The translations under genes were made by a program, and so were the position numbers. Shown in pieces: positions 1-64,000 of a stretch of 64,000 nt of DNA. The notes under the pieces are model-generated. The model was not told the origin of the DNA. It did no database searches and saw only the letters and a list, made by a program, of their open reading frames with translations. Source of the stretch: Leidyana gryllorum EB-2025a (taxonomy: Eukaryota; Protista; Apicomplexa). Each line of letters begins with the position of its first letter. The stretch's first letter is position 1. Where the stretch lies: positions 310,001-374,000 of the forward strand of contig JBLWGC010000104.1 in NCBI GenBank assembly GCA_048772705.1, given 5' to 3'.

Positions 1-945
1 GTGTCCTCAGCAGTCACTGAGTCGGCTGTGTCCTCAACATCTGATATCGAGGCCGGATCCTCGACATTCAGAGATATGGCGGTGTCGTCGGCGGTGTCTG
101 CGACCTCACTGTCCTCAGCAGTCACTGAGTCGGCTGTGTCCTCAACATCTGATATCGAGGCCGGATCCTCGACATTGAGAGTAATGGCGGTGTCCTCAGC
201 ACTCAGAGCATTGGCGGTGTCCTCAGCAGTCACTGAGTCGGCTGTGTCCTCAACATCTGATATCGAGGCCGGATCCTCGACATTCAGAGATATGGCGGTG
301 TCGTCGGCGGTGTCTGCGACCTCACTGTCCTCAGCAGTCACTGAGTCGGCTGTGTCCTCAACATCTGATATCGAGGCCGGATCCTCGACATTGAGAGTAA
401 TGGCGGTGTCCTCAGCAGTCAGAGCAATGGCGGTGTCATCGGCGGTCTCTGCGACCTCCGCGTCCTCAGCAGTCACTGTGTCGGCTGTGTCCTCAACATC
501 TGATATCGAGGCCGGATCCTCGACATTGAGAGTAATGGCGGTGTCCTCAGCAGTCAGAGCAATGGCGGTGTCATCGGCGGTCTCTGCGACCTCACTGTCC
601 TCAGCAGTCACTGAGTCGGCTGTGTCCTCAACATCTGATATCGAGGCCGGATCCTCGACATTGAGAGTAATGGCGGTGTCCTCAGCAGTCAGAGCAATGG
701 CGGTGTCATCGGCGGTCTCTGCGACCTCCGCGTCCTCAGCAGTCACTGTGTCGGCTGTGTCCTCAACATCTGATACCGAGGCCGGATCCTCGACATTGAG
801 AGTAATGGCGGTGTCCTCAGCACTCAGAGCAATGGCGGTGTCATCGGCGGTCTCTGCGACCTCACTGTCCTCAGCAGTCACTGTGTCGGCTGTGTCCTCG
901 GCATCCGGTGCCAAGGCCGGATCCTCCACATTCAGAGCGATGACC
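1..945. repeat. Coding tandem repeat of five 27-nt monomer types in 108/135-nt higher-order units
   Basis: 35 consecutive 27-nt modules, order ABCD ABCE ABCD ABCED x4 A B' C', read directly from the sequence. Confidence 0.95.
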
Positions 946-2773
946 GCGTCCGCGACAGTTGGTGCGACTTCTTCCGCTGCCAGTGCAACGGCTTCATCAG
1001 CGGGGCTGTTCTGCTCCGCTAATTCGACCGCGGGTTCAGCAGCTGGTGATACCGTGGATCTGTCCTCATCTGGTAGTGGGAAGTCTTCCACAGCTTCTTG
1101 TGCGACTGCTTCGTCCTCCAATTTGGATGAGAAAACGTCTTTCTCAGCCCCTGAATTGATAGGATCCGTCTCGCCTTTGAGTACGAGGGCTTCGTCCTCA
1201 GTTTTCAGTGCAAAGACTTCTTCCTGGATATCTGATGAGCTCTTCTCCTCCACTTCTGTTGCGGCAGCCTCCTCCTGAGCTTCTGGTGAGACGGCCTCTT
1301 CCTCATCTGCCGAGAAGACGGTGTCATTTTGACTGTTCTTAGCGGAGCTGGTGATCGCTGTTTCGATTGAATGTTTGTCTATGACGGGCTGTAAGAACTC
1401 ATTCGGAAGGAGTTCTTCGTCCTCAACCTCATCGGGCGCATTCGAAGAGTCGAGAGTGACATGGCGGCTGACGAACGGCAATTCTGCTGTGAGAGCGGTA
1501 CTCTCACTATCCAATATGTACTGCGAGGAAGTCTGAGGGGGAAGATCTTGTGTTGATGCTGCGAAGTCTGAGCTCACCTCAACACCATTTGTTTGCTCTG
1601 AAGTGGACTTTTGCTCTGTCAGTGTTTGAGAATCGGCCGCTGAGTCTTGTGCGGGTAGTGTAGAGAGGTCCACACCCCTTTCGAGAGCTGCAGATTGCTC
1701 AAAATTCATAGTATCCAAGCTTGACGTCGAGTCGGAAGGGACAGCGAGCTCATCTTGTGTGCTAATGTCCGACTGTTGAGCATCATTGTCTGCTAGGTAG
1801 GACTCCTCAGGCATCTCTGATGCCTGGTTCTCTCGTGTATCGCCGAGAGTAAATGAGTTGTGCTGGTCTACACTCAGTGTAGTGTCCTCCGAGCTAAGTA
1901 TGCTTGACGAGATCAATTGACTCGGTGGTGCGAGCTCCGATGTGGACGATGTTGACAGGTCTGAAAAACGTAGAAGCGGTTGAGCAACTGTCTAAAGCAA
2001 TCACCTGTATTCGTCGACGAGACATAGACCTCGGGTACGAAAGGTAGGGTATCAGGCTCTGGAATTTCGGCATTGAGAGGAAGCTCCACTTGGGAAATTT
2101 CTGTCACTGTAGCACTGGCAACTTCCTCTCCGCCATCAAAGGCGGGTGGGTCTATTTTCGGAACCTCCGCCATATCCGAAGCTAGCACGAGTCTCTCTGG
2201 GTGGTCATCAGTAAATGAGGTCCTGTTTTGAGTAGTAATAGTGACAGGTGAGAGCTCTGCCGTCAAGTCGTCAGCAGCCCCTGACGGCTCCACTGGGAGT
2301 GACGGGTCAGCCTCTCCCAGCATAGTGTCAGAGGTGAAACTTATGTCAGCCAACGTCTCGGTAATGTCATCGTTGAGACTGACTTCTTCTACAGTGGGCG
2401 AGACGACCACTCGGCTGAGCGCAATCAAATTATCGTTCATATCAGCGTCAGATTGTACTTCTTCGGAACTCTCATCAGGGAAAGCGCCGTCCTGGCATGC
2501 CGTGATCTGAGGCTTCACCAGGCAACTCACCGGCCTGTTCGTGTTCACCAGGTCTGGTTCAGCAGTGTCACTCGAGGACTGAGATTTTGAGTCGATAGGT
2601 TGCGACACGGCGAGGACACTAAGCCTGTATGACAGGAGGGAGGTGCAGAGCCAATTCATGATGAATACTCACGTGGTAGATTTCGAAGGGGTTTCGACAT
2701 TAATTGGTCCATCATAGTTTTCACAAATAACATTAGAGCTAATCACAAGGGCGAAAATAAGATAATGCCACAT
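1..2773 (-). CDS. Large secreted acidic repeat protein (D/E/S/T/A-rich), 3' end beyond window start
   Basis: ATG at 2773 gives a signal-peptide-like MWHYLIFALVISSNVICE. Intron 2625-2672 (GTGAGT..CAG) joins in frame to ORF 1913-2659. A second intron at ~1960-2005 leads into an acidic frame that appears to run to position 1 through 9-aa repeats (ADSVTAEDT, ASISDVEDT, AISLNVEDP, EVADTADDT). Confidence 0.8.
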
Positions 2774-2860
2774 TGTGTACCAGTCCTAACCAATAACGGA
2801 TATACCTTATAGAATACATGGTGGTAGCGAATGCCCCAATAATTAAATTAAATAGCAGAG

Positions 2861-2882
2861 CACACACACACACACACGTGTG
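2861..2882. repeat. (CA)n microsatellite ending in the CACACGTGTG palindrome
   Basis: cacacacacacacacacgtgtg, intergenic, ~90 nt upstream of the repeat-protein ATG. Confidence 0.9.
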
Positions 2883-3066
2883 GCTGTACAACCGCAGAGT
2901 GACACAGTGGGATTGTGTGTGTAAGTGTCCTACAGTAGCGGTCGAACATAATCAGTGATGAATTGTACCGACACCGGTGGTTAAAAATAGATCGAGATCT
3001 CGCCAGAGGCCCTACAGACAAGAAAAAGTGGGTGCATGTAAAATCGGTTTTGTAAACCGCGTATTC

Positions 3067-4578
3067 TCAGAGCACAGCAACCGATGCTCCTGCAGACGGA
3101 ACGGTAGCGAAGACAACCGCGTCCAACTGATCCTGGGGTGGGAACCGATGCGTGGAAGAGATAGTGGGATCATCACGCTTGGCAAAGTACTCAGTCTTCA
3201 CGGCCTCAATGACCGCACTCTTCTTGGATTCTGGCACCAAGGCCACCATACACCCTCCCCAACCAGCACCAGTAATTCGAGCTCCATACGCGCCGTTGTC
3301 ACGACACAGCGCGGTAAGGCGCTCGACTTCGGGAACTGAAGCATCAAAGTCGTAATTCATCGAAGCGCCGGAAGCATTCATTAGATCTCCCAGACGTTTC
3401 AGGCGCTCCTCAGCATTCAGCGATGTGTCGCGTGCAATGGAAGCAAAGTCTTCGACCCTCTGAGCTTCGCACAGAACATGTTTGACGCGATTGTACACAT
3501 AAAATTCATCATTCTTCTCCCACACATCCTCACCACAGCGTTTCTTCAAGAGGACATCCCTTCTTTCCTCACCCAAAATCTTCAAAACGTCTTCCTTCGT
3601 CCAAATCTTGTCGGCCAACTTTGTGTCCAGCGTGGCAGTCAATTCCGTCTCTGTAAGCTTGAGTCTCTGACGCACGACCTCCCTCAATTGCAGATCGAGC
3701 AATTCGTCGGCCGTTATTGCTGCGGCTTCAGCAGGAGGGAGGAGAGCCAGACAGCCGACTTTAAGCTCAAAGACACGTTTGTTGTACATCTTGTGTGCCG
3801 CCTGGGCTTTTGGTATTTCCACCATCGAATTTACGATCACAAGAGCACCGCCTTCTGGTAACTGTACATCCTCGGTAGTCAACGGCGAGAAATGAATCAA
3901 GTTCGCGCACCCCTCTTTGCTGAGGAGTACCGCGGCCTGATCCATACCTCCGGAGGCTACCCCAGAGTACCTTTCGGCTCGAGCGCAAAGATCGGCGAGC
4001 GTTCTCATTACCGGCGGGTTCTTGTGGGCGTTAACAAGAGCAAGGGCAGTTCCGCAAACTAAGGCAGCGGAAGATGAAAGACCTGCCGCAATCGGGACAT
4101 TTCCATCGTAGAGGATGCGAATTGAGAAGTTCAGGGGGGACCGAGCATCCTTCTTGGCCTCTTCCATTTGAGTGGCACTCAAACCTTCTTTAGGCTCAAT
4201 TAATCGGCCCACGGTTTCAGCGTTCTCTCCGTTCAGGTAGTACTCCACGACACCGAAATAAGCAGAGGCAATGTAGTTAGTCCACACCTTATCGGTCAGA
4301 ACCTTCACTTCCGAAGCACACTTATACACTCGAGAAGAGTAGGTGTTGCTTTGCACGTGGGCCACTTCCAAATGGCTATTCGTGTCAGTTTTCGGCTCCA
4401 CACTGACACAAGCACCCATAGATTGCACAATAGCGCAAGGACAAACCGGATACGCTTGGTGATCAACATGCTCGCCGATCAAATTGACCCGACCAGGTGT
4501 CTGAGTGACAAACGACGGCTTTGGGCCAGTGGGGAAGTGCTCATCCCATTTGGAAGCAAGAGAAGTCCAGTCAGCCAT
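3067..4578 (-). CDS. GALK: Galactokinase / N-acetylgalactosamine kinase (GHMP kinase)
   Basis: Single 503-aa ORF with PGRVNLIGEHVDH, PIAAGLSSSA, GGMDQ and GARITGAGWGGC motifs. Confidence 0.93.
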   Translation of the reverse strand: MADWTSLASKWDEHFPTGPKPSFVTQTPGRVNLIGEHVDHQAYPVCPCAIVQSMGACVSVEPKTDTNSHLEVAHVQSNTYSSRVYKCASEVKVLTDKVWTNYIASAYFGVVEYYLNGENAETVGRLIEPKEGLSATQMEEAKKDARSPLNFSIRILYDGNVPIAAGLSSSAALVCGTALALVNAHKNPPVMRTLADLCARAERYSGVASGGMDQAAVLLSKEGCANLIHFSPLTTEDVQLPEGGALVIVNSMVEIPKAQAAHKMYNKRVFELKVGCLALLPPAEAAAITADELLDLQLREVVRQRLKLTETELTATLDTKLADKIWTKEDVLKILGEERRDVLLKKRCGEDVWEKNDEFYVYNRVKHVLCEAQRVEDFASIARDTSLNAEERLKRLGDLMNASGASMNYDFDASVPEVERLTALCRDNGAYGARITGAGWGGCMVALVPESKKSAVIEAVKTEYFAKRDDPTISSTHRFPPQDQLDAVVFATVPSAGASVAVL

Positions 4579-4768
4579 GGTGATGACAGTGAGATAAGGT
4601 CGTGAGTATTCGAGAGTGTAGTATGAAAAATGAGTTGATAATTACCCAAAATCGCAAAGCTGGTTTCGTGTGTGCAACGCGTGTCTCCTTCGGGGTAGCC
4701 TCTAGCCGAATGCATTTTGGTGTATATATCGAACTTCAAGAACCTAGTAGTAGTTTAGAATCGTCGTG

Positions 4769-5553
4769 ATGCGGTACTCAGGCTTCGCAGTGGTTCTGTT
4801 TCTTGCTAATGCTAGCGCTGAGTCAACCGGAAGCGTTGTAGCAGATGCAGATGCAGTTGCTAATGCTCTATCTGCCGAGGAAGCAGTGGCTGCTGGAGCC
4901 GAAATGTTTAACTTACCAAAACTGGTGAACATGCCCGAGTCCTATGGAGTAGCGTACGAAGGCGAGAATTTGCATCCTGAGTGGGACCCTAATGCCCCTG
5001 CGTGGCGCGCCGATCTGGATCGATTGGTGCGTCAAGATGTTTACGAGAGTCCAGATCCAGCGCTGACACGAGCTATGCATCTGTCATCTCTGGAAGTGGC
5101 GGCTGCTCGGCGGTTACTGGTAAGCAATGGAAGGTTTGATGTGAGGTAATGCACTACTTTGCGCAGCTGACAGCAGTACGCCCACCCCATTTGAAACGAA
5201 AGTTGACGGAAGTACCAACATTGTTGACTGACGATCTGTCTTTAAAGGAGACTAGTCCTGTGGCGAGTCCCGCCACGGTGTCGAACTCGGCTGTTTCTTC
5301 TTCGAGCTCCAGTTCGTCTGGGAGCCTGCTAAGTGCTCAAGACATACTGGATATACTCAACGTGGTCAGCGAAGGCGTCAGTACTGGAAATGCGATTGCA
5401 ACTGGCGCAACCACCACTGTGCGGCCAGTGAACAACATTGCTGAAGGAATTTCGAACATTTTCCAAGGCGCATATCGCTTGAACAGCGCCGTTACCGAGC
5501 TTCTGGGTGAAGATGGGAGCCAAGGGCTGCTTCAAAAGCTTGGGCTGGCTTGA
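4769..5553 (+). CDS. Hypothetical secreted protein (2 exons)
   Basis: Signal-peptide-like MRYSGFAVVLFLANASA. Intron 5120-5166 (GTAAGC..GCAG) joins ORFs 4766-5149 and 5149-5553 in frame. Contains RRL and RKLTE motifs. Confidence 0.75.
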
Positions 5554-5567
5554 TAGCTTTTTTCACA

Positions 5568-6542
5568 ATGCAAACTAAAGCAACGGGGTACTCCGATACC
5601 GAGTCCAACTCGAATTCCACCAATGATCCGATAGAGCGACATTGGCAGCACCGAATATCGCAAGGGGACCCTCTCGCCACCAGCTCGGCCGTGGCGATCA
5701 AAATGCGCCCCGGCAGCGCCACCAGAGACCTTCTGGAGCGTCGGGAGCGCGATTTTGATCGCGAAGATTGGGCCATACAGCTCGGAGCTGGACTTCCCAG
5801 ATTGCAAATTCTGGATATACAAGAACGATGGGGCGAAGTGTATATGATTTGTGCACTACCCGACCACGTCTTCTCGAAGACGCTGGCGTGGGGACACACA
5901 GGATGGAACTCGAGTCTCGTGAGGCCTGAAGTTAGCGTCCGGAAGAGTTGTGGCGTGAGATGTGGTGGCGAGAGGGTTAAAAATCAGATCCGGGCGGTGG
6001 TCTCTCTGTCCATCATGGCCCCCATATGCACTATCGCTCAAACTGTACTGTTGTGTTACGCCCGACACTTGCATCCGCTGCCGTGGGCCTTCACAGCTGG
6101 CCTGGTCGTATGTCTGGAAGCATGTGCTATTCTCATGGCGGCCACCAAACCGGGACAAACCATGTACAGAGCGTGGCTCGTTGGCATAGCCCTCTGCATG
6201 ATGGCCAAACTCGTCGTGTGCGTCATACAGCTGACTCTCGTCCTCTCACTCAATGGATCGGAGTGCGCTGAAGGAGACCGAGTGGATGCTGTTTGTATCA
6301 AGGAGCTGAACATAAAAGCTTGGCCACATCTGAGCGCTGCATTTGCCAGCACTGTGAGCTTCGTTATTGAGACTTGCCTTGTGGCAGTGACTCGCAAACT
6401 CCGCAAAATGGTACGAGCCGATGAAGAGAAAGCTCGAGTGCTCTTGTCCATCGAAAGACCCAGCAAGGTTATGAGTCCTAAGCCCATTTTGTTCTGGCTA
6501 GTCGGCCCGCCCCCCTTTCGGAATCAAGAAACAGCCCCTTAG
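5568..6542 (+). CDS. Hypothetical multi-pass membrane protein
   Basis: Long ORF with about 4 hydrophobic segments in the C-terminal half; possible in-frame intron ~5931-5987. Confidence 0.6.
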   Translation: MQTKATGYSDTESNSNSTNDPIERHWQHRISQGDPLATSSAVAIKMRPGSATRDLLERRERDFDREDWAIQLGAGLPRLQILDIQERWGEVYMICALPDHVFSKTLAWGHTGWNSSLVRPEVSVRKSCGVRCGGERVKNQIRAVVSLSIMAPICTIAQTVLLCYARHLHPLPWAFTAGLVVCLEACAILMAATKPGQTMYRAWLVGIALCMMAKLVVCVIQLTLVLSLNGSECAEGDRVDAVCIKELNIKAWPHLSAAFASTVSFVIETCLVAVTRKLRKMVRADEEKARVLLSIERPSKVMSPKPILFWLVGPPPFRNQETAP

Positions 6543-7674
6543 TCGTCTATGTCTTCGCATAGCACCTGCGGTTCAGGAATCACAACCTTCTTGAAAATGT
6601 CATTCAGTGACAGCAGCGAGGGCAATTGACAGATGTGTTTCACTGTCAACTCATTCAGTCCACTTCTAGAATCAAAGTCCACCAGCTCAGGTAAAGGACT
6701 GCTCACTCCTATAGAAACGCATTATACCTCACCCGAGAGATTATATCTTCCCAACTTACGGCTCGTTACGCCGAGTGAATATGTATTGTTCTGACAGACC
6801 TCTTTGGTCCGTCTATGCCTTGGCGGAATGGCGAAGCTTGGCATTTTGGGCTTCGCACCAGCTTTGGGAACCCATAAATAACCCCTTCGAGCCATAGACC
6901 ATCGCTGTTAAATCTATAGTCTGAACACAGTGGCCATTCATACCAATCTGGAGACGGCCACACACGTTTGCAGATCGCTCGAGAACACCTCCTCTCGATT
7001 CAGAACGTCCAGTTCCGGTCGATTGAGCATTTCTCGCTCGTTGTGGTCCCCAACTCGTGCAGAGACGACCAGACACCGGGGATAGTATGCCAAGTGGGCC
7101 GCGGAGGAGCCATTATGGCGCATTCGTTTCATCAGGCTGGATCAAGATTGTGTATGGTGGCCTGCAGGTGGTTCCCAGCTCACGTAGCCATGATGTACGT
7201 CTCACGATCACACGGCATGAGACACATGTGGTCAAGAGGGATTTGAGCGACAGCATTGACGTGACGTGTGCCCAAATTGTAGGCCACAGAGTACATATTG
7301 CACGCTTCCTGGATGCCCCTGGACACTGCTCCGGGATCCCGCTGGGAGATAGGGTATCGTCGGCCAGACCACAGCAAGAGGTGGGGTCTGTCCCTCGGAT
7401 ACTTGATCAAAGTCCACGGGGAAGCTGTTTGAGTGACACGGAGTAGAATGGAATCTTCGAGGGTAGCTGAGTCCTCATTCCAATCTTCTGGGCCGGCCCA
7501 CACTCGCAGCTTGGCTTCTGGGTATAGACGGCGGTTGGAATGGATGCGTTGTTGCAGTAGTCGCACCGTGGGATCTGGGTCCGAGCAACCTAGTAGCTCG
7601 ACCCTAAATGGTTCAAGGGGGTCATTATAATCATCACGCAGTGGGGGTAGCAAGGGTGCGAGCAAGTATGACAT
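6539..7674 (-). CDS. Hypothetical protein, multi-exon
   Basis: ORF 7180-7674 splices (GTGAGC..CCAG) into the frame of ORF 6938-7132. Further probable introns lead to a last exon ending ...VLCEDIDD* at 6539. Internal exon structure is uncertain. Confidence 0.5.
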
Positions 7675-7721
7675 ACAGTACGATCAAAAGTATAAAGTCT
7701 GATTTGAAGGAACCAAAATGA

Positions 7722-8865
7722 TCACTTAGGGCGAGGAGTCACGGGTGTTGCTGCGGCAGCTGCAGCGGCAGCGCGGCGACTCAAGAACAAAGCTCGCATA
7801 CTCGGTGCCAAGAGGCGCCCGTTCTCCCAGGACGGTCGACGGTTGGGTTGTCTGAAGGGAATGTGCCATTCGGTTTCATTTGGCTCACAGAAGGTCTTTG
7901 TCCGCTGCACTTTCAGAAGTTCTGCGGACCGAAGTCGCTCTGAGATTTGCGGACTTGCTGGTGGCCCTCGTGGGTTGCGACGCGTTGGGCAGACTGGGGT
8001 GTCGGCCGCGCTCGGGTCGAGTAGCGGCCGGTGTTGATCTATCATTACCTGGCGAAGACCAGCCACCGAGCCCAAGTGTGGCCTTTCTATCACTGTTCCT
8101 GACTGGTAGTACAGTGTTGGCTGGGCCCATGGCTATTTCGGTGGCTCTTGAGGTTCTTGTGGATGTTATTGTCTTGGTGGAGGTGGTGGTTGTTCTGATT
8201 GTGGTGGACTTAGGGGCCGCCGCCGCCGCCGCTAGCTTGCTTGGTTGTGGGGTTGACTGGGATACTGCTGCTGCTGCTGTTATCCTCATTTTCAGGCCAA
8301 CTGGACTTCGGGCTCGACCCAGGACGGGGCGGCAGGGGGAGTTCTCCATCGATCCACGACCCGCACAGTGGATAGTGTAAATTAGTATTAGCCGCGGAAC
8401 ATAAAGTATCGATCAGAATCTCTTCAATCTTCTCCACGAAAGTTTCAATCTCTTGAGCTTCTTTCCAATCCATGACCCATCCGTTCTCCCTCATTACTGC
8501 ATGGGCACTATACAGATGTGCCCGCTACTTATCGTAGAACAATTGATACTACCTCCACTGCTCACCATTTCACTCATGGTTCGGTGAGCTTCATCGGGCA
8601 TAGGAGATTCATCAGACTCTAATTGATTACGTAGTGACAGGAAGAAAGTCCCCGCTTGACTCAGTTCAGGCGATCCAGCGAGAAAAGTTGAGTGACAAAA
8701 TGTTTCTCGTAGGTCAGATTCGGCAAACCATGCTGTCATGTTGCGAGCAGCATCGTCGCCGATCCACTTAGTCAGCCAAGATTCCAGATGAATAGGCCGC
8801 AACTGTATGCAGGGTAACTCAGCACCCAACACACAGCCAAGCGTTAGTGACCACCCCAAATGCAT
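7722..8865 (-). CDS. Hypothetical protein(s), possible signal peptide and Thr-rich segment
   Basis: MHLGWSLTLGCVLGA at 8865. Successive ORFs 8494-8889, 8210-8494, 7885-8349 and 7722-8093 can be linked by short GT-AG introns, but the path is ambiguous and may be two genes. Confidence 0.35.
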
Positions 8866-8939
8866 AGAAATTTGACTGCATGTTACCACTTATTACACAT
8901 TAAGTCATCTGGCAGTTACGTGTGAAGATATCAATCAAC

Positions 8940-10912
8940 ATGAGTATACCTATTAGGTTCGAAGCGGATATCCAAGATCCTTCTCGTTTCACCTCCAATG
9001 TTTGCGGTGTTCCCCCAGCATGGGCCCAAGAACTCATGGACGCCGACATTGGCGTCGCCAACGAGGAACAACGTTATCACTCCGAATTCAAGCCTTTCGG
9101 AGAGGCTCAAATGACCTTCAAGAACGACAGTCTCGCGGGAATTGTACTCGGACCTGTCATCGGACGAGTGACAGACAGATCCGCACGCATCCTCATTGAA
9201 GCTAACCGTACTGGTCCTGTTACATGCTATCTCAAGGGAGTCAGCGAGAACCTCCGTGAAACCCACAAGATCAAGAAGCATCTGGCTGTCGATGCTGGAA
9301 GACCTGTCACGTTTGGTGTCGGGGGCCTGAGGTCTTGCTACACTTACACCCTCTCCTTCTCCATCCCGGTCTTCAACCTTGTCCACTCCAAATTTAAGAC
9401 CATGCCCGGCAAAGACTATGATCTGGAACTTACTCCTTTCCACTTCGCTGTTGTAGCTGGCAACACCGTCCAGGCCTACGAAGAAGCGGCTCCTGTACCC
9501 AAGGACAAAGACTCCCGCAAACCCCCCGTGCTGATCGCTCGTCAGACCCACTGTACTCAAGCGTCGCTTTGGAAGGATCTTTACCACAAGGTTTGCCGCG
9601 GCGACCTACGATACATCTTCCATATCGGCAATAACGTTCAGATTGGCGGCAAGGTAAGTACAATAGCGCGTGTGTGCACACATGTCACTGTACCCTATGT
9701 TTCTAGTCATCTGCTTTTGCTCGGGTATTGCGGGAAGGAATGAGCGAAAATGAGTGTAAGGAAGCCTTCCGTGACGAGTACCGTCGTCAATGGAGCGAGC
9801 CCTGGACCAAACACGTCTTGGCAAACGTTCCGAACATCATGGTCATGAACGAAACGGATATTGGTAACTTTATCCCTCACGCTCCACTCACCGGACCGGA
9901 TTTCAACGTCGCAATGACAGCTTTCGACATCTACCGCGAGTACCAACAGAGTCTGTGCAGCCGCTTGCGTGATGCCGATGAGCCCGAGGATCTCTTCTGC
10001 CACTGGGCGGTACAAATCGCACCGCAAGTTGGCATTCTGCTGTTGGACTGGCGTTGCTGCCCCACCTTCGGACAGAAGAACCCCGACAACGGCAAGAACG
10101 ACTTGCTTGGCGCCCCTCAGCGTCACCGTATAAAGCACGCCTTGACCAAGAAGTTCAAGGCAAAGGGTTTGGGAGGTCATCCGCCAGTGACAGCTTTGCT
10201 TGTCCTGTCTCCGATGCAGATTTCTAATCCGGATGCCCACATCCACCAGCGACAGTTCAGTCACGATCTGAACTGGTTGACTGAGGCGCTTTTCGCCTGG
10301 CGTGATAAGGCGGCTCCTCGTAACGTGCGCGAAGTGGCCATTGTGTCCGGTTCGGAGTTCGAGGGCAACGCTGGCGGATGCGTGCAGATTACACGTTTGA
10401 GCGGTAAGACCCAGGCGACTCGTGGGTTTATCAAGGAGGTTGTGACTGGACCGATATCGACTGGTGGAAAGTTCAAGGGCTTCAAGGCATCTTTCACTAA
10501 GAAGGTTCACGGTTTCCGAGCGAAGCCGTGTGAGTACAGTTCCAGCCACAATTACCTGTTGGGCGTCATTGGCCAGAGACTCGAGATTACCGACCGCAAG
10601 GAGGAGGCGCAGTACGGCCACTTTGGCGTGTGCCATCCCATCTTCTGGTTCCAGCGCCGAAGCGTTCCTGCTCGGAGCAACTGGACTAAGCCCGTAGACC
10701 TTTCTGTGGTGGGAGTGTCTAAGGACGAGAAGATTCAGGAGGGTAAATGGATGAACACCTGCCCGCAACAGCCCCGAAAGAGAAGGAACACCCTCAAGGA
10801 GCGCATCGAACGTACAATTACAAACGTAGCAGTCAAGAGACGCGGAGACAACGTGCCTCTGCCGAAGCAGCTTCAGTCTATTGAAGCTTTCAAGGAAGTG
10901 TACAATCTATGA
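8940..10912 (+). CDS. PhoD-like (alkaline phosphatase D fold) protein with degenerate metal-binding motifs
   Basis: VLGPVIGRVTDRSARILIE (N-terminal domain), HIGNNVQ, LANVPNIMVMNETDI, LLLDWR, LLGAPQ, IVSGSEF and EVVTGPI follow the PhoD motif order. Intron 9654-9706 joins the two ORFs in frame. Confidence 0.75.
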
Positions 10913-10973
10913 GTGAAGTCTCGATCGTTAGAATGACAACATAATATTGCTTGAATAATGAGTGCTTGTACAT

Positions 10974-11892
10974 TTATGCCGGTGGCGAGTTGAGTTCGGC
11001 GGCCTCTAAAGCTGCGGAGCCGACGTCCTGAAGCGCAAAGTGGCCGGACGGCGTCGAAGCACTGGCCGACTTGGGGACTGGGGATTCTACGTCCCTGAAG
11101 AGATCGTTGAGATCATCGTCGTCCTCGGTCCGAGTGGTCGGTGTTTCGAGCATTCGTTTGGAGGTGTCCGACATGGAGGAGTCTATAATGCTTTCCAAAT
11201 TGTCGGTGTCTGTTCCGTAATCACCGGCCTGGCCACCCAAGAAGAGAGGACGAAGATGTCGGTCTGCAGGATTGCTGGACGGACGCTCCAAGTCGGATGA
11301 CCCTTGGCGACTGCCGAGGAAGCTTCCGTCGTCCCCGGCCTCGAAAGGAGAGACAAAGGTGACAAGCGGTTTGTCGGTGGTCCGGATGTCAAAGGTGCCG
11401 ACTCGTTTCAGAGTGGGTACGAGGTTGTCGTCCGAGACGTCATCTCGTCCATCTGGGGGAAAGGGTATGATATCTGAAGGTTCGTCCATGGCGTCGGAAA
11501 AGCCATCAATCGCATTCTGTGAGCTCCCGAACAGATTGTGGAAGTCAAAATCGTCGTCAGTGTGAGAGGGGGATGCGCTGGATGATTTTGCTTCGGATAA
11601 GTGTGTGGCAATGTTCGGTGCTGCCGGGCTGTCGGGCTGCAAATGTAGGTGAATATGCTGATAAGCATTGACTACCGGGCCCGTCTCTGGGAGGCCGGGA
11701 AGGAGGTCAGCGATGTTTTCTGCGACTTCCTGTCTAAGCGGTTTGGCCAGGGCGTTGAATAGGAGGTGATCAATGGACTGGCCTGGGTGACGACGAAAGG
11801 CCGACACATGACTGAGCTGCAGAAGACACTGTAAGCACGGATTAGAAGGATCGGAGGCTCACCAGGACGAGGCAAGGTATCAATCTCCGCAT
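10974..11892 (-). CDS. Hypothetical secreted acidic protein (2 exons)
   Basis: Exon 1 11892-11863 (MRRLIPCLVL), intron 11817-11862, then LSHVSAFRRHPG into ORF 10974-11807. This gives a signal-peptide-like start and a D/S-rich body. Confidence 0.7.
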
Positions 11893-12066
11893 AGTGTGTG
11901 TGGGTGCAAACGAGGTTGTCCACACAAGCCGAGATCAAGAAGGCTTGGATGAGGAAGAAGACAACGGCATAAGAGTAGAGATGGGGGTACTGTTCATATT
12001 TTGGATACGCGGATTGAATGATGCGTTCTTCCAGTGCTTTGAAGTTGCCGTTCCGAACATAAGTCT

Positions 12067-12417
12067 CTAAGACTCCCTAATGCCACCGGAGGATAGGAAA
12101 ACCCGAAAGAGTAAAAGACTTACGAGCGGAATTGTGGCGGAGATCAAAATTGGTCTTGTGAAGGGTTGTGATATTCTATATAAGGTAATACCAGCGGCAA
12201 CGCAAAGCTGTACGGTCACTACCAGCGTGAAAATCCACGGCACCACCTTCTTGGTCCTTGCCCAATTTATATAAAATACCCACACGAGTGTTGGTATCAT
12301 TGCTGTGGCAGCAGTGGCCCAAGCCAGCAGAGCATAATCAGCACTCCGCAGCAAAATGGCACCCAGACCTATCCAAGCGACTGCGAAGCCCGCTGTTAAT
12401 AGGGTTGGTATGATCAT
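12067..12417 (-). CDS. Small hypothetical 4-TM membrane protein
   Basis: From MIIPTLL, four hydrophobic stretches in ~116 aa; the start codon is uncertain. Confidence 0.5.
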   Translation of the reverse strand: MIIPTLLTAGFAVAWIGLGAILLRSADYALLAWATAATAMIPTLVWVFYINWARTKKVVPWIFTLVVTVQLCVAAGITLYRISQPFTRPILISATIPLVSLLLFRVFLSSGGIRES

Positions 12418-12439
12418 CACACATGTGTTGAAACACACT

Positions 12440-12447
12440 TGCATGCA
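12440..12447. promoter_or_regulatory. TGCATGCA palindrome (known apicomplexan ApiAP2-type motif) between divergent start codons
   Basis: Exact TGCATGCA in the 32-nt gap between ATG 12417(-) and ATG 12450(+). Confidence 0.45.
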
Positions 12448-12449
12448 TA

Positions 12450-13046
12450 ATGGCCCCGACTGATCTACAAGGTCCCGATAAAATCTCCTTTGACCCCTCT
12501 TTGGTAGAAGCAGCCCGTTATTGGGCCCGCCACTACAATGGCTCTGCTGCGGATGATCAGGTTCGGATGATGTCGTCACAGATCCAATCGCGCATCCAAA
12601 ACATGCCGTTGATTGGATCGAAGAAATTTCCTGATCGTATCAGCCCAGACACAGCCCCTTCACTGTATGATGTTAACAGGCAGCAACCGGCAGTCAAACA
12701 AACCCCACACGGCCGCAGTCTGGGCTTTATCTGCCACGATCGCGGCCCCAAACCAGTTTTCGCGCCCCGGCCCGGCATGGAAGCAGAAGCTCAGAGACTC
12801 GCTCCTCAACTCGCCGCAGAAGGCATTGAATTCGGCTCACCCCTTACCAAAGAAGAGGCGGACGAGCAAGACGCTCAACAAGAACAGGAAAGTAGAGGTG
12901 GGCTCATCGATCCGACCACCGAACCCCCGATCGATACAAAGCAAGCCGAGGAATGTGCGAAATCGTTTGTTCGTCAAGCAATTGCCGATATTCGGTCACA
13001 GAGACTCAGCACGAGATATGACTGGACGCAACGAAATTTCAGCTAA
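12450..13046 (+). CDS. Hypothetical protein
   Basis: 198-aa ORF with protein-like composition (EEADEQDAQQEQE); its 3' end overlaps the convergent gene. Confidence 0.55.
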   Translation: MAPTDLQGPDKISFDPSLVEAARYWARHYNGSAADDQVRMMSSQIQSRIQNMPLIGSKKFPDRISPDTAPSLYDVNRQQPAVKQTPHGRSLGFICHDRGPKPVFAPRPGMEAEAQRLAPQLAAEGIEFGSPLTKEEADEQDAQQEQESRGGLIDPTTEPPIDTKQAEECAKSFVRQAIADIRSQRLSTRYDWTQRNFS

Positions 13047-13814
13047 ATCATTCGAGACATTATTGACACTAACTGCGCCCTCAGAACCACCCAAAGGTCG
13101 GGGGTCAATAACCTCCTCTTTCATCACTACGGGCTTCGTTCCCTCCAATGGAATTTGGGTCACAAGTTTGTTGTCATAATCCTCGCTGTAGGCGTGGCTT
13201 CCTCCTTGACTCTGCTGAACACTCGAATCGTGAAATGTTTGTCCATTGCCAACGGTAACTGGTCTCCATTGCTGGTTTTGTGGCGGCTGCTGCTGCCAAA
13301 CACTTGCTTGTGACTGCCCTCCATAAACTGGTGAACCCCCGCTGCCGGCTGCATTCAATGTTGGACCGGCCTGCTTGCCGCCGCTCCACCGTGAAGGTGA
13401 CCCGCTGCTAGACGCAGAGGAGCCGCCCAGTCCGGCTGCCGCTGAAGCTTCCCACCATTCGCTCGACGCGTCAGTTTGAGGAGTAACCGCCGCCTGGGCC
13501 ACTTGGGACAGCTGGGGAGGGTTCGGGATGAGCTGCTGAGTGTTGTTGAGTTGTGTAGAGGGGGGTTGGGGAGAGGGCGAAGGCACAGGCATCGCTACCA
13601 CGGCACTTTGGCCATAGTTGTTTGGGTTCAGATAGATAGTGTCTTGGCAGAATGGAAGCTGTGAGGGAGCCGGCGTCCTGGCACCACAGTCCTGCATTAG
13701 CGTAACTTCGACCTGAATGGGTTCAGTCTGCACAGTGCAGGTCTGACTGAGCAGATGCACTATAACACCACTCGACTTGTGCGAACGTACATGGTGGCAC
13801 CTGGGGGGGCTCAT
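12996..13814 (-). CDS. Hypothetical Q/P/S/G-rich protein
   Basis: Long ORF; likely ATG at 13814 (MSPPRCHH), preceded by AATTTTT. Confidence 0.55.
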   Translation of the reverse strand: MSPPRCHHVRSHKSSGVIVHLLSQTCTVQTEPIQVEVTLMQDCGARTPAPSQLPFCQDTIYLNPNNYGQSAVVAMPVPSPSPQPPSTQLNNTQQLIPNPPQLSQVAQAAVTPQTDASSEWWEASAAAGLGGSSASSSGSPSRWSGGKQAGPTLNAAGSGGSPVYGGQSQASVWQQQPPQNQQWRPVTVGNGQTFHDSSVQQSQGGSHAYSEDYDNKLVTQIPLEGTKPVVMKEEVIDPRPLGGSEGAVSVNNVSNDLAEISLRPVISRAESL

Positions 13815-13851
13815 ATTGGGTACAAAAATTAGGGAGTGAAGATCGATCAAC

Positions 13852-16296
13852 ATGAAGTATGACGTTGGTGGCCTATTGCCCCTCGAACCTAAAGTTGCTA
13901 GTACCCTCGACTCATTTATCACCAAAATCCGGGCTGAGACTGATGACGTCCGCTCGCAGTCTGGAAGATCATGGATTACTGACGATGACACGTCCACACA
14001 AAGTGGACACACGTGAGCAAATATGTGTCCTGCCGATCAATGTCAGCCCCTCCACCAGGATGACCAGAAGGATCTATTGGCCCGACGGCACCCTCTTCGA
14101 AGGATTTCTGAACGCCTTCGGCCGTCCTGAAGGTCGCGGAGAACTTAGAGCAGCCAACGGGGACAAGTATGTTGGCGACTGGAAAGATGGCCTCCTCCAT
14201 GGGTTTGGGAAATACGAACTCGGCCAAGGAGGGGTGTACGAAGGCCAAATCATAGATAACAGACGCAATGGGTAATCGCTCCCTCACACCCACACCCCCA
14301 CGCACATTTACATCGAGTCATTCAATTCCGCAGATACGGCCGATTAGTTTGTGCTGATGGAAGGATGTATGAAGGCCAATGGAAAGACGACAAGGTGAGT
14401 GCAACTCTAAAGCGCGCAGTGGCTATCGTCCTCACTTCAACAGCCCCATGGCGGCGGCAGATTCACTCACGTCGCGGAAGGGATTTCCTATCGCGGAGAA
14501 TGGTGTGATGGCCGAGCACACGGCAGAGGCACCTATGAGGGCAAGAACTGGGGCCGCTATACCGGCCAGTGGGCCCGGGACCGCAAGGAAGGCTTGGGCA
14601 GGGTGGAGTTTGTAGGGGGCAATTCCTATGAAGGCAATTGGGTCAATGACATGGTACAAAATTTGACTCTCCTTGCATCGAGTGATCGATCTTCAGGCCC
14701 AAGGATGGGGTCGGTATCAATGGGCCAATGGCGACATGTATGAAGGTTACTTCAAGGACGATCGATTGGATGGCGAGGGCCGGATGGTCTCAGTGGACTC
14801 TGGATGTGTCTTCACAGGCCAGTGGAAGGATAATAAGAAATCAGGGTACAAAATACTTGGGCTCGGCCGCAGTTGACCCCTCTTCCAGTCCAGGTCAGAT
14901 CCAATACGCAGACGGCGCAGTTTTTACCGGAGAATGGCAAAATGACATGGTGAGAGGGTTTGATACCTTCTGCCAGTGATCGATCGCAGCCTGAGGGACG
15001 AGGAACCTTCTTCAACCCCAATGGTATCATGTTCCGTGGTGTGTGGCGTCAAGGAGTTTTCGAATCTGCGGACAATCCTCGAGGACTGCCAGTGTGTTTA
15101 GTAGAAGGATCTAGTTATCAATTGCAGGGTAAGAGATTTGAGCACCCCTCATCATCAGCATTCATCCTCGTACCTGCAGAGGACCTGAGAGCCCAGACAG
15201 GTCCCCATCAACTGATCGACACCCGGGTGGTCGTTCCCGTACCCCCAGCTGGCGATGCATTGGCGCCGGCGAAACTACCAAGACCCAGGAAATTCGACGA
15301 GAACGACGGATTGGCTGACTATCTCGTGGAAGAGTCATCAAGGTTCACCTCCTCGGTGCAGCCTGGCGGAAATCAGATGGCTCACAAAGCGGGCTATGTC
15401 TATCATTCGCGCTTCAGCATCGAGTATTGGCCACATTCCGGTCAGAGAGGCATTGATGAGGCCAATATGCCCACCCACAGGCAGCGGGAAACTCTGGAGA
15501 CCCACCGAGAGAGACCTACCTATACGGACAAGCTCGTAGACAGCTCGCTCAACAATGTCCCACGCCCGCCCCCACTTCCACAGCAGAGTATCAAGACACA
15601 GCCAGAGTTTACGGTTCCTGAATTCACAGACATCGGACAAGCTCAGCATTCGGCCGCCACAACTGTCCCTAATAATCCTCCTAGCTCCGTCCAACAGACC
15701 GTTGAAGTTCAAAGGAATATTCCAGTGCCCGTCGAGGCTTGTATCACTCAGGAGCTCGTTTTACCCAAAGTACGTGTCAACAAGACCAGAGTTGACTACC
15801 CTGTAAGTTCACGTAACTATGAGCGCAGCACAGAGTACTGAATGCGACTATTGCATTTTCCGACTAACCTCGATCGCCTGTGTCTCCTCTTGTGTGCTCG
15901 CGTTTGCGTTTGTGTGTGCGTGTGTGAGTCTATGCAGTGTGGTGATCGTTGTCGTACGCGGATCGCGGCACACGTTTCTGCAGGTTTATTGTCCCCGAAT
16001 AGTGGAGGTACCAGTGATGATGGAGAATCTGAGTGGGGACGGGTTACAGATCTGCCGCGAGATCGATCAACAGGTATGGCTTAAATGACAACGAGTCTGT
16101 GTATCGCAAGTGGTTCGAATCTCAGGTTGCACTCCTAGAAGGAGCAATCGCAGAATCTAGAGCAATGACTGGCTGTGAATTGGAACAGCTGGTTAGCAAA
16201 CTGGGCACTTGTGCTGAGCGTATGGAGCACACTGTGCAACCTGCTGAGTTCACCATTGATTCGTTATATAGTCCGCCGTATCAGACGGTTCCCTGA
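13852..16296 (+). CDS. MORN-repeat protein with alveolin/IMC-like C-terminal motif
   Basis: ATG 13852, intron 14013-14046, then about 9 MORN repeats (YxGxWxxxxxxGxG) across short exons. The C-terminus has VEVQRNIPVPVEACITQELVLPKVRVNKTRVDYP|VYCPRIVEVPV. Confidence 0.85.
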
Positions 16297-16313
16297 CTTT
16301 TTGTGTCGGCTTC

Positions 16314-17723
16314 TTATCTGCTGGTGAGGCCAACGGCATCTCGCTCGCAGCTGAGGCTCGGTTGGATCTGCATGTGTTCGCCTCGACCTCTGGGTAAGGA
16401 GCTGCTACCATACGAGAGGCTGGTTGACGGAGCGAAAGGGGAGGTGCCACTGGCGTACTGAAAAGGTAACACCGCACTGCTGCTGCTCGTACCGAAACGT
16501 TGTTGAACCGTCGAACTGCCATGAGCGGGAGCTTCTTGGTCCTGTACTGTGTTCAGATTGCCAACAGTAGCCTCAGAGGTCCCAAAACTGGGCAGTGGAT
16601 TATCAGTGTGTTGAGTGCGCTCTCCGACATGGACCCAGGCATCATGATTTTCGGGCAACACAAACTCTGGAGTTTCCGGTCGTACAGGGGGCTCGGGTTG
16701 TTGTGTCGTCGGTATGCCCGGTACACCCCAGCCAGGCAGTACCTTCCACTCGATTCTCTGTTCTCCCACCTCCGCTGCGACCTCTGAGAGCTTATGTCGG
16801 CACGTGTTGTGGGTGCAGCAGGCACTACTGAGCCGCCGCGTCTCCTTTTCGTCCGCCACAAAGGCGTCCAAGGCGCTTCCACAAAAGGTGAGACCCAGTG
16901 TTAGGCCGTTATAGAGGAAGTGGCCGAGCCATCGGCCTGATCCGGTAAGACATTTCATCTCTGCGTGACATGGACGGTCTCTATCGGTTAAGTTGGCGAT
17001 GGAGCTGAAATGGCTCAATCCTGTTCTGATGGAATCCCGCATTCCTGGGCGTTTCTCCTCCAAGTCTTCCCCGGGCGCACTTAGGCGAGAGGGTACGTTG
17101 GAGGGGGATCGCGCCGGAGACGACAGGATTGTGCTCGGTGATCCGCTGGGCGAAGAATTCCTTGTCGAAGGCGCTTGTGTCCCGACTCTCACCATAGGCT
17201 CGGGCTCAAAGGTGGTGGGCGACGGCCTTATGAGAGAGCGCATGAGCGGTTGAGGCATGTGCGGCGACTCCGGAACTGAACTGAGGGGCATCGTTCCCAC
17301 TGATTCTACGGCAGGGAGGGCCGCTGCCCCCGAGGAGGGAGACTGCTGCCAAGACTTATTCGAAAGAGACCGATGAGAGAGTGAACGTTTGGAAGAGGCT
17401 GAGACAACTGATCTGTGCGATGGTGTCGGGGATGGTTCATGAGCCGCTGGTGTTGGCGTCATGGGCAGACTTGGCTCTGTCGACTCGCTGGGGGGGGCTG
17501 GAGATACTGGTTGTGGAAGTTGTACCTCGTCTACCTCCATGCTGGTGCCTCGGTGTACAATGTGCGATCCAGTTCCGGGGGCCCGGGCGGGTGCGAGGTT
17601 AGCAGTAGGTGTCCGAGCCCACATTTGTGACTCTTCTTTCTTCTTGGACGGCAAGCACATGCGCCTCGTCACATGCTTTTTTTTACCTATGGTGAAAGCC
17701 AAGAAGGTGCCGAGTGATAACAC
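16314..17723 (-). CDS. Hypothetical Ser/Pro-rich protein
   Basis: 469-codon open frame; start uncertain (first ATG 17660). Confidence 0.6.
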   Translation of the reverse strand: MLSLGTFLAFTIGKKKHVTRRMCLPSKKKEESQMWARTPTANLAPARAPGTGSHIVHRGTSMEVDEVQLPQPVSPAPPSESTEPSLPMTPTPAAHEPSPTPSHRSVVSASSKRSLSHRSLSNKSWQQSPSSGAAALPAVESVGTMPLSSVPESPHMPQPLMRSLIRPSPTTFEPEPMVRVGTQAPSTRNSSPSGSPSTILSSPARSPSNVPSRLSAPGEDLEEKRPGMRDSIRTGLSHFSSIANLTDRDRPCHAEMKCLTGSGRWLGHFLYNGLTLGLTFCGSALDAFVADEKETRRLSSACCTHNTCRHKLSEVAAEVGEQRIEWKVLPGWGVPGIPTTQQPEPPVRPETPEFVLPENHDAWVHVGERTQHTDNPLPSFGTSEATVGNLNTVQDQEAPAHGSSTVQQRFGTSSSSAVLPFQYASGTSPFAPSTSLSYGSSSLPRGRGEHMQIQPSLSCERDAVGLTSR

Positions 17724-17875
17724 TCTCGACAGCGGCCTGAGAGCCGGTGTTGGAGCTCTGGGGGACCTCAGCAGGAGACTGGGGAAGGCTGGAATAGCCC
17801 AGATGTCACATATGTAAGAAACACCACACTCTAATGAGGCCCCTTAACTAAACAAACGATGTTCACAGAGTCGAA

Positions 17876-18091
17876 ATGTCAACAGCTTCGATGGGAAAGT
17901 TCCGATCGACCAAAGACACCAAACCCAAGGTGGAGAGCACCACTGCCTCTGACACAAAAAGTCAGACCACAGACCAGCCAAAGACCACTCGTAAAAGCAG
18001 ACGGGCAGCTGCACGCAACACTGCAGCCTCGAAAAAGGGCAAAGCTAAGAAACCCACCAAAACTTCTCGCAAGTCTGGCAAGAAGCGATGA
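17876..18091 (+). CDS. Small Lys/Arg-rich basic protein, histone H1-like
   Basis: 71 aa, K/R/T/S/A-dominated (KKGKAKKPTKTSRKSGKKR), ATG start, fits the gap before TyrRS. Confidence 0.55.
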   Translation: MSTASMGKFRSTKDTKPKVESTTASDTKSQTTDQPKTTRKSRRAAARNTAASKKGKAKKPTKTSRKSGKKR

Positions 18092-18157
18092 CAGCCTCTC
18101 TGAACCTCCTACTTCATCCCTCCCTCCTTGTATGCTACTCAAAAACAAAACTGAAAA

Positions 18158-19770
18158 ATGGCCTCACCTTTCACCGGTGGAATTAAACTCAACGATGGCT
18201 TCCTCGTCGCTGCAGAGAAGAAGAAACAGCAGCAACAAGTCACTGACTCTGTCCCCGCGAAAGCTGTAGACTCAGCGGCTGCCGCTGAACCAACTGCACA
18301 ACAAAGTTGCTCCGAGTCACAGTCTCTACTCGTCAAGAAGGGCCTCCTGGAGGTTGTCAACCGCGGTGGACTCAAACCCATCCCCTCCAAACTATCTATT
18401 GAAGAACGGGTCCAACTTGCTCTCTCAGTCGGAGTCGAATGCGTACAACCTGATGAGCTCAAACGCCTCTTTGAAACCAAAGAACACCCCATTTGCTACG
18501 ACGGATTCGAGCCATCGGGCCGTATGCACATTGCTCAAGGCATCATGAAGGCCATCAATGTCAACAAGCTCACCGATGCTGGCTGTGTCTTTGTCTTCTG
18601 GGTCGCCGACTGGTTCGGAATGCTCAATAACAAAATGGGCGGCGATCTGCAGAAGGTGAGCAACAATCCCTCAAACAACTCGCTATACACATTTCTCACA
18701 GATTCGTAAAGTGGGCCAGTACTTTATTCATGTCTGGAAGGCTGCTGGAATGCGACTCGACAATGTTCGGTAAGCCGTTCGGCGCGCTACTGACAACTCT
18801 CTCGGCAGGTTCCTCTGGACCGCCGAAGAAATTGGCCGAGATCCAGAAGGCTACTGGCAGAGGGTGATGGACGTTGCTCAACGTAACAGCATCAGCCGTG
18901 TGAAACGGTGTGGCCAGATTATGGGCCGAACTGAGGGCGATGACCAGCCCTGCTCCCAGATCCTGTACCCCTGTATGCAGTGCAGCGATATCTTCTACAT
19001 CGGGGCTGACATTTGCCAGCTCGGGCTCGATCAGCGTAAAGTAAACATGCTCGCCAGAGGTAAGTCTAAGGCTGAGCCCGATGGGCGTCCGATGCCGTCC
19101 GGCTCGTGCTAAGCAGCGACATAAATGGCTTCTCCAGCCCTCCTTCGCTCAGCACACGCGTGTGTGCACAGGCGCGTGCTGCCATTTCCCTTCATTTACT
19201 GTGTCACCAATGTCGATCACACCTCTCTTTTGCAGAGTACGTCGACGACTGGAATGCTGCCCACAAGAAGGACTCAAAAGTCAAGTTGCGCAAACCGGTG
19301 GTGTTGTCGCATGGTATGCTCCCTGGACTCCTGGAGGGTCAAAGCAAGATGTCGAAATCGGATCCGGAGAGCGCAATCTTCATGGAGGACAGCCCAGAGG
19401 ACGTGAGGCGGAAGATCAAAAGGGCTTTCTGTCCGCCTGGGGTGCTTGAGGACAACCCTGTGGTTGCCTACATTGAGCAGCTGGTGTTCGGACGCTTGGG
19501 ATCATTCGAGATCAAGCGCTCCGAAGAGAATGGGGGAGATGTGAAGTTCAGTGATGTCGAGTCGTTCAAAAAGGCATATGCCTCGGGTGATCTGCACCCC
19601 GGTGATGTGAAGCCTGCGTTGGCGTCCGCGCTGAACGAGCTCTTGCAGCCAGTGCGGGATCATTTTGTGGTAAGTTATGGTACTATGTGTCCGTATCCGA
19701 GGGTTTTCAGAACGATCCCGAAGCGAAAGCGTTGCTGGCAGAGATCCGGTCGTATAAAATCACCCGATAA
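18158..19770 (+). CDS. YARS: Tyrosyl-tRNA synthetase (cytosolic)
   Basis: YDGFEPSGRMHIAQG, YPCMQCSD, LGLDQRKVN, KMSKSDP, LHPGDVK. Introns 18656-18701, 18770-18808, 19060-19235, 19670-19710. Confidence 0.96.
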
Positions 19771-19880
19771 AAATTATTTTAGTTGTAGAAAAAGTGTGTG
19801 TGAACAACCTACGAGTACAACAGCGTGGAATACGTTGGACATTCGAAGTATTACGAAAAAGTGACTGAAATTTGGTGTCC

Positions 19881-22049
19881 ATGAGGGTTTTGAGCTTTCT
19901 GGCAGCCTGTGTGGGCCTTCTCTTTACTGCGCAAGCGGACAGTCCTGTCGAAGGGCCCGTGATTGGTATCGATTTGGGTACCACGTACTCTTGCGTTGCC
20001 ATATACAAAAAAGGTCGTGTGGATATCATCCCCAATGACCAAGGAAACCGTATCACCCCTTCCTACGTCGCATACACTCCGACCGGAGAACGTCTCATCG
20101 GTGAAGCGGCCAAGAACCAGGCCACTCTCTACCCCGCTGAGACCATCTTCGATGTCAAGCGTCTGATCGGTCGTCGGTTTAGCGAAGAATCCGTACAGAA
20201 GGACATGAAGCTGCTCCCCTACGAGTTGGTGAACCGTGAAGGCAAGCCCCAGATCCGTGTGACTGTCGGTGACGAGAAGAAAATCATGGCCCCGGAGGAA
20301 GTGAGCGCCATCGTTCTCGGAAGAATGAAGGAAATTGCCGAGACTCACCTGGGCAAAGAAGTCAAGAACGCCGTGGTCACCGTGCCTGCCTACTTCAATG
20401 ACGCACAACGTCAGGCTACCAAGGACGCAGGTACGATCGCCGGGCTGAATGTGATCCGTATCATCAATGAGCCTACCGCTGCCGCTATTGCCTACGGTTT
20501 GGACAAGAAGGGGGCTGAACAGAACATCCTGGTCTACGATCTGGGTGGTGGTACCTTCGATGTGTCTCTCTTGACCATCGACAACGGTGTCTTCGAAGTC
20601 GTTGCCACCAATGGTGATACTCACTTGGGTGGTGAAGACTTCGACCAACGTGTCATGGACCACTTTATCAAACTCACCAAGAAGAAACACAACAAGGACA
20701 TCCGCTCCGACAAGAAGGCTCTTCAGAAACTCCGTCGCGAAGTCGAGAAGGCCAAACGTGACCTCTCATCAACTCACCAGACCACTTTGACCATTGAGAA
20801 CTTGCTGGAAGGCTTCGATTTTGAGGAGTCTCTCACTCGTGCCAAGTTTGAGGAGCTTTGCGCTGAGTTGTTCCAGAAGACCCTGAAGCCGGTGAAGAAG
20901 GTTCTAGAAGATGCCGACATGTCCAAAGACCAAGTTGATGAGATTGTGCTGGTCGGTGGTTCCACTCGTATCCCCAAGATCCAGTCTTTGATCCGTGATT
21001 TCTTCAATGGCAAGGAACTGAACCGCGGTATCAACCCCGATGAAGCCGTTGCCTATGGTGCTGCTGTCCAAGCCGGTATCCTCTCTGGCGAGTCGGATGA
21101 CAAGGATATGGTTCTCCTCGATGTCACCCCGTTGACCCTTGGTATCGAGACCGTCGGCGGAGTCATGTCTAAGCTCATCAAGAGAAACACTGTCATCCCT
21201 ACCACCAAAAGCTCCATGTTCTCCACTCACGTGGACAACCAACCCGGTGTCCTCATCCAAGTGTTCGAGGGCGAACGTGCCATGACAAAGGATAACCATC
21301 TTTTGGGCAAGTTTGACCTTAAGGATATCCCTCCCGCCCCTCGTGGAATGCCTCAAATCGAGGTCACCTTCTCCATCGATGCCAATGGTATCCTGAGTGT
21401 CCAAGCCGAGGACAAGGGTACCGGCAAGTCCGAGAAGATCAAGATCACCAACGACAAGGGCCGCCTCACTCCAGAGGAGATTGAGCGCATGATCAAGTAA
21501 GTTGGTTGCACCCGCTCAGTGGTGGGCTCGCGTGTGTGTGCGCGCGCGCGATTGTGTGTGTTTGGGCCCGGTGTCTCGGTCAAGGATCCTCCTTGCTCCA
21601 CGCTGCCCTGGCCACAGGGCTGCGTCTGGAGATGCTTGTGAGAGGGCTGGGGCTATCTGTGCTTTCGTGTGTCTCTGTCGTCAACTTTCTGACATTTTTG
21701 TGTTCGTAGGGAGGCTAAGGAGTTCGCTGACCAAGATGCTGCTGTGAAGGAGCGTGTGGAGGCTCGTTCCGGTTTCGATTTTTACCTTGCGGCTTTGAAA
21801 CGGCAGGTAGAAGACAGCGACAAGCTTGGTGGCAAACTTGAGGAGGATGATGTCAGCACCATCAAGGACGCTGTCCGTGACGGTGAAGACTGGCTGAACG
21901 ACAACCAGGATGCAGAAGCTGATGAAATCAAAGAGAAGCAAAAGGAGATTGAGACTATTGTGAATCCCATCATTGAGAAATTCTATAAGGGAGCCGGGGG
22001 CGCGGGTCCAGATGACAATGACGATGATGACCTGCATGATGAGCTCTAG
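19881..22049 (+). CDS. BiP: ER Hsp70 chaperone BiP/GRP78
   Basis: Signal peptide, [29 protein letters not shown]-terminal HDEL. Intron 21497-21709. Confidence 0.98.
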
Positions 22050-22108
22050 ACGTGTCACAGTGTCTGATTAGTCAAATAGTATGGGGGTGTGCTCTTCGCT
22101 GACTAGAA

Positions 22109-24583
22109 ATGTTGCTTTGCCGTTCTCTTTCTCCCACAACAAACCTTCTCGTGCGCAAGCATCATGCTGCCCTCTCTCATAATGGTCGAGTAGTTGTGTA
22201 CGGAGGTGTATCGAGCCGTGATGGGGACAAGCCCGGCCAGATAGTAGTCTTAACCCCCAAGACGGGTCATTTGGCCCGGTACACTGGAGTGACTACGCAA
22301 ACCGAGACGGGATTACCACCGGTGCGGTCAGGTTTAAGTGCTGCGTCTGTGAGCATTGCACGAGAGTTGGTATGCGCTGATGGTGAAGGGAGTTCGGCTA
22401 AAGCTGCGGAAGGAGTTCTCGTAGTTGGAGGATGGCGTGGCCAAAAGCTAAAGGCTGGAGACAATGACCTATGGTTTCTGGAATGCAGCTTCCTCACCTG
22501 GAGTCGACCAAAGTCGACTGGGGACGTGCCAGGGCCCTCTAACTTTGCAACGCTTGATGTCATAACCCCGAATGAATGTATCTTATTTCGAGGTGGCGAC
22601 GGGACTCGAAACTACAATGAGCTGTCGACTTACAATCTCCAGACAGGAGTGTGGACGCGTCGGGAACCCACGACTGGGCCGAAACCTCTGCCCCGGAGCT
22701 GTCACGCTAGCTGCGTTTATGAGCAGCGTCTGTTCATTTACGGGGGATGGAACGGTAAAGAGGTGTTGAGCGATCTGTGGATGTGGTCTCATGGTGAGTG
22801 TGGCCGAGTGGTCGAGACACATTTTGACTTGTTGGGACAGACGCATCATTCTGGACATGTCTGGATCAGTCAGGAGGTTTGGAACCGGGTCCGCGTATTG
22901 AAGCGACTCTGTCTGTAGTCGGCGGTGAGTAAGGGAAGGTCGGATGTGTGAAACGGAGCGCGCCTTCTCTCTTATGGCAGATACGTTGGTGATCTTTGGA
23001 GGGCCCATGGGAAAGAAGGACAGTGGGTCAGGGGCAGCCGAAGCAATGCTAATTGCGGATTTGAAGTGCCGTTCATTCGAGAAGGGTAAATTGCAGTGGA
23101 AACTGCCCCCCTTTTCCGGGGGAGGCGAAGCTCCGAAAGCACGTGTTGGACATCAGGCAACAGTCATTGAAGACACGTTGGTTATATCCGGAGGCAAGGA
23201 ACTGTGCGCTCGGCCATACCCTTTGGAAGGAAGTGATCAATTCAAGCCCGCTGAGAGCATTTTGTATGTCCACTTTGATACTCAGGGAGGGTTCCCTCTC
23301 CCACGAGACACTTTGGATCTGTCGGGTCGGAATGAGCAGAGTCACTATCTGACCAAATTTGCGTGCGCCAATGTGCTCTCTGACGTTCGATTCGATGTTT
23401 CTGGGGTTGTGCTTCCCGCCCATCGGTTGGCTTTGGCGATATCCTGTCGAGTGTTCCGTCGAATGTTCACCACGGGTTTGGCTGAGTCACGTGGTGCCAA
23501 CAGCAAGCATCCGATCCCAATAAATCCAATTTGTGGCGCCCCCGCGTCAGTCTTTGAGATTTTCCTGCGTTTCTGTTACAGTCAAGACTTGGCGACATCG
23601 ATTCTGCATCAATCCATAGCTCCGTGGCACGGTGCTCATGCGCGTGAAGCACATTCTGCGCTCCTGGCGGGTATTTTGTCCAAAGTTGTCACATCAGTTG
23701 ACCACAGTCTCGTCCAACCCACCGACCCTGTTGACTATATTCGCGTCACTCTTCGTAAGCTCTCTACAATACTAAATCGTCACACTGATCACCGATACAG
23801 CCGACGAGCTCCTGGAGGCGGATGCACTCCCCCATTCCAAAGGTTTACTGGCTGAAAGTACTCAATTGGTCCTTCAGCTGCTCCAGGTGAGTGGGTCGTA
23901 GACTCTTCTCCCAGCGAGTGGGATTTCAGATCGCTGATGAGTTCAGCTGCGCCTCTTTGGAGGCGACGAGCGCTGTTCTTCTGGCAGCATTGGTCAGTGA
24001 CGAGTCGCAGTCCCTTATTTTACAAACTGCCGTGGCATTTGGTCAACGTACACTCATAGATTTTGTGGAGTGGAGAATGCGTCGAAAGGCTGACACTCGC
24101 TCACGATGGAGATTTGATGCCGGTCTCGAGATTCCGCAGCAGGACGAAGAAAAGAGAGTCAATCCTCCTACCGGGAAGGCAGATCGCCGTTCACTTTCGC
24201 CAAACCGTCCCTTCGACAACACCCCTGAGACATATGGCGGAATGACCTCACATACTTCAGAGTCTGGCGAGTCTGAGGGGGAGGCAGTGATGCATCCGGT
24301 TCCGTCCTTTGCCCCTCATCGTCGGCCGACGGGGAAAAGTGTTTATGAGAACAGTGAGGCGGTGCCGAATCGTCAGGAGCCCAAGAGATCAATGTCCGGT
24401 TGGATGCGGTTCAAACACAAGAGATCGAAGAGTGAAGGTGACGTGTCAAGTTTCAGATCGATGCACAGCAGCTGTCTGGATTCCGTCGTCGTTGAAGCTT
24501 CAGTGTCGAGAGTTGAACGATCTCCGGATTCTGCTGTTGGGAGACGCCAACGCATTCGAGCTAGGCTTTTAGGAAGGGCTTAA
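22109..24583 (+). CDS. Kelch-repeat + BTB/POZ protein (LZTR1-like architecture)
   Basis: Kelch repeats (PRSCHASCVYEQRLFIYGGWNG; ARVGHQATVI..GG), then BTB start SDVRFDVSGVVLPAHRLALAISCRVFRRMF. About 4 short introns. Confidence 0.85.
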
Positions 24584-24588
24584 AAAAG

Positions 24589-25665
24589 ATGCCTCGCGAA
24601 AGGCCGTTACAGTTCGAATGGATCCCTTTTCCCTCGTTAGATGATGTTGAGAATAATCGGCTCGAACGTATTATGCGCGGACGAGACACAATGACCGCGA
24701 CCGGCCGTATGTTAGCCGAAACAGTGCTCAGTAAAGGGAACATCAATGACTTCCCACGGCCAAAGCTAACTGATCCCCTTATATGGGAGAAGTACGCCGA
24801 TGTATACTACGCAGGACAAGAAGTCATTATTGACGCAATGGACGTTGCCTACACCTACGGCGAACATAACGGATGTTTCGACTTCGCCGGAATACATGTC
24901 GCATTAGAGGCCTATTTGAAACAACCCAGAGTCCCCTTATTCACGGTGAGCTGACGTCCTCTCAACTCGGCTCAGAATGAATATCAATTAGGTAATCATG
25001 TTCACTCACGAACTCGCATTCTGGAGAGGCCGATACCCAATGTCAGACGACGAAGAGATTTTTCGCGAGGTGGGTTCGGAAAAACCGTCAGCATCATCAG
25101 ATGGCACGCGTCACGACTCTGTCCCTCTGCCTCCTCGTTGCTTCTTAAATGTCCGCCGGAAACTCACTCATCCCTGCAGGCCCTGGTGAAACAACGATTC
25201 TTTGCTTTGCTCGAAAGTCAGTCAATACGGCGTCCGCTCAGGATGGAGTGTCCTACTTACCACGCGGTGGTGGGGGTGATCGATCAAACGACTCTGCGTC
25301 TTCGACCAGCAACGCCCACTGAGGTGGATGAGAATATCAGAGAGGTTCAGCGAACTTTAGGGTTGTCCAAATCGGACCCACTGAGGGCCACCATTTATAT
25401 GGGAAGGGTACCTCGGACGCTGGGGCAATGGGTAACACTGTCAAGTATCGCAGAGGAAAAGGATGCCAAAATCGTGTGTAATAGTTATGAGCACCTGCCT
25501 GACTTGCGCTATTTGGATGACGGATTGATAGAGTACATCACCCGACACAAACTATTGTATATGTTCCAAACAGGGGACTCCTTTGTTGTTTGTGCAGACA
25601 CGACTGGTATAAATGTTGCCTCAAGACCGTCGTCAAGAGCATCATCGCGAAGACCAGAAAAATGA
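24589..25665 (+). CDS. Zc3h12a/Regnase-like NYN (PIN) domain protein, degenerate
   Basis: VIIDAMDVAYTYG..CFDFAGIHVALEAY resembles IDGSNVA..HG..FS..GI; AEEKDAKIVCN and ITRHKLLYMF..DSF match the C-terminal NYN pattern; multi-exon. Confidence 0.6.
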
Positions 25666-25667
25666 AA

Positions 25668-26567
25668 ATACTCTGATTTAACAACTCGCTCTCTATAAGA
25701 CTCGCCTTTGAGCATTCTGATGAAAGCATGTGGAGCTATCGACAGATCCATCACATCTAGTTAGTTGATTTGGTAATAGATCTGGTTTGACATCAGACCC
25801 TCAAAGGTTCCACGGGCGGACTCAGTGACTCGGGTTTCTCAGCCCAAGTTGCGACAATGACGATTTCATCTCAAGATTTTCGATCAGAACACGAAGGTGA
25901 TACTTGAGGCGATGGAGATTTTCGTCAGGCTTCAAATTATAATCAGAGCGCCCATATTTGTTCATCCGCAGCAGGTCGGCATCGAGCGTCTCTCCTCCAA
26001 CATTGTTCAGTTAGCAGTCGATCCCGTCCTGACAAAAGTCACCCAACTTGGTGGCATAGTCTCCACAGGTGTTGTAGTCGAGAACGACGTCTGCTATCAG
26101 CATTTCTTTGATATAATTGGACTTCGCATCACGTCGCGCGCACGCAACAACTCGCAGTCCTTCATTTCGTCCAACTGGACCACCAACGACCCCACCACAC
26201 CCTTAGCCGCAGTACCCACCAAGCTCTCATCCTGCTTGAGACTCACCCGGCTTCATCAGACCGAGCCACGCAGTCATGCCTGGCCTGCCTGGCCTACCTG
26301 TACGTGGACACAGTATAAAATAGGGGAGAGTTGCCGAGATCTGAGGCTTCGATCACGTTGTCCCGCTAGAAAGAGGAGGGGTACAGCTTGACTGATATGT
26401 CATACGACCGCACATGTACGGGTCGACTGGCAGGCACCCGAACGCCGTCTTCCTCATTTCTTCCCTTAAATTTCGTTGGGGTCGCGGCATCAATAACCCC
26501 AAAATGGGTGTCGGCGTCTGGAAGGCCGATTGGATAGAATAGGGGTAAAGCCCTGAGTGGTGGACAT
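25668..26567 (-). pseudogene. Decayed duplicate of the adjacent NADP-dependent oxidoreductase
   Basis: Collinear DNA similarity to 27057-28100 (e.g. APHAFIRMLKGE, VDPYM, gagtggtggacatgttg vs gagtggtagacatgttg), but with frameshifts, ~140 nt of deletions and a lost stop codon. Confidence 0.9.
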
Positions 26568-26959
26568 GTTGTCGAACCAGAACTTGGGTATAAAGGACCA
26601 CCAACCGATGTCCCAGCGCTTAAGAAGTACTCGGACCTCTGTGAGACGGGGCTCTGGTAGCCAAAACGCTATTAGTTCAACTTACAATGAAGTGCACTCA
26701 GCACTGAATAGAGTGCTTAGTCGAGTACGTCGTGTTGATCTGGAATGACCCCGACCACACACGTGTGTGTCGAGATACTGGCAGTATCTCCTAGGTAATC
26801 CGGTCACATGGGAGGAGCACTGTAACGTGCAACACGCCGACACAAAGTAACCATCGAGGCAATGGACTGTAGCAGCAATGAGAGATATTGAGAATGTGTT
26901 CTGGTGTCCTTGAACATGTAGCACTGAGGCGTCTCTAAGCTGAGTTGTCCCCCGGTTGT

Positions 26960-27055
26960 CCCCTAAAGCGCCCCTTGTTAGTGTAGATACAACGGGTAGA
27001 AATGTTGCTTCAAGATTGTCGTCAAAATCGTGATCGCGGAGAATAGAACAATGAA
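26960..27055 (+). pseudogene. Remnant copy of the 3' end of the NYN-domain gene
   Basis: gtgtagatacaacgggtagaaatgttgcttcaagattgtcgtcaaaa aligns with 25590-25640 gtgcagacacgactggtataaatgttgcctcaagaccgtcgtcaaga. Confidence 0.7.
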
Positions 27056-27056
27056 A

Positions 27057-28100
27057 TTACTCTAATTTAACAACTTGTTTGCCATGATTCTCGCCTTTGA
27101 GCATTCTGATGAAAGCATGTGGAGCCACCGACAGATCGCCTTTCATTTCGTCGATTTGATATTTGATTTGGTTTGACATCAAACCTTTGATGATGTCACC
27201 CACGGCCTCAGTAACTCCGAATTTCTGAGCTAAACTTGCGACAATGAAGCCTTGCATCTTAAGTTCTTTGATGAGTACACGAAGGTGATACTTGAGGCGA
27301 TAGGGAGTCTCGTTAGGTTTCAAGTTATATTCAGAGATTGCTCCACAGATGGCGATGCGGCCATATTTGTTCATTCGCAGCAGGACGGCGTCGAGCATCT
27401 CTCCTCCAACATTGTCAAAGTAGCAGTCAATCCCGTCCGGACACACTTCCGCCAACTTGGTGGCATAGTCTCCACAGGTCTTGTAGTTGAACACCACGTC
27501 GGCTTTCAGCTCTTCTTTGATATACTTGCACTTCTCATCACTTCCTGCGCACGCAACGACTCGCAGTCCCTTCATTTTGCCCAGCTGGACGACCAACGAC
27601 CCAACCGCACCATTAGCCGCAGTAACGAACAACGTCTCTCCTGCTTGAGGCTCACACACCTTCATGAGACCGAGCCAAGCGGTCATGCCCGGCATACCCA
27701 ATATGCCAATATAGTAAGATAGGGGGAACTTGCCAAGATCTGAGGCTTTGATGACGTTGTCAAGTGCGGGGTTCGGCTTGTGAACAAAGCTCATCTGCCA
27801 GGGAAAGAATCCCGACACGTAATCGCCAACCGGGTACTTGTCGTTCTTGGACTCCACAATCTTGCCTATCGCATAGCCATCGATCACTTTGCCCTTCTGA
27901 AACCCAGAGATGTACGAATCGGTCGACTTTGTCATACGACCACGCATGTACGGGTCCACCGACACGTAAACCAATTCCATCTTCAGCATCCCTTCCCCCA
28001 CTTCTGTAGGGGTGGGCACATCGACAACCTCAAAATCGGTGTCGGCATTTGGGAGGCCGACTGGATGTTCCTTCAAGGTGAGAGCGCGAGTGGTAGACAT
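27057..28100 (-). CDS. NADP-dependent oxidoreductase (prostaglandin/2-alkenal reductase, CurA-like, MDR family)
   Basis: Intronless; SVDPYMRGRM, LGMPGMTAW, AANGAVGSLVVQ, CPDGIDCYFDNVGG, GRIAICGAISEYN, GKQVV. Confidence 0.93.
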   Translation of the reverse strand: MSTTRALTLKEHPVGLPNADTDFEVVDVPTPTEVGEGMLKMELVYVSVDPYMRGRMTKSTDSYISGFQKGKVIDGYAIGKIVESKNDKYPVGDYVSGFFPWQMSFVHKPNPALDNVIKASDLGKFPLSYYIGILGMPGMTAWLGLMKVCEPQAGETLFVTAANGAVGSLVVQLGKMKGLRVVACAGSDEKCKYIKEELKADVVFNYKTCGDYATKLAEVCPDGIDCYFDNVGGEMLDAVLLRMNKYGRIAICGAISEYNLKPNETPYRLKYHLRVLIKELKMQGFIVASLAQKFGVTEAVGDIIKGLMSNQIKYQIDEMKGDLSVAPHAFIRMLKGENHGKQVVKLE

Positions 28101-28176
28101 GTTGCAGTATTCGAAATTCGATAGGAAAAAATACCGCCAAGTTGTCCCCACGATATTTGGGACGGCTGGGACATTG

Positions 28177-28938
28177 ATGACACAAAGACTGTCAGAGCAA
28201 AATGTTATTGCATTGATGTTGAACTACCATTGTAGCTGTATACCGTACTCAGACTTGTCTGTCTGAACGTGGAAGCCGGACACACGTGTGTAGGGAGACA
28301 CTGCCAATGTCATCTCGTTGTGGGGTTTCTGGATGATGGTGCTCCCGGAATGACTTCTCGGTCAGGCTTGGAGTGGCTGGAGTGATTCGGATGTTTGACT
28401 GCCAACACTTATATCTGGACGTCTGATTAGTGAGGTGACCGGGCTATCAAGAGTGCAGAGTCTATTTGCGATGAATCACAGCAACTCGGTTTCATATTCC
28501 GCGACCCGATGGAACTACTCCCATCTCGAGAACTTTCCATTGGATCTTTCGATTTCCAACATTGTTTGAGACAGCAAGTGTTCAATCAACGAAGCGGAGG
28601 AGCAGAGCAAAAGATGTGTGGTTTTCAATTTTGAACATTGTATAGAGCAGCCCCAGCTTCAAATAGAAGGCGTGGGCGTCAGCAGCAACGACATAGTTGT
28701 AAGAGTTTCGCTCCCTGTCAGAGTTCCAGCTCCACAGCTATTGGGCTGTGCCCTTCTTTTTGACAGGGCGATGAGAGATCGCGCCGTGGCAACTTGGATG
28801 CAAATGTCATGGCAAGCAAAAGCGATGGTAGCCGTCCGTCTGTTTGCAGGAGTAGTTAGAAAGTTGTTCGAGCTCATATACTTGGCCCAGGGACACGTTT
28901 GTACGTGTGAATTGATTGAAGGACGATTTTGGGCGTAA
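28177..28938 (+). CDS. Possible multi-exon hypothetical protein
   Basis: ATG 28177 plus plausible short GT-AG introns leading toward ORF 28618-28938; no recognisable motif and a weak model. Confidence 0.25.
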
Positions 28939-29417
28939 GCGAGTGAGAGTGACAAACTTGTCATTGATTCATCCGAGATACTTCAAGTTGTGTCTTTGAC
29001 CTCTAATTGATCTCCAATCTGAGAAGTCGTGGGGGCGTGAAGCTTCGTTCTCTCTTCTGTCCCTTGCGTTCGGGGGGTCATCGAAGAGGGATCAAAGGTG
29101 GCACGGAGACGTTGGATATGTGAAATAGGGAGAAAGTCTTCCTCTCGAATTTTCACGATGTGCGTACTCGGAAGTATCCCAAAATCAGACAATGAGATCC
29201 GCACATATATGCACAAAAACTCACACATACACGCACGCTCACAGACACACACGGCTAGACCCAGATAGAAGGGAGTTTGTTGGGAATACAAAGCACAAAA
29301 GTGGTCGCGCACAGAATCCATCGATTCCCTCGATAGATTTGCGGAGGTTTTGAATCGACCCTCTTACTACCATCATCGATCGGGCAGCGCAGGTCGGAAG
29401 GGAGAAATTGAGGGCTG

Positions 29418-31277
29418 CTATTTGCGAAGTGATATGTGCAAATCGATCCAGTGTGGATGCGTGGAATCGAATGGACGGAAGAGAGGGAGGCTCGACAGTC
29501 CCCAAGACCCGAGCTGGAGCACCGCATGATCATGTGTAGTTGGGAGAGACAGATCGCGACAGAGGGTAGAAATACGTAACCTGCGAGCGGACGCTAAATT
29601 GGTATCCGAGCGAGCCGAACCCGGTTGAGTCCATCGCAGTATGCTGGAGGGGGGGGCATTGAGGTATTTGTTACGGAAGGTGATGGGAATATGAGAATGA
29701 TATCTGGCTGTACACCGGGCCAGATATAGCAACTGGCGGTCAGACAATGAGAAGGAGCAATAGGAATCGACAGGTGGTGGGTTGACGGTCTTCATAGCTC
29801 GCAATAATCGGTCACAGCACCGTCCTCTGACCAAATGAAAAACGGCCTGCATTGTTAGGGGATGTAGGAATGGAAGCTCGAGATAGGCAACTCGTAGTCG
29901 GTGATTGAAGGACTTGATAGCACACAGTGACGTGGAGTACCACTCGAATACAGTCGGGAAAAGGGGTACGTGTTCGCTCAATAAGACCCATTCCACTCCC
30001 AACGTGGCGAACATCTCGGCTGACGGAGGGATAGGTAGTTCGCGACGGTAATTACAAAGCACTGAGCAACCCTCAGGCCAAACGATTCTGTCCTGACACT
30101 GACGCCACAGACAAAGGCATTCGCTCAATGTTAAACATACAGTCGTTTCAGCAGTAATTGTTCGAAGTAAGGAGTTCACTGCCCGCCAATTACTCTCGGG
30201 CGAACCCGAGCTGACCGGAACGTTAGTCGAACTGGTCCAAATTCGTGGCTCTCGGCGCAGTCCGTCTTTCAAGGTGACTACACAGTCACCGGGCGGAACA
30301 CATATTCTGTGTGAAGATGTATCGTCGTTGTGGATTTGGGTATCTACAGGCGGTAACTTGGGTATAACTCGAGGCCAACTCTCGTACCAGACCGTCTCAC
30401 GTCTGACTTCTACTGGGTAGTACTTTTCGAAGAAGAGCCATAGAGTCAGCAGAATTGGTTTGACACGTTTGATCATTGGTGTCGTCCAACGATCACTCAG
30501 CCACCAACACTCTTCATCCCATTCCCGCTTTATTGAGTGTACAGTTTCCGAGTCGACGATCCGCATACGGTGAATTAGTTCGAGTATACCTGCCCAGTCG
30601 CCAGCACACCCCGGCTGTACAACGCGGATCAACGGGCGGCAGTGTTCTCCATCACCTGATGATCCACTCAGGAGCCTGCAGATGACCTCAGCCGTCAGGG
30701 CCGGAGAAGCACATCCAATTTCATGGTGAATGCCCGTCGGAGGGATCAATTGGTAAATCATTGACTTTCGTAGGGGGGGAAGGACTTGTGTCGTCGTGAT
30801 AGCCTCACAACCGCCATCTATCACATACTGTAGTCGCGGGAAAGGATTCAATACACGGACACTGTCACCACTGATACCCGACAACCATAAAACTTTGAGT
30901 CTCGGGAAGAAACCACTCATCTCCAACGAACCACAACAATGTCCTCCGATACGTAGATACTCCAACCGCGGACACTCAGATTGTAACCACTCAACTACCA
31001 ACTCGCGGTACAAATCCGTCACAATCAAATTCAGATCCAAATTAATGGACCGCGCCAGAGGTAATATTCGCCGAAGCCAACGCCGATGCCAATCGTCGTT
31101 CACTACAAAAGAAGTACTCGCCAGCATACTGGTCATATCCACGTGGTCCGCCACATATTCGTATGTTACGTATGATCGGAAAGATCGACTCAACCGACTC
31201 AACCATGCCACTTCATGGGCTTCCAGCCATTGTAACCACTGCTTTACCAGAGGCGTTCGCAATAACGCCCTTTGCAT
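29418..31277 (-). CDS. Hypothetical protein with F-box-like N-terminus and LRR-like segments
   Basis: 619-aa ORF; LVKQWLQWLEAHEVAWLSRLSRSFR (F-box-like); CPRLEYLRIG / FPRLKVLWLS / FPRLQYV repeats. Confidence 0.65.
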   Translation of the reverse strand: MQRALLRTPLVKQWLQWLEAHEVAWLSRLSRSFRSYVTYEYVADHVDMTSMLASTSFVVNDDWHRRWLRRILPLARSINLDLNLIVTDLYRELVVEWLQSECPRLEYLRIGGHCCGSLEMSGFFPRLKVLWLSGISGDSVRVLNPFPRLQYVIDGGCEAITTTQVLPPLRKSMIYQLIPPTGIHHEIGCASPALTAEVICRLLSGSSGDGEHCRPLIRVVQPGCAGDWAGILELIHRMRIVDSETVHSIKREWDEECWWLSDRWTTPMIKRVKPILLTLWLFFEKYYPVEVRRETVWYESWPRVIPKLPPVDTQIHNDDTSSHRICVPPGDCVVTLKDGLRREPRIWTSSTNVPVSSGSPESNWRAVNSLLRTITAETTVCLTLSECLCLWRQCQDRIVWPEGCSVLCNYRRELPIPPSAEMFATLGVEWVLLSEHVPLFPTVFEWYSTSLCAIKSFNHRLRVAYLELPFLHPLTMQAVFHLVRGRCCDRLLRAMKTVNPPPVDSYCSFSLSDRQLLYLARCTARYHSHIPITFRNKYLNAPPSSILRWTQPGSARSDTNLASARRLRISTLCRDLSLPTTHDHAVLQLGSWGLSSLPLFRPFDSTHPHWIDLHISLRK

Positions 31278-31494
31278 TCCTCTCTCAATGTCTTTATCAC
31301 GTCCGCGATAATGCTACTGCCTCTAACCACTAAGCTCGAATTCCACCACTCATCGCCGAATATAGACCAAACCAAATTGAATGACTCAAAAAGTCCAGCA
31401 GATGTCGTCGTCGTCACCACCTCAACAACACAAACAACATGTGGCTTCTTACCCGTTGAACGCCTGACCTTTTTTCGATCATTTTTGTCCAAAC

Positions 31495-33077
31495 ATGGGC
31501 GGCGAAATCTCCCACTTCAACGTCCAGGTACCCCCTCAACACAATCTCAAACTCACACCAATCACTACAGGATGGATTCACCGAGGGTCTCGTCAGGGGA
31601 TCACGACTCGCTCTCCTCACACCCGACGATTATAGACGGCTCTCCATGGCCGAGACACTCGAAGGTAACTAAGCCCTCTGCTCTCCAACAACAAAAATCT
31701 GATCCAGATCTCCGCTCCGCTCTGGAGGACACTGACTACGGTCCCTTCCTGCAGGACGAACCGGCTCCTCTTGCAGTCACCACGATAGGGACAAAATGTC
31801 GAGAAAAGATGGCTGAGGAATTCCGGTACCTTCAGTCTCAAGCCAACTTTCCTCTCAATCGCTTCTTTGAGTTCATCGTCGCCGAACGTATGATTGACAA
31901 TGTAGTCAGTCTCATTCAAGGAGCCTTGAACAAGAAGAGTCCGGAGGTAACACCATCTCCGACACATCCCTAACCACACTCACACACAGGAGCTATTGTC
32001 CCGTGCCGATCCTCTGGGGTGGTCTCCTGAGATGCGAGCTCTACTCACCCTGGATCCGGCCGGAGGATACGAAGAGCTCTATCGCACAGTACTCATCGAC
32101 ACTCCAGTCGGAAAGTACTTTGAGGACTACCTCAACCAGGAAGACAGCGAGAGACACGGTGCCCATCAGGCGCGTACGGTCGAGGACGTGGGTGAAGCTT
32201 TCAGCGAACTGGATCTCGGTAAGAGACCACCTTTCCGCGCTCACCACTCCATCACTCCTCAGAGGTCATGCGAGCAAGTCTCAAGAAGTCGTGGTTGGAA
32301 GAGTTCTATGCTTTCTGCCTCGAGCTGGGCGGCACCACCTCCGAAGTGATGGGAGATATATTGAAACGACAAGCGGATTTCCTCGTTCTCTCTGTCACTC
32401 TCAACAGTCTCAACACCCCAATGGGTGGGGCCAGCCAGCTCTCTGATCGCAATGCTTTGTACCCCTCTTTCGGATATCTATATCCAGCCGGTGAGCACTG
32501 AGTAGTCTCTTTCCGTGGACGAGCAACCATTCTTTAGGCACCGATGCCATGCGGAAAGCATTCAACGACGCCACCATACGTGCCGCCCTGGAAAGCTATC
32601 AGGTAAGTCCCCTCCTACTACTCTTTGCCGCCACGACCGATTGATCTATAGCCGTACTTGGACGTCTATGAACAGTGCCGGGGTTTCTATGCCAAGGAAA
32701 TAGATGCTATCGGCGTCATTGGTGCTGAGTCCAACGCCCCCGAACAGCGCCGAGTGCCAGACGACCAAATGTCGCTCGAAGATGCTGTGTACCGTCAAGA
32801 AGTCAAGATGTATGAGATGGCCTACGAACAACAAATGCATTATGGTACGGATTGGCAACCAGTGAGCTAACAACTCTTTCACTTTCTCACCAGCCGTCTT
32901 CTACGCATGGATCAAACTCAAAGAGCAGGAAATCAGAAATATTCTATGGATTGCTGATATGGTATGGATGTTCGTCATAGAAAGGTTATGTCCTGAAACA
33001 TTCCCTGATTGCAGATTCTCATGAACCGCAAGGACCAGATGGCACAAGTGCTACCTATTTTCGCTCCTCGATATTGA
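31495..33077 (+). CDS. VMA6: V-type ATPase V0 subunit d
   Basis: FNVQ|[14 protein letters not shown]|[48 protein letters not shown]; about 9 short introns. Confidence 0.95.
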
Positions 33078-33089
33078 TTGAATGATCGA

Positions 33090-34384
33090 TCATGCGTGGT
33101 GATCAAGGTCCATGAATGCCTGACTGAACATGTGCAACTTGGCATTGCCCTCAAAAGCTCCCGTAGCAAAACCGGACCCATCAGGGGCAATGTCTAGACA
33201 CCAGGTCGGCGAGTAGTGAGCTTGGATGCGCCCGATCTCATTCTCATAAACCGCATTTATGATAATAGTTTCGAACATACCCTCTTCTGCGGCAGTTACT
33301 GTGACTTTGTCGGCATCCTGACCACCAGCCAGAATGATGTGGGGCTTTCTCTTCTTATCATCAGGATGGTCGAACAACGGACTGATCACGCACCCACGGA
33401 GAGGTCTATCGGTGGTGAAACGCTGCAAAAAGCGAAGACACAATGTAGGACACACACGTGTGGCAAACCACTAACTCACCTTGATCATTCGGAAAGTGCC
33501 AACATCCCACAAACAGGCAGTCATATCATCAGATCCGGTCAACATAGCGGTTCTGTCGCGATTGAAGCTCATGCATGTGACAGCTCTGCTCAAAGGAGAT
33601 TTTTTGGAGGACGACGGCGCGCAAGTGCTCACCCTTGATGTGCTGTGACGCACGCCAGCTGGTTGCCTTCCATGTCCCATCTGTACAATTTGCCACTGTC
33701 ACAGCCTGCGATAATGGACTGATCCATCGGGCCCCAGAAAGCACAAGTTGGATCGCCCTCGAAGGCAGAAGTCTCCATTGCCAGCTCCCATCTCCGGCTC
33801 TTGTTGGGTGCGGCCTCCTCAGTGTCAGTGAGGTACACTTTTACAGAAGGGATTGCCGGGCGGGCACCACCACGAGCGGAGTGGCAGGTGAGAATCATGT
33901 TTTGCTTGAGCGGATTCTGATTCCATTCAACCGTTTCCACCTTGGCTACTTCCTCGATATGATCGAGATAACGGCCAGTCTCGACCTCGTATATAACGAT
34001 ATGGTCTGTGTTCGAGGAGATAGGCATCGAAAACAAAATAGGGTGCGCGCTCACCGAAGACTGCCACGGCCAACTGAGTGGACTTTCTGTTGACATCCAG
34101 CCACTCAACAGCTTGACTGATGTGGTCGAGGTTGGTCAGAACCTTCTCGCTAGCGTCCTGTGGCCTGTCCTTGTTGTAGAAGAAAGTTCCCAGTCTCTCG
34201 CCGTTCGCAGTGCTCCAGACACACACCAAACCATCCTGTTTGTAGAAGAAGAACTTTGAAAGGGATATCGGATACTGTAACTCACATGACCACAGGTGAA
34301 GAGCAAGTCTCCATCAGGGTTGTAGCGGACGCATGTCACGGGCCTCTCCGAAGCACGGAGCGAGATGGCCTTGAGGCAGTCCAT
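33090..34384 (-). CDS. EIF3I: Translation initiation factor eIF3 subunit I (WD40)
   Basis: ERPVTCVRYNPDGDLLFTC, VWSTANGERLGTF, LAGGQDADKVTVT, EIGRIQAHYSP, PDGSGFATG; several short introns. Confidence 0.92.
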
Positions 34385-34399
34385 TGGGGCTGAAAATTT

Positions 34400-34988
34400 T
34401 TATTCTCTAACTAGGCCCCACATTCTAGTGCTATTGGCATTGAAAGGGGAGGGGTCTTCAAATACTTGGGAAGGGGTTATTGGTTCCTCATCATCACTTG
34501 ACGTGTTCGCCTCGTCATCAGCAAGTAGATCAGTGGCCTCGCTTCGAGGTGTGTCATCGTCAGTGCCATGTGAACACAGCTTTTCGTGTAGCATAGCGGG
34601 TTTTGAAGTTGAAGCGATCTGGTCAGTTGGTAGCATGGAGGATGAACTGAGCCTCACTCAAACGCAGCGAGCAAAAAGGACCAGGCGGGGTGTCCAAAAG
34701 GCAAACGAGTCACACAAAGTCAGAAATAATGTGGTTGTAAAGAGATGTAGATTACGAAGCCGGAGGAGGCGGCGGGGGTGTTGCAAAAGGGTCGAACCCT
34801 GCATTCAGATTATGCGGATGCGAACTATGCTCTGCAGTAGGGGACGCCTCAGGTATTAAGTCAGAGGTGAGAGTCAGCAAATCTCGGCCAATGGGGGGCC
34901 GTTGGGCTGATGACTGTTCTGTAGCTAATGAAGCTTGAGATGTGGGTTTACGTCGTCCACATCGGCACGCAGAGAATATCTTGACCAT
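34400..34988 (-). CDS. Hypothetical protein with N-terminal Cys/basic motif
   Basis: MVKIFSACRCGRRK at 34988; possibly spliced to acidic ORF 34400-34657. Confidence 0.4.
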
Positions 34989-35038
34989 AGTATAGATCGC
35001 CTTTTTTTTATAGAAATTTTTGCGTCGGTTGAAGGCTG

Positions 35039-37167
35039 ATGGAAGGTAAGAGCACAACTGACTTGGCGGACCCGACCGGAGGAGTAGGACCGACGGCTGA
35101 ACGCCCCCCGAGCCCGGCGGAAGCGCCCGAAGCCGAGGCGCCCGAACCGCCAACGAAAGCGGAGCAACCCAGTAACCCCCCCGCCGAGGGTGGTGAGCCG
35201 CAACATCCAGTCGGTTCCACTTCTTCTAATTTCCCCACGGAAGCCTCCAGTGTAAGTGCACCTTTCCCCATTCCCTAGGAGCGTTCTGGGTGGGCATATC
35301 GAGACATGTCGAAGATCACTCTTAACAACTAACAAAGCTATACTACTTCGTGGTGTGCGATTGAAGTTTTTCCTGGTTCGGTGCTCGTCGGAGTTGTGCT
35401 AAGGAAGTGCGTGAGTACCTGGACGTGATAGATTTGAAAACGCGGCGTCGCTCGGCCGGCTCAGTCGTCGCAGCTCAAGAAACTGGAATAGAGTGGATCA
35501 ACCGCACACACGTGCGTGTTAACACGCCCGATTAGGAGCGCTGACGGTATGATGTCATACTCGATTTAGATGTTGTGCTGATGGTCGTGTCAACGAAGAT
35601 ACTTGACTGTCTGACTGAAATTGATCACATGACTGCCCGTCACACACTCACTGCTCCACCAAATCGATGTGCTGGGAAATTGGTCGCGTTAACTGACATG
35701 TCCTGAAGTGTCCCGTTCATATCGCCCATGACATGATGATGCAAGAGTGCCGCCTGCCCATCCAGTCCGTACCTCTCGTCACGTCTCCCCCCCCTCTCTC
35801 TTCTATCTCGTGAGATCAGACAACATCATTTTCATTTGCAGATACCTAATGTGCCGCCCGTGGAAATCAAGTTATTCGTTGGTCGTGTGCCGCGAACGGC
35901 GGACGAAAGTCTGCTGCGGCCGGTGTTCGCTGAGTTTGGTACCGTGTCAGAGATCGCCATAATAAAAGACCGCGCCACTCAAATGCACAAAGGGTCAGCC
36001 TTTGTCCGGATGGCCTCAATAACCCAAGCGGACGCCGCCATCCGAGCCTTGAATAATATCAAAGTGCTTGACCCTCAGTTAGGAGCCTTACAAGTGCGCT
36101 ATGCCACCGGAGAAGCGGAGAAGCTCGGAATGACAGCCGAATCGGCATACCCTGGACAAGATCAAGCAAAGCTATTTGTAGGCTCTTTGCCGAGAAATAT
36201 CACTGAGGAAGAAGTACGCAATTTATTCGCGCAATGTGGGGCCATTGATGAGGTCTTCATCATGAAGGATAGTGCAACGGGTCAGGGGAAAGGATGTGCA
36301 TTCGTCAAGTTCGCCTTTAAGGAACAGGCTATTCATGCCATCAAAACGCTCAGTGGAGTCCAGCAACTGCCAGGGGCCCCTCGGCCGCTTGAAGTACGGT
36401 TTGCGGAGTCCAAGAAGGCTCAACAGCCTGGCGCATTACCTCTTCCCGGCGTCTCTCCTTTAGGCAGGCCTGCTGCTGCCATGGTTCCAGGGGCAGTATA
36501 TCCGGCCGCCCCGACGTCACCGAGCTTTGCAAACTGCAATCCCCGTACTGCGGGTCCGTGGAAAGAGTACTTCACCGACGAGGGGAGGCCTTACTATCAC
36601 AATGAAGTGATTTCCACCACTCAGTGGGAACGGCCGGCTGAGTTCGACCGCCAAGATGTCGCCGGGCCCCCCGGCGCCAATATATTCGTCTTCCATGTTC
36701 CGAATGATTGGACGCAATGTGACCTGCAGACTAACTTTCAGCCCTTCGGCCAAATCGTGTCTGCACGAATAGCAACTGACAAGTGTACTGGACGGAACAA
36801 GGGCTATGCATTTGTTAGCTATGCTAATATTCAATCAGCCGCTCAAGCTGTCCTCCAAATGAATGGATTCATGGCGGGCTCGAAACGGCTCAAAGTCTCC
36901 ATCAAGCAGAACGAAGAGATTTACGTGCAACATCTTTTAGCCAACCCGCAGGCCGCGGTCGCAGCCCTCCCCGCTACTCCTTTCCGAGCTCAGCCGGGCC
37001 AGACTTACCCTGGGACTGCTGCCGCGGGATCTGCAGGTATGTTTGTCCCTGCCACGCAGGACCTTTCTCCCCCCGCAGACGCCTACGCCGGTCGGTACCC
37101 CAACTCCGTCATCTCATCTCATCGGTACACACCCTACGGCCAAAACGCCCACCACGCGCGGGGATGA
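35039..37167 (+). CDS. CELF: CELF/Bruno-like RNA-binding protein (RRM-RRM-WW-RRM)
   Basis: KLFVGRVP, KLFVGSLP, KGCAFVKF, WW domain WKEYFTDEGRPYYHN..TTQWERP, GPPGANIFVFHVP. Exon 1 35039-35251 and a 590-nt intron 35252-35841, phase 0. Confidence 0.93.
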
Positions 37168-37364
37168 GAGTTGTTGTTTCCCTTCACCCCCTCCATGGAT
37201 CGTCAGGTGTTGCTGCTTGCCTAGCTAGGAACAAGGCGACCATCGCCAGGCGTAAGCAGCACTGCAGAGCAAAGCTAATTCACCAAGTACCCCAGGACCT
37301 TTCGTGTTGTGTGACCAAAATCAACCTTCAATGAAATCTCAGATAGACAGGCGCATCGCAAGCC

Positions 37365-40300
37365 ATGACTACCGCCACTGAGCCTTTTGGCGGCTTCTGT
37401 ACGCATTGCGAGAAGCTCGCCAACCCATTGCTGAAACCTCGCGAGAAAACTCAGTCAGCACTATGTCTGTCTGCGCCACCAATGACTCTTATGCCACTTC
37501 AGGCTGCTCATTGACTATTTGCATCGATTCGCAAAGTCGAGCACGGACTTCTATCCTTTGTATCGGCTTTTATTGCCTCAATTAGACCGCGAAAGGGGTA
37601 ACTATGGCGTGCGAGAGACTGCTTTGGCCCGCATCTACGCTGAGGCCTTTGCTCTACCCGCTTCGGAGGCGCGACGCTTGAGATATTATCGAGATCCATC
37701 GAAGGCATTGGCCACTGGGCTGCAGACCGCTGCGTCGGCGGCTTTGGTTCGAGTGGGGGATTTCCCAACGCTCGTCCACGCAATTCTTCAAGACCGTTTA
37801 CCGCCCTCGAGTGCAGAAGGATTCGACATTGCAGCCATCAACAAGGTGTTGGACAACTTAGCAGCTGCTACAGACACGTGAGTGTGTATGGCTGAAAGAC
37901 AAGTGCCAATTATGGTGGCGAACAACGGCATTTGTCGACGTAAATAAATCCCCCGTTCAATTCATTGTGATGCCTGCTATGTTTTTGTCTGATCGTCAAC
38001 CGATTCCTTCCTCAACGCGTTACTGCTTTGACTCTCTGCTGAACGTCATCGGCTCGTTCAACTTGTCTCCATCAATATGTTACCGTAAATCGTGCTCTCT
38101 CAAAGTGTGAGTGATTGTACAATGAGTGTGTGAAGGCTATATGTGACGCTTTTCTCACGTTCGTCGTGCGATTCAGAACTGAGCGGAATGCCCTTTTCCG
38201 TGATGAGTTGGGCGGGATGAGTGCATTGGAGCACAAGTGGCTATGCCGCATAATACTCAAGGATCTTCGAATGGGTGTTGGCCACGAGAGACTCTTCCGA
38301 CTCTTAGATCCCCGTCTCGTGGATCTATACAACACCTTGGGAGATTTGAAAGAGGCGATGTATAAGATCCAGGAACAGCTGGCTGCACAGAACGCGACGT
38401 GGGAAGCGCCATTGATGCCGATGGATTTTGGCGAGCTCGAGATCGGTCACGCCAGACTGCTGCGTCCCTTCCGTCCAATGCTCGCCAAACGAGTCAATCC
38501 AAACGAAGTTGTCGACAAGCTGTTCGGCGGAGAGGCAGCCAACACTACGTGAGTGGGATCAAATTTGACACACACACACACACACACACACGAAGATACT
38601 ATTTGGAGCCCAAGTTGGACGGGGAGCGTATTCTGTGTCACTTTGTGCGAGCTCGGGAGGAGCAGCCCGATCAGGTTGTATTTTTCACGAGACGGGGGAA
38701 TTCTGACTATCCGGCAGCTTATGTCCCCCACTTTACAGATTTGCTCAAGGAGAGTCTGAGGTGAGTGGCCGCTGCAGTGATTTTCTGCTCAAGTCACGTC
38801 CCATTCCACAGAGTCGATTCGGCTATTCTGGACGGCGAGCTGCTGGTGTGGGACTCCCGTAGCGAGAAGTTGATGCCTTTTGGATCTGCGCGGGCCACAG
38901 GTGCCGGTTTGTTGGACGGGGCCCAGCTGTTCTATGTAGTCTTCGATATTCTTTTGATCAAACGAGGCGACAAGATATTCGACTTTACCCAACAGCCGTT
39001 GGAGAAACGTCGGGAACTGTTGGAGAGAGTTCTGACAGTGCAGACGCCCAATCGCTTGGAGATTGTAGCGAGTCAGCGTGTCGAGGGTTTTCAAGAGATC
39101 GAGAGGGCGCTCCACGAGTAAGCCGGAAGGGGATAAGTATGATGGTGACTGATTTTCGCTGCAGTGTGGTGGAGAATCGTGGCGAAGGAATTATGATAAA
39201 AGACGTCAAAGCACCGTACAGTCCAGGAACGCGCGATCGAGGATGGTTCAAGATCAAGCCGGATTTCGGATGGCTCGCGGATACATTGGATTTGGTCGTC
39301 ATTGGGGCCTTTCTGAGTGATGGAGTGAGACGAAGGGCGTTGGACTCCGACGCAGCGATAGATCACCTCACAACCTTTCTCTTGGGAGTGGTCAACACTG
39401 ATGCACACACAGTGGAATCCTTCACCAAAGTGGGAACTGGATACACTTTGGAAGAGTTACGCGAAGTGATCTCTGTCCTGAGACCGCATCTGAAAAAACT
39501 CAACTCCAATGAACCGCTCCCGGAGTGTTGGGGTGGTTGGCGGCCCCCGGCCAAGACGCGTCCGGACTATTATGTTGACACCATCGAGAACAGTATTGTG
39601 ATGGAGATCTTTGGAGCGGAGGTCGTTCCGAGTGATGCCTTTCAGTGTGGATACACACTGAGATTCCCGCGCTGTTATCGAGGACGATGTCTCCGACGGG
39701 ACAAAACATGGAAAGAGTGTGAATCGGTGGCGAGCATTCTGGTAAGCCCCTTTCCCACCAAGTGATTGACAAAGCGACTAATAAGGCTCTGGCCCGTGGT
39801 GAACCTCCTCCACCGGGAGCTCCAGCTCGAAACAGACGACGCGCAACACAGGAGGGCAATAAGGAGGGATCCGAGCCGGAAGGCGGGGATGACTCGCCCG
39901 GAAACAGACGCAAGAAGGGGACTACTCGTATTCGTAATGAGTCGTATCGACTCCGACCCGATTTGTATCTGGATGTGGGTGAAGTTGACGACAATGACGA
40001 TGATGTGTTGGATGTGGCGAATTTCAAGTTTGAGCATCCCATTTTCGAAACAAAACGAGTACACGTTCTCCCCTTCGCGATCGCTGCCAATGCTAACGTT
40101 CATCGCGGTTTCAAAGACAAACGCAGCGTCGAAGACCTCATTGAGAAAGGAGGGGGCAAAGTGACGCAAAGCTATCTGCCGGGAGTAACAGACATTGTGT
40201 TGGCTGACGCGTGAGTTCAAAGTCCACTCTCTCAAGACACTCACTATGCAGCCCTTCATTGAGATCCAAGAATCTCAACACCACCTTCGGCACCGATGTC

Positions 40301-41234
40301 GTTCGGCTGTCGTGGCTCGTGGAATGTGCCAAAGCCGGGGCTATCGTAGAAATAAAACCGGGCCATCTCATTCATCAAGGAGCTCATTCAGCAGAGAAGT
40401 GGAGAGGTTTGGTAGACGAATATGGTGACGAGTATGGTGAGGAGATCGACGACGGTAAGACATGAGCCAAAGACTGTGGAGAGAGAGAATATGACTCCCT
40501 CCTTAGATCGTCTGGCCCGATTACTCGAGAGCATCAAAGAGGATGAGCCAATGGAAGACGACGTCGATATCAATGACCTCATTGCGGATTTTAGCGACAG
40601 TGACAATGAAGAATTGTAAGTCGTATACACCTCACGACAGCTCATCCAAACACACTCAGACCAAACACAGGCTGTGGACGATTTGGGGTCTGCGTCTACA
40701 ATGCCGAGACTAAGAGATTTGAAGATCTGAGAGAGGAAGAACTCCACGTCATTGTCTCGCAGGGCGACAGACAGATCACTCGGGTTGAGGAGCAAATCGT
40801 TGACTGGTCCACAATGTCCAGACCCCAGGGCTCCGGGCCTCTCTGCAGACCCTTCCTGTCCCCCTTCTTGTTGCCCGGCATCGAAGCTGCGTTGATGAGT
40901 GAGCAATTCCGTCCGTCCAGTCACTCTCATTATAATATATACTGACTGTCCTCCCAGAATATTCTCGAGTCTCTGTCCCGAGATTGCGGTTCTGCCTGTG
41001 GGTGAGTAAGCAATTGCTCCAAGGCGACGCTCTGTAAGCCGAATCGCTTCGCTGGAACAGACTGAACATCGCAGAACGGCGCTGGATCAATTGGAAGCTG
41101 ATGACCCTCTCCTCGTTATCGCGCCCGACCCTTCTCCTCCGCTTCCCCACCATGTCAGAGACAAACGAGTCAAAGTTGTGTATCTCACCGCCAAGCGAGT
41201 GAACGTGACCGATGGATTGTGCGGAGAAATGTGA
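37365..41234 (+). CDS. LIG4: DNA ligase IV (NHEJ)
   Basis: YRLLLPQLDRERGNYG, KWLCRIILKDL, EPKLDGER (KxDG), ILDGELLVWD, EGIMIK, WFKIKPD, LDLVVIGA, KVGTG, TLRFPR, plus C-terminal BRCT-like segments; about 10 introns. Confidence 0.92.
38568..38591. repeat. (CA)n microsatellite in a LIG4 intron
   Basis: acacacacacacacacacacacac. Confidence 0.9.
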
Positions 41235-42101
41235 TCACTGACTCGAAACAATCGTTGGATTGCTTGCCGTCCATCCACCTCCTAACTCTGGTACACAGCC
41301 CTGGGAGCACAAAACGGAAACCACTGGCCCAATGTGGTCGGGGAAGGTTAGATGGACCAACGCGTCACCCATCGGTGGAGGAGGCGGGGGTTCACATGAA
41401 ACGTTATCGTGGGCAATCCAACCACACAATAGTCTTTTCACACTGTCCGGATCGATCGCCATATCGGTCAACACTTCCTCAGCGCGGAATCGTGTACTGC
41501 GTGTCGTAGATCGCAAGTCGCCCGGCTTCACAGCGACCTGCAGACGAGTCCGCAGAACCCAACGCGAACGTTGGCTGAAGTGCTTCTTTTCGTGCAGAAG
41601 TGGCAGACGCCGCCGCAATTGGTCGAGAGCAATTTTGACTGTGTGCGTGCACTCATTCGTAAAGACGTGGGGGCCGAGTTCGGGTATCATTCCAGTCGTC
41701 TGACGAAAGGTGTAGAGGGTTCAGGCCTCCAACATACCTTGAAGAATAGCCGCTGAGAATGTATACACTTCTCACTGTCAGGAGGGAAATGCCACACGAG
41801 CATCTCCAGCCCTTCAACTAAACCATTCATTAAACATTCTCGTAACGACTCTACAGCGTGATCAACATAGTCCAGCACTGCCGGACTCAGGGAGGTCCAG
41901 ACGAATGTATCAAACACTACTTTCTCATGAAAAGTCTCTTCGGGATAAACCTGTAGCGCCCACAAAGCCGTGTGGACTGATGAACGTAGAAACTCTGTCA
42001 CAACTTCCACAGCATCTGATTCCAGTAAATTAATCACACCAGACCCTTGAACACGTACATCGTTTGGGTCGAGAGCTCTCCAAGCGTAGTTTTCGCATCA
42101 T
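41235..42101 (-). CDS. REV7: HORMA-domain protein, REV7/MAD2L2-like
   Basis: Exon 1 MMRKLRLESSRPKR spliced to YAVEVVTEFLRSSVHTALWALQVYPEETF..VWTSLSPAVLDYVDHAVESLRECL, the REV7-type HORMA pattern. A second intron leads into ORF 41235-41690. Confidence 0.7.
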
Positions 42102-42123
42102 GGCTCAAGCTTAATTTTATTGC

Positions 42124-45100
42124 ATGGCGGCAACGCTAGATGGAGTAAAGCTCTACTGGCCACTGCTTCGACCAAAAGAGGGTAAGTGACGGTGCATAAT
42201 CATCACATGTTCCTCAGACCCACCAAAGAAGGACTCGATTGTGCTGGGATGGTTCCTGCTTGAAGACAGTCCTCGACCTCAAAATGGAAATGTTGTTCTG
42301 GAGTGTACGTGCCCGATCACCCATGAAAAGCTATTATCAGCTTTTCAGTGTCGCGAAATGAGAAGCCACGGAACGTCCCGACACTGACATATTTAAATGC
42401 TGTGGTTGCAAGTGTCCTGCCGTGTCCTGACCACCTTTCGGTACGTGACCGCGCACACGTGTGCTAATTTCTCGCACGGTATAACATATCTCTCTCCCAG
42501 CATGAAGCATTGGGGGACTTGTTGAGAACCGCCAAGGTTGATCACAGCTTTGAGGACTTGCTCAATCAGGATTTACATGTGCTCGGGGTATACTTATCGG
42601 AGAATAAGATGAACGTTTCAGCACTGAGGAGCATGATCTTGACAGAAAGAGCCAACCGACGGTCTCATAATGTGCTGGAGCCATGGTGGCTCGACTTGAA
42701 AGCCGGGGAATGGCTGGAAGAGCCTTCAGGCCCTTTTCAAAACCTCACGAACTGGCCACGGATCAGGTGAGGCTGCTTCAACGAGTGGCAATATGAAGGT
42801 CACGTGGCTTTCAGAGGTGTATATCGGTATCGTCAGCGGCCGTCTGGTAGTGTTGATCGTCCTACGAGGCAGCAGATGCAACGAGTACAGTTGAACGGGC
42901 CCTGCGACATTATATTTTACCAATATCCCGATGATGCGCTATACTACACCAGTGCTGCGACAGGGACTGTAAAGTTGTTGCAGGTGGTGGCACAAGATGC
43001 ACGGGAGGTACGGGAATGGAGGACGACTCGGACTGTGTCTCAATCTTGTCCGTTGGCTGTGGCTGCGGAGGGTCACGATCGAGGAGCGTTGGCGCACGTC
43101 CTGCAACAGTTGAATCTCGCTGGATATGTGGACGCTGCTGCCAGTCACTGGTCGCCGCCTTCACGAGTGAACAGTCCGCCGATGTCGCCTCGGAATGTGA
43201 TCCCCGAGGCGTCTATGGAAGACCTTTCGGAAATGTCATCGCCGGAGAAGGCGCCCGGTAATCGGCGAGGTACATCCGCGAGTGGCGATCCACGGCGGTC
43301 GAAGACTCGAGCAGAGACGATGGACCATTTGTGCAAACCGGATGTGCTGAGCCCGAGTACGACAAATCAAGTGACACCGGAGGGTCGCGTGCCATCTCCA
43401 CCACCAGTGACATGGTGGGGACGGATTACGAAGATCTTTTATGGGTTCGCGTGTTTATTCTTGACGCCGATTCTGGCCTGGTCAGCGGTGTTGGCGGTTC
43501 CGATATTCCGAATGTTGGGATTACAGAACGATGTCGAGTTTGCAAATGAGCGAAAGTCGCCTTTCAGCCAGTTTCTGGCTCAGGTGAAGGTGCGATTCCG
43601 TATAGTGGCCCAATGGCCAGCTGTTTGTTCCCGTATGCGGGAGTTGCGACATATTCATGAATGGCAGATGATGCGACGTGCGTCATCTGACTCGCAGACA
43701 AGCGCTGACATCCCTGTGGGGGACGCGACGTCTGCTGTTCAAGCCTTAGGGTTACGTCTTGGCTACAGTGTTCTGGTCGTCAGCTCCACAACTCTATTTG
43801 TGATCGATCACCTCTTGGGTTGGGGTTTGGCCTGGATGCTGTTCACGAGATCCCAAGCCGTACTCAAGACGCTCCATAAGCTATATATGTTCCTCCACAT
43901 TGACGTCCTGAGAGCTCAGGTGGATTGGTTGGGGGGGTTCCCAGCTGGACTGAAACTGAATGATCGTTTATCTCTCTTCATTGCCGAGATTCTTCTGACC
44001 GCCATCGACACCTGGAACGAGCTGACCACATTATTGGCTCCAATGGAACCATTGATTGCAAAGATCGTTGGGATTGTGTCTCTCTTTGGAGCCTCATTCA
44101 CTGTGGCAGTCACACTCGACATTCTCGCGTTCTGCACACTCCACGTGAGATTATTTTCACCCCCGCTCGCTCGCTAACGGATAATTGCATCGTGTCTTCT
44201 CAGATATTTTACATTTATGTCTTTGTGTCTCAACTCACCCGATTGACTCTGCGAGCACTCCTGAGTCTCTGGTATCTGTTTAGGTGAGACACCGAGCAAA
44301 GATCCGTCTCGTGACATCTCATTTGTAGAGGCCGGAAGTGGAATGAGCTGCGACGTCGAGTGGACAGCTGTGAATATAATATCGACCAGTTACTGTTGGG
44401 ATCAGTGACCTTCACCTGTCTACTCCTCCTTCTGCCCACCATCCTCGTCTACTATGCCTCATTTGTCCTCATTTGGCTCATCATCTTGTGTAAGTCGGAA
44501 ACTCAGCAGCAGCATACTGCCGACAATATTATATGTCCGCTCGGCGGCTTCATCAGGTACTCAGCTCTTCTTGCAGTTCATCCTGACCGTTCTCAACCAT
44601 TTCCCCTTCTATTTACTGTTCCAAAAGGTGGTCACCGGGTCGTGTCTGCCCTCCGGAGTCACCTTCGAGCCCCTCAATGGTGAGCCATCGGTCGAGCTAA
44701 CTGTGCGAGAAGAGATGAGACGAGACGATCGGCTGATTAATTCAGTCTCTCGTCTCTCTCTCACTTCTATCCTCCCTCCCCCCATCTCTGTTGCAAATGT
44801 TGTTCAGCAGTTGGAGATTTAGCCTCGACCTCGCCCCCCCAAATTGGAATAGGCGCTAACCGAGTAGACATGTACTACTGGCGGCTGAAAGCCAATACGG
44901 TTTCTATGAATGATTCGGTCTTCAAGCCGTTCGGTGTTGGACTGAGATTGCAGTTTGCAAACTTTAATCCCAGGCGGATTGTAACGTAAGCAGCGACTGG
45001 TTGTGTCTCCTCTTCATCCGTGTGTGTGTGGGGGCTGTGTGCAGGTCGGTCCTCACCGGTCAGATCATTCATTTACACGGTGGCCTCGGGTTTCTCTTCA

Positions 45101-45345
45101 AGATATTACCCTCTGAGGACGGCAGCGCGACGCCTGCGTCCAGCAAGAGGGGAGGGAGGGTGAGCAACGAGCTCAACCCTTTCCAAGGAGAGGAAAAGGG
45201 GCCCGAAGTCGCAAGCTTTTTTCCGTTCGTCTTGACCGATTTCCACTTGGCTGGAGGACGAGAATTGCTCGCATTGGCTATGGAAGGATTGCCTGGGCGG
45301 CAAACTCTAGCTGAGGAACTGATGGTGCGTGGCAGTGGAGTATAA
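42124..45345 (+). CDS. PIGQ: GPI-GlcNAc transferase subunit PIG-Q/Gpi1
   Basis: WLGGFPAGLKLNDRLS and LF|RGRKWNELRRRVDSCEYNIDQLLLGS..F..LLLLLPT are Gpi1 signatures; many short introns. The ends of the model are less certain. Confidence 0.88.
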
Positions 45346-45364
45346 AGGTGCAATTTTTTCTTCC

Positions 45365-47014
45365 ATGAGAGTGGCGGTTTGCGATGTTGCCTTTACTGCT
45401 CTTCTCGCCCCCATACATAAACAAACGTTGGATTCTTATACCAACAGAAGTCCCGAAGAAAGCAGTTTAGAGGTTGCCTGGAGAACAACTTTGTCTTTTT
45501 TGCCCATTCAAGACATTCTGCGTCTCGAGTGCGTCTCCAAGGCTTTTCGACTCGCAGTCCAGAGCTCCTGTTATGAGGCTCTCCGCATCAATCTACGGGC
45601 AGAACTCGGAGACGCACAACCGTTCCCGGGTGCACCTCTCACCGATCCACTCTGGCGGACGCAATGGGGCTTCCGAGCTCACATTGCGGCTCTGCGGTGC
45701 GTAGCTCTCTATGCCGCGGTCTGCTGCACCGAAACCGATATGCAGCAGACTGAAGCCGGATTACAGAGCACCCGAGACATCTGCGAGTTCCTCAGACATC
45801 TCAGCGGACCCGAACATTTCGTTGATCCCAATACCAGCACAATGCTCAATACTGTTGTCAAACGAGCTTTACAACAGCCCGCCTCTGTCTTCACTCCCGA
45901 AGAGAAACGAGGACTCTCCACCGTGGCAGCCGGCATTGGCAAACTCACCGGAACAGAGCCACAAATACCCCCGGACTATCTTCCTCGCCCCGCCAGACCT
46001 GTAACACTGGGCGAGCCACACAAGAATCCTAAAGAGTTCTTCCAAACTCTACTCCTGGAGTTCGGACGGGTCGTCAGAATGTTCATACGCCGTCAAAAGC
46101 AAACCCAGAAAGTCATCAAGGAACTTCAGAATTGTCGCTGTCGTCTACTCAAAGTAATCGACACCTCTATCACCACTTTACAACGCCTCAACGAGACACT
46201 CGGCGATACAGAAGATGCCTATAAAGCCGATCTTGATCGCCTCACCACCATTATGCACTCACCCGATCTGGCAAAGAATATACCCGCCCTATATATCGAT
46301 GAGGCTGAACGGGAAAAACTCAACAAGGCCGAGGAGAAACAACCAGAAATGAAAACGCCCACTCAAACAATAAGAGGGACACCAGTCTTCCAACCCGGAG
46401 CCACTCCCCCTTTCTCACCAATGATGATGCCCAGGACCACAATACCCCCTCCCATGATGCCAACCCTACCCCTCGCTGCGCAGCAACAACAGGCACCCCA
46501 ACAGCAACAACAACCACCACAACCAGGAGGAGATCCCATGCAAATGAACAATCAACAACCGACTCCAGCGCCAAATCCCATGCAACCAACCCACCCTATG
46601 CCTTCCATGCAACAGCCCTCTACTGGGATGGGGGGGGCACCACCAAATATGATGCAACCACCCCAACAATATCCCGCCTGGCAAACCTACCAACCTCCAG
46701 GAATGGCCGCATATGGTCAAATGCAACATAATATGTACCAACCTCAGGTACAGCCTACACCAGCGAATCAGCAATCACCACCTGGCATGATCAAACCTGC
46801 TCCGCTACCCAGAATGATGATGCCCTCAATGATGCGGTATGATACCAACACTGGCATGCCACAAACTCCTATCGGCTCTTACACCAATACGGGCTTTCAT
46901 ATGCTCACACAACCCCCCAGTATGGAAAATACACTAAGTCGCGGCCAAAATCGCCCTTTAATGACTCCTGGGAGCTATTCTAACTATGATGGTCGACGGC
47001 CGCCCATGAAATAA
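45365..47014 (+). CDS. F-box-like protein with coiled coil and Q/P/M-rich tail
   Basis: EVAWRTTLSFLPIQDILRLECVSKAFR (F-box pattern); last ~200 aa low-complexity Q/P/M. Confidence 0.7.
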   Translation: MRVAVCDVAFTALLAPIHKQTLDSYTNRSPEESSLEVAWRTTLSFLPIQDILRLECVSKAFRLAVQSSCYEALRINLRAELGDAQPFPGAPLTDPLWRTQWGFRAHIAALRCVALYAAVCCTETDMQQTEAGLQSTRDICEFLRHLSGPEHFVDPNTSTMLNTVVKRALQQPASVFTPEEKRGLSTVAAGIGKLTGTEPQIPPDYLPRPARPVTLGEPHKNPKEFFQTLLLEFGRVVRMFIRRQKQTQKVIKELQNCRCRLLKVIDTSITTLQRLNETLGDTEDAYKADLDRLTTIMHSPDLAKNIPALYIDEAEREKLNKAEEKQPEMKTPTQTIRGTPVFQPGATPPFSPMMMPRTTIPPPMMPTLPLAAQQQQAPQQQQQPPQPGGDPMQMNNQQPTPAPNPMQPTHPMPSMQQPSTGMGGAPPNMMQPPQQYPAWQTYQPPGMAAYGQMQHNMYQPQVQPTPANQQSPPGMIKPAPLPRMMMPSMMRYDTNTGMPQTPIGSYTNTGFHMLTQPPSMENTLSRGQNRPLMTPGSYSNYDGRRPPMK

Positions 47015-47037
47015 CCAAGAAAAGAAGAAGAACAAAG

Positions 47038-50000
47038 TCATTCACGACTGGTCTCTCGACTCATTCCGAAGTTCGGCGTACCCGAATGTACTGCCGGTAA
47101 TGCTGCTGGCGCCATCCCGGCCGCAGAATATATCACACCCCGCGGTGTTAATTGACGCGGGAGAGTTGGCGTGAGGCTATTCAGACTGCTGCTCCGTTTC
47201 CGCATCTCCACCGTCCGCCGGAAAGGTCTATGCGTCGGAATGAAGCGATTCAATGGCCCCGCCAGGACAGCCCCGCAGGCCCACGGGGGCGATGGATGAC
47301 GCACCATGTTTGATGGCATCGTTTCGTTAGACCCACTGGCAGACGATGTGAGTGAAGAAGGATATGTCATCACTTCTGGATTGAAGGTCACATGCCTGCT
47401 GCTATTTGGTGGAGACAGGCCCATCGCTTGCGATCCATCCTTCGTAGTTGGCCGAGGTGGCAATCGAATGCTCTCGATGCTGCTTTGAGGGTTTTCGGTG
47501 TCGGCAGTGCTCAACTTTTCCAGACTTCCCGCTTTCACCGCAGAAGTCACACTCTCGGCCGGCAACGAGTGATCGGGGGGCGGCGCAGCAGCAGGTGCCA
47601 TCTCGGGCGAGGCCACACTCGGCGTTGTCTGACTCTCAGGGCTTTCGTCTGAGGATAGCTGCGAACCCGCCGCGTGAATTGGGCATTCGAATGAAGGAGA
47701 AGGCGGTGGTGGCGCTGAATACTGTTGTAGGCTCTCTGGACTTGGCGCGAAGCTCTGTTGCCGTCTAAAGACCATGGCTTCTGTCGGAGCTGCATTCGCA
47801 GATGGGAAAGTACGGTATGGAGGGGATGCCAAGACTTTCCGACTTTGGCCGGTGGACGCGCTGTGCTGTTGTCCTTGTTCTGACCGGCTGGTCGACAGAG
47901 TCTCGTAAGCCTCTTCACATTTGACGCCGAAGTTTATGATCTCCAGATCGCGCTTCTGTCGATCAATTTTGTCCCTCTGGCGGTCGACAATCTCCTTCAA
48001 CTCATCTATGCGGACCTTCGCGTCTGCAAGGGCCTGCTCGCCGAGTTTCATTTGATACCTCGCAGTCTTCACTCGCCGCATCAAGTTGTCCCGCTCTTCT
48101 TCCAATTCACGGATTCTCTCCATTGCCACCACATGGGACTCATGACCGTTGGCAGTGTAGGGACTAAGTCCCACAGTGAAGGAGTCGCCATGCTGAGTTC
48201 CCCTTGAGAAAAAATCCTCACCACACTGAAGATAGAGGGGATCCGCGCAACTGATCTTTCGTGGAGAGATAGCTTGCTTCTTGGGCTCCTGAGTGACGCT
48301 CAGGAGCTTCCTGCGAACGTCCCGCAGCTCTCTCATCAAATCACGCTTCTCCTTCACAGCGGTTTTCATTGCTTCGAGGAGATCAAGCACATCTTTTTTC
48401 ACCAACCCATTCTCTTCAACTAAGCGAGTAGTCTCAGCCTTCAATCGTTTATTCTCCTCCTCTATTTCCTTCCCGATTGTCTGCTCACTTAACTTAGCTT
48501 GAAGGGATGCGATTGTGTCTTGCAAACCTCGACGATCATCCTCCGCTTGCTGCAGACATAGCTCCAATGCACCGATTTTGTCGCTGGTTTCTCTCTGCAG
48601 CTGCACAATATAGTTGCCTCTCTCCAGGTCCGCCTGACGATAAATCTCCAAGGCGGTTTCCAGCTCTTCTTTCGCTCTGTTAGTGTCTGTTAAGGTTGAC
48701 ATTGTGGCCTTCAAATGAATTTCTGCATCTTTCCGCCACGCCTCTTGCTCTATGTACTTCTCTTTCAAAGCAACGAGTTCATCCTGCAGTGCTTTGACTG
48801 CTTGCTCGTCAGGGTGGCTGCTGTCGCTGTGAGAGGTTATTTGTATCAAAAAATTGTCACCTACCTGGTGGTGCGCCGGACCGACGATGGTGCTTCACTT
48901 CGACTCTCACTTGAAGAGGTCCTGTGATATTCCTCAGAACCATCCGACGTGTCCATCGTTTGTAGCTTCCCCTTCGACACCAACTCGCCAATGGCAGCAA
49001 GACCTCTTAATACCACCTTGCCCAAATCCTTTTTGTGCTCTTTTCGTCGTCGGGATTTCGATCGACGTCGACTTGACTGAGAAAATGATTGGCTCTCGCC
49101 TGTTACAGCACTGGCTTCAGATGTAGTGGTGACGGTCTGTAATCGTCCAGTATCCGTCTCATCGGTCCAACTTGTCTGCAACCCCTCTGTGGTTCTAGTC
49201 TCAGCCTCAGATGTGGTTTGAACGGAATAGTCCGTTGAGTTCTCGACAGCACTCTTCACCATCATGTTCAGGGCTTGAACGAGTGCAAGGACGTCTTCTC
49301 GGGGAGCGCCGGCAAGCATTCGTTCTTGAATGGTGTTGGCTATCACTGCAAGGACGCTGCGAGTACTTTGGGTCGATCCGGTGTGAGTGGTTGTTAGTGT
49401 TGTTGAGGTGTGGCGGGACTCTGTCTCTGTAGTGTGATCGTCGACGTCCGTCTCTTCCGCTTCAGCTTCAGCTTCCTCCTCCTCCTCTGACTCACTGCGG
49501 GCTGCAGCAGCCTCAGACGAGGTTAGGTCACCATCAACACTGGGGACGAGGTGTGGCAGATCCTTTTTAATACGTTCCTCGGCCGACTCCCACCAAGCAA
49601 ATCGGACGTGCTTTTGGTCAACACCAGAATCCGAGTCGTCGGCGGCCGGTTCGTCGTCTTCGACCTCTTGACTCGAAGATTCACGGCCCTCACCACTTTC
49701 TGATTCCTGCAACTCCTCCTGGCTTTGCTGTTCAGGTGACGACTGACTATCTGTAGCCTGATATTCAATCGAGCCACTTTCCTGACTGGAAGACTGAAGC
49801 ACTGGGCCGTTGGATCCCTCTGGACCGCTGGACTCCCAGCCCACCAAATCCCGAATCTCCATCTCTGCATCGGAAATGGTGCGTTGCCAGTACGGCGCAG
49901 TGCTGGGGGTAGAGTGACGACTGTAGCCTTTTTGTGCATCTGGGGAGGCAGATCGAGGTCGATTCCGTTCCTTCAACAACGTAGACGGTGCGAATTGTGA

Positions 50001-50153
50001 GTCAGGAGCTAAACCCCGCAACCAAAATGAAGGTGGCTTTGGGGCGGATAATTCACGCAGGTTTCCCGATATCATGGCATAAGCGTTAGTCTGGTCCTGT
50101 TCGGCGTCGCTGGGCGCAACACCGAAGTGGGGGAGGTCGTTGTGTGCTGACAT
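47038..50153 (-). CDS. Large hypothetical coiled-coil protein (2 exons)
   Basis: ORFs 48861-50153 and 47038-48849 joined by a GTAGGT..CACAG intron at ~48829-48865; long heptad E/K/L/Q region. Confidence 0.75.
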
Positions 50154-50302
50154 TGTAGGCTTGACCTATGTTGGACGCATCTTGACTGCGATGAAGGGTG
50201 TGTGCCGTACCGCACACACGTTTACACCTGTGATGGGGGCTCAAGTCGACACAATGATCCATGAGTTGACCAAAAAAAACAGAATAATCACGCCGGACCA
50301 CA

Positions 50303-51336
50303 ATGTCACGTATTAGTTCCTCCCAGTATGACCGGCAAATCACCATCTTCTCTCCCGAAGGGAAACTATTCCAAGTTGGTGGGTCCGATGGGTGGCGAAG
50401 CCCTTTCCAATTTTGTGGTCAGAGTATGCATTTCGGGCTATCAACAGCTCCAACATCACGGTGGTTGGCTTAAAGGGGAAGAATTGTGTGGTATTGGTTG
50501 GACACAAGAAGGTAGCTTCCCAGGCATTGCAACAGGTAAGGGGCTGTTCAGATGCAGTGGAAAGTGGATCACAGGACAAACTGCTGGATTCGAGCTCCCT
50601 GTCGTCCTTCTACCATGTGACGGGTCGCATTGGGGGTGCTTTCGTCGGTCTTCCAGGTGATTTAATCCATGTCGTAAGCTGTGTTGATTATGAGGATTGT
50701 AGCCGACTGCCGAGCGATGGTGTTCCGCACTCGACAGAAGGCCGCCGACTTCCAATATGAGAATGGTTATCCTATGCCTGTACACTACCTGGCTCACAAG
50801 ATTGCCAATCTGAACCAAGTTTTCACTCAGCATGCCTATATGCGTCTACACGCTTGCCGTAAGGACTTATATGTGTGTGAGGTTGTATTGACCCGTTTTG
50901 ATTCACCGTAGTCGGTCTGCTGATCTCAATAGATGAGGAGCAGGGTCCAAGCCTCTATCGTTTTGACCCAGCTGGGTGGTATACTGGCAACAAGGTAAGT
51001 TCTTCAACTAGGTTTCGGTCCTGAAGCGCTCCTCACCCTTTCAGGCGGCGGTCGTGGGCAATAAGGAGTCTGAGGCGACCAATTACTTTGAGAAGCTTTT
51101 GAAGAAAAAGGAACCCGAGACGGTGGAAGAAACTATTTGTGGTGCGATCCTGTGCTTACAAACGGTGAGTCTCAAATCGAGAGAGACAGATTTTACGTTG
51201 ATGGCAGACGCTCGGGCTGGATTTCAAAGTGAGCGATCTGGAGATCGCTCTGGTGACTACGGAGGACCCAAATTTCCGCACCTTGTCTGAGGATCAGATA
51301 GATAACTACTTGACGATGGTTGCTGAGCGCGAGTGA
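50303..51336 (+). CDS. PSMA6: 20S proteasome subunit alpha type-6 (alpha1)
   Basis: YDRQITIFSPEGKLFQV|EYAFRAIN, YENGYPMP, VFTQHAYMR, FDPAG, IDNYLTMVAERE*; about 6 introns. Confidence 0.95.
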
Positions 51337-51458
51337 GTTGTAGCTGAGTGTATCCGATGTGGACGGGAGCACGAGATGATTGACACCGAGCCTTTGAAAT
51401 GATTAGTGTGCTAGAACTGGGTGCGGAATAAAAAAGGAAAAAAATAACAAACAAGAGT

Positions 51459-53075
51459 ATGTCGACAATTGAATCACAAAGCAGTCCTCAATTCTGTATT
51501 GAGGAACCTCCCAAAGTAGCTGAGAGGGTCATACCTACCTACGGGTGTGGCGGGCGAGTACGCATTGAGGCTATCCTGAAAGCTGAAGGAGATGACAGCT
51601 TCCTCAACAAGGAAGTTACTGTCGCAGGATGGTCCAAGACCGTGCGGAAGCAGGGCTCTGGCCTCATATTCATTGCATTGAACGACGGAAGTACAGTCAA
51701 GAACCTCCAAGTTGTTGTCACTCCTGATGGGGTTTCACCGGAAGTGTATGCTGCGCTTGCGAAGTGTGGTGTTGCTACAGCATTCCGTGTGACGGGAACT
51801 ATCATTGAGAGTCCCGCTCAAGGTCAAAAGTACGAGATGCAGGTCGCTGATCAGTCGAAGCACGAGATTCGTATCGTTGGCGAAGCGGACCAAAGCAAAT
51901 ACCCATTGGCCAAGAAATCTCATTCGAAAGAATTCTTGCGGGAGATTGCTCACCTGCGTCCTCGTACGTATATGATGGGATGCGTTACCCGGATTCGTAC
52001 AGCTCTCGCTGGTGCTGTCCACGAGTTCTTCCAGTCTCGCGGCTTCCAGTACATTCATACGCCCATCATCACCGGATCAGATTGTGAGGGAGCTGGAGAG
52101 ATGTTCCAAGTCACCACGCTCTTACCCGAGAACAACGATCTGTTCAAGATCCCGCAAATCACCCCCAAGACACCCAAGTCCAGTGCCAAGGCGGTAGACG
52201 CTCCCGCGGACGAGCAAGCTGCTGCCGCACCACCGCCTCCTAAGCAAAAGTTGATTGACTACCGCAAGGACTTCTTCGGCAAGAAGACATTCCTCACTGT
52301 ATCGGGACAGCTCAATGTTGAGACTTTCGCCTGCGCTCTGAGCGATGTATATACCTTTGGACCCACTTTCCGGGCGGAGTGGAGTCACACAAGCCGTCAT
52401 TTGGCAGAGTTCTGGATGATGGAGCCCGAAATGGCTTTTGCTGATCTCGAAGACAACATGCGATGTGCTGAGGCATTCTTGCGCTTCTGCGTTCGTACCA
52501 TCCTCGATCGCCATCGGGATGATCTGGAATGGCTGCAAGAGAACGTCGAACAGGGTTTGATCAACCGATTGGAGAACATTGCCGACTCCAACTTTGCCCG
52601 GCTGTCGTACACTGACGCCATCGAGCGACTGAAGCAGGAGCCCGAGGATCGATTCCAAGTGAAACCAGAGTGGGGCATGGACATGGGTTCGGAGCACGAA
52701 CGGTTTTTGGCTGAGGAAGTTTACAAGAAACCCGTGATAGTGTACGATTATCCCAAAGACATCAAAGCCTTCTATATGAAAGTGAATGAGGACGGCAAGA
52801 CAGTGCGTGCGATGGACATTCTGGTCCCAAAGATCGGCGAGGTTGTTGGAGGTTCACAGAGGGAGGAGCGCTTGGATGTGTTGGACAAACAGATAGCAGA
52901 TAAGGGGCTGGTTGTCGAGCACTACTCATGGTACAGAGATCTCAGAAAGTTCGGTACCGTCCCTCACAGTGGTTTCGGTGTCGGTTTTGAGAGGCTCATC
53001 ATGATGATCACTGGGGTTGAGAACATCCGAGACGTGATTCCCTTCCCCAGAGCTCCTGGCCTCGCAGATTATTGA
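51459..53075 (+). CDS. NARS: Asparaginyl-tRNA synthetase
   Basis: HLRPRT, SDCEGAGEMF, LTVSGQL, FGPTFRAE..TSRHLAEFWM, GGSQREER, PHSGFGVGFER, NIRDVIPFPR; intronless. Confidence 0.97.
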   Translation: MSTIESQSSPQFCIEEPPKVAERVIPTYGCGGRVRIEAILKAEGDDSFLNKEVTVAGWSKTVRKQGSGLIFIALNDGSTVKNLQVVVTPDGVSPEVYAALAKCGVATAFRVTGTIIESPAQGQKYEMQVADQSKHEIRIVGEADQSKYPLAKKSHSKEFLREIAHLRPRTYMMGCVTRIRTALAGAVHEFFQSRGFQYIHTPIITGSDCEGAGEMFQVTTLLPENNDLFKIPQITPKTPKSSAKAVDAPADEQAAAAPPPPKQKLIDYRKDFFGKKTFLTVSGQLNVETFACALSDVYTFGPTFRAEWSHTSRHLAEFWMMEPEMAFADLEDNMRCAEAFLRFCVRTILDRHRDDLEWLQENVEQGLINRLENIADSNFARLSYTDAIERLKQEPEDRFQVKPEWGMDMGSEHERFLAEEVYKKPVIVYDYPKDIKAFYMKVNEDGKTVRAMDILVPKIGEVVGGSQREERLDVLDKQIADKGLVVEHYSWYRDLRKFGTVPHSGFGVGFERLIMMITGVENIRDVIPFPRAPGLADY

Positions 53076-53121
53076 GTTGGGCATTTGAAGATGTCTTTTT
53101 AGTAGAGGCTCCTTGTCAATC

Positions 53122-53153
53122 TGTGTGTGTGTGTGTGTCTGTCTGTCTGTCTG
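53122..53153. repeat. Compound (TG)n(TCTG)n microsatellite
   Basis: tgtgtgtgtgtgtgtgtctgtctgtctgtctg between convergent genes. Confidence 0.85.
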
Positions 53154-53234
53154 CCGTCGGGCAGGTGGTGTACGTGTAACCTGACAAAAATAGAGAATTG
53201 CGCAGCCACGCACGGTTTAGGATTGTATGACTCG

Positions 53235-54131
53235 TCACATCAGCGACCACCACCAAAAGCACCACGAGCAGTACAATCCGAGAAGAAGTCCCACTGACAC
53301 CGATCTGGAGGGAACCCCCTCGGGCAGAACTTTGATACCCGTCAACGACAGTTCTGCTGCAACAGGTTGAAAAGCACAGTCGGAGCTGGGGATTACAGCG
53401 AATCTGTGGCGTCCGTGCACGATTGCAACTTCATTGGTATCGGTTATTCTCAAATAGATTGCGTTGCGCGCAATTTCTATTTGCTCCTCCCTCTCAAATA
53501 TTGGGATGTAACCTTCAGCAGCGCTCAGATGACATGTTTCTTTTGCCGTCTCTAGGGTGTTGAAATCCGGGATCTCTCGGACTTCGCTTTGGAGTAGCCT
53601 AAGTCGACGATTTGGGGTTGAAATTATGGGAGCGTGATAGACATCCACGCCAGGGGGAGATATTAGCGGCAGATTGCTGTCGATTCTTGTACCATCAAGT
53701 GTGTCCCCTTCAGAGGGAATGTCGTAGATTTCGGCATAATTAGACTGTTGGGAGCATTCATTGGTGACAGTTTTGGTTTTGATCACCATATTCATGGTGG
53801 TCAGGTTTGTCCATTGATATCGTTGGTGTGCGCCAATGTCAAGTCCCCATCCAGCTTGCCCAAGCGATGTCTCTCCAAGACAAATACTCGTCCCTCCAGT
53901 ACCCAAAGGATACACCTCAGTCAGCCTAACAGAGACTTGACAATTCATCGCTCGCAGCTGATCCAGACAGACTCTCAAGGACCAGAAGTCCCCGACATCT
54001 GCACAATTCCGTTGGCAAAGTTGCTGGCATCTTCCTTCACACCCCACATTGTGGACGATGACTGTAGTCGTTCCGGGGTTATAGACTGCAACCACACCAC
54101 TCACGAGAACCAGCGTCCCAACACCAAACAT
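53235..54131 (-). CDS. Cys-rich surface protein, signal peptide and hydrophobic C-terminus (possible GPI anchor)
   Basis: MFGVGTLVLVSGVVA start, CEGRCQQLCQRNC, internal RRLRLLQ, terminal SVSVGLLLGLYCSWCFWWWSLM. Confidence 0.7.
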   Translation of the reverse strand: MFGVGTLVLVSGVVAVYNPGTTTVIVHNVGCEGRCQQLCQRNCADVGDFWSLRVCLDQLRAMNCQVSVRLTEVYPLGTGGTSICLGETSLGQAGWGLDIGAHQRYQWTNLTTMNMVIKTKTVTNECSQQSNYAEIYDIPSEGDTLDGTRIDSNLPLISPPGVDVYHAPIISTPNRRLRLLQSEVREIPDFNTLETAKETCHLSAAEGYIPIFEREEQIEIARNAIYLRITDTNEVAIVHGRHRFAVIPSSDCAFQPVAAELSLTGIKVLPEGVPSRSVSVGLLLGLYCSWCFWWWSLM

Positions 54132-54132
54132 C

Positions 54133-57100
54133 TCATCTGTTGTCTTCACGTTTTTTGTTGCACAGTTTCACCAACTCGTCTAAAAGTACAATGAAAATCG
54201 CTCCGCATATCGGAAGAGCAAGTTGCCTGCGTAGACGATAAGACACGCTCCCAATCGTACTCTGCTTGCTCACCATAGCCCGATTGGATGCAGATTGAAA
54301 GCCTCTCGACATCCTGGAATCAGAGTCATCATCAGTGTAATGGTAGCGGGAACAGATGCTCCCAGATGCAACCAACCTGACCGGTTGAACACCTTATGTG
54401 CTGGCTGTGGAGACCTCAACTGCCAAAGTACACAAATGTCACACGCCCTTTAAGTCCGCCCTCACTGAATAAGGCCACAGAATCTCACTGAAACCTGCCA
54501 ATACGAATGTTTGAGACGAAGCCACCCGACTGGCTCGCGTTGGCACCCATCGGTGTCCTTCTCCTTGTGTGGTCTTAGATGGTGCCAAACACCAACCGAG
54601 CGAGTCTCGACCCGAAGGACAGATCAATCTCTGCGTCAATCAATGAAGCGTATACTCATCACGGTGTGTCTTACTCGCGAGTCTATGCCGTATGTCTCTG
54701 GAGGCTGATGCCCTCCTGCGACACCCCGAGAAACACCCATGTATTGCCGCAAGATGCCATTGTGATAGAAATCGAGGTTTGTGTGCCAGTCGGCATAGCT
54801 CCCTGGGGTCCAACGAAACGCTTGGACGACACAAAGGTACCGATCTCCACTGTTAGTGGACAGACAGGCGTCTTGGAGCCCTTGATTGGTCCATACCCCT
54901 GCGTTCAAGTAGGTGGCCAAGACAGTACCGACCAGTATTATCAACCCAGAGAAGATCACATGTGGCAATATCACCCGTAGCCACACACCACGAGTCAATA
55001 TCGGCGTATTGCGTGGTCTAGGTTTTTGTTGCATAGCGTCAGGTTCGCGAGGCTCTCTAGCCAGCGATATTGCTGGTGGTGCGTCGCAGATCAAGTTGAT
55101 AAATAATACTTGCAGCGCAGACAAAGGCAATTTAAGGCCACATAGTATCGCTGTTGTCAGATACAGAATCTCTCCGAAATCTGTGCCAATTAAGTAGGCA
55201 ACAAAGTTGCGAACGTTAGCGAATATCCGTCTCCCTGCACACACTGTGTGTGTGTTCGTTCCCTGAGATCGGTGCTCACCTTCGGCAATAGCTTTGACAA
55301 TGGTGCCAAAGTCATCATCCATCAGAATCAGATCGGCTGCCGACTTTGCCACCTCGGTGCCACCCAGCCCCATGGCCACACCAATATCCGCCGTTTGCAA
55401 AGCCGGAGCATCGTTCACGCCATCGCCGGTCATTGCTACAACATGGCCTTGACGCTGCAAACTCTCCACGATCGTTAATTTGTCATCCGGTCTAGCTCTA
55501 GCAAATACAGTCGTGGCGCTGACCAAGTCATCACGGTGTTTCAGAGCCATCTCGTCTGATTGGTCGAACGCTTTCAAGGCGTCACATGTGACTGCCCCAT
55601 CATGATCTCCATTTCTGACAAAGAGTTTTCACCCATCACCTGACTAAGTGGAATGCTCTTACCCATTAATTCCAAGTCGTTTAGCAAGGGAGAGTGTGTT
55701 GGGCACTTGGTCACCCGTGATAATAACGACCTTGACATTCGCTTGCATGGCTTCTTTGATGGCACCAGCTACACTAGCCCGAGGAGGATCTTCAAACGCA
55801 AGAAAGCCCATCAAGCACCCTTTCCAGTTCTGGATCAATTCGAATCTCTCTTGTGCTGATGAGCAATCTTGCAGGACGATCATCTTCGCCTGCGAGAGAG
55901 GAATCAGGGCGACAGCCAATACTCTGAGCCCTCCAGCGGCAATAGACTCATTTCTTTCCAATATTTGATTTCGTTCATCCTCGGTGACGGGATTTCGGGT
56001 GTCGACAAACAGCTGTTTCAACTCATCGTACATAACGGGAGCGGAGCTGCACATAGAGAGGACAATCTCGGGTGCTCCCTTGATGGCTGCCATGCCAGCA
56101 GCAGGGACTCCTTGATCTATGAGTTTCATTTTAAAGACTTCCCCTCGATCAAATAGTCGATAAGTACAGATCTCCAGTTTGCGTGTCGATGTGAAAGGAA
56201 CGCTCAATTGCTCGTCCAATATATGTACGTTTCGAGGATTCCAGTGACCCTCTGCTTCCGACCACCAAGCCAACGATGCGGCGTCCAGAACGGCAGCTGC
56301 GAGCGATGGCGTGGAGGGGGAGCGAGTAGAGTCGGACTTACCATCTGTTCGGTTGCTTCTGGCACCTTCACTTGTGTTTGATGAGGATGTGGCCAGTCTG
56401 GCCACTAGAAGGAGAGACCTGCACAACAATCCGGAACCGGTGTATTCACCAGGATACCCAAGTCCCATGAGTCTTGGAGCATTATCGGGGATCGAGATGG
56501 GGGAGGGGGAGGTGGTCGTGTATGGAAGTATTATGCGTTCTCCTGGCTGCTGATTTATGATAATTGCATCTTGGAGCTCCAAAGGGGCCCCAGCGGAAGC
56601 TTTTCGGCTAGCGAAGGTCAATCGCGATGCTGATATCTTTCCTTCCGTAAGGGTTCCGGTCTTGTCAGTACAAATTATTGAAGTACAGCCCAGGGTTTCG
56701 ACGGCAGGAAGTCGTCTAATCTGAGCGGAGAGATTGAGACAAAGATGGGGAAGAACTCCTCTTACTCGAGCGTTAAAGCTATTCAGAATTCTGCATCCCA
56801 TAGCAAAGGACATGGTGACCACTGTTGGTAGCGATTCCGGCATAGCCGATACCGCGAATCCGACTGCCAGAACAACTATCTGCGATTAACACCTCCACAC
56901 ATGGGAGTAGTTAGACGTCACAGCTTCTCTCCTTAAATCACTGTGGCTTACCGTCACAACACGCGACCGATCTGGCGTGGATGGATCTGAATATCCCGTG
57001 ATCCAAGCCACCACCAGAATGAGGATCACGAAAAGCACCACGAAGCATCCAATGAGTCCGCCTAATCGCTTCAGAGCACCTTCCAATGGAGTCCTCTTGG

Positions 57101-58088
57101 GACCCTTCATGGCTCGCTCAACGAGTTTCTCAGCAATCATTCCCATTTGGGTATCCATTCCAACAGCGATGACGATGCCCTTGCCGTGTCCGCTAACAAC
57201 AACGGTGGAGTGATAACATACAGAGGCCGGTAGAGGCACTCGAGGTACTTGATGGGTTGCTACTTTGTCAATGGGGACAGATTCTCCTGTCAGAAGGCTT
57301 TCGTTGACCGTCAGATCAACAGCTTCGATCAGCCTGATGTCGGCTGGAACTGCTGCTCCGGTCCGAACTATCACAACGTCCCCGACCACAAGTTGATCTG
57401 AGGGGACTTCTCGCTCTTTTCCATCTCTAATTACAGTACATTGGGGCGAGATCAAGCTGGCAAGCGCGCGTAGAGCGTCTAGAGCTTGCCGTTGCATAAG
57501 AGTACTACTAATTGCATTGAATATGATAAGCAGCGCCAACACTGCGGCTTCAATCCACTCGGCAAACGCAAGACTGACAATGAATCCAACAATCAGCAAA
57601 GCGACCAAGGGTGATCGGAGTTCAGCAAATAACAACTGCCAGGAAGAAGGACGCGGAGCTTCTCGCACTATATTCTCTCCATATTGCGCCCGACTCCATT
57701 CGGCTTCGGCGTCCGTCAACCCGATGTGTCGATTAGTGCGCAGTTCGGACTCCAGCTCTGCAGTGGGCATATATGCGTACAACACATTCCCCGCAGCGCC
57801 CTGATCCGCTATTTCATGGACAGTACTGCGAAACGTGTCTGGAGCCATTCGACGACTCTGTGTCAGAATGTCTTCAAGGCTGAACTGTATATCCGGCACT
57901 CCATCGACGGCATTACCGCCACCCGTAAGAGCCCGCCGTGAACAGCGAGTTGTCGTGAAAGCGCGCTTCGTTGAATGATACCGGGTTGTCGGATCATTGC
58001 TGCGCCCAGTAGAAGGGCCAGCGAGTAGTTCTTCAACATGAGCTAAGGGGGGGACAGTAGGTGGCCTGTTCAGGTGTTCAACTCTCAT
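54133..58088 (-). CDS. ATP4: P-type II cation ATPase, ATP4-like (putative Na+ pump)
   Basis: TGES, LAVGFAVSAMPESLP, CTDKTGTLTEGK, KGAPE, DPPR, ITGD, MTGDGVNDAPAL, GTEVAK. ATP4-like GYSDPS luminal loop and VFNR..WLHL C-terminus; about 7 introns. Confidence 0.88.
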
Positions 58089-58118
58089 TGGAATACAGGC
58101 AGGCACACAGCCCAAAAA

Positions 58119-61100
58119 CTAAGCCTTATCCAACTCTGGTGCTACTGGGGGCATCGACTGACTCTTCTCCTGGTGGTGATGCATCTGAGCAGCCGCCTGG
58201 TTCAAAGGCTGCATAGTTTCCTTATCTATACGTCCCAAAGCAGTCTCGAAATGCTGCAAAGGTATCGCCCGGGCATTGGCGTCCTCAGCCATGAAAGTGA
58301 TCAAATGACGCTTTTGGGTCTCAGTCCACTCCATTCCCAGATGCTTTAAGATGTCGCCCAAAACAACGTTGTCCACCTCGCCAAGAGCCGTCAGGTGAAT
58401 CGCGAACTCCTCCTGTATCAGGTGGTCGATAGCGTCCAAATCCAGCTCATCGGCACTCAACAATTCCTCAACAACGAGCATTGCGACCAAGAATTCCTCC
58501 TCGTCCAAACCCCCAGTATGCGTCTTATCGAACTTCTCGAAGAAGCTCTCCAAATGGTCTACAGTCTCAATGTTCAATCCTTGGTCATTCAGCAGTCTGA
58601 AGAATGCCTCTGGCCCCACTTCCCCATCGTCCTCCATATTCTGGAACAGCTCAATGCGAGCCTCTCGAGTATCTGGATCCAGTTCCTCAAGTCTGATGAA
58701 GTCCCAATATTATCGATCCACCTCTGTTGCACTTACTTTGAACGTAGCTCGTCATACATGAACTCTCCATCTTCTGTACTCAGACGAGACATTAGTGATC
58801 GTATCTTAAGGCCATCGATGAAGAATGCCAGTCTCCGAACGAACTGAGAGCGGCTGTCAACCATTACCTCCAATGCCAATTCGTCCTTAACCATCATTCC
58901 AGTCGAACCAATGTAAGTGATGTGTGAAAGGAGGAAAGGGAGGAAGGCCATGCTGGCAAGCCACAGAACGAATGCTGCTAGCACTGGCCACCGTCTACAA
59001 ATGATAGTAACTCGACGATAAGGGCACCAGATTGTTTCGCTGTACTCACCCAACGCGTCCCCACCAATAGTTGGGGTTGTCGTCCATCTGTTTCAGTGCA
59101 TAAGCTCCGGCCGTAAGACTGATCAAGTGGGCTGCCTCGGTGAATCGGATCAAGGTCGACGGCCCCTTCCGCCAAAATAAGAAGAGACACTCCTGACGGT
59201 TGGGATGGCGAGTACCATAGAGCCGACGGTTCAAGAAGCCTCCCGGAGACGTTGGTCTGCCAGTCTACAAATCGGGGTACATTAGTCTACGCACACACGT
59301 GTGTACTCACTTCCATTGTCATATACTTCGGCCTGTTGAGGGCCAAGTCTGCTTCATAGTGTTCTTTCATGACGCCGGTGGTGTCTGAAGCTTGCTGGAA
59401 ACGAAGCGTGCAGTACTCGGCCGGATCGGGGGGCAAGAGGTTGGCCTTAACCATCCACGTACGTGCCAAGACGAAGAAGAGGAGCAAGATCGGGATTGCC
59501 AAGGCGATGAGTACGATGTAGACACTCCAGGGGACGTAGGTGTCATGCAAAGGCCTGAGGGCGAAGTCACGGATCTAAAACAAGCAGTGCGGGAGTAACT
59601 CACAGCAGCGACCAAATGACGATTTGGAGAAGAATCAGATTCATAATCGGGAATCGAATCATTCTAGCACAGTTTAGGAGGAAACTTGCTCGATAGTACT
59701 CCATGAACCAGGAGTTTTGAGGGTCCAGGTTGGCTACGTGTCTTTGGCTCATCCGTTCGATGTATTCATAGCGGGCGACAATATAATCGACAAACTCGGA
59801 TTTGGAGTAGCCTCCGATGACTTCATCCAGGGTGAGATCCTCAGCCCGTTTGAGCCATTTGATATTGAGGTACGCGCAGGCGGCGAAGAGGAGTATGTAA
59901 GTAACGTACAACAATGTGAAGTTCTCGGTGAGGGTTTGGACACTGCTGAATACGACCCCGAATCGTCTCGCAACGTCTTCCTCGAAGTGAATCTGACTAT
60001 AGAGAGGGAAGAAGACGAGGAAATCCAGTTTCTTCTGAATGAGATCCGTAGTTTGGAGCCAATGCAATATACACATGGCAACAGCAATGATGGCTATCTG
60101 ACGCATGGCCGTCTCAACGACTTCTCGCATGTATCGATCACGACTGCGTGTGATGACATTGACCAAAGATCTAACCATTCGCTGCAGCGTGATGATGATG
60201 ATAAGCAGAGCGGTCAAGAAACACGTGAGGACGATGGCCGAACGAGTGAGCAGCTTTCGAAGAAGTCCAATCGCTTCATCATCAACACCACACTTCTCAG
60301 GAGAAAGCTGAGCCGGATCACAGTTGGGCTTCGAAAGCTGACCCAGAGTCCTTCGACCTTCTTCGTCAACGCAAATGTCTACGTTGGGTCCGGTAGCGGC
60401 AGCGTTCATCGGCGCAGCAGCGGGTGCAGCGAAAGCTGTAACAGGCGTGGTGAGATCGAAATCGATCGTGTCCCCTTTTTTGATGCCATTCGCTGCCAAT
60501 GCCATCTCAGGATTCAGCATTTGATCGCCTTTCAAAGCCTTGAGGTCAGCGGTCTGATTGAAGGCTGCAGCGGCTTCGGCTATCAATGCTGTCAAAGGCT
60601 GATCGTCTGGAATGGCACTCGATTCCTTGATTCGACCGTCTGCACAAAGTCATGCATGACACAGATTTGTTGGATTTTCTGCTTACCAGGCTTCCATCGC
60701 ATCGTGACAGGTGTTGTTGTTGGAGCCCCCAAGGAGGCGTCTCGGCACCACAAGTTTGCGCCCATGGGAACGTTCTCCTGGGTGAGGGTGTTCTTCTTCG
60801 GCAACTGTTTGTCATTGTAAAATAGCTCGAATTGTTCCTGGTAACCGATACCCGCCTGATCGAAAGCTTTCTTTATGTGAGTTTGGATTATTGGCTCGGT
60901 TTCGCCCGTGGGGGTCATCGGCACTATGTAAGTGGGCGAGCGCCCTGGAGGTACTGGGCCATCAATCTTTATGACTGCGCGTGCAGGAGGCGCCCGTAGG
61001 AATCGGGATTCAAAACCAGTGCTTTCGGGGCTCGGATCCGGTGCATTGTTCGTAACAAATTTAGACAAATCAACAGCGTTGGAGGCTACCGCCACTTTTC

Positions 61101-61247
61101 CAGCGTTGTTAGACAGAGGATGCGGATAGGAGACAGCAGGCCCTCTCAACCCAATGGTGGGTGTCTGATAGCAAGATCAGTTGATCATCCATCTAGTCTC
61201 ACCAAGAAGGGCCCGGCCAATCCAAGGCATACTAGGAAACGGAGCAT
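58119..61247 (-). CDS. Signal peptide + 2 ubiquitin-like domains + MLO-like membrane domain + EF-hand tail (~949 aa, 7 exons)
   Basis: Exons 61247-61203, 61164-60687, 60639-59604, 59554-59311, 59264-59050, 58994-58737 and 58692-58119 total 2850 nt, all GT-AG and in frame. MLO-like motifs and EF loop DKTHTGGLDEEE. Confidence 0.8.
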
Positions 61248-61299
61248 TCACGAAAGGCTCCGAGCAGCATGTGTGCATGCGGTCGAGCACCTACGCCAT

Positions 61300-62085
61300 C
61301 TATATACAAGCTTCATATTTACGCGCAGATATGAGAGTTGCTCCCTTCCAAACTCCCTTACAAGCCGTACAGCGACCTGTCTTTTCGCAGACACTACTGT
61401 ACACGTGATATTCCATGTCGTTCGCTATGGGGTTCGTGGCTTTGCCACGTCTCTCCCTGAGCTTTCGTTCGTACCACAGACGCACGCCTTCCGTGATGCG
61501 CGGGCAGAAGCTTGTGACAGCTCCGGTCAGAGTAATATCGCGCGTGTGTGCCACTCTCCAACTTGGAGACGTCTCCTCCAATTCTGGCACCTCCACGTCG
61601 TCGGTAACTGCATGATCGATTTTCTGCAGCAGTTCTGTTCGTGCTGAGTCTTCTTCCGTGACGGACTGTTCGAGTGCTTGTTGATCGGGCGTCGGAAGTA
61701 CTTGGCCCCCATCTTGTGGATCAGTGGTGGGGCTTACCCTGGCCTCTGCTGCCGTGGGGGACTCCTTAATCTTGGGGAGCCCCTCAGGGTCAATTTCAGA
61801 CTTGATAGCGGTGTCCACCTCTGTCTTGAGGGTCAATTGGTCAATGCCGAGTGCGGGCGCCGTTGTCAAGTGTGCAGCAACGTTCTCTTTGTTGTTAGCC
61901 GGCATGGACTTGCGCAGTCGTTTGGTGCCTTCACGAATGCGTATGATATCGCCTTGATTGATGTTGTCTTGTGCACTCAGTTCTGTCAAGCATCCCCAGG
62001 GATCGTCTTCAGCGCTGCGATGTCCGCTTTCTTCAGGCTTGCGCTTCTGAAAAAAGCGTGTAATGGGCACATCTCCCTTGCCCAT
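61300..62085 (-). CDS. Hypothetical protein with N-terminal PIP-box-like motif
   Basis: 261-aa ORF starting MGKGDVPITRFFQKRK. Confidence 0.6.
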   Translation of the reverse strand: MGKGDVPITRFFQKRKPEESGHRSAEDDPWGCLTELSAQDNINQGDIIRIREGTKRLRKSMPANNKENVAAHLTTAPALGIDQLTLKTEVDTAIKSEIDPEGLPKIKESPTAAEARVSPTTDPQDGGQVLPTPDQQALEQSVTEEDSARTELLQKIDHAVTDDVEVPELEETSPSWRVAHTRDITLTGAVTSFCPRITEGVRLWYERKLRERRGKATNPIANDMEYHVYSSVCEKTGRCTACKGVWKGATLISARKYEACI

Positions 62086-62130
62086 TGGTCAAATCAGTCT
62101 GCGGTGACTTAGTCAATGTGTGAACCAATT

Positions 62131-63383
62131 TTACTCTGAGTCTGAACCATTCATTTCACTTTCACCATCACTGTCACCATCTTGCCCTTTGCCCTCCTCA
62201 TCACTCTCCTCAAATCTATCATCTGACCCCTCTTCCTCCTCTTCTTCGTCTACGGAAGATTCACTTACTGAGGAGTCATCATCGTCTTGAGCATCTCGTC
62301 TCCTCTTTTTGACCTTGGTTTCTTCTTCGCCTTCGTCTTCCGCGGAGCTCTCCTCACTGCTGCTCTCTTCATTGTCTCTTTGCTGTTGTAGAGCCAACTG
62401 CATTCTTTGAGCAGCTCGGCGTTGACGCCGAACTCCGGTATCAAAGTCTGCCCGCTCCCATTCTTTCAATCCAATCTCTCTCATTTCTTGTTCTAACTCC
62501 CACTGTTGAATGGCTTGGTCGATCGTTTGTCTACTGGGCAGTTTATCGCCTCCACTCCAAGAGATCTGCAGTCAGCACATATGTAAGCGACCGCAAAGGG
62601 AGAGCGATAACTCACGTTGACATCCTTACAGCGTCGCATCAAGCGAAGCTTTAGCTCTTTGATGTAGGCCTGTGGATCTTCCTTGTTGAGACCCTTATAG
62701 ATAGCCGGACCACATTTCAGCGCTTTGGCGAATGCCAGCCATTTAGACTTCGGGTCATCAGTGCCCTTTGTGGCAGTTTTGGATCGGGCGACTGGTTTCT
62801 TCTTGGGTTTCTCGCTCTCACGTTCGCGACTCGTCTTTGACTCCTTCTCTGCGCGATCGGTCTTTTTGGTCCGAGTTGCAGCTGGGCTCTTGGCACTGGA
62901 GTCTTGTTCAGACGCTTTCGAGACTCGCTGCTTCTTCTTACGTCCCGACGACGGCTCCGGTGACTCCTGTCTCCCCCTTTTCCGACCTCTGCGAGGTTTT
63001 GATGCCGCCACTGCGCTGTCGGTGAGGTCAGAATCCGGTACCGCCGAGTTGGCAGTGAGGGTGGGCACAAAGGAGTGTGTACCTTCCCTCCCAGATTGGG
63101 AGTCCGGAGTGCCATCCTGTTGGGTCTGAGCGACTCGTTCTTCTTTCATTAGCTCATAGAGGCTAGCGGCGACGATTTTGGCAGCCTTCTTGACCATATC
63201 CTTGACATCCTTGTCATCGGTGATGAGACTAACTTTTATCTCGAGGTGGTCAGCGAGGAAGCCGAATATCCTGGTGGGGGTCAGCTCGGCAAGAGGAACT
63301 CCACTTCGTAAAATGAGGTCAGAGAGGAGGTTTTGAAGGCTTTCATCGTCAAGAAGTAGCGTCTGTAGTCGGGCTGGTATCAT
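62131..63383 (-). CDS. HIRIP3/DEK-C-like histone chaperone
   Basis: N-terminal helical DEK-C-like part (LAELTPTRIFGFLADHLEI), basic linker, ALKCGPAIYKGL..IKELK..|..LPSRQTIDQAIQQWELEQEM, very acidic tail; one intron at ~62566-62615. Confidence 0.65.
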
Positions 63384-63406
63384 GTAGCTAAAATGTCTTT
63401 TTGGGC

Positions 63407-64000
63407 ATGACCAATCCCGAAGTTGACTTGGAAGACCGCCAGCACCCCCAGCCGGCTTCGGAACCCCGAACCAAATGGAGAAGGGTCCAAGATGACCCCC
63501 ATACCGTCAAGCTTTACGATGTCAATCGCCCCTTGCTGCAAATTGCTCCAATGCTGCACGTCAGTGACCGGCACTTTCGGTAAGCCTTTGCCCGCTTTTC
63601 GCATGAACTATACGCGATATCCCAGCAATTTCATACGTATGCTGACTGCTAAAGCGCAATTATGGACGGAGATGGTGGTAGATTCTACTATAAAGCACAC
63701 CGATGATTTGCCCCGGCATCTTGGCTATGACCAGGTGGAGCATCCTATCGTGTGCCAGCTCGGAGGTTCTAACCCCGAGGAGATGGCCGCGGCGGCGAAG
63801 GTCGTGGAGGAGTGGGGTTATGACGAAGTTAATGTGAACGTCGGGTGCCCAAGCAGTCGAGTAGTTGACTGTGGATTGTTTGGAGCACTGTTGATGAAAG
63901 ACCCGGAACTCGTATCTCGGATCTGTACGAGTATGAAGGCCCAAACGAGTATACCTGTGACCATCAAGACTCGTATCGGGGTCGACTCTGAAGATTCTTT
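63407..64000 (+). CDS. DUS: tRNA-dihydrouridine synthase (DusA-like), truncated by window end
   Basis: IAPMLHVSDRHFR|NFIRML..LWTEMV, EHPIVCQLGGSNP, GYDEVNVNVGCPS, FGALLMKDP, PVTIKTRIGVD. Confidence 0.93.

What the first reader, a model, noticed from the sequence alone, without database searches (positions are those of the whole stretch)
58119..61247. MLO-like channel with extracytoplasmic tandem ubiquitin/SUMO-like domains and a built-in calmodulin-like tail
Seen: six GT-AG introns join seven fragments into one 949-aa frame. It starts with signal peptide MLRFLVCLGLAGPFLTPTIG. Next come Ubl-1 (..EQFELFYNDKQLPKKNTLTQENVPMGANLWC) and SUMO-like Ubl-2 (..DDQPLTALIAEAAAAF..KGDQMLNPEMALAANGIKKGDTIDF), neither ending in GG, and a 3-Cys linker. 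About 7 TM segments follow, with MLO-pattern motifs in the right order: REVVETAMRQIAIIA, KWLKRAE, DYIVARYEYI..WFMEYYRAS, PNRQECLFLFWRKGP, LPFLLSHITYIGSTG. The tail has four EF-hand-like helix pairs with one canonical loop (DKTHTGGLDEEE). Established: plant MLOs are 7-TM Ca2+-permeable channels with an extracellular N-terminus, inhibited by calmodulin binding at the C-tail; some protist MLO-like proteins carry EF-hands. Inference: a self-regulating Ca2+ channel whose luminal or extracellular beta-grasp domains act as a ligand sensor, interaction module or cleavable prodomain (RFLR and RRTL basic sites flank them). I know of no described protein with this architecture, and the ORF track shows it only as unrelated fragments.
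Basis: partly seen in the sequence, partly recalled or inferred. Interest (0 to 1): 0.88.

Follow-up and report, generated by a model that had tools for sequence, protein, structure and literature searches.

The report
Gregarine RON11 with ubiquitin-like luminal domains
This is a gregarine parasite's copy of RON11, a secretory-organelle membrane protein that malaria parasites need for invasion; here it carries two extra ubiquitin-shaped domains, and its membrane part resembles plant MLO calcium channels, which suggests a testable job for RON11.

Summary
The 7-exon, 949-aa model holds, and exons 3-7 align end to end with apicomplexan homologues. Two points were in no paper I found. (1) Gregarine RON11s carry tandem ubiquitin-fold domains on the luminal side. 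Ubl-1 folds as a beta-grasp (Z 9.8); Ubl-2 has only sub-threshold Pfam hits. Gregarina, Porospora and a third gregarine have such units; none was detected in coccidians or haemosporidians. (2) The membrane core maps to Mlo clusters by language-model features, both here and in P. vivax RON11 (0.92). Pfam Mlo does not hit, plant motif matches are not significant, the four plant cysteines are absent, and no MLO chain surfaced in the PDB searches. MLO-EF-hand fusions are already known in protists. Likeliest: an EF-hand-regulated, MLO-type divalent-cation channel in the rhoptry membrane (homology about 0.8, channel function about 0.5). The proposed basic cleavage sites are not conserved. No RNA run was listed. 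No earlier scan note on this came up.

The parts
58119..61247 (-). Whole gene: gregarine RON11 orthologue, 7 exons, 949 aa, single copy in the genome
   Evidence: single copy
61203..61247 (-). Exon 1, putative signal peptide (aa 1-15, continuing to about aa 20 in exon 2)
   Evidence: hydropathy peak 1.56; relatives start with hydrophobic leaders; PfRON11 has a signal peptide; no signal-peptide predictor was available
60736..60984 (-). Ubl-1 (aa 76-158), ubiquitin/beta-grasp fold, predicted luminal
   Evidence: AF2 pLDDT 72.5; Foldseek ubiquitin E 6e-5; VIA Z 9.8 SF3A1 Ubl, 9.7 SUMO; Pfam TUG-UBL1 E 0.012
60449..60714 (-). Ubl-2 (aa about 166-238), probable beta-grasp, split by intron 2 after its first strand
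   Evidence: Pfam YukD E 0.0017, Rad60-SLD E 0.23, both below cut-off; not folded
60290..60373 (-). Luminal linker with C264, C281, C291; C281 and C291 are the cysteine pair conserved before TM1 in RON11
   Evidence: alignment; consensus
58838..60340 (-). 7TM core (aa 275-725; TM1 about 308-328, TM2 352-371, TM3 414-435, TM4 501-522, TM5 529-551, TM6 637-657, TM7 674-700) with long cytosolic loops 2 and 3; MLO-like
   Evidence: hydropathy; helices of the AF2 model of the G. niphandrodes orthologue mapped onto this protein; ESM Atlas Mlo clusters. TM6 is only weakly hydrophobic here
60113..60184 (-). Q327, E347, E350: same 0/+20/+23 spacing as the modelled pore-mouth acidic ring E35/E55/E58 of barley Mlo
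   Evidence: correspondence by spacing only, post hoc
58209..58676 (-). Cytosolic calmodulin-like tail (aa 765-920), two EF-like lobes, one near-canonical loop at aa 814-825 (58529-58494)
   Evidence: Pfam EF-hand_1 E 2e-4; family profile hits calmodulin E 2e-4; 29% identity to the P. vivax RON11 tail, E 2e-24

Best explanation
The gene encodes this gregarine's RON11 (shown by homology), a 7TM protein of the rhoptry or rhoptry-derived membrane (location inferred from Toxoplasma, Plasmodium and Cryptosporidium). The N-terminus faces the organelle lumen and the EF-hand tail the cytosol. Its core is a divergent MLO-superfamily fold (supported, about 0.8). It most likely oligomerises into a Ca2+/divalent-cation-permeable pore, and the fused calmodulin-like tail replaces the free calmodulin that regulates plant MLOs, giving built-in Ca2+ feedback (inferred, about 0.5). 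In gregarines the variable luminal region holds 1-4 non-conjugatable ubiquitin-fold units (two here). They most likely act as luminal packing or sorting modules, possibly trimmed during organelle maturation as the RON11 N-terminus is in Toxoplasma and Plasmodium (inferred, weakest step).
For: Orthology: exon-3 search returns Gregarina, Porospora, Hammondia HHA_230350, Eimeria, Cyclospora, Cardiosporidium, Theileria and Plasmodium proteins named RON11. TGME49_230350 is RON11 (PMC3567180). Full-core alignment; tree groups it with gregarines 100/100; single copy. MLO: 26 of 30 and 29 of 30 ESM feature hits are Mlo clusters, score 0.92, 201 and 203 shared features, for two queries about 25% identical. 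Topology matches MLO. MLO-EF-hand fusions and MLO-like proteins in Eimeria and Perkinsus are published (PMC4824068). Acidic residues sit at barley pore-ring spacing. Ubl. The Porospora orthologue passes the Pfam ubiquitin cut-off, and its Ubl units, core and tail lie in one exon, aa 119-1098. N-terminal processing of RON11: ASP3-dependent in Toxoplasma (PMC5595437), PEXEL cleavage of a P. falciparum reporter.
Against: No Pfam PF03094 hit for any exon, family member or the genome. A chain of published plant MLO motifs does not clearly beat shuffles (16-266 of 400 reach the real score). The four plant extracellular cysteines and the calmodulin-binding Trp are absent. The two ESM searches are one method, and 4-10% of shuffled proteins reach 0.9. 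The atlas structure search named no Mlo cluster (best: an EF-hand cluster, TM 0.59). The acidic positions are not kept in Theileria and only partly in Plasmodium and G. niphandrodes. The EF loop is degenerate in G. niphandrodes and Porospora. There are no ion-flux data and no gregarine localisation.
Confidence: 0.5

Rival explanations
1. RON11 descends from an MLO but no longer conducts ions. It is a Ca2+-sensing membrane scaffold for rhoptry biogenesis and cargo sorting (plant MLOs also bind exocyst EXO70), and the Ubl units bind luminal cargo.
For: PfRON11 knockdown gives one rhoptry instead of two and less cargo (PMC11441699). Putative pore acidic residues vary across the family. MLOs act in polarized secretion and may recruit other channels (abstract of 10.64898/2026.04.10.716904).
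Against: The full 7TM core and its cytosolic loops are conserved across Apicomplexa. A channel could produce the same phenotypes.
Confidence: 0.3
2. RON11 is an apicomplexan 7TM family unrelated to MLO, and the ESM similarity reflects a generic 7TM + EF-hand layout.
For: No Pfam Mlo hit; motif test not significant; no structural match naming Mlo.
Against: Two divergent TM-only queries without the EF tail both return almost only Mlo clusters, with over 200 shared features. MLO-like proteins with EF-hands are published in alveolates.
Confidence: 0.15
3. The Ubl exons are not part of this transcript, or the N-terminus is cytosolic, so the luminal-Ubl architecture is a modelling artefact.
For: No RNA run was listed. 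Exon 1 has no homology support. The signal peptide is only moderately hydrophobic.
Against: Most of Ubl-2 shares an exon with TM1-4. An EukProt Gregarina protein has leader + Ubl units + core in one chain. Porospora encodes Ubl units, core and tail in one exon. A third gregarine contig shows Ubl-like stretches, seen by eye, just upstream of the core.
Confidence: 0.05

Closest known systems
RON11 (Toxoplasma TGME49_230350, P. falciparum PF3D7_1463900, Cryptosporidium cgd3_2010)
   Same: Signal peptide, long luminal N-region, cysteine pair before TM1, 7TM core, C-terminal EF-hand tail; 24-28% identity over about 680-700 aa; single copy.
   Different: The luminal region holds two ubiquitin-fold units instead of the low-complexity region of coccidians and haemosporidians. 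No PEXEL-like site near the N-terminus. Location in gregarines is untested. Gregarines are reported to lack the moving-junction RONs (PMC9250747).
MLO family (Pfam PF03094), including protist MLO-EF-hand fusions (Kusch et al. 2016, PMC4824068)
   Same: 7TM, N-out/C-in, large cytosolic loop 2, EF-hand fusion as in oomycete, algal and alveolate MLO-likes; ESM features map to Mlo clusters.
   Different: No Pfam hit, no EC1/EC3 cysteines, no plant calmodulin-binding motif. It has a signal peptide and a 290-aa luminal extension. The fusions I read in that paper did not include ubiquitin-like domains (0 occurrences of 'ubiquitin').
Integral (type II) ubiquitin-like domains: SF3A1 Ubl, TUG-UBL1, Rad60-SLD, YukD
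   Same: Beta-grasp fold without a terminal diglycine, in tandem inside a larger chain.
   Different: Those act in the cytosol or nucleus (or are bacterial; from my own knowledge). Here they are predicted in a secretory lumen, away from the ubiquitin machinery.

Membership tests
RON11 | Full-length homology to TgRON11/PfRON11 orthologues | tested here: met
   E 2e-67 to Hammondia HHA_230350 and 7e-60 to P. vivax RON11 over aa 275-945
RON11 | Single-copy orthologue whose tree position fits the species | tested here: met
   one locus in the genome; gregarine side of a 100/100 branch in an unrooted tree without outgroup
RON11 | Seven TM segments and C-terminal EF-hands | tested here: met
   TM6 is weakly hydrophobic
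RON11 | Localisation to the rhoptry neck or membrane | not testable with these tools
   shown only for Toxoplasma, Plasmodium and Cryptosporidium
MLO (PF03094) | Match to the Pfam Mlo profile | tested here: not met
   the genome search had no positive control
MLO (PF03094) | Remote similarity of the TM core to Mlo proteins | tested here: met
   ESM features 0.92, 26/30 and 29/30 hits in Mlo clusters; one method, no E-value
MLO (PF03094) | 7TM, N-terminus outside, C-terminus cytosolic, long loop 2 | tested here: met
   predicted only
MLO (PF03094) | Land-plant loop motifs in order and spacing | tested here: inconclusive
   visible by eye, but 16-266 of 400 shuffles score as well
MLO (PF03094) | Four invariant cysteines in extracellular loops 1 and 3 | tested here: not met
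   no Cys in those loops; also mostly absent in published protist MLO-likes
MLO (PF03094) | Calmodulin-binding motif with invariant Trp after TM7 | tested here: not met
   no Trp there in this protein; EF-hand tail instead; absent in protist MLO-likes too
MLO (PF03094) | Same 3D fold as MLO | tested here: inconclusive
   no MLO chain surfaced in PDB searches; atlas best hit TM 0.59 to an EF-hand cluster without a listed Mlo label
MLO (PF03094) | Ca2+ conductance | not testable with these tools
   needs electrophysiology or Ca2+ imaging
Ubiquitin-like (beta-grasp) domain, Ubl-1 | Beta-grasp fold | tested here: met
   the folding alignment held other presumed Ubl units, so there is some circularity
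Ubiquitin-like (beta-grasp) domain, Ubl-2 | Beta-grasp fold or ubiquitin-clan profile match | tested here: inconclusive
   YukD E 0.0017, Rad60-SLD E 0.23, below cut-offs; not folded
Ubiquitin/SUMO modifiers | C-terminal diglycine for conjugation | tested here: not met
   no GG in aa 1-300

The most novel reading that the evidence does not exclude
RON11 is an unrecognised MLO-family Ca2+ channel of the rhoptry membrane with its own calmodulin-like gate. That would give a molecular function to a protein essential for P. falciparum rhoptry biogenesis and invasion. Gregarine versions add luminal ubiquitin-fold domains that gate or sort the channel.
Probability: 0.4. Interest if true: 0.88.

Novelty: new variant of a known kind. 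Interest (0 to 1): 0.68.

Why it matters
RON11 is essential for P. falciparum invasion and sets rhoptry number, but its molecular activity is unknown (PMC11441699). No paper in the library holds both RON11 and MLO. If the core is MLO-type, RON11 becomes a concrete candidate for a rhoptry Ca2+ channel, with specific residues to test and assays borrowed from plant MLO work. Its presence in gregarines, which reportedly lack the moving junction, suggests an older role in organelle homeostasis than in junction formation. Ubiquitin-fold domains in a secretory lumen are unusual, and their variable number across gregarines points to a lineage-specific function.

Tried and rejected
Word-index homologue searches found nothing useful: exon 3 gave 0 hits; the P0003 core and the family alignment gave only P0003. 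The Pfam Mlo genome search was blank with no working control. The metagenome scan found no relative (first try failed). No RNA run was listed. PDB sequence and fold searches of the core gave only EF-hand matches and generic helical bundles, Z at most 6.8. A leave-out HMM of other gregarine Ubl units scored Ubl-1 at the edge of chance (5.0 bits; best of 500 shuffles 5.1) and missed Ubl-2. Rejected: the RFLR/RRTL sites and the PEXEL-like RTLGQ at aa 271 as conserved cleavage sites (absent in four other gregarine proteins; about 0.2 expected by chance, my estimate). Rejected: the 29-nt acceptor for intron 3 (it leads to a stop). Rejected: conserved linkage to the neighbouring P-type ATPase (not seen in G. 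niphandrodes or Porospora). Rejected: plant motifs as proof of MLO membership. Gao et al. 2022 could not be read.

Full report
Observation. The minus strand of 58119-61247 holds seven exons (61247-61203, 61164-60687, 60639-59604, 59554-59311, 59264-59050, 58994-58737, 58692-58119) separated by six GT-AG introns of 38-55 nt. Residues about 262-945 align colinearly with homologues across junctions 3-6. Exon 1 is inferred only: the exon-2 frame has no Met before residue 99, and exon 1 supplies a hydrophobic leader. No RNA run was listed, so splicing is not shown by reads. The joined protein was not sent to any search or folding tool and was not folded. It was built only inside local scripts, for the frame check and for alignment, tree and motif work with sequences already fetched.

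Identity. Exon 3 searched against 1.84 billion representatives returned 13 proteins. Eleven belong to one family; of the other two, P0005 is an Ala/Thr-rich repeat protein and P0011, which I did not inspect, matches only 43 residues. Named members are Gregarina sp. Poly1 (E 4e-57), G. niphandrodes, Hammondia HHA_230350, Eimeria, Cyclospora, Cardiosporidium, Theileria, Porospora, and a Plasmodium cluster labelled rhoptry neck protein 11. TGME49_230350 is Toxoplasma RON11 (PMC3567180). The model matches Hammondia at E 2e-67 and P. vivax RON11 at E 7e-60 over about 680-700 residues. The tail alone matches P. vivax RON11 at E 2e-24. The gene is single copy and groups with gregarine sequences at 100/100 in an unrooted tree with long branches. 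The organism is therefore most likely a gregarine, and the gene is its RON11. RON11 is described as 7TM with C-terminal EF-hands; it is essential for P. falciparum invasion and for forming the rhoptry pair (PMC11441699). It is dispensable in Toxoplasma culture (PMC4780768) and marks the rhoptry membrane that becomes the feeder organelle in Cryptosporidium (10.64898/2026.07.21.739819).

Ubiquitin-like domains. Ubl-1 (aa 76-158) folds as a beta-grasp at pLDDT 72.5. It matches ubiquitin by Foldseek (E 6e-5) and the SF3A1 Ubl and SUMO by VIA-align (Z 9.8 and 9.7, rmsd about 2-2.5 A). The folding alignment held other presumed Ubl units, so this test is not fully independent. Single-sequence support is weaker but points the same way: TUG-UBL1 E 0.012 and ubiquitin variants E 0.09-1.6. 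Ubl-2 has YukD E 0.0017 and Rad60-SLD E 0.23, so it is probably beta-grasp, but 'SUMO-like' is not resolved. A profile of the gregarine units finds ubiquilin, parkin, NEDD8 and Rad23 Ubl domains. The feature is shared within gregarines. The Gregarina Poly1 protein has two to three units. The Porospora protein has three to four, one above the Pfam ubiquitin cut-off (28.6 bits). A Logan contig shows Ubl-like stretches by eye. G. niphandrodes has one candidate unit without a Pfam hit. In Porospora, aa 119-1098 (Ubl units, core, tail) is one exon, so the fusion does not depend on splice prediction. No unit was detected in Hammondia, Plasmodium, Theileria, Eimeria or Cyclospora N-termini, although the HMM used was weak. 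No diglycine is present. With a signal peptide and seven helices, the units fall in the lumen (inference).

MLO question. For: the TM part of exon 3 and, separately, the TM core of P. vivax RON11 map to Mlo-labelled clusters in the ESM Atlas (26 of 30 and 29 of 30 hits, score 0.92, 201 and 203 shared features). The predicted topology matches MLO. Kusch et al. report MLO-like proteins in Eimeria and Perkinsus and MLO-EF-hand fusions in alveolates, stramenopiles, green algae and Apusozoa (PMC4824068). Q327/E347/E350 repeat the spacing of the barley pore-mouth ring E35/E55/E58 from an AF3 study. Against: Pfam Mlo hits no exon, family member or genome segment. The plant cysteines and calmodulin-binding Trp are missing, as in most protist MLO-likes. 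A model of the G. niphandrodes core plus tail (pLDDT 73) found no solved relative. Its best atlas match was an 874-aa eukaryotic EF-hand cluster (TM 0.59 over 453 residues) with no Mlo label among the listed families. I put homology at about 0.8 and do not file the protein as a Pfam MLO member. No paper in the library holds both RON11 and MLO. The library lacks most subscription journals, and I could not check InterPro or PANTHER.

Mechanism. Shown: orthology, architecture, and the fold of Ubl-1. Supported: MLO-type core. Inferred: a rhoptry-membrane oligomer that passes divalent cations, regulated by its fused EF-hand lobes. Plant MLOs conduct Ca2+ and are thought to be regulated by calmodulin at the C-terminus, although negative feedback is still described as a proposal. 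The near-canonical loop at aa 814-825 is kept in coccidians and Plasmodium but degenerate in G. niphandrodes and Porospora. The luminal region of RON11 is processed in an ASP3-dependent way in Toxoplasma, where the unprocessed form is misdistributed, and a P. falciparum RON11 reporter is cleaved at its PEXEL. A trimmed pro-region or sorting role for the Ubl units is therefore plausible. The main rival is a non-conducting Ca2+-sensing scaffold (0.3), then no MLO relationship (0.15), then a modelling artefact (0.05).

Verdict. A new variant of a known protein. Signal peptide + 7TM + EF-hand is RON11, and MLO-EF fusions are known. The luminal tandem ubiquitin-fold domains of gregarine RON11 and the probable RON11-MLO link were not found in the literature searched. 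The second point makes the unknown activity of an essential malaria invasion protein directly testable. Interest 0.68.

Noticed in passing
window:54133-58115 (-): Spliced P-type cation ATPase (Pfam E1-E2_ATPase, Cation_ATPase_N and _C) starts just after the RON11 stop codon on the same strand. This linkage is not seen around RON11 in G. niphandrodes or Porospora.
   Followed up: partly
L002:1-560 (Logan ERR10900127): An unnamed organism's contig encodes a close RON11 relative (48% identity in the core), with two Ubl-like stretches upstream seen by eye.
   Followed up: partly
P0018 and P0010, cytosolic loop 2: P. vivax and Theileria RON11 carry a CF..[IF]F motif 14-15 residues before the conserved arginine block, resembling the plant MLO CFFRQF motif; gregarines have deleted this stretch.
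   Followed up: partly
L005 (G000:C104:1190857-1191018): The only other hit of the gregarine Ubl profile in this genome is an ordinary-looking N-terminal ubiquitin-like domain (E 7e-5).
   Followed up: partly
window:61300-62085 and 62131-63383 (-): Tightly packed upstream genes without Pfam hits; the nearest stop codon lies 53 nt before the RON11 start.
   Followed up: no
window:63556-64000 (+): The frame reads like a tRNA-dihydrouridine synthase N-terminus (by eye, from memory; the Pfam call failed on frame).
   Followed up: no
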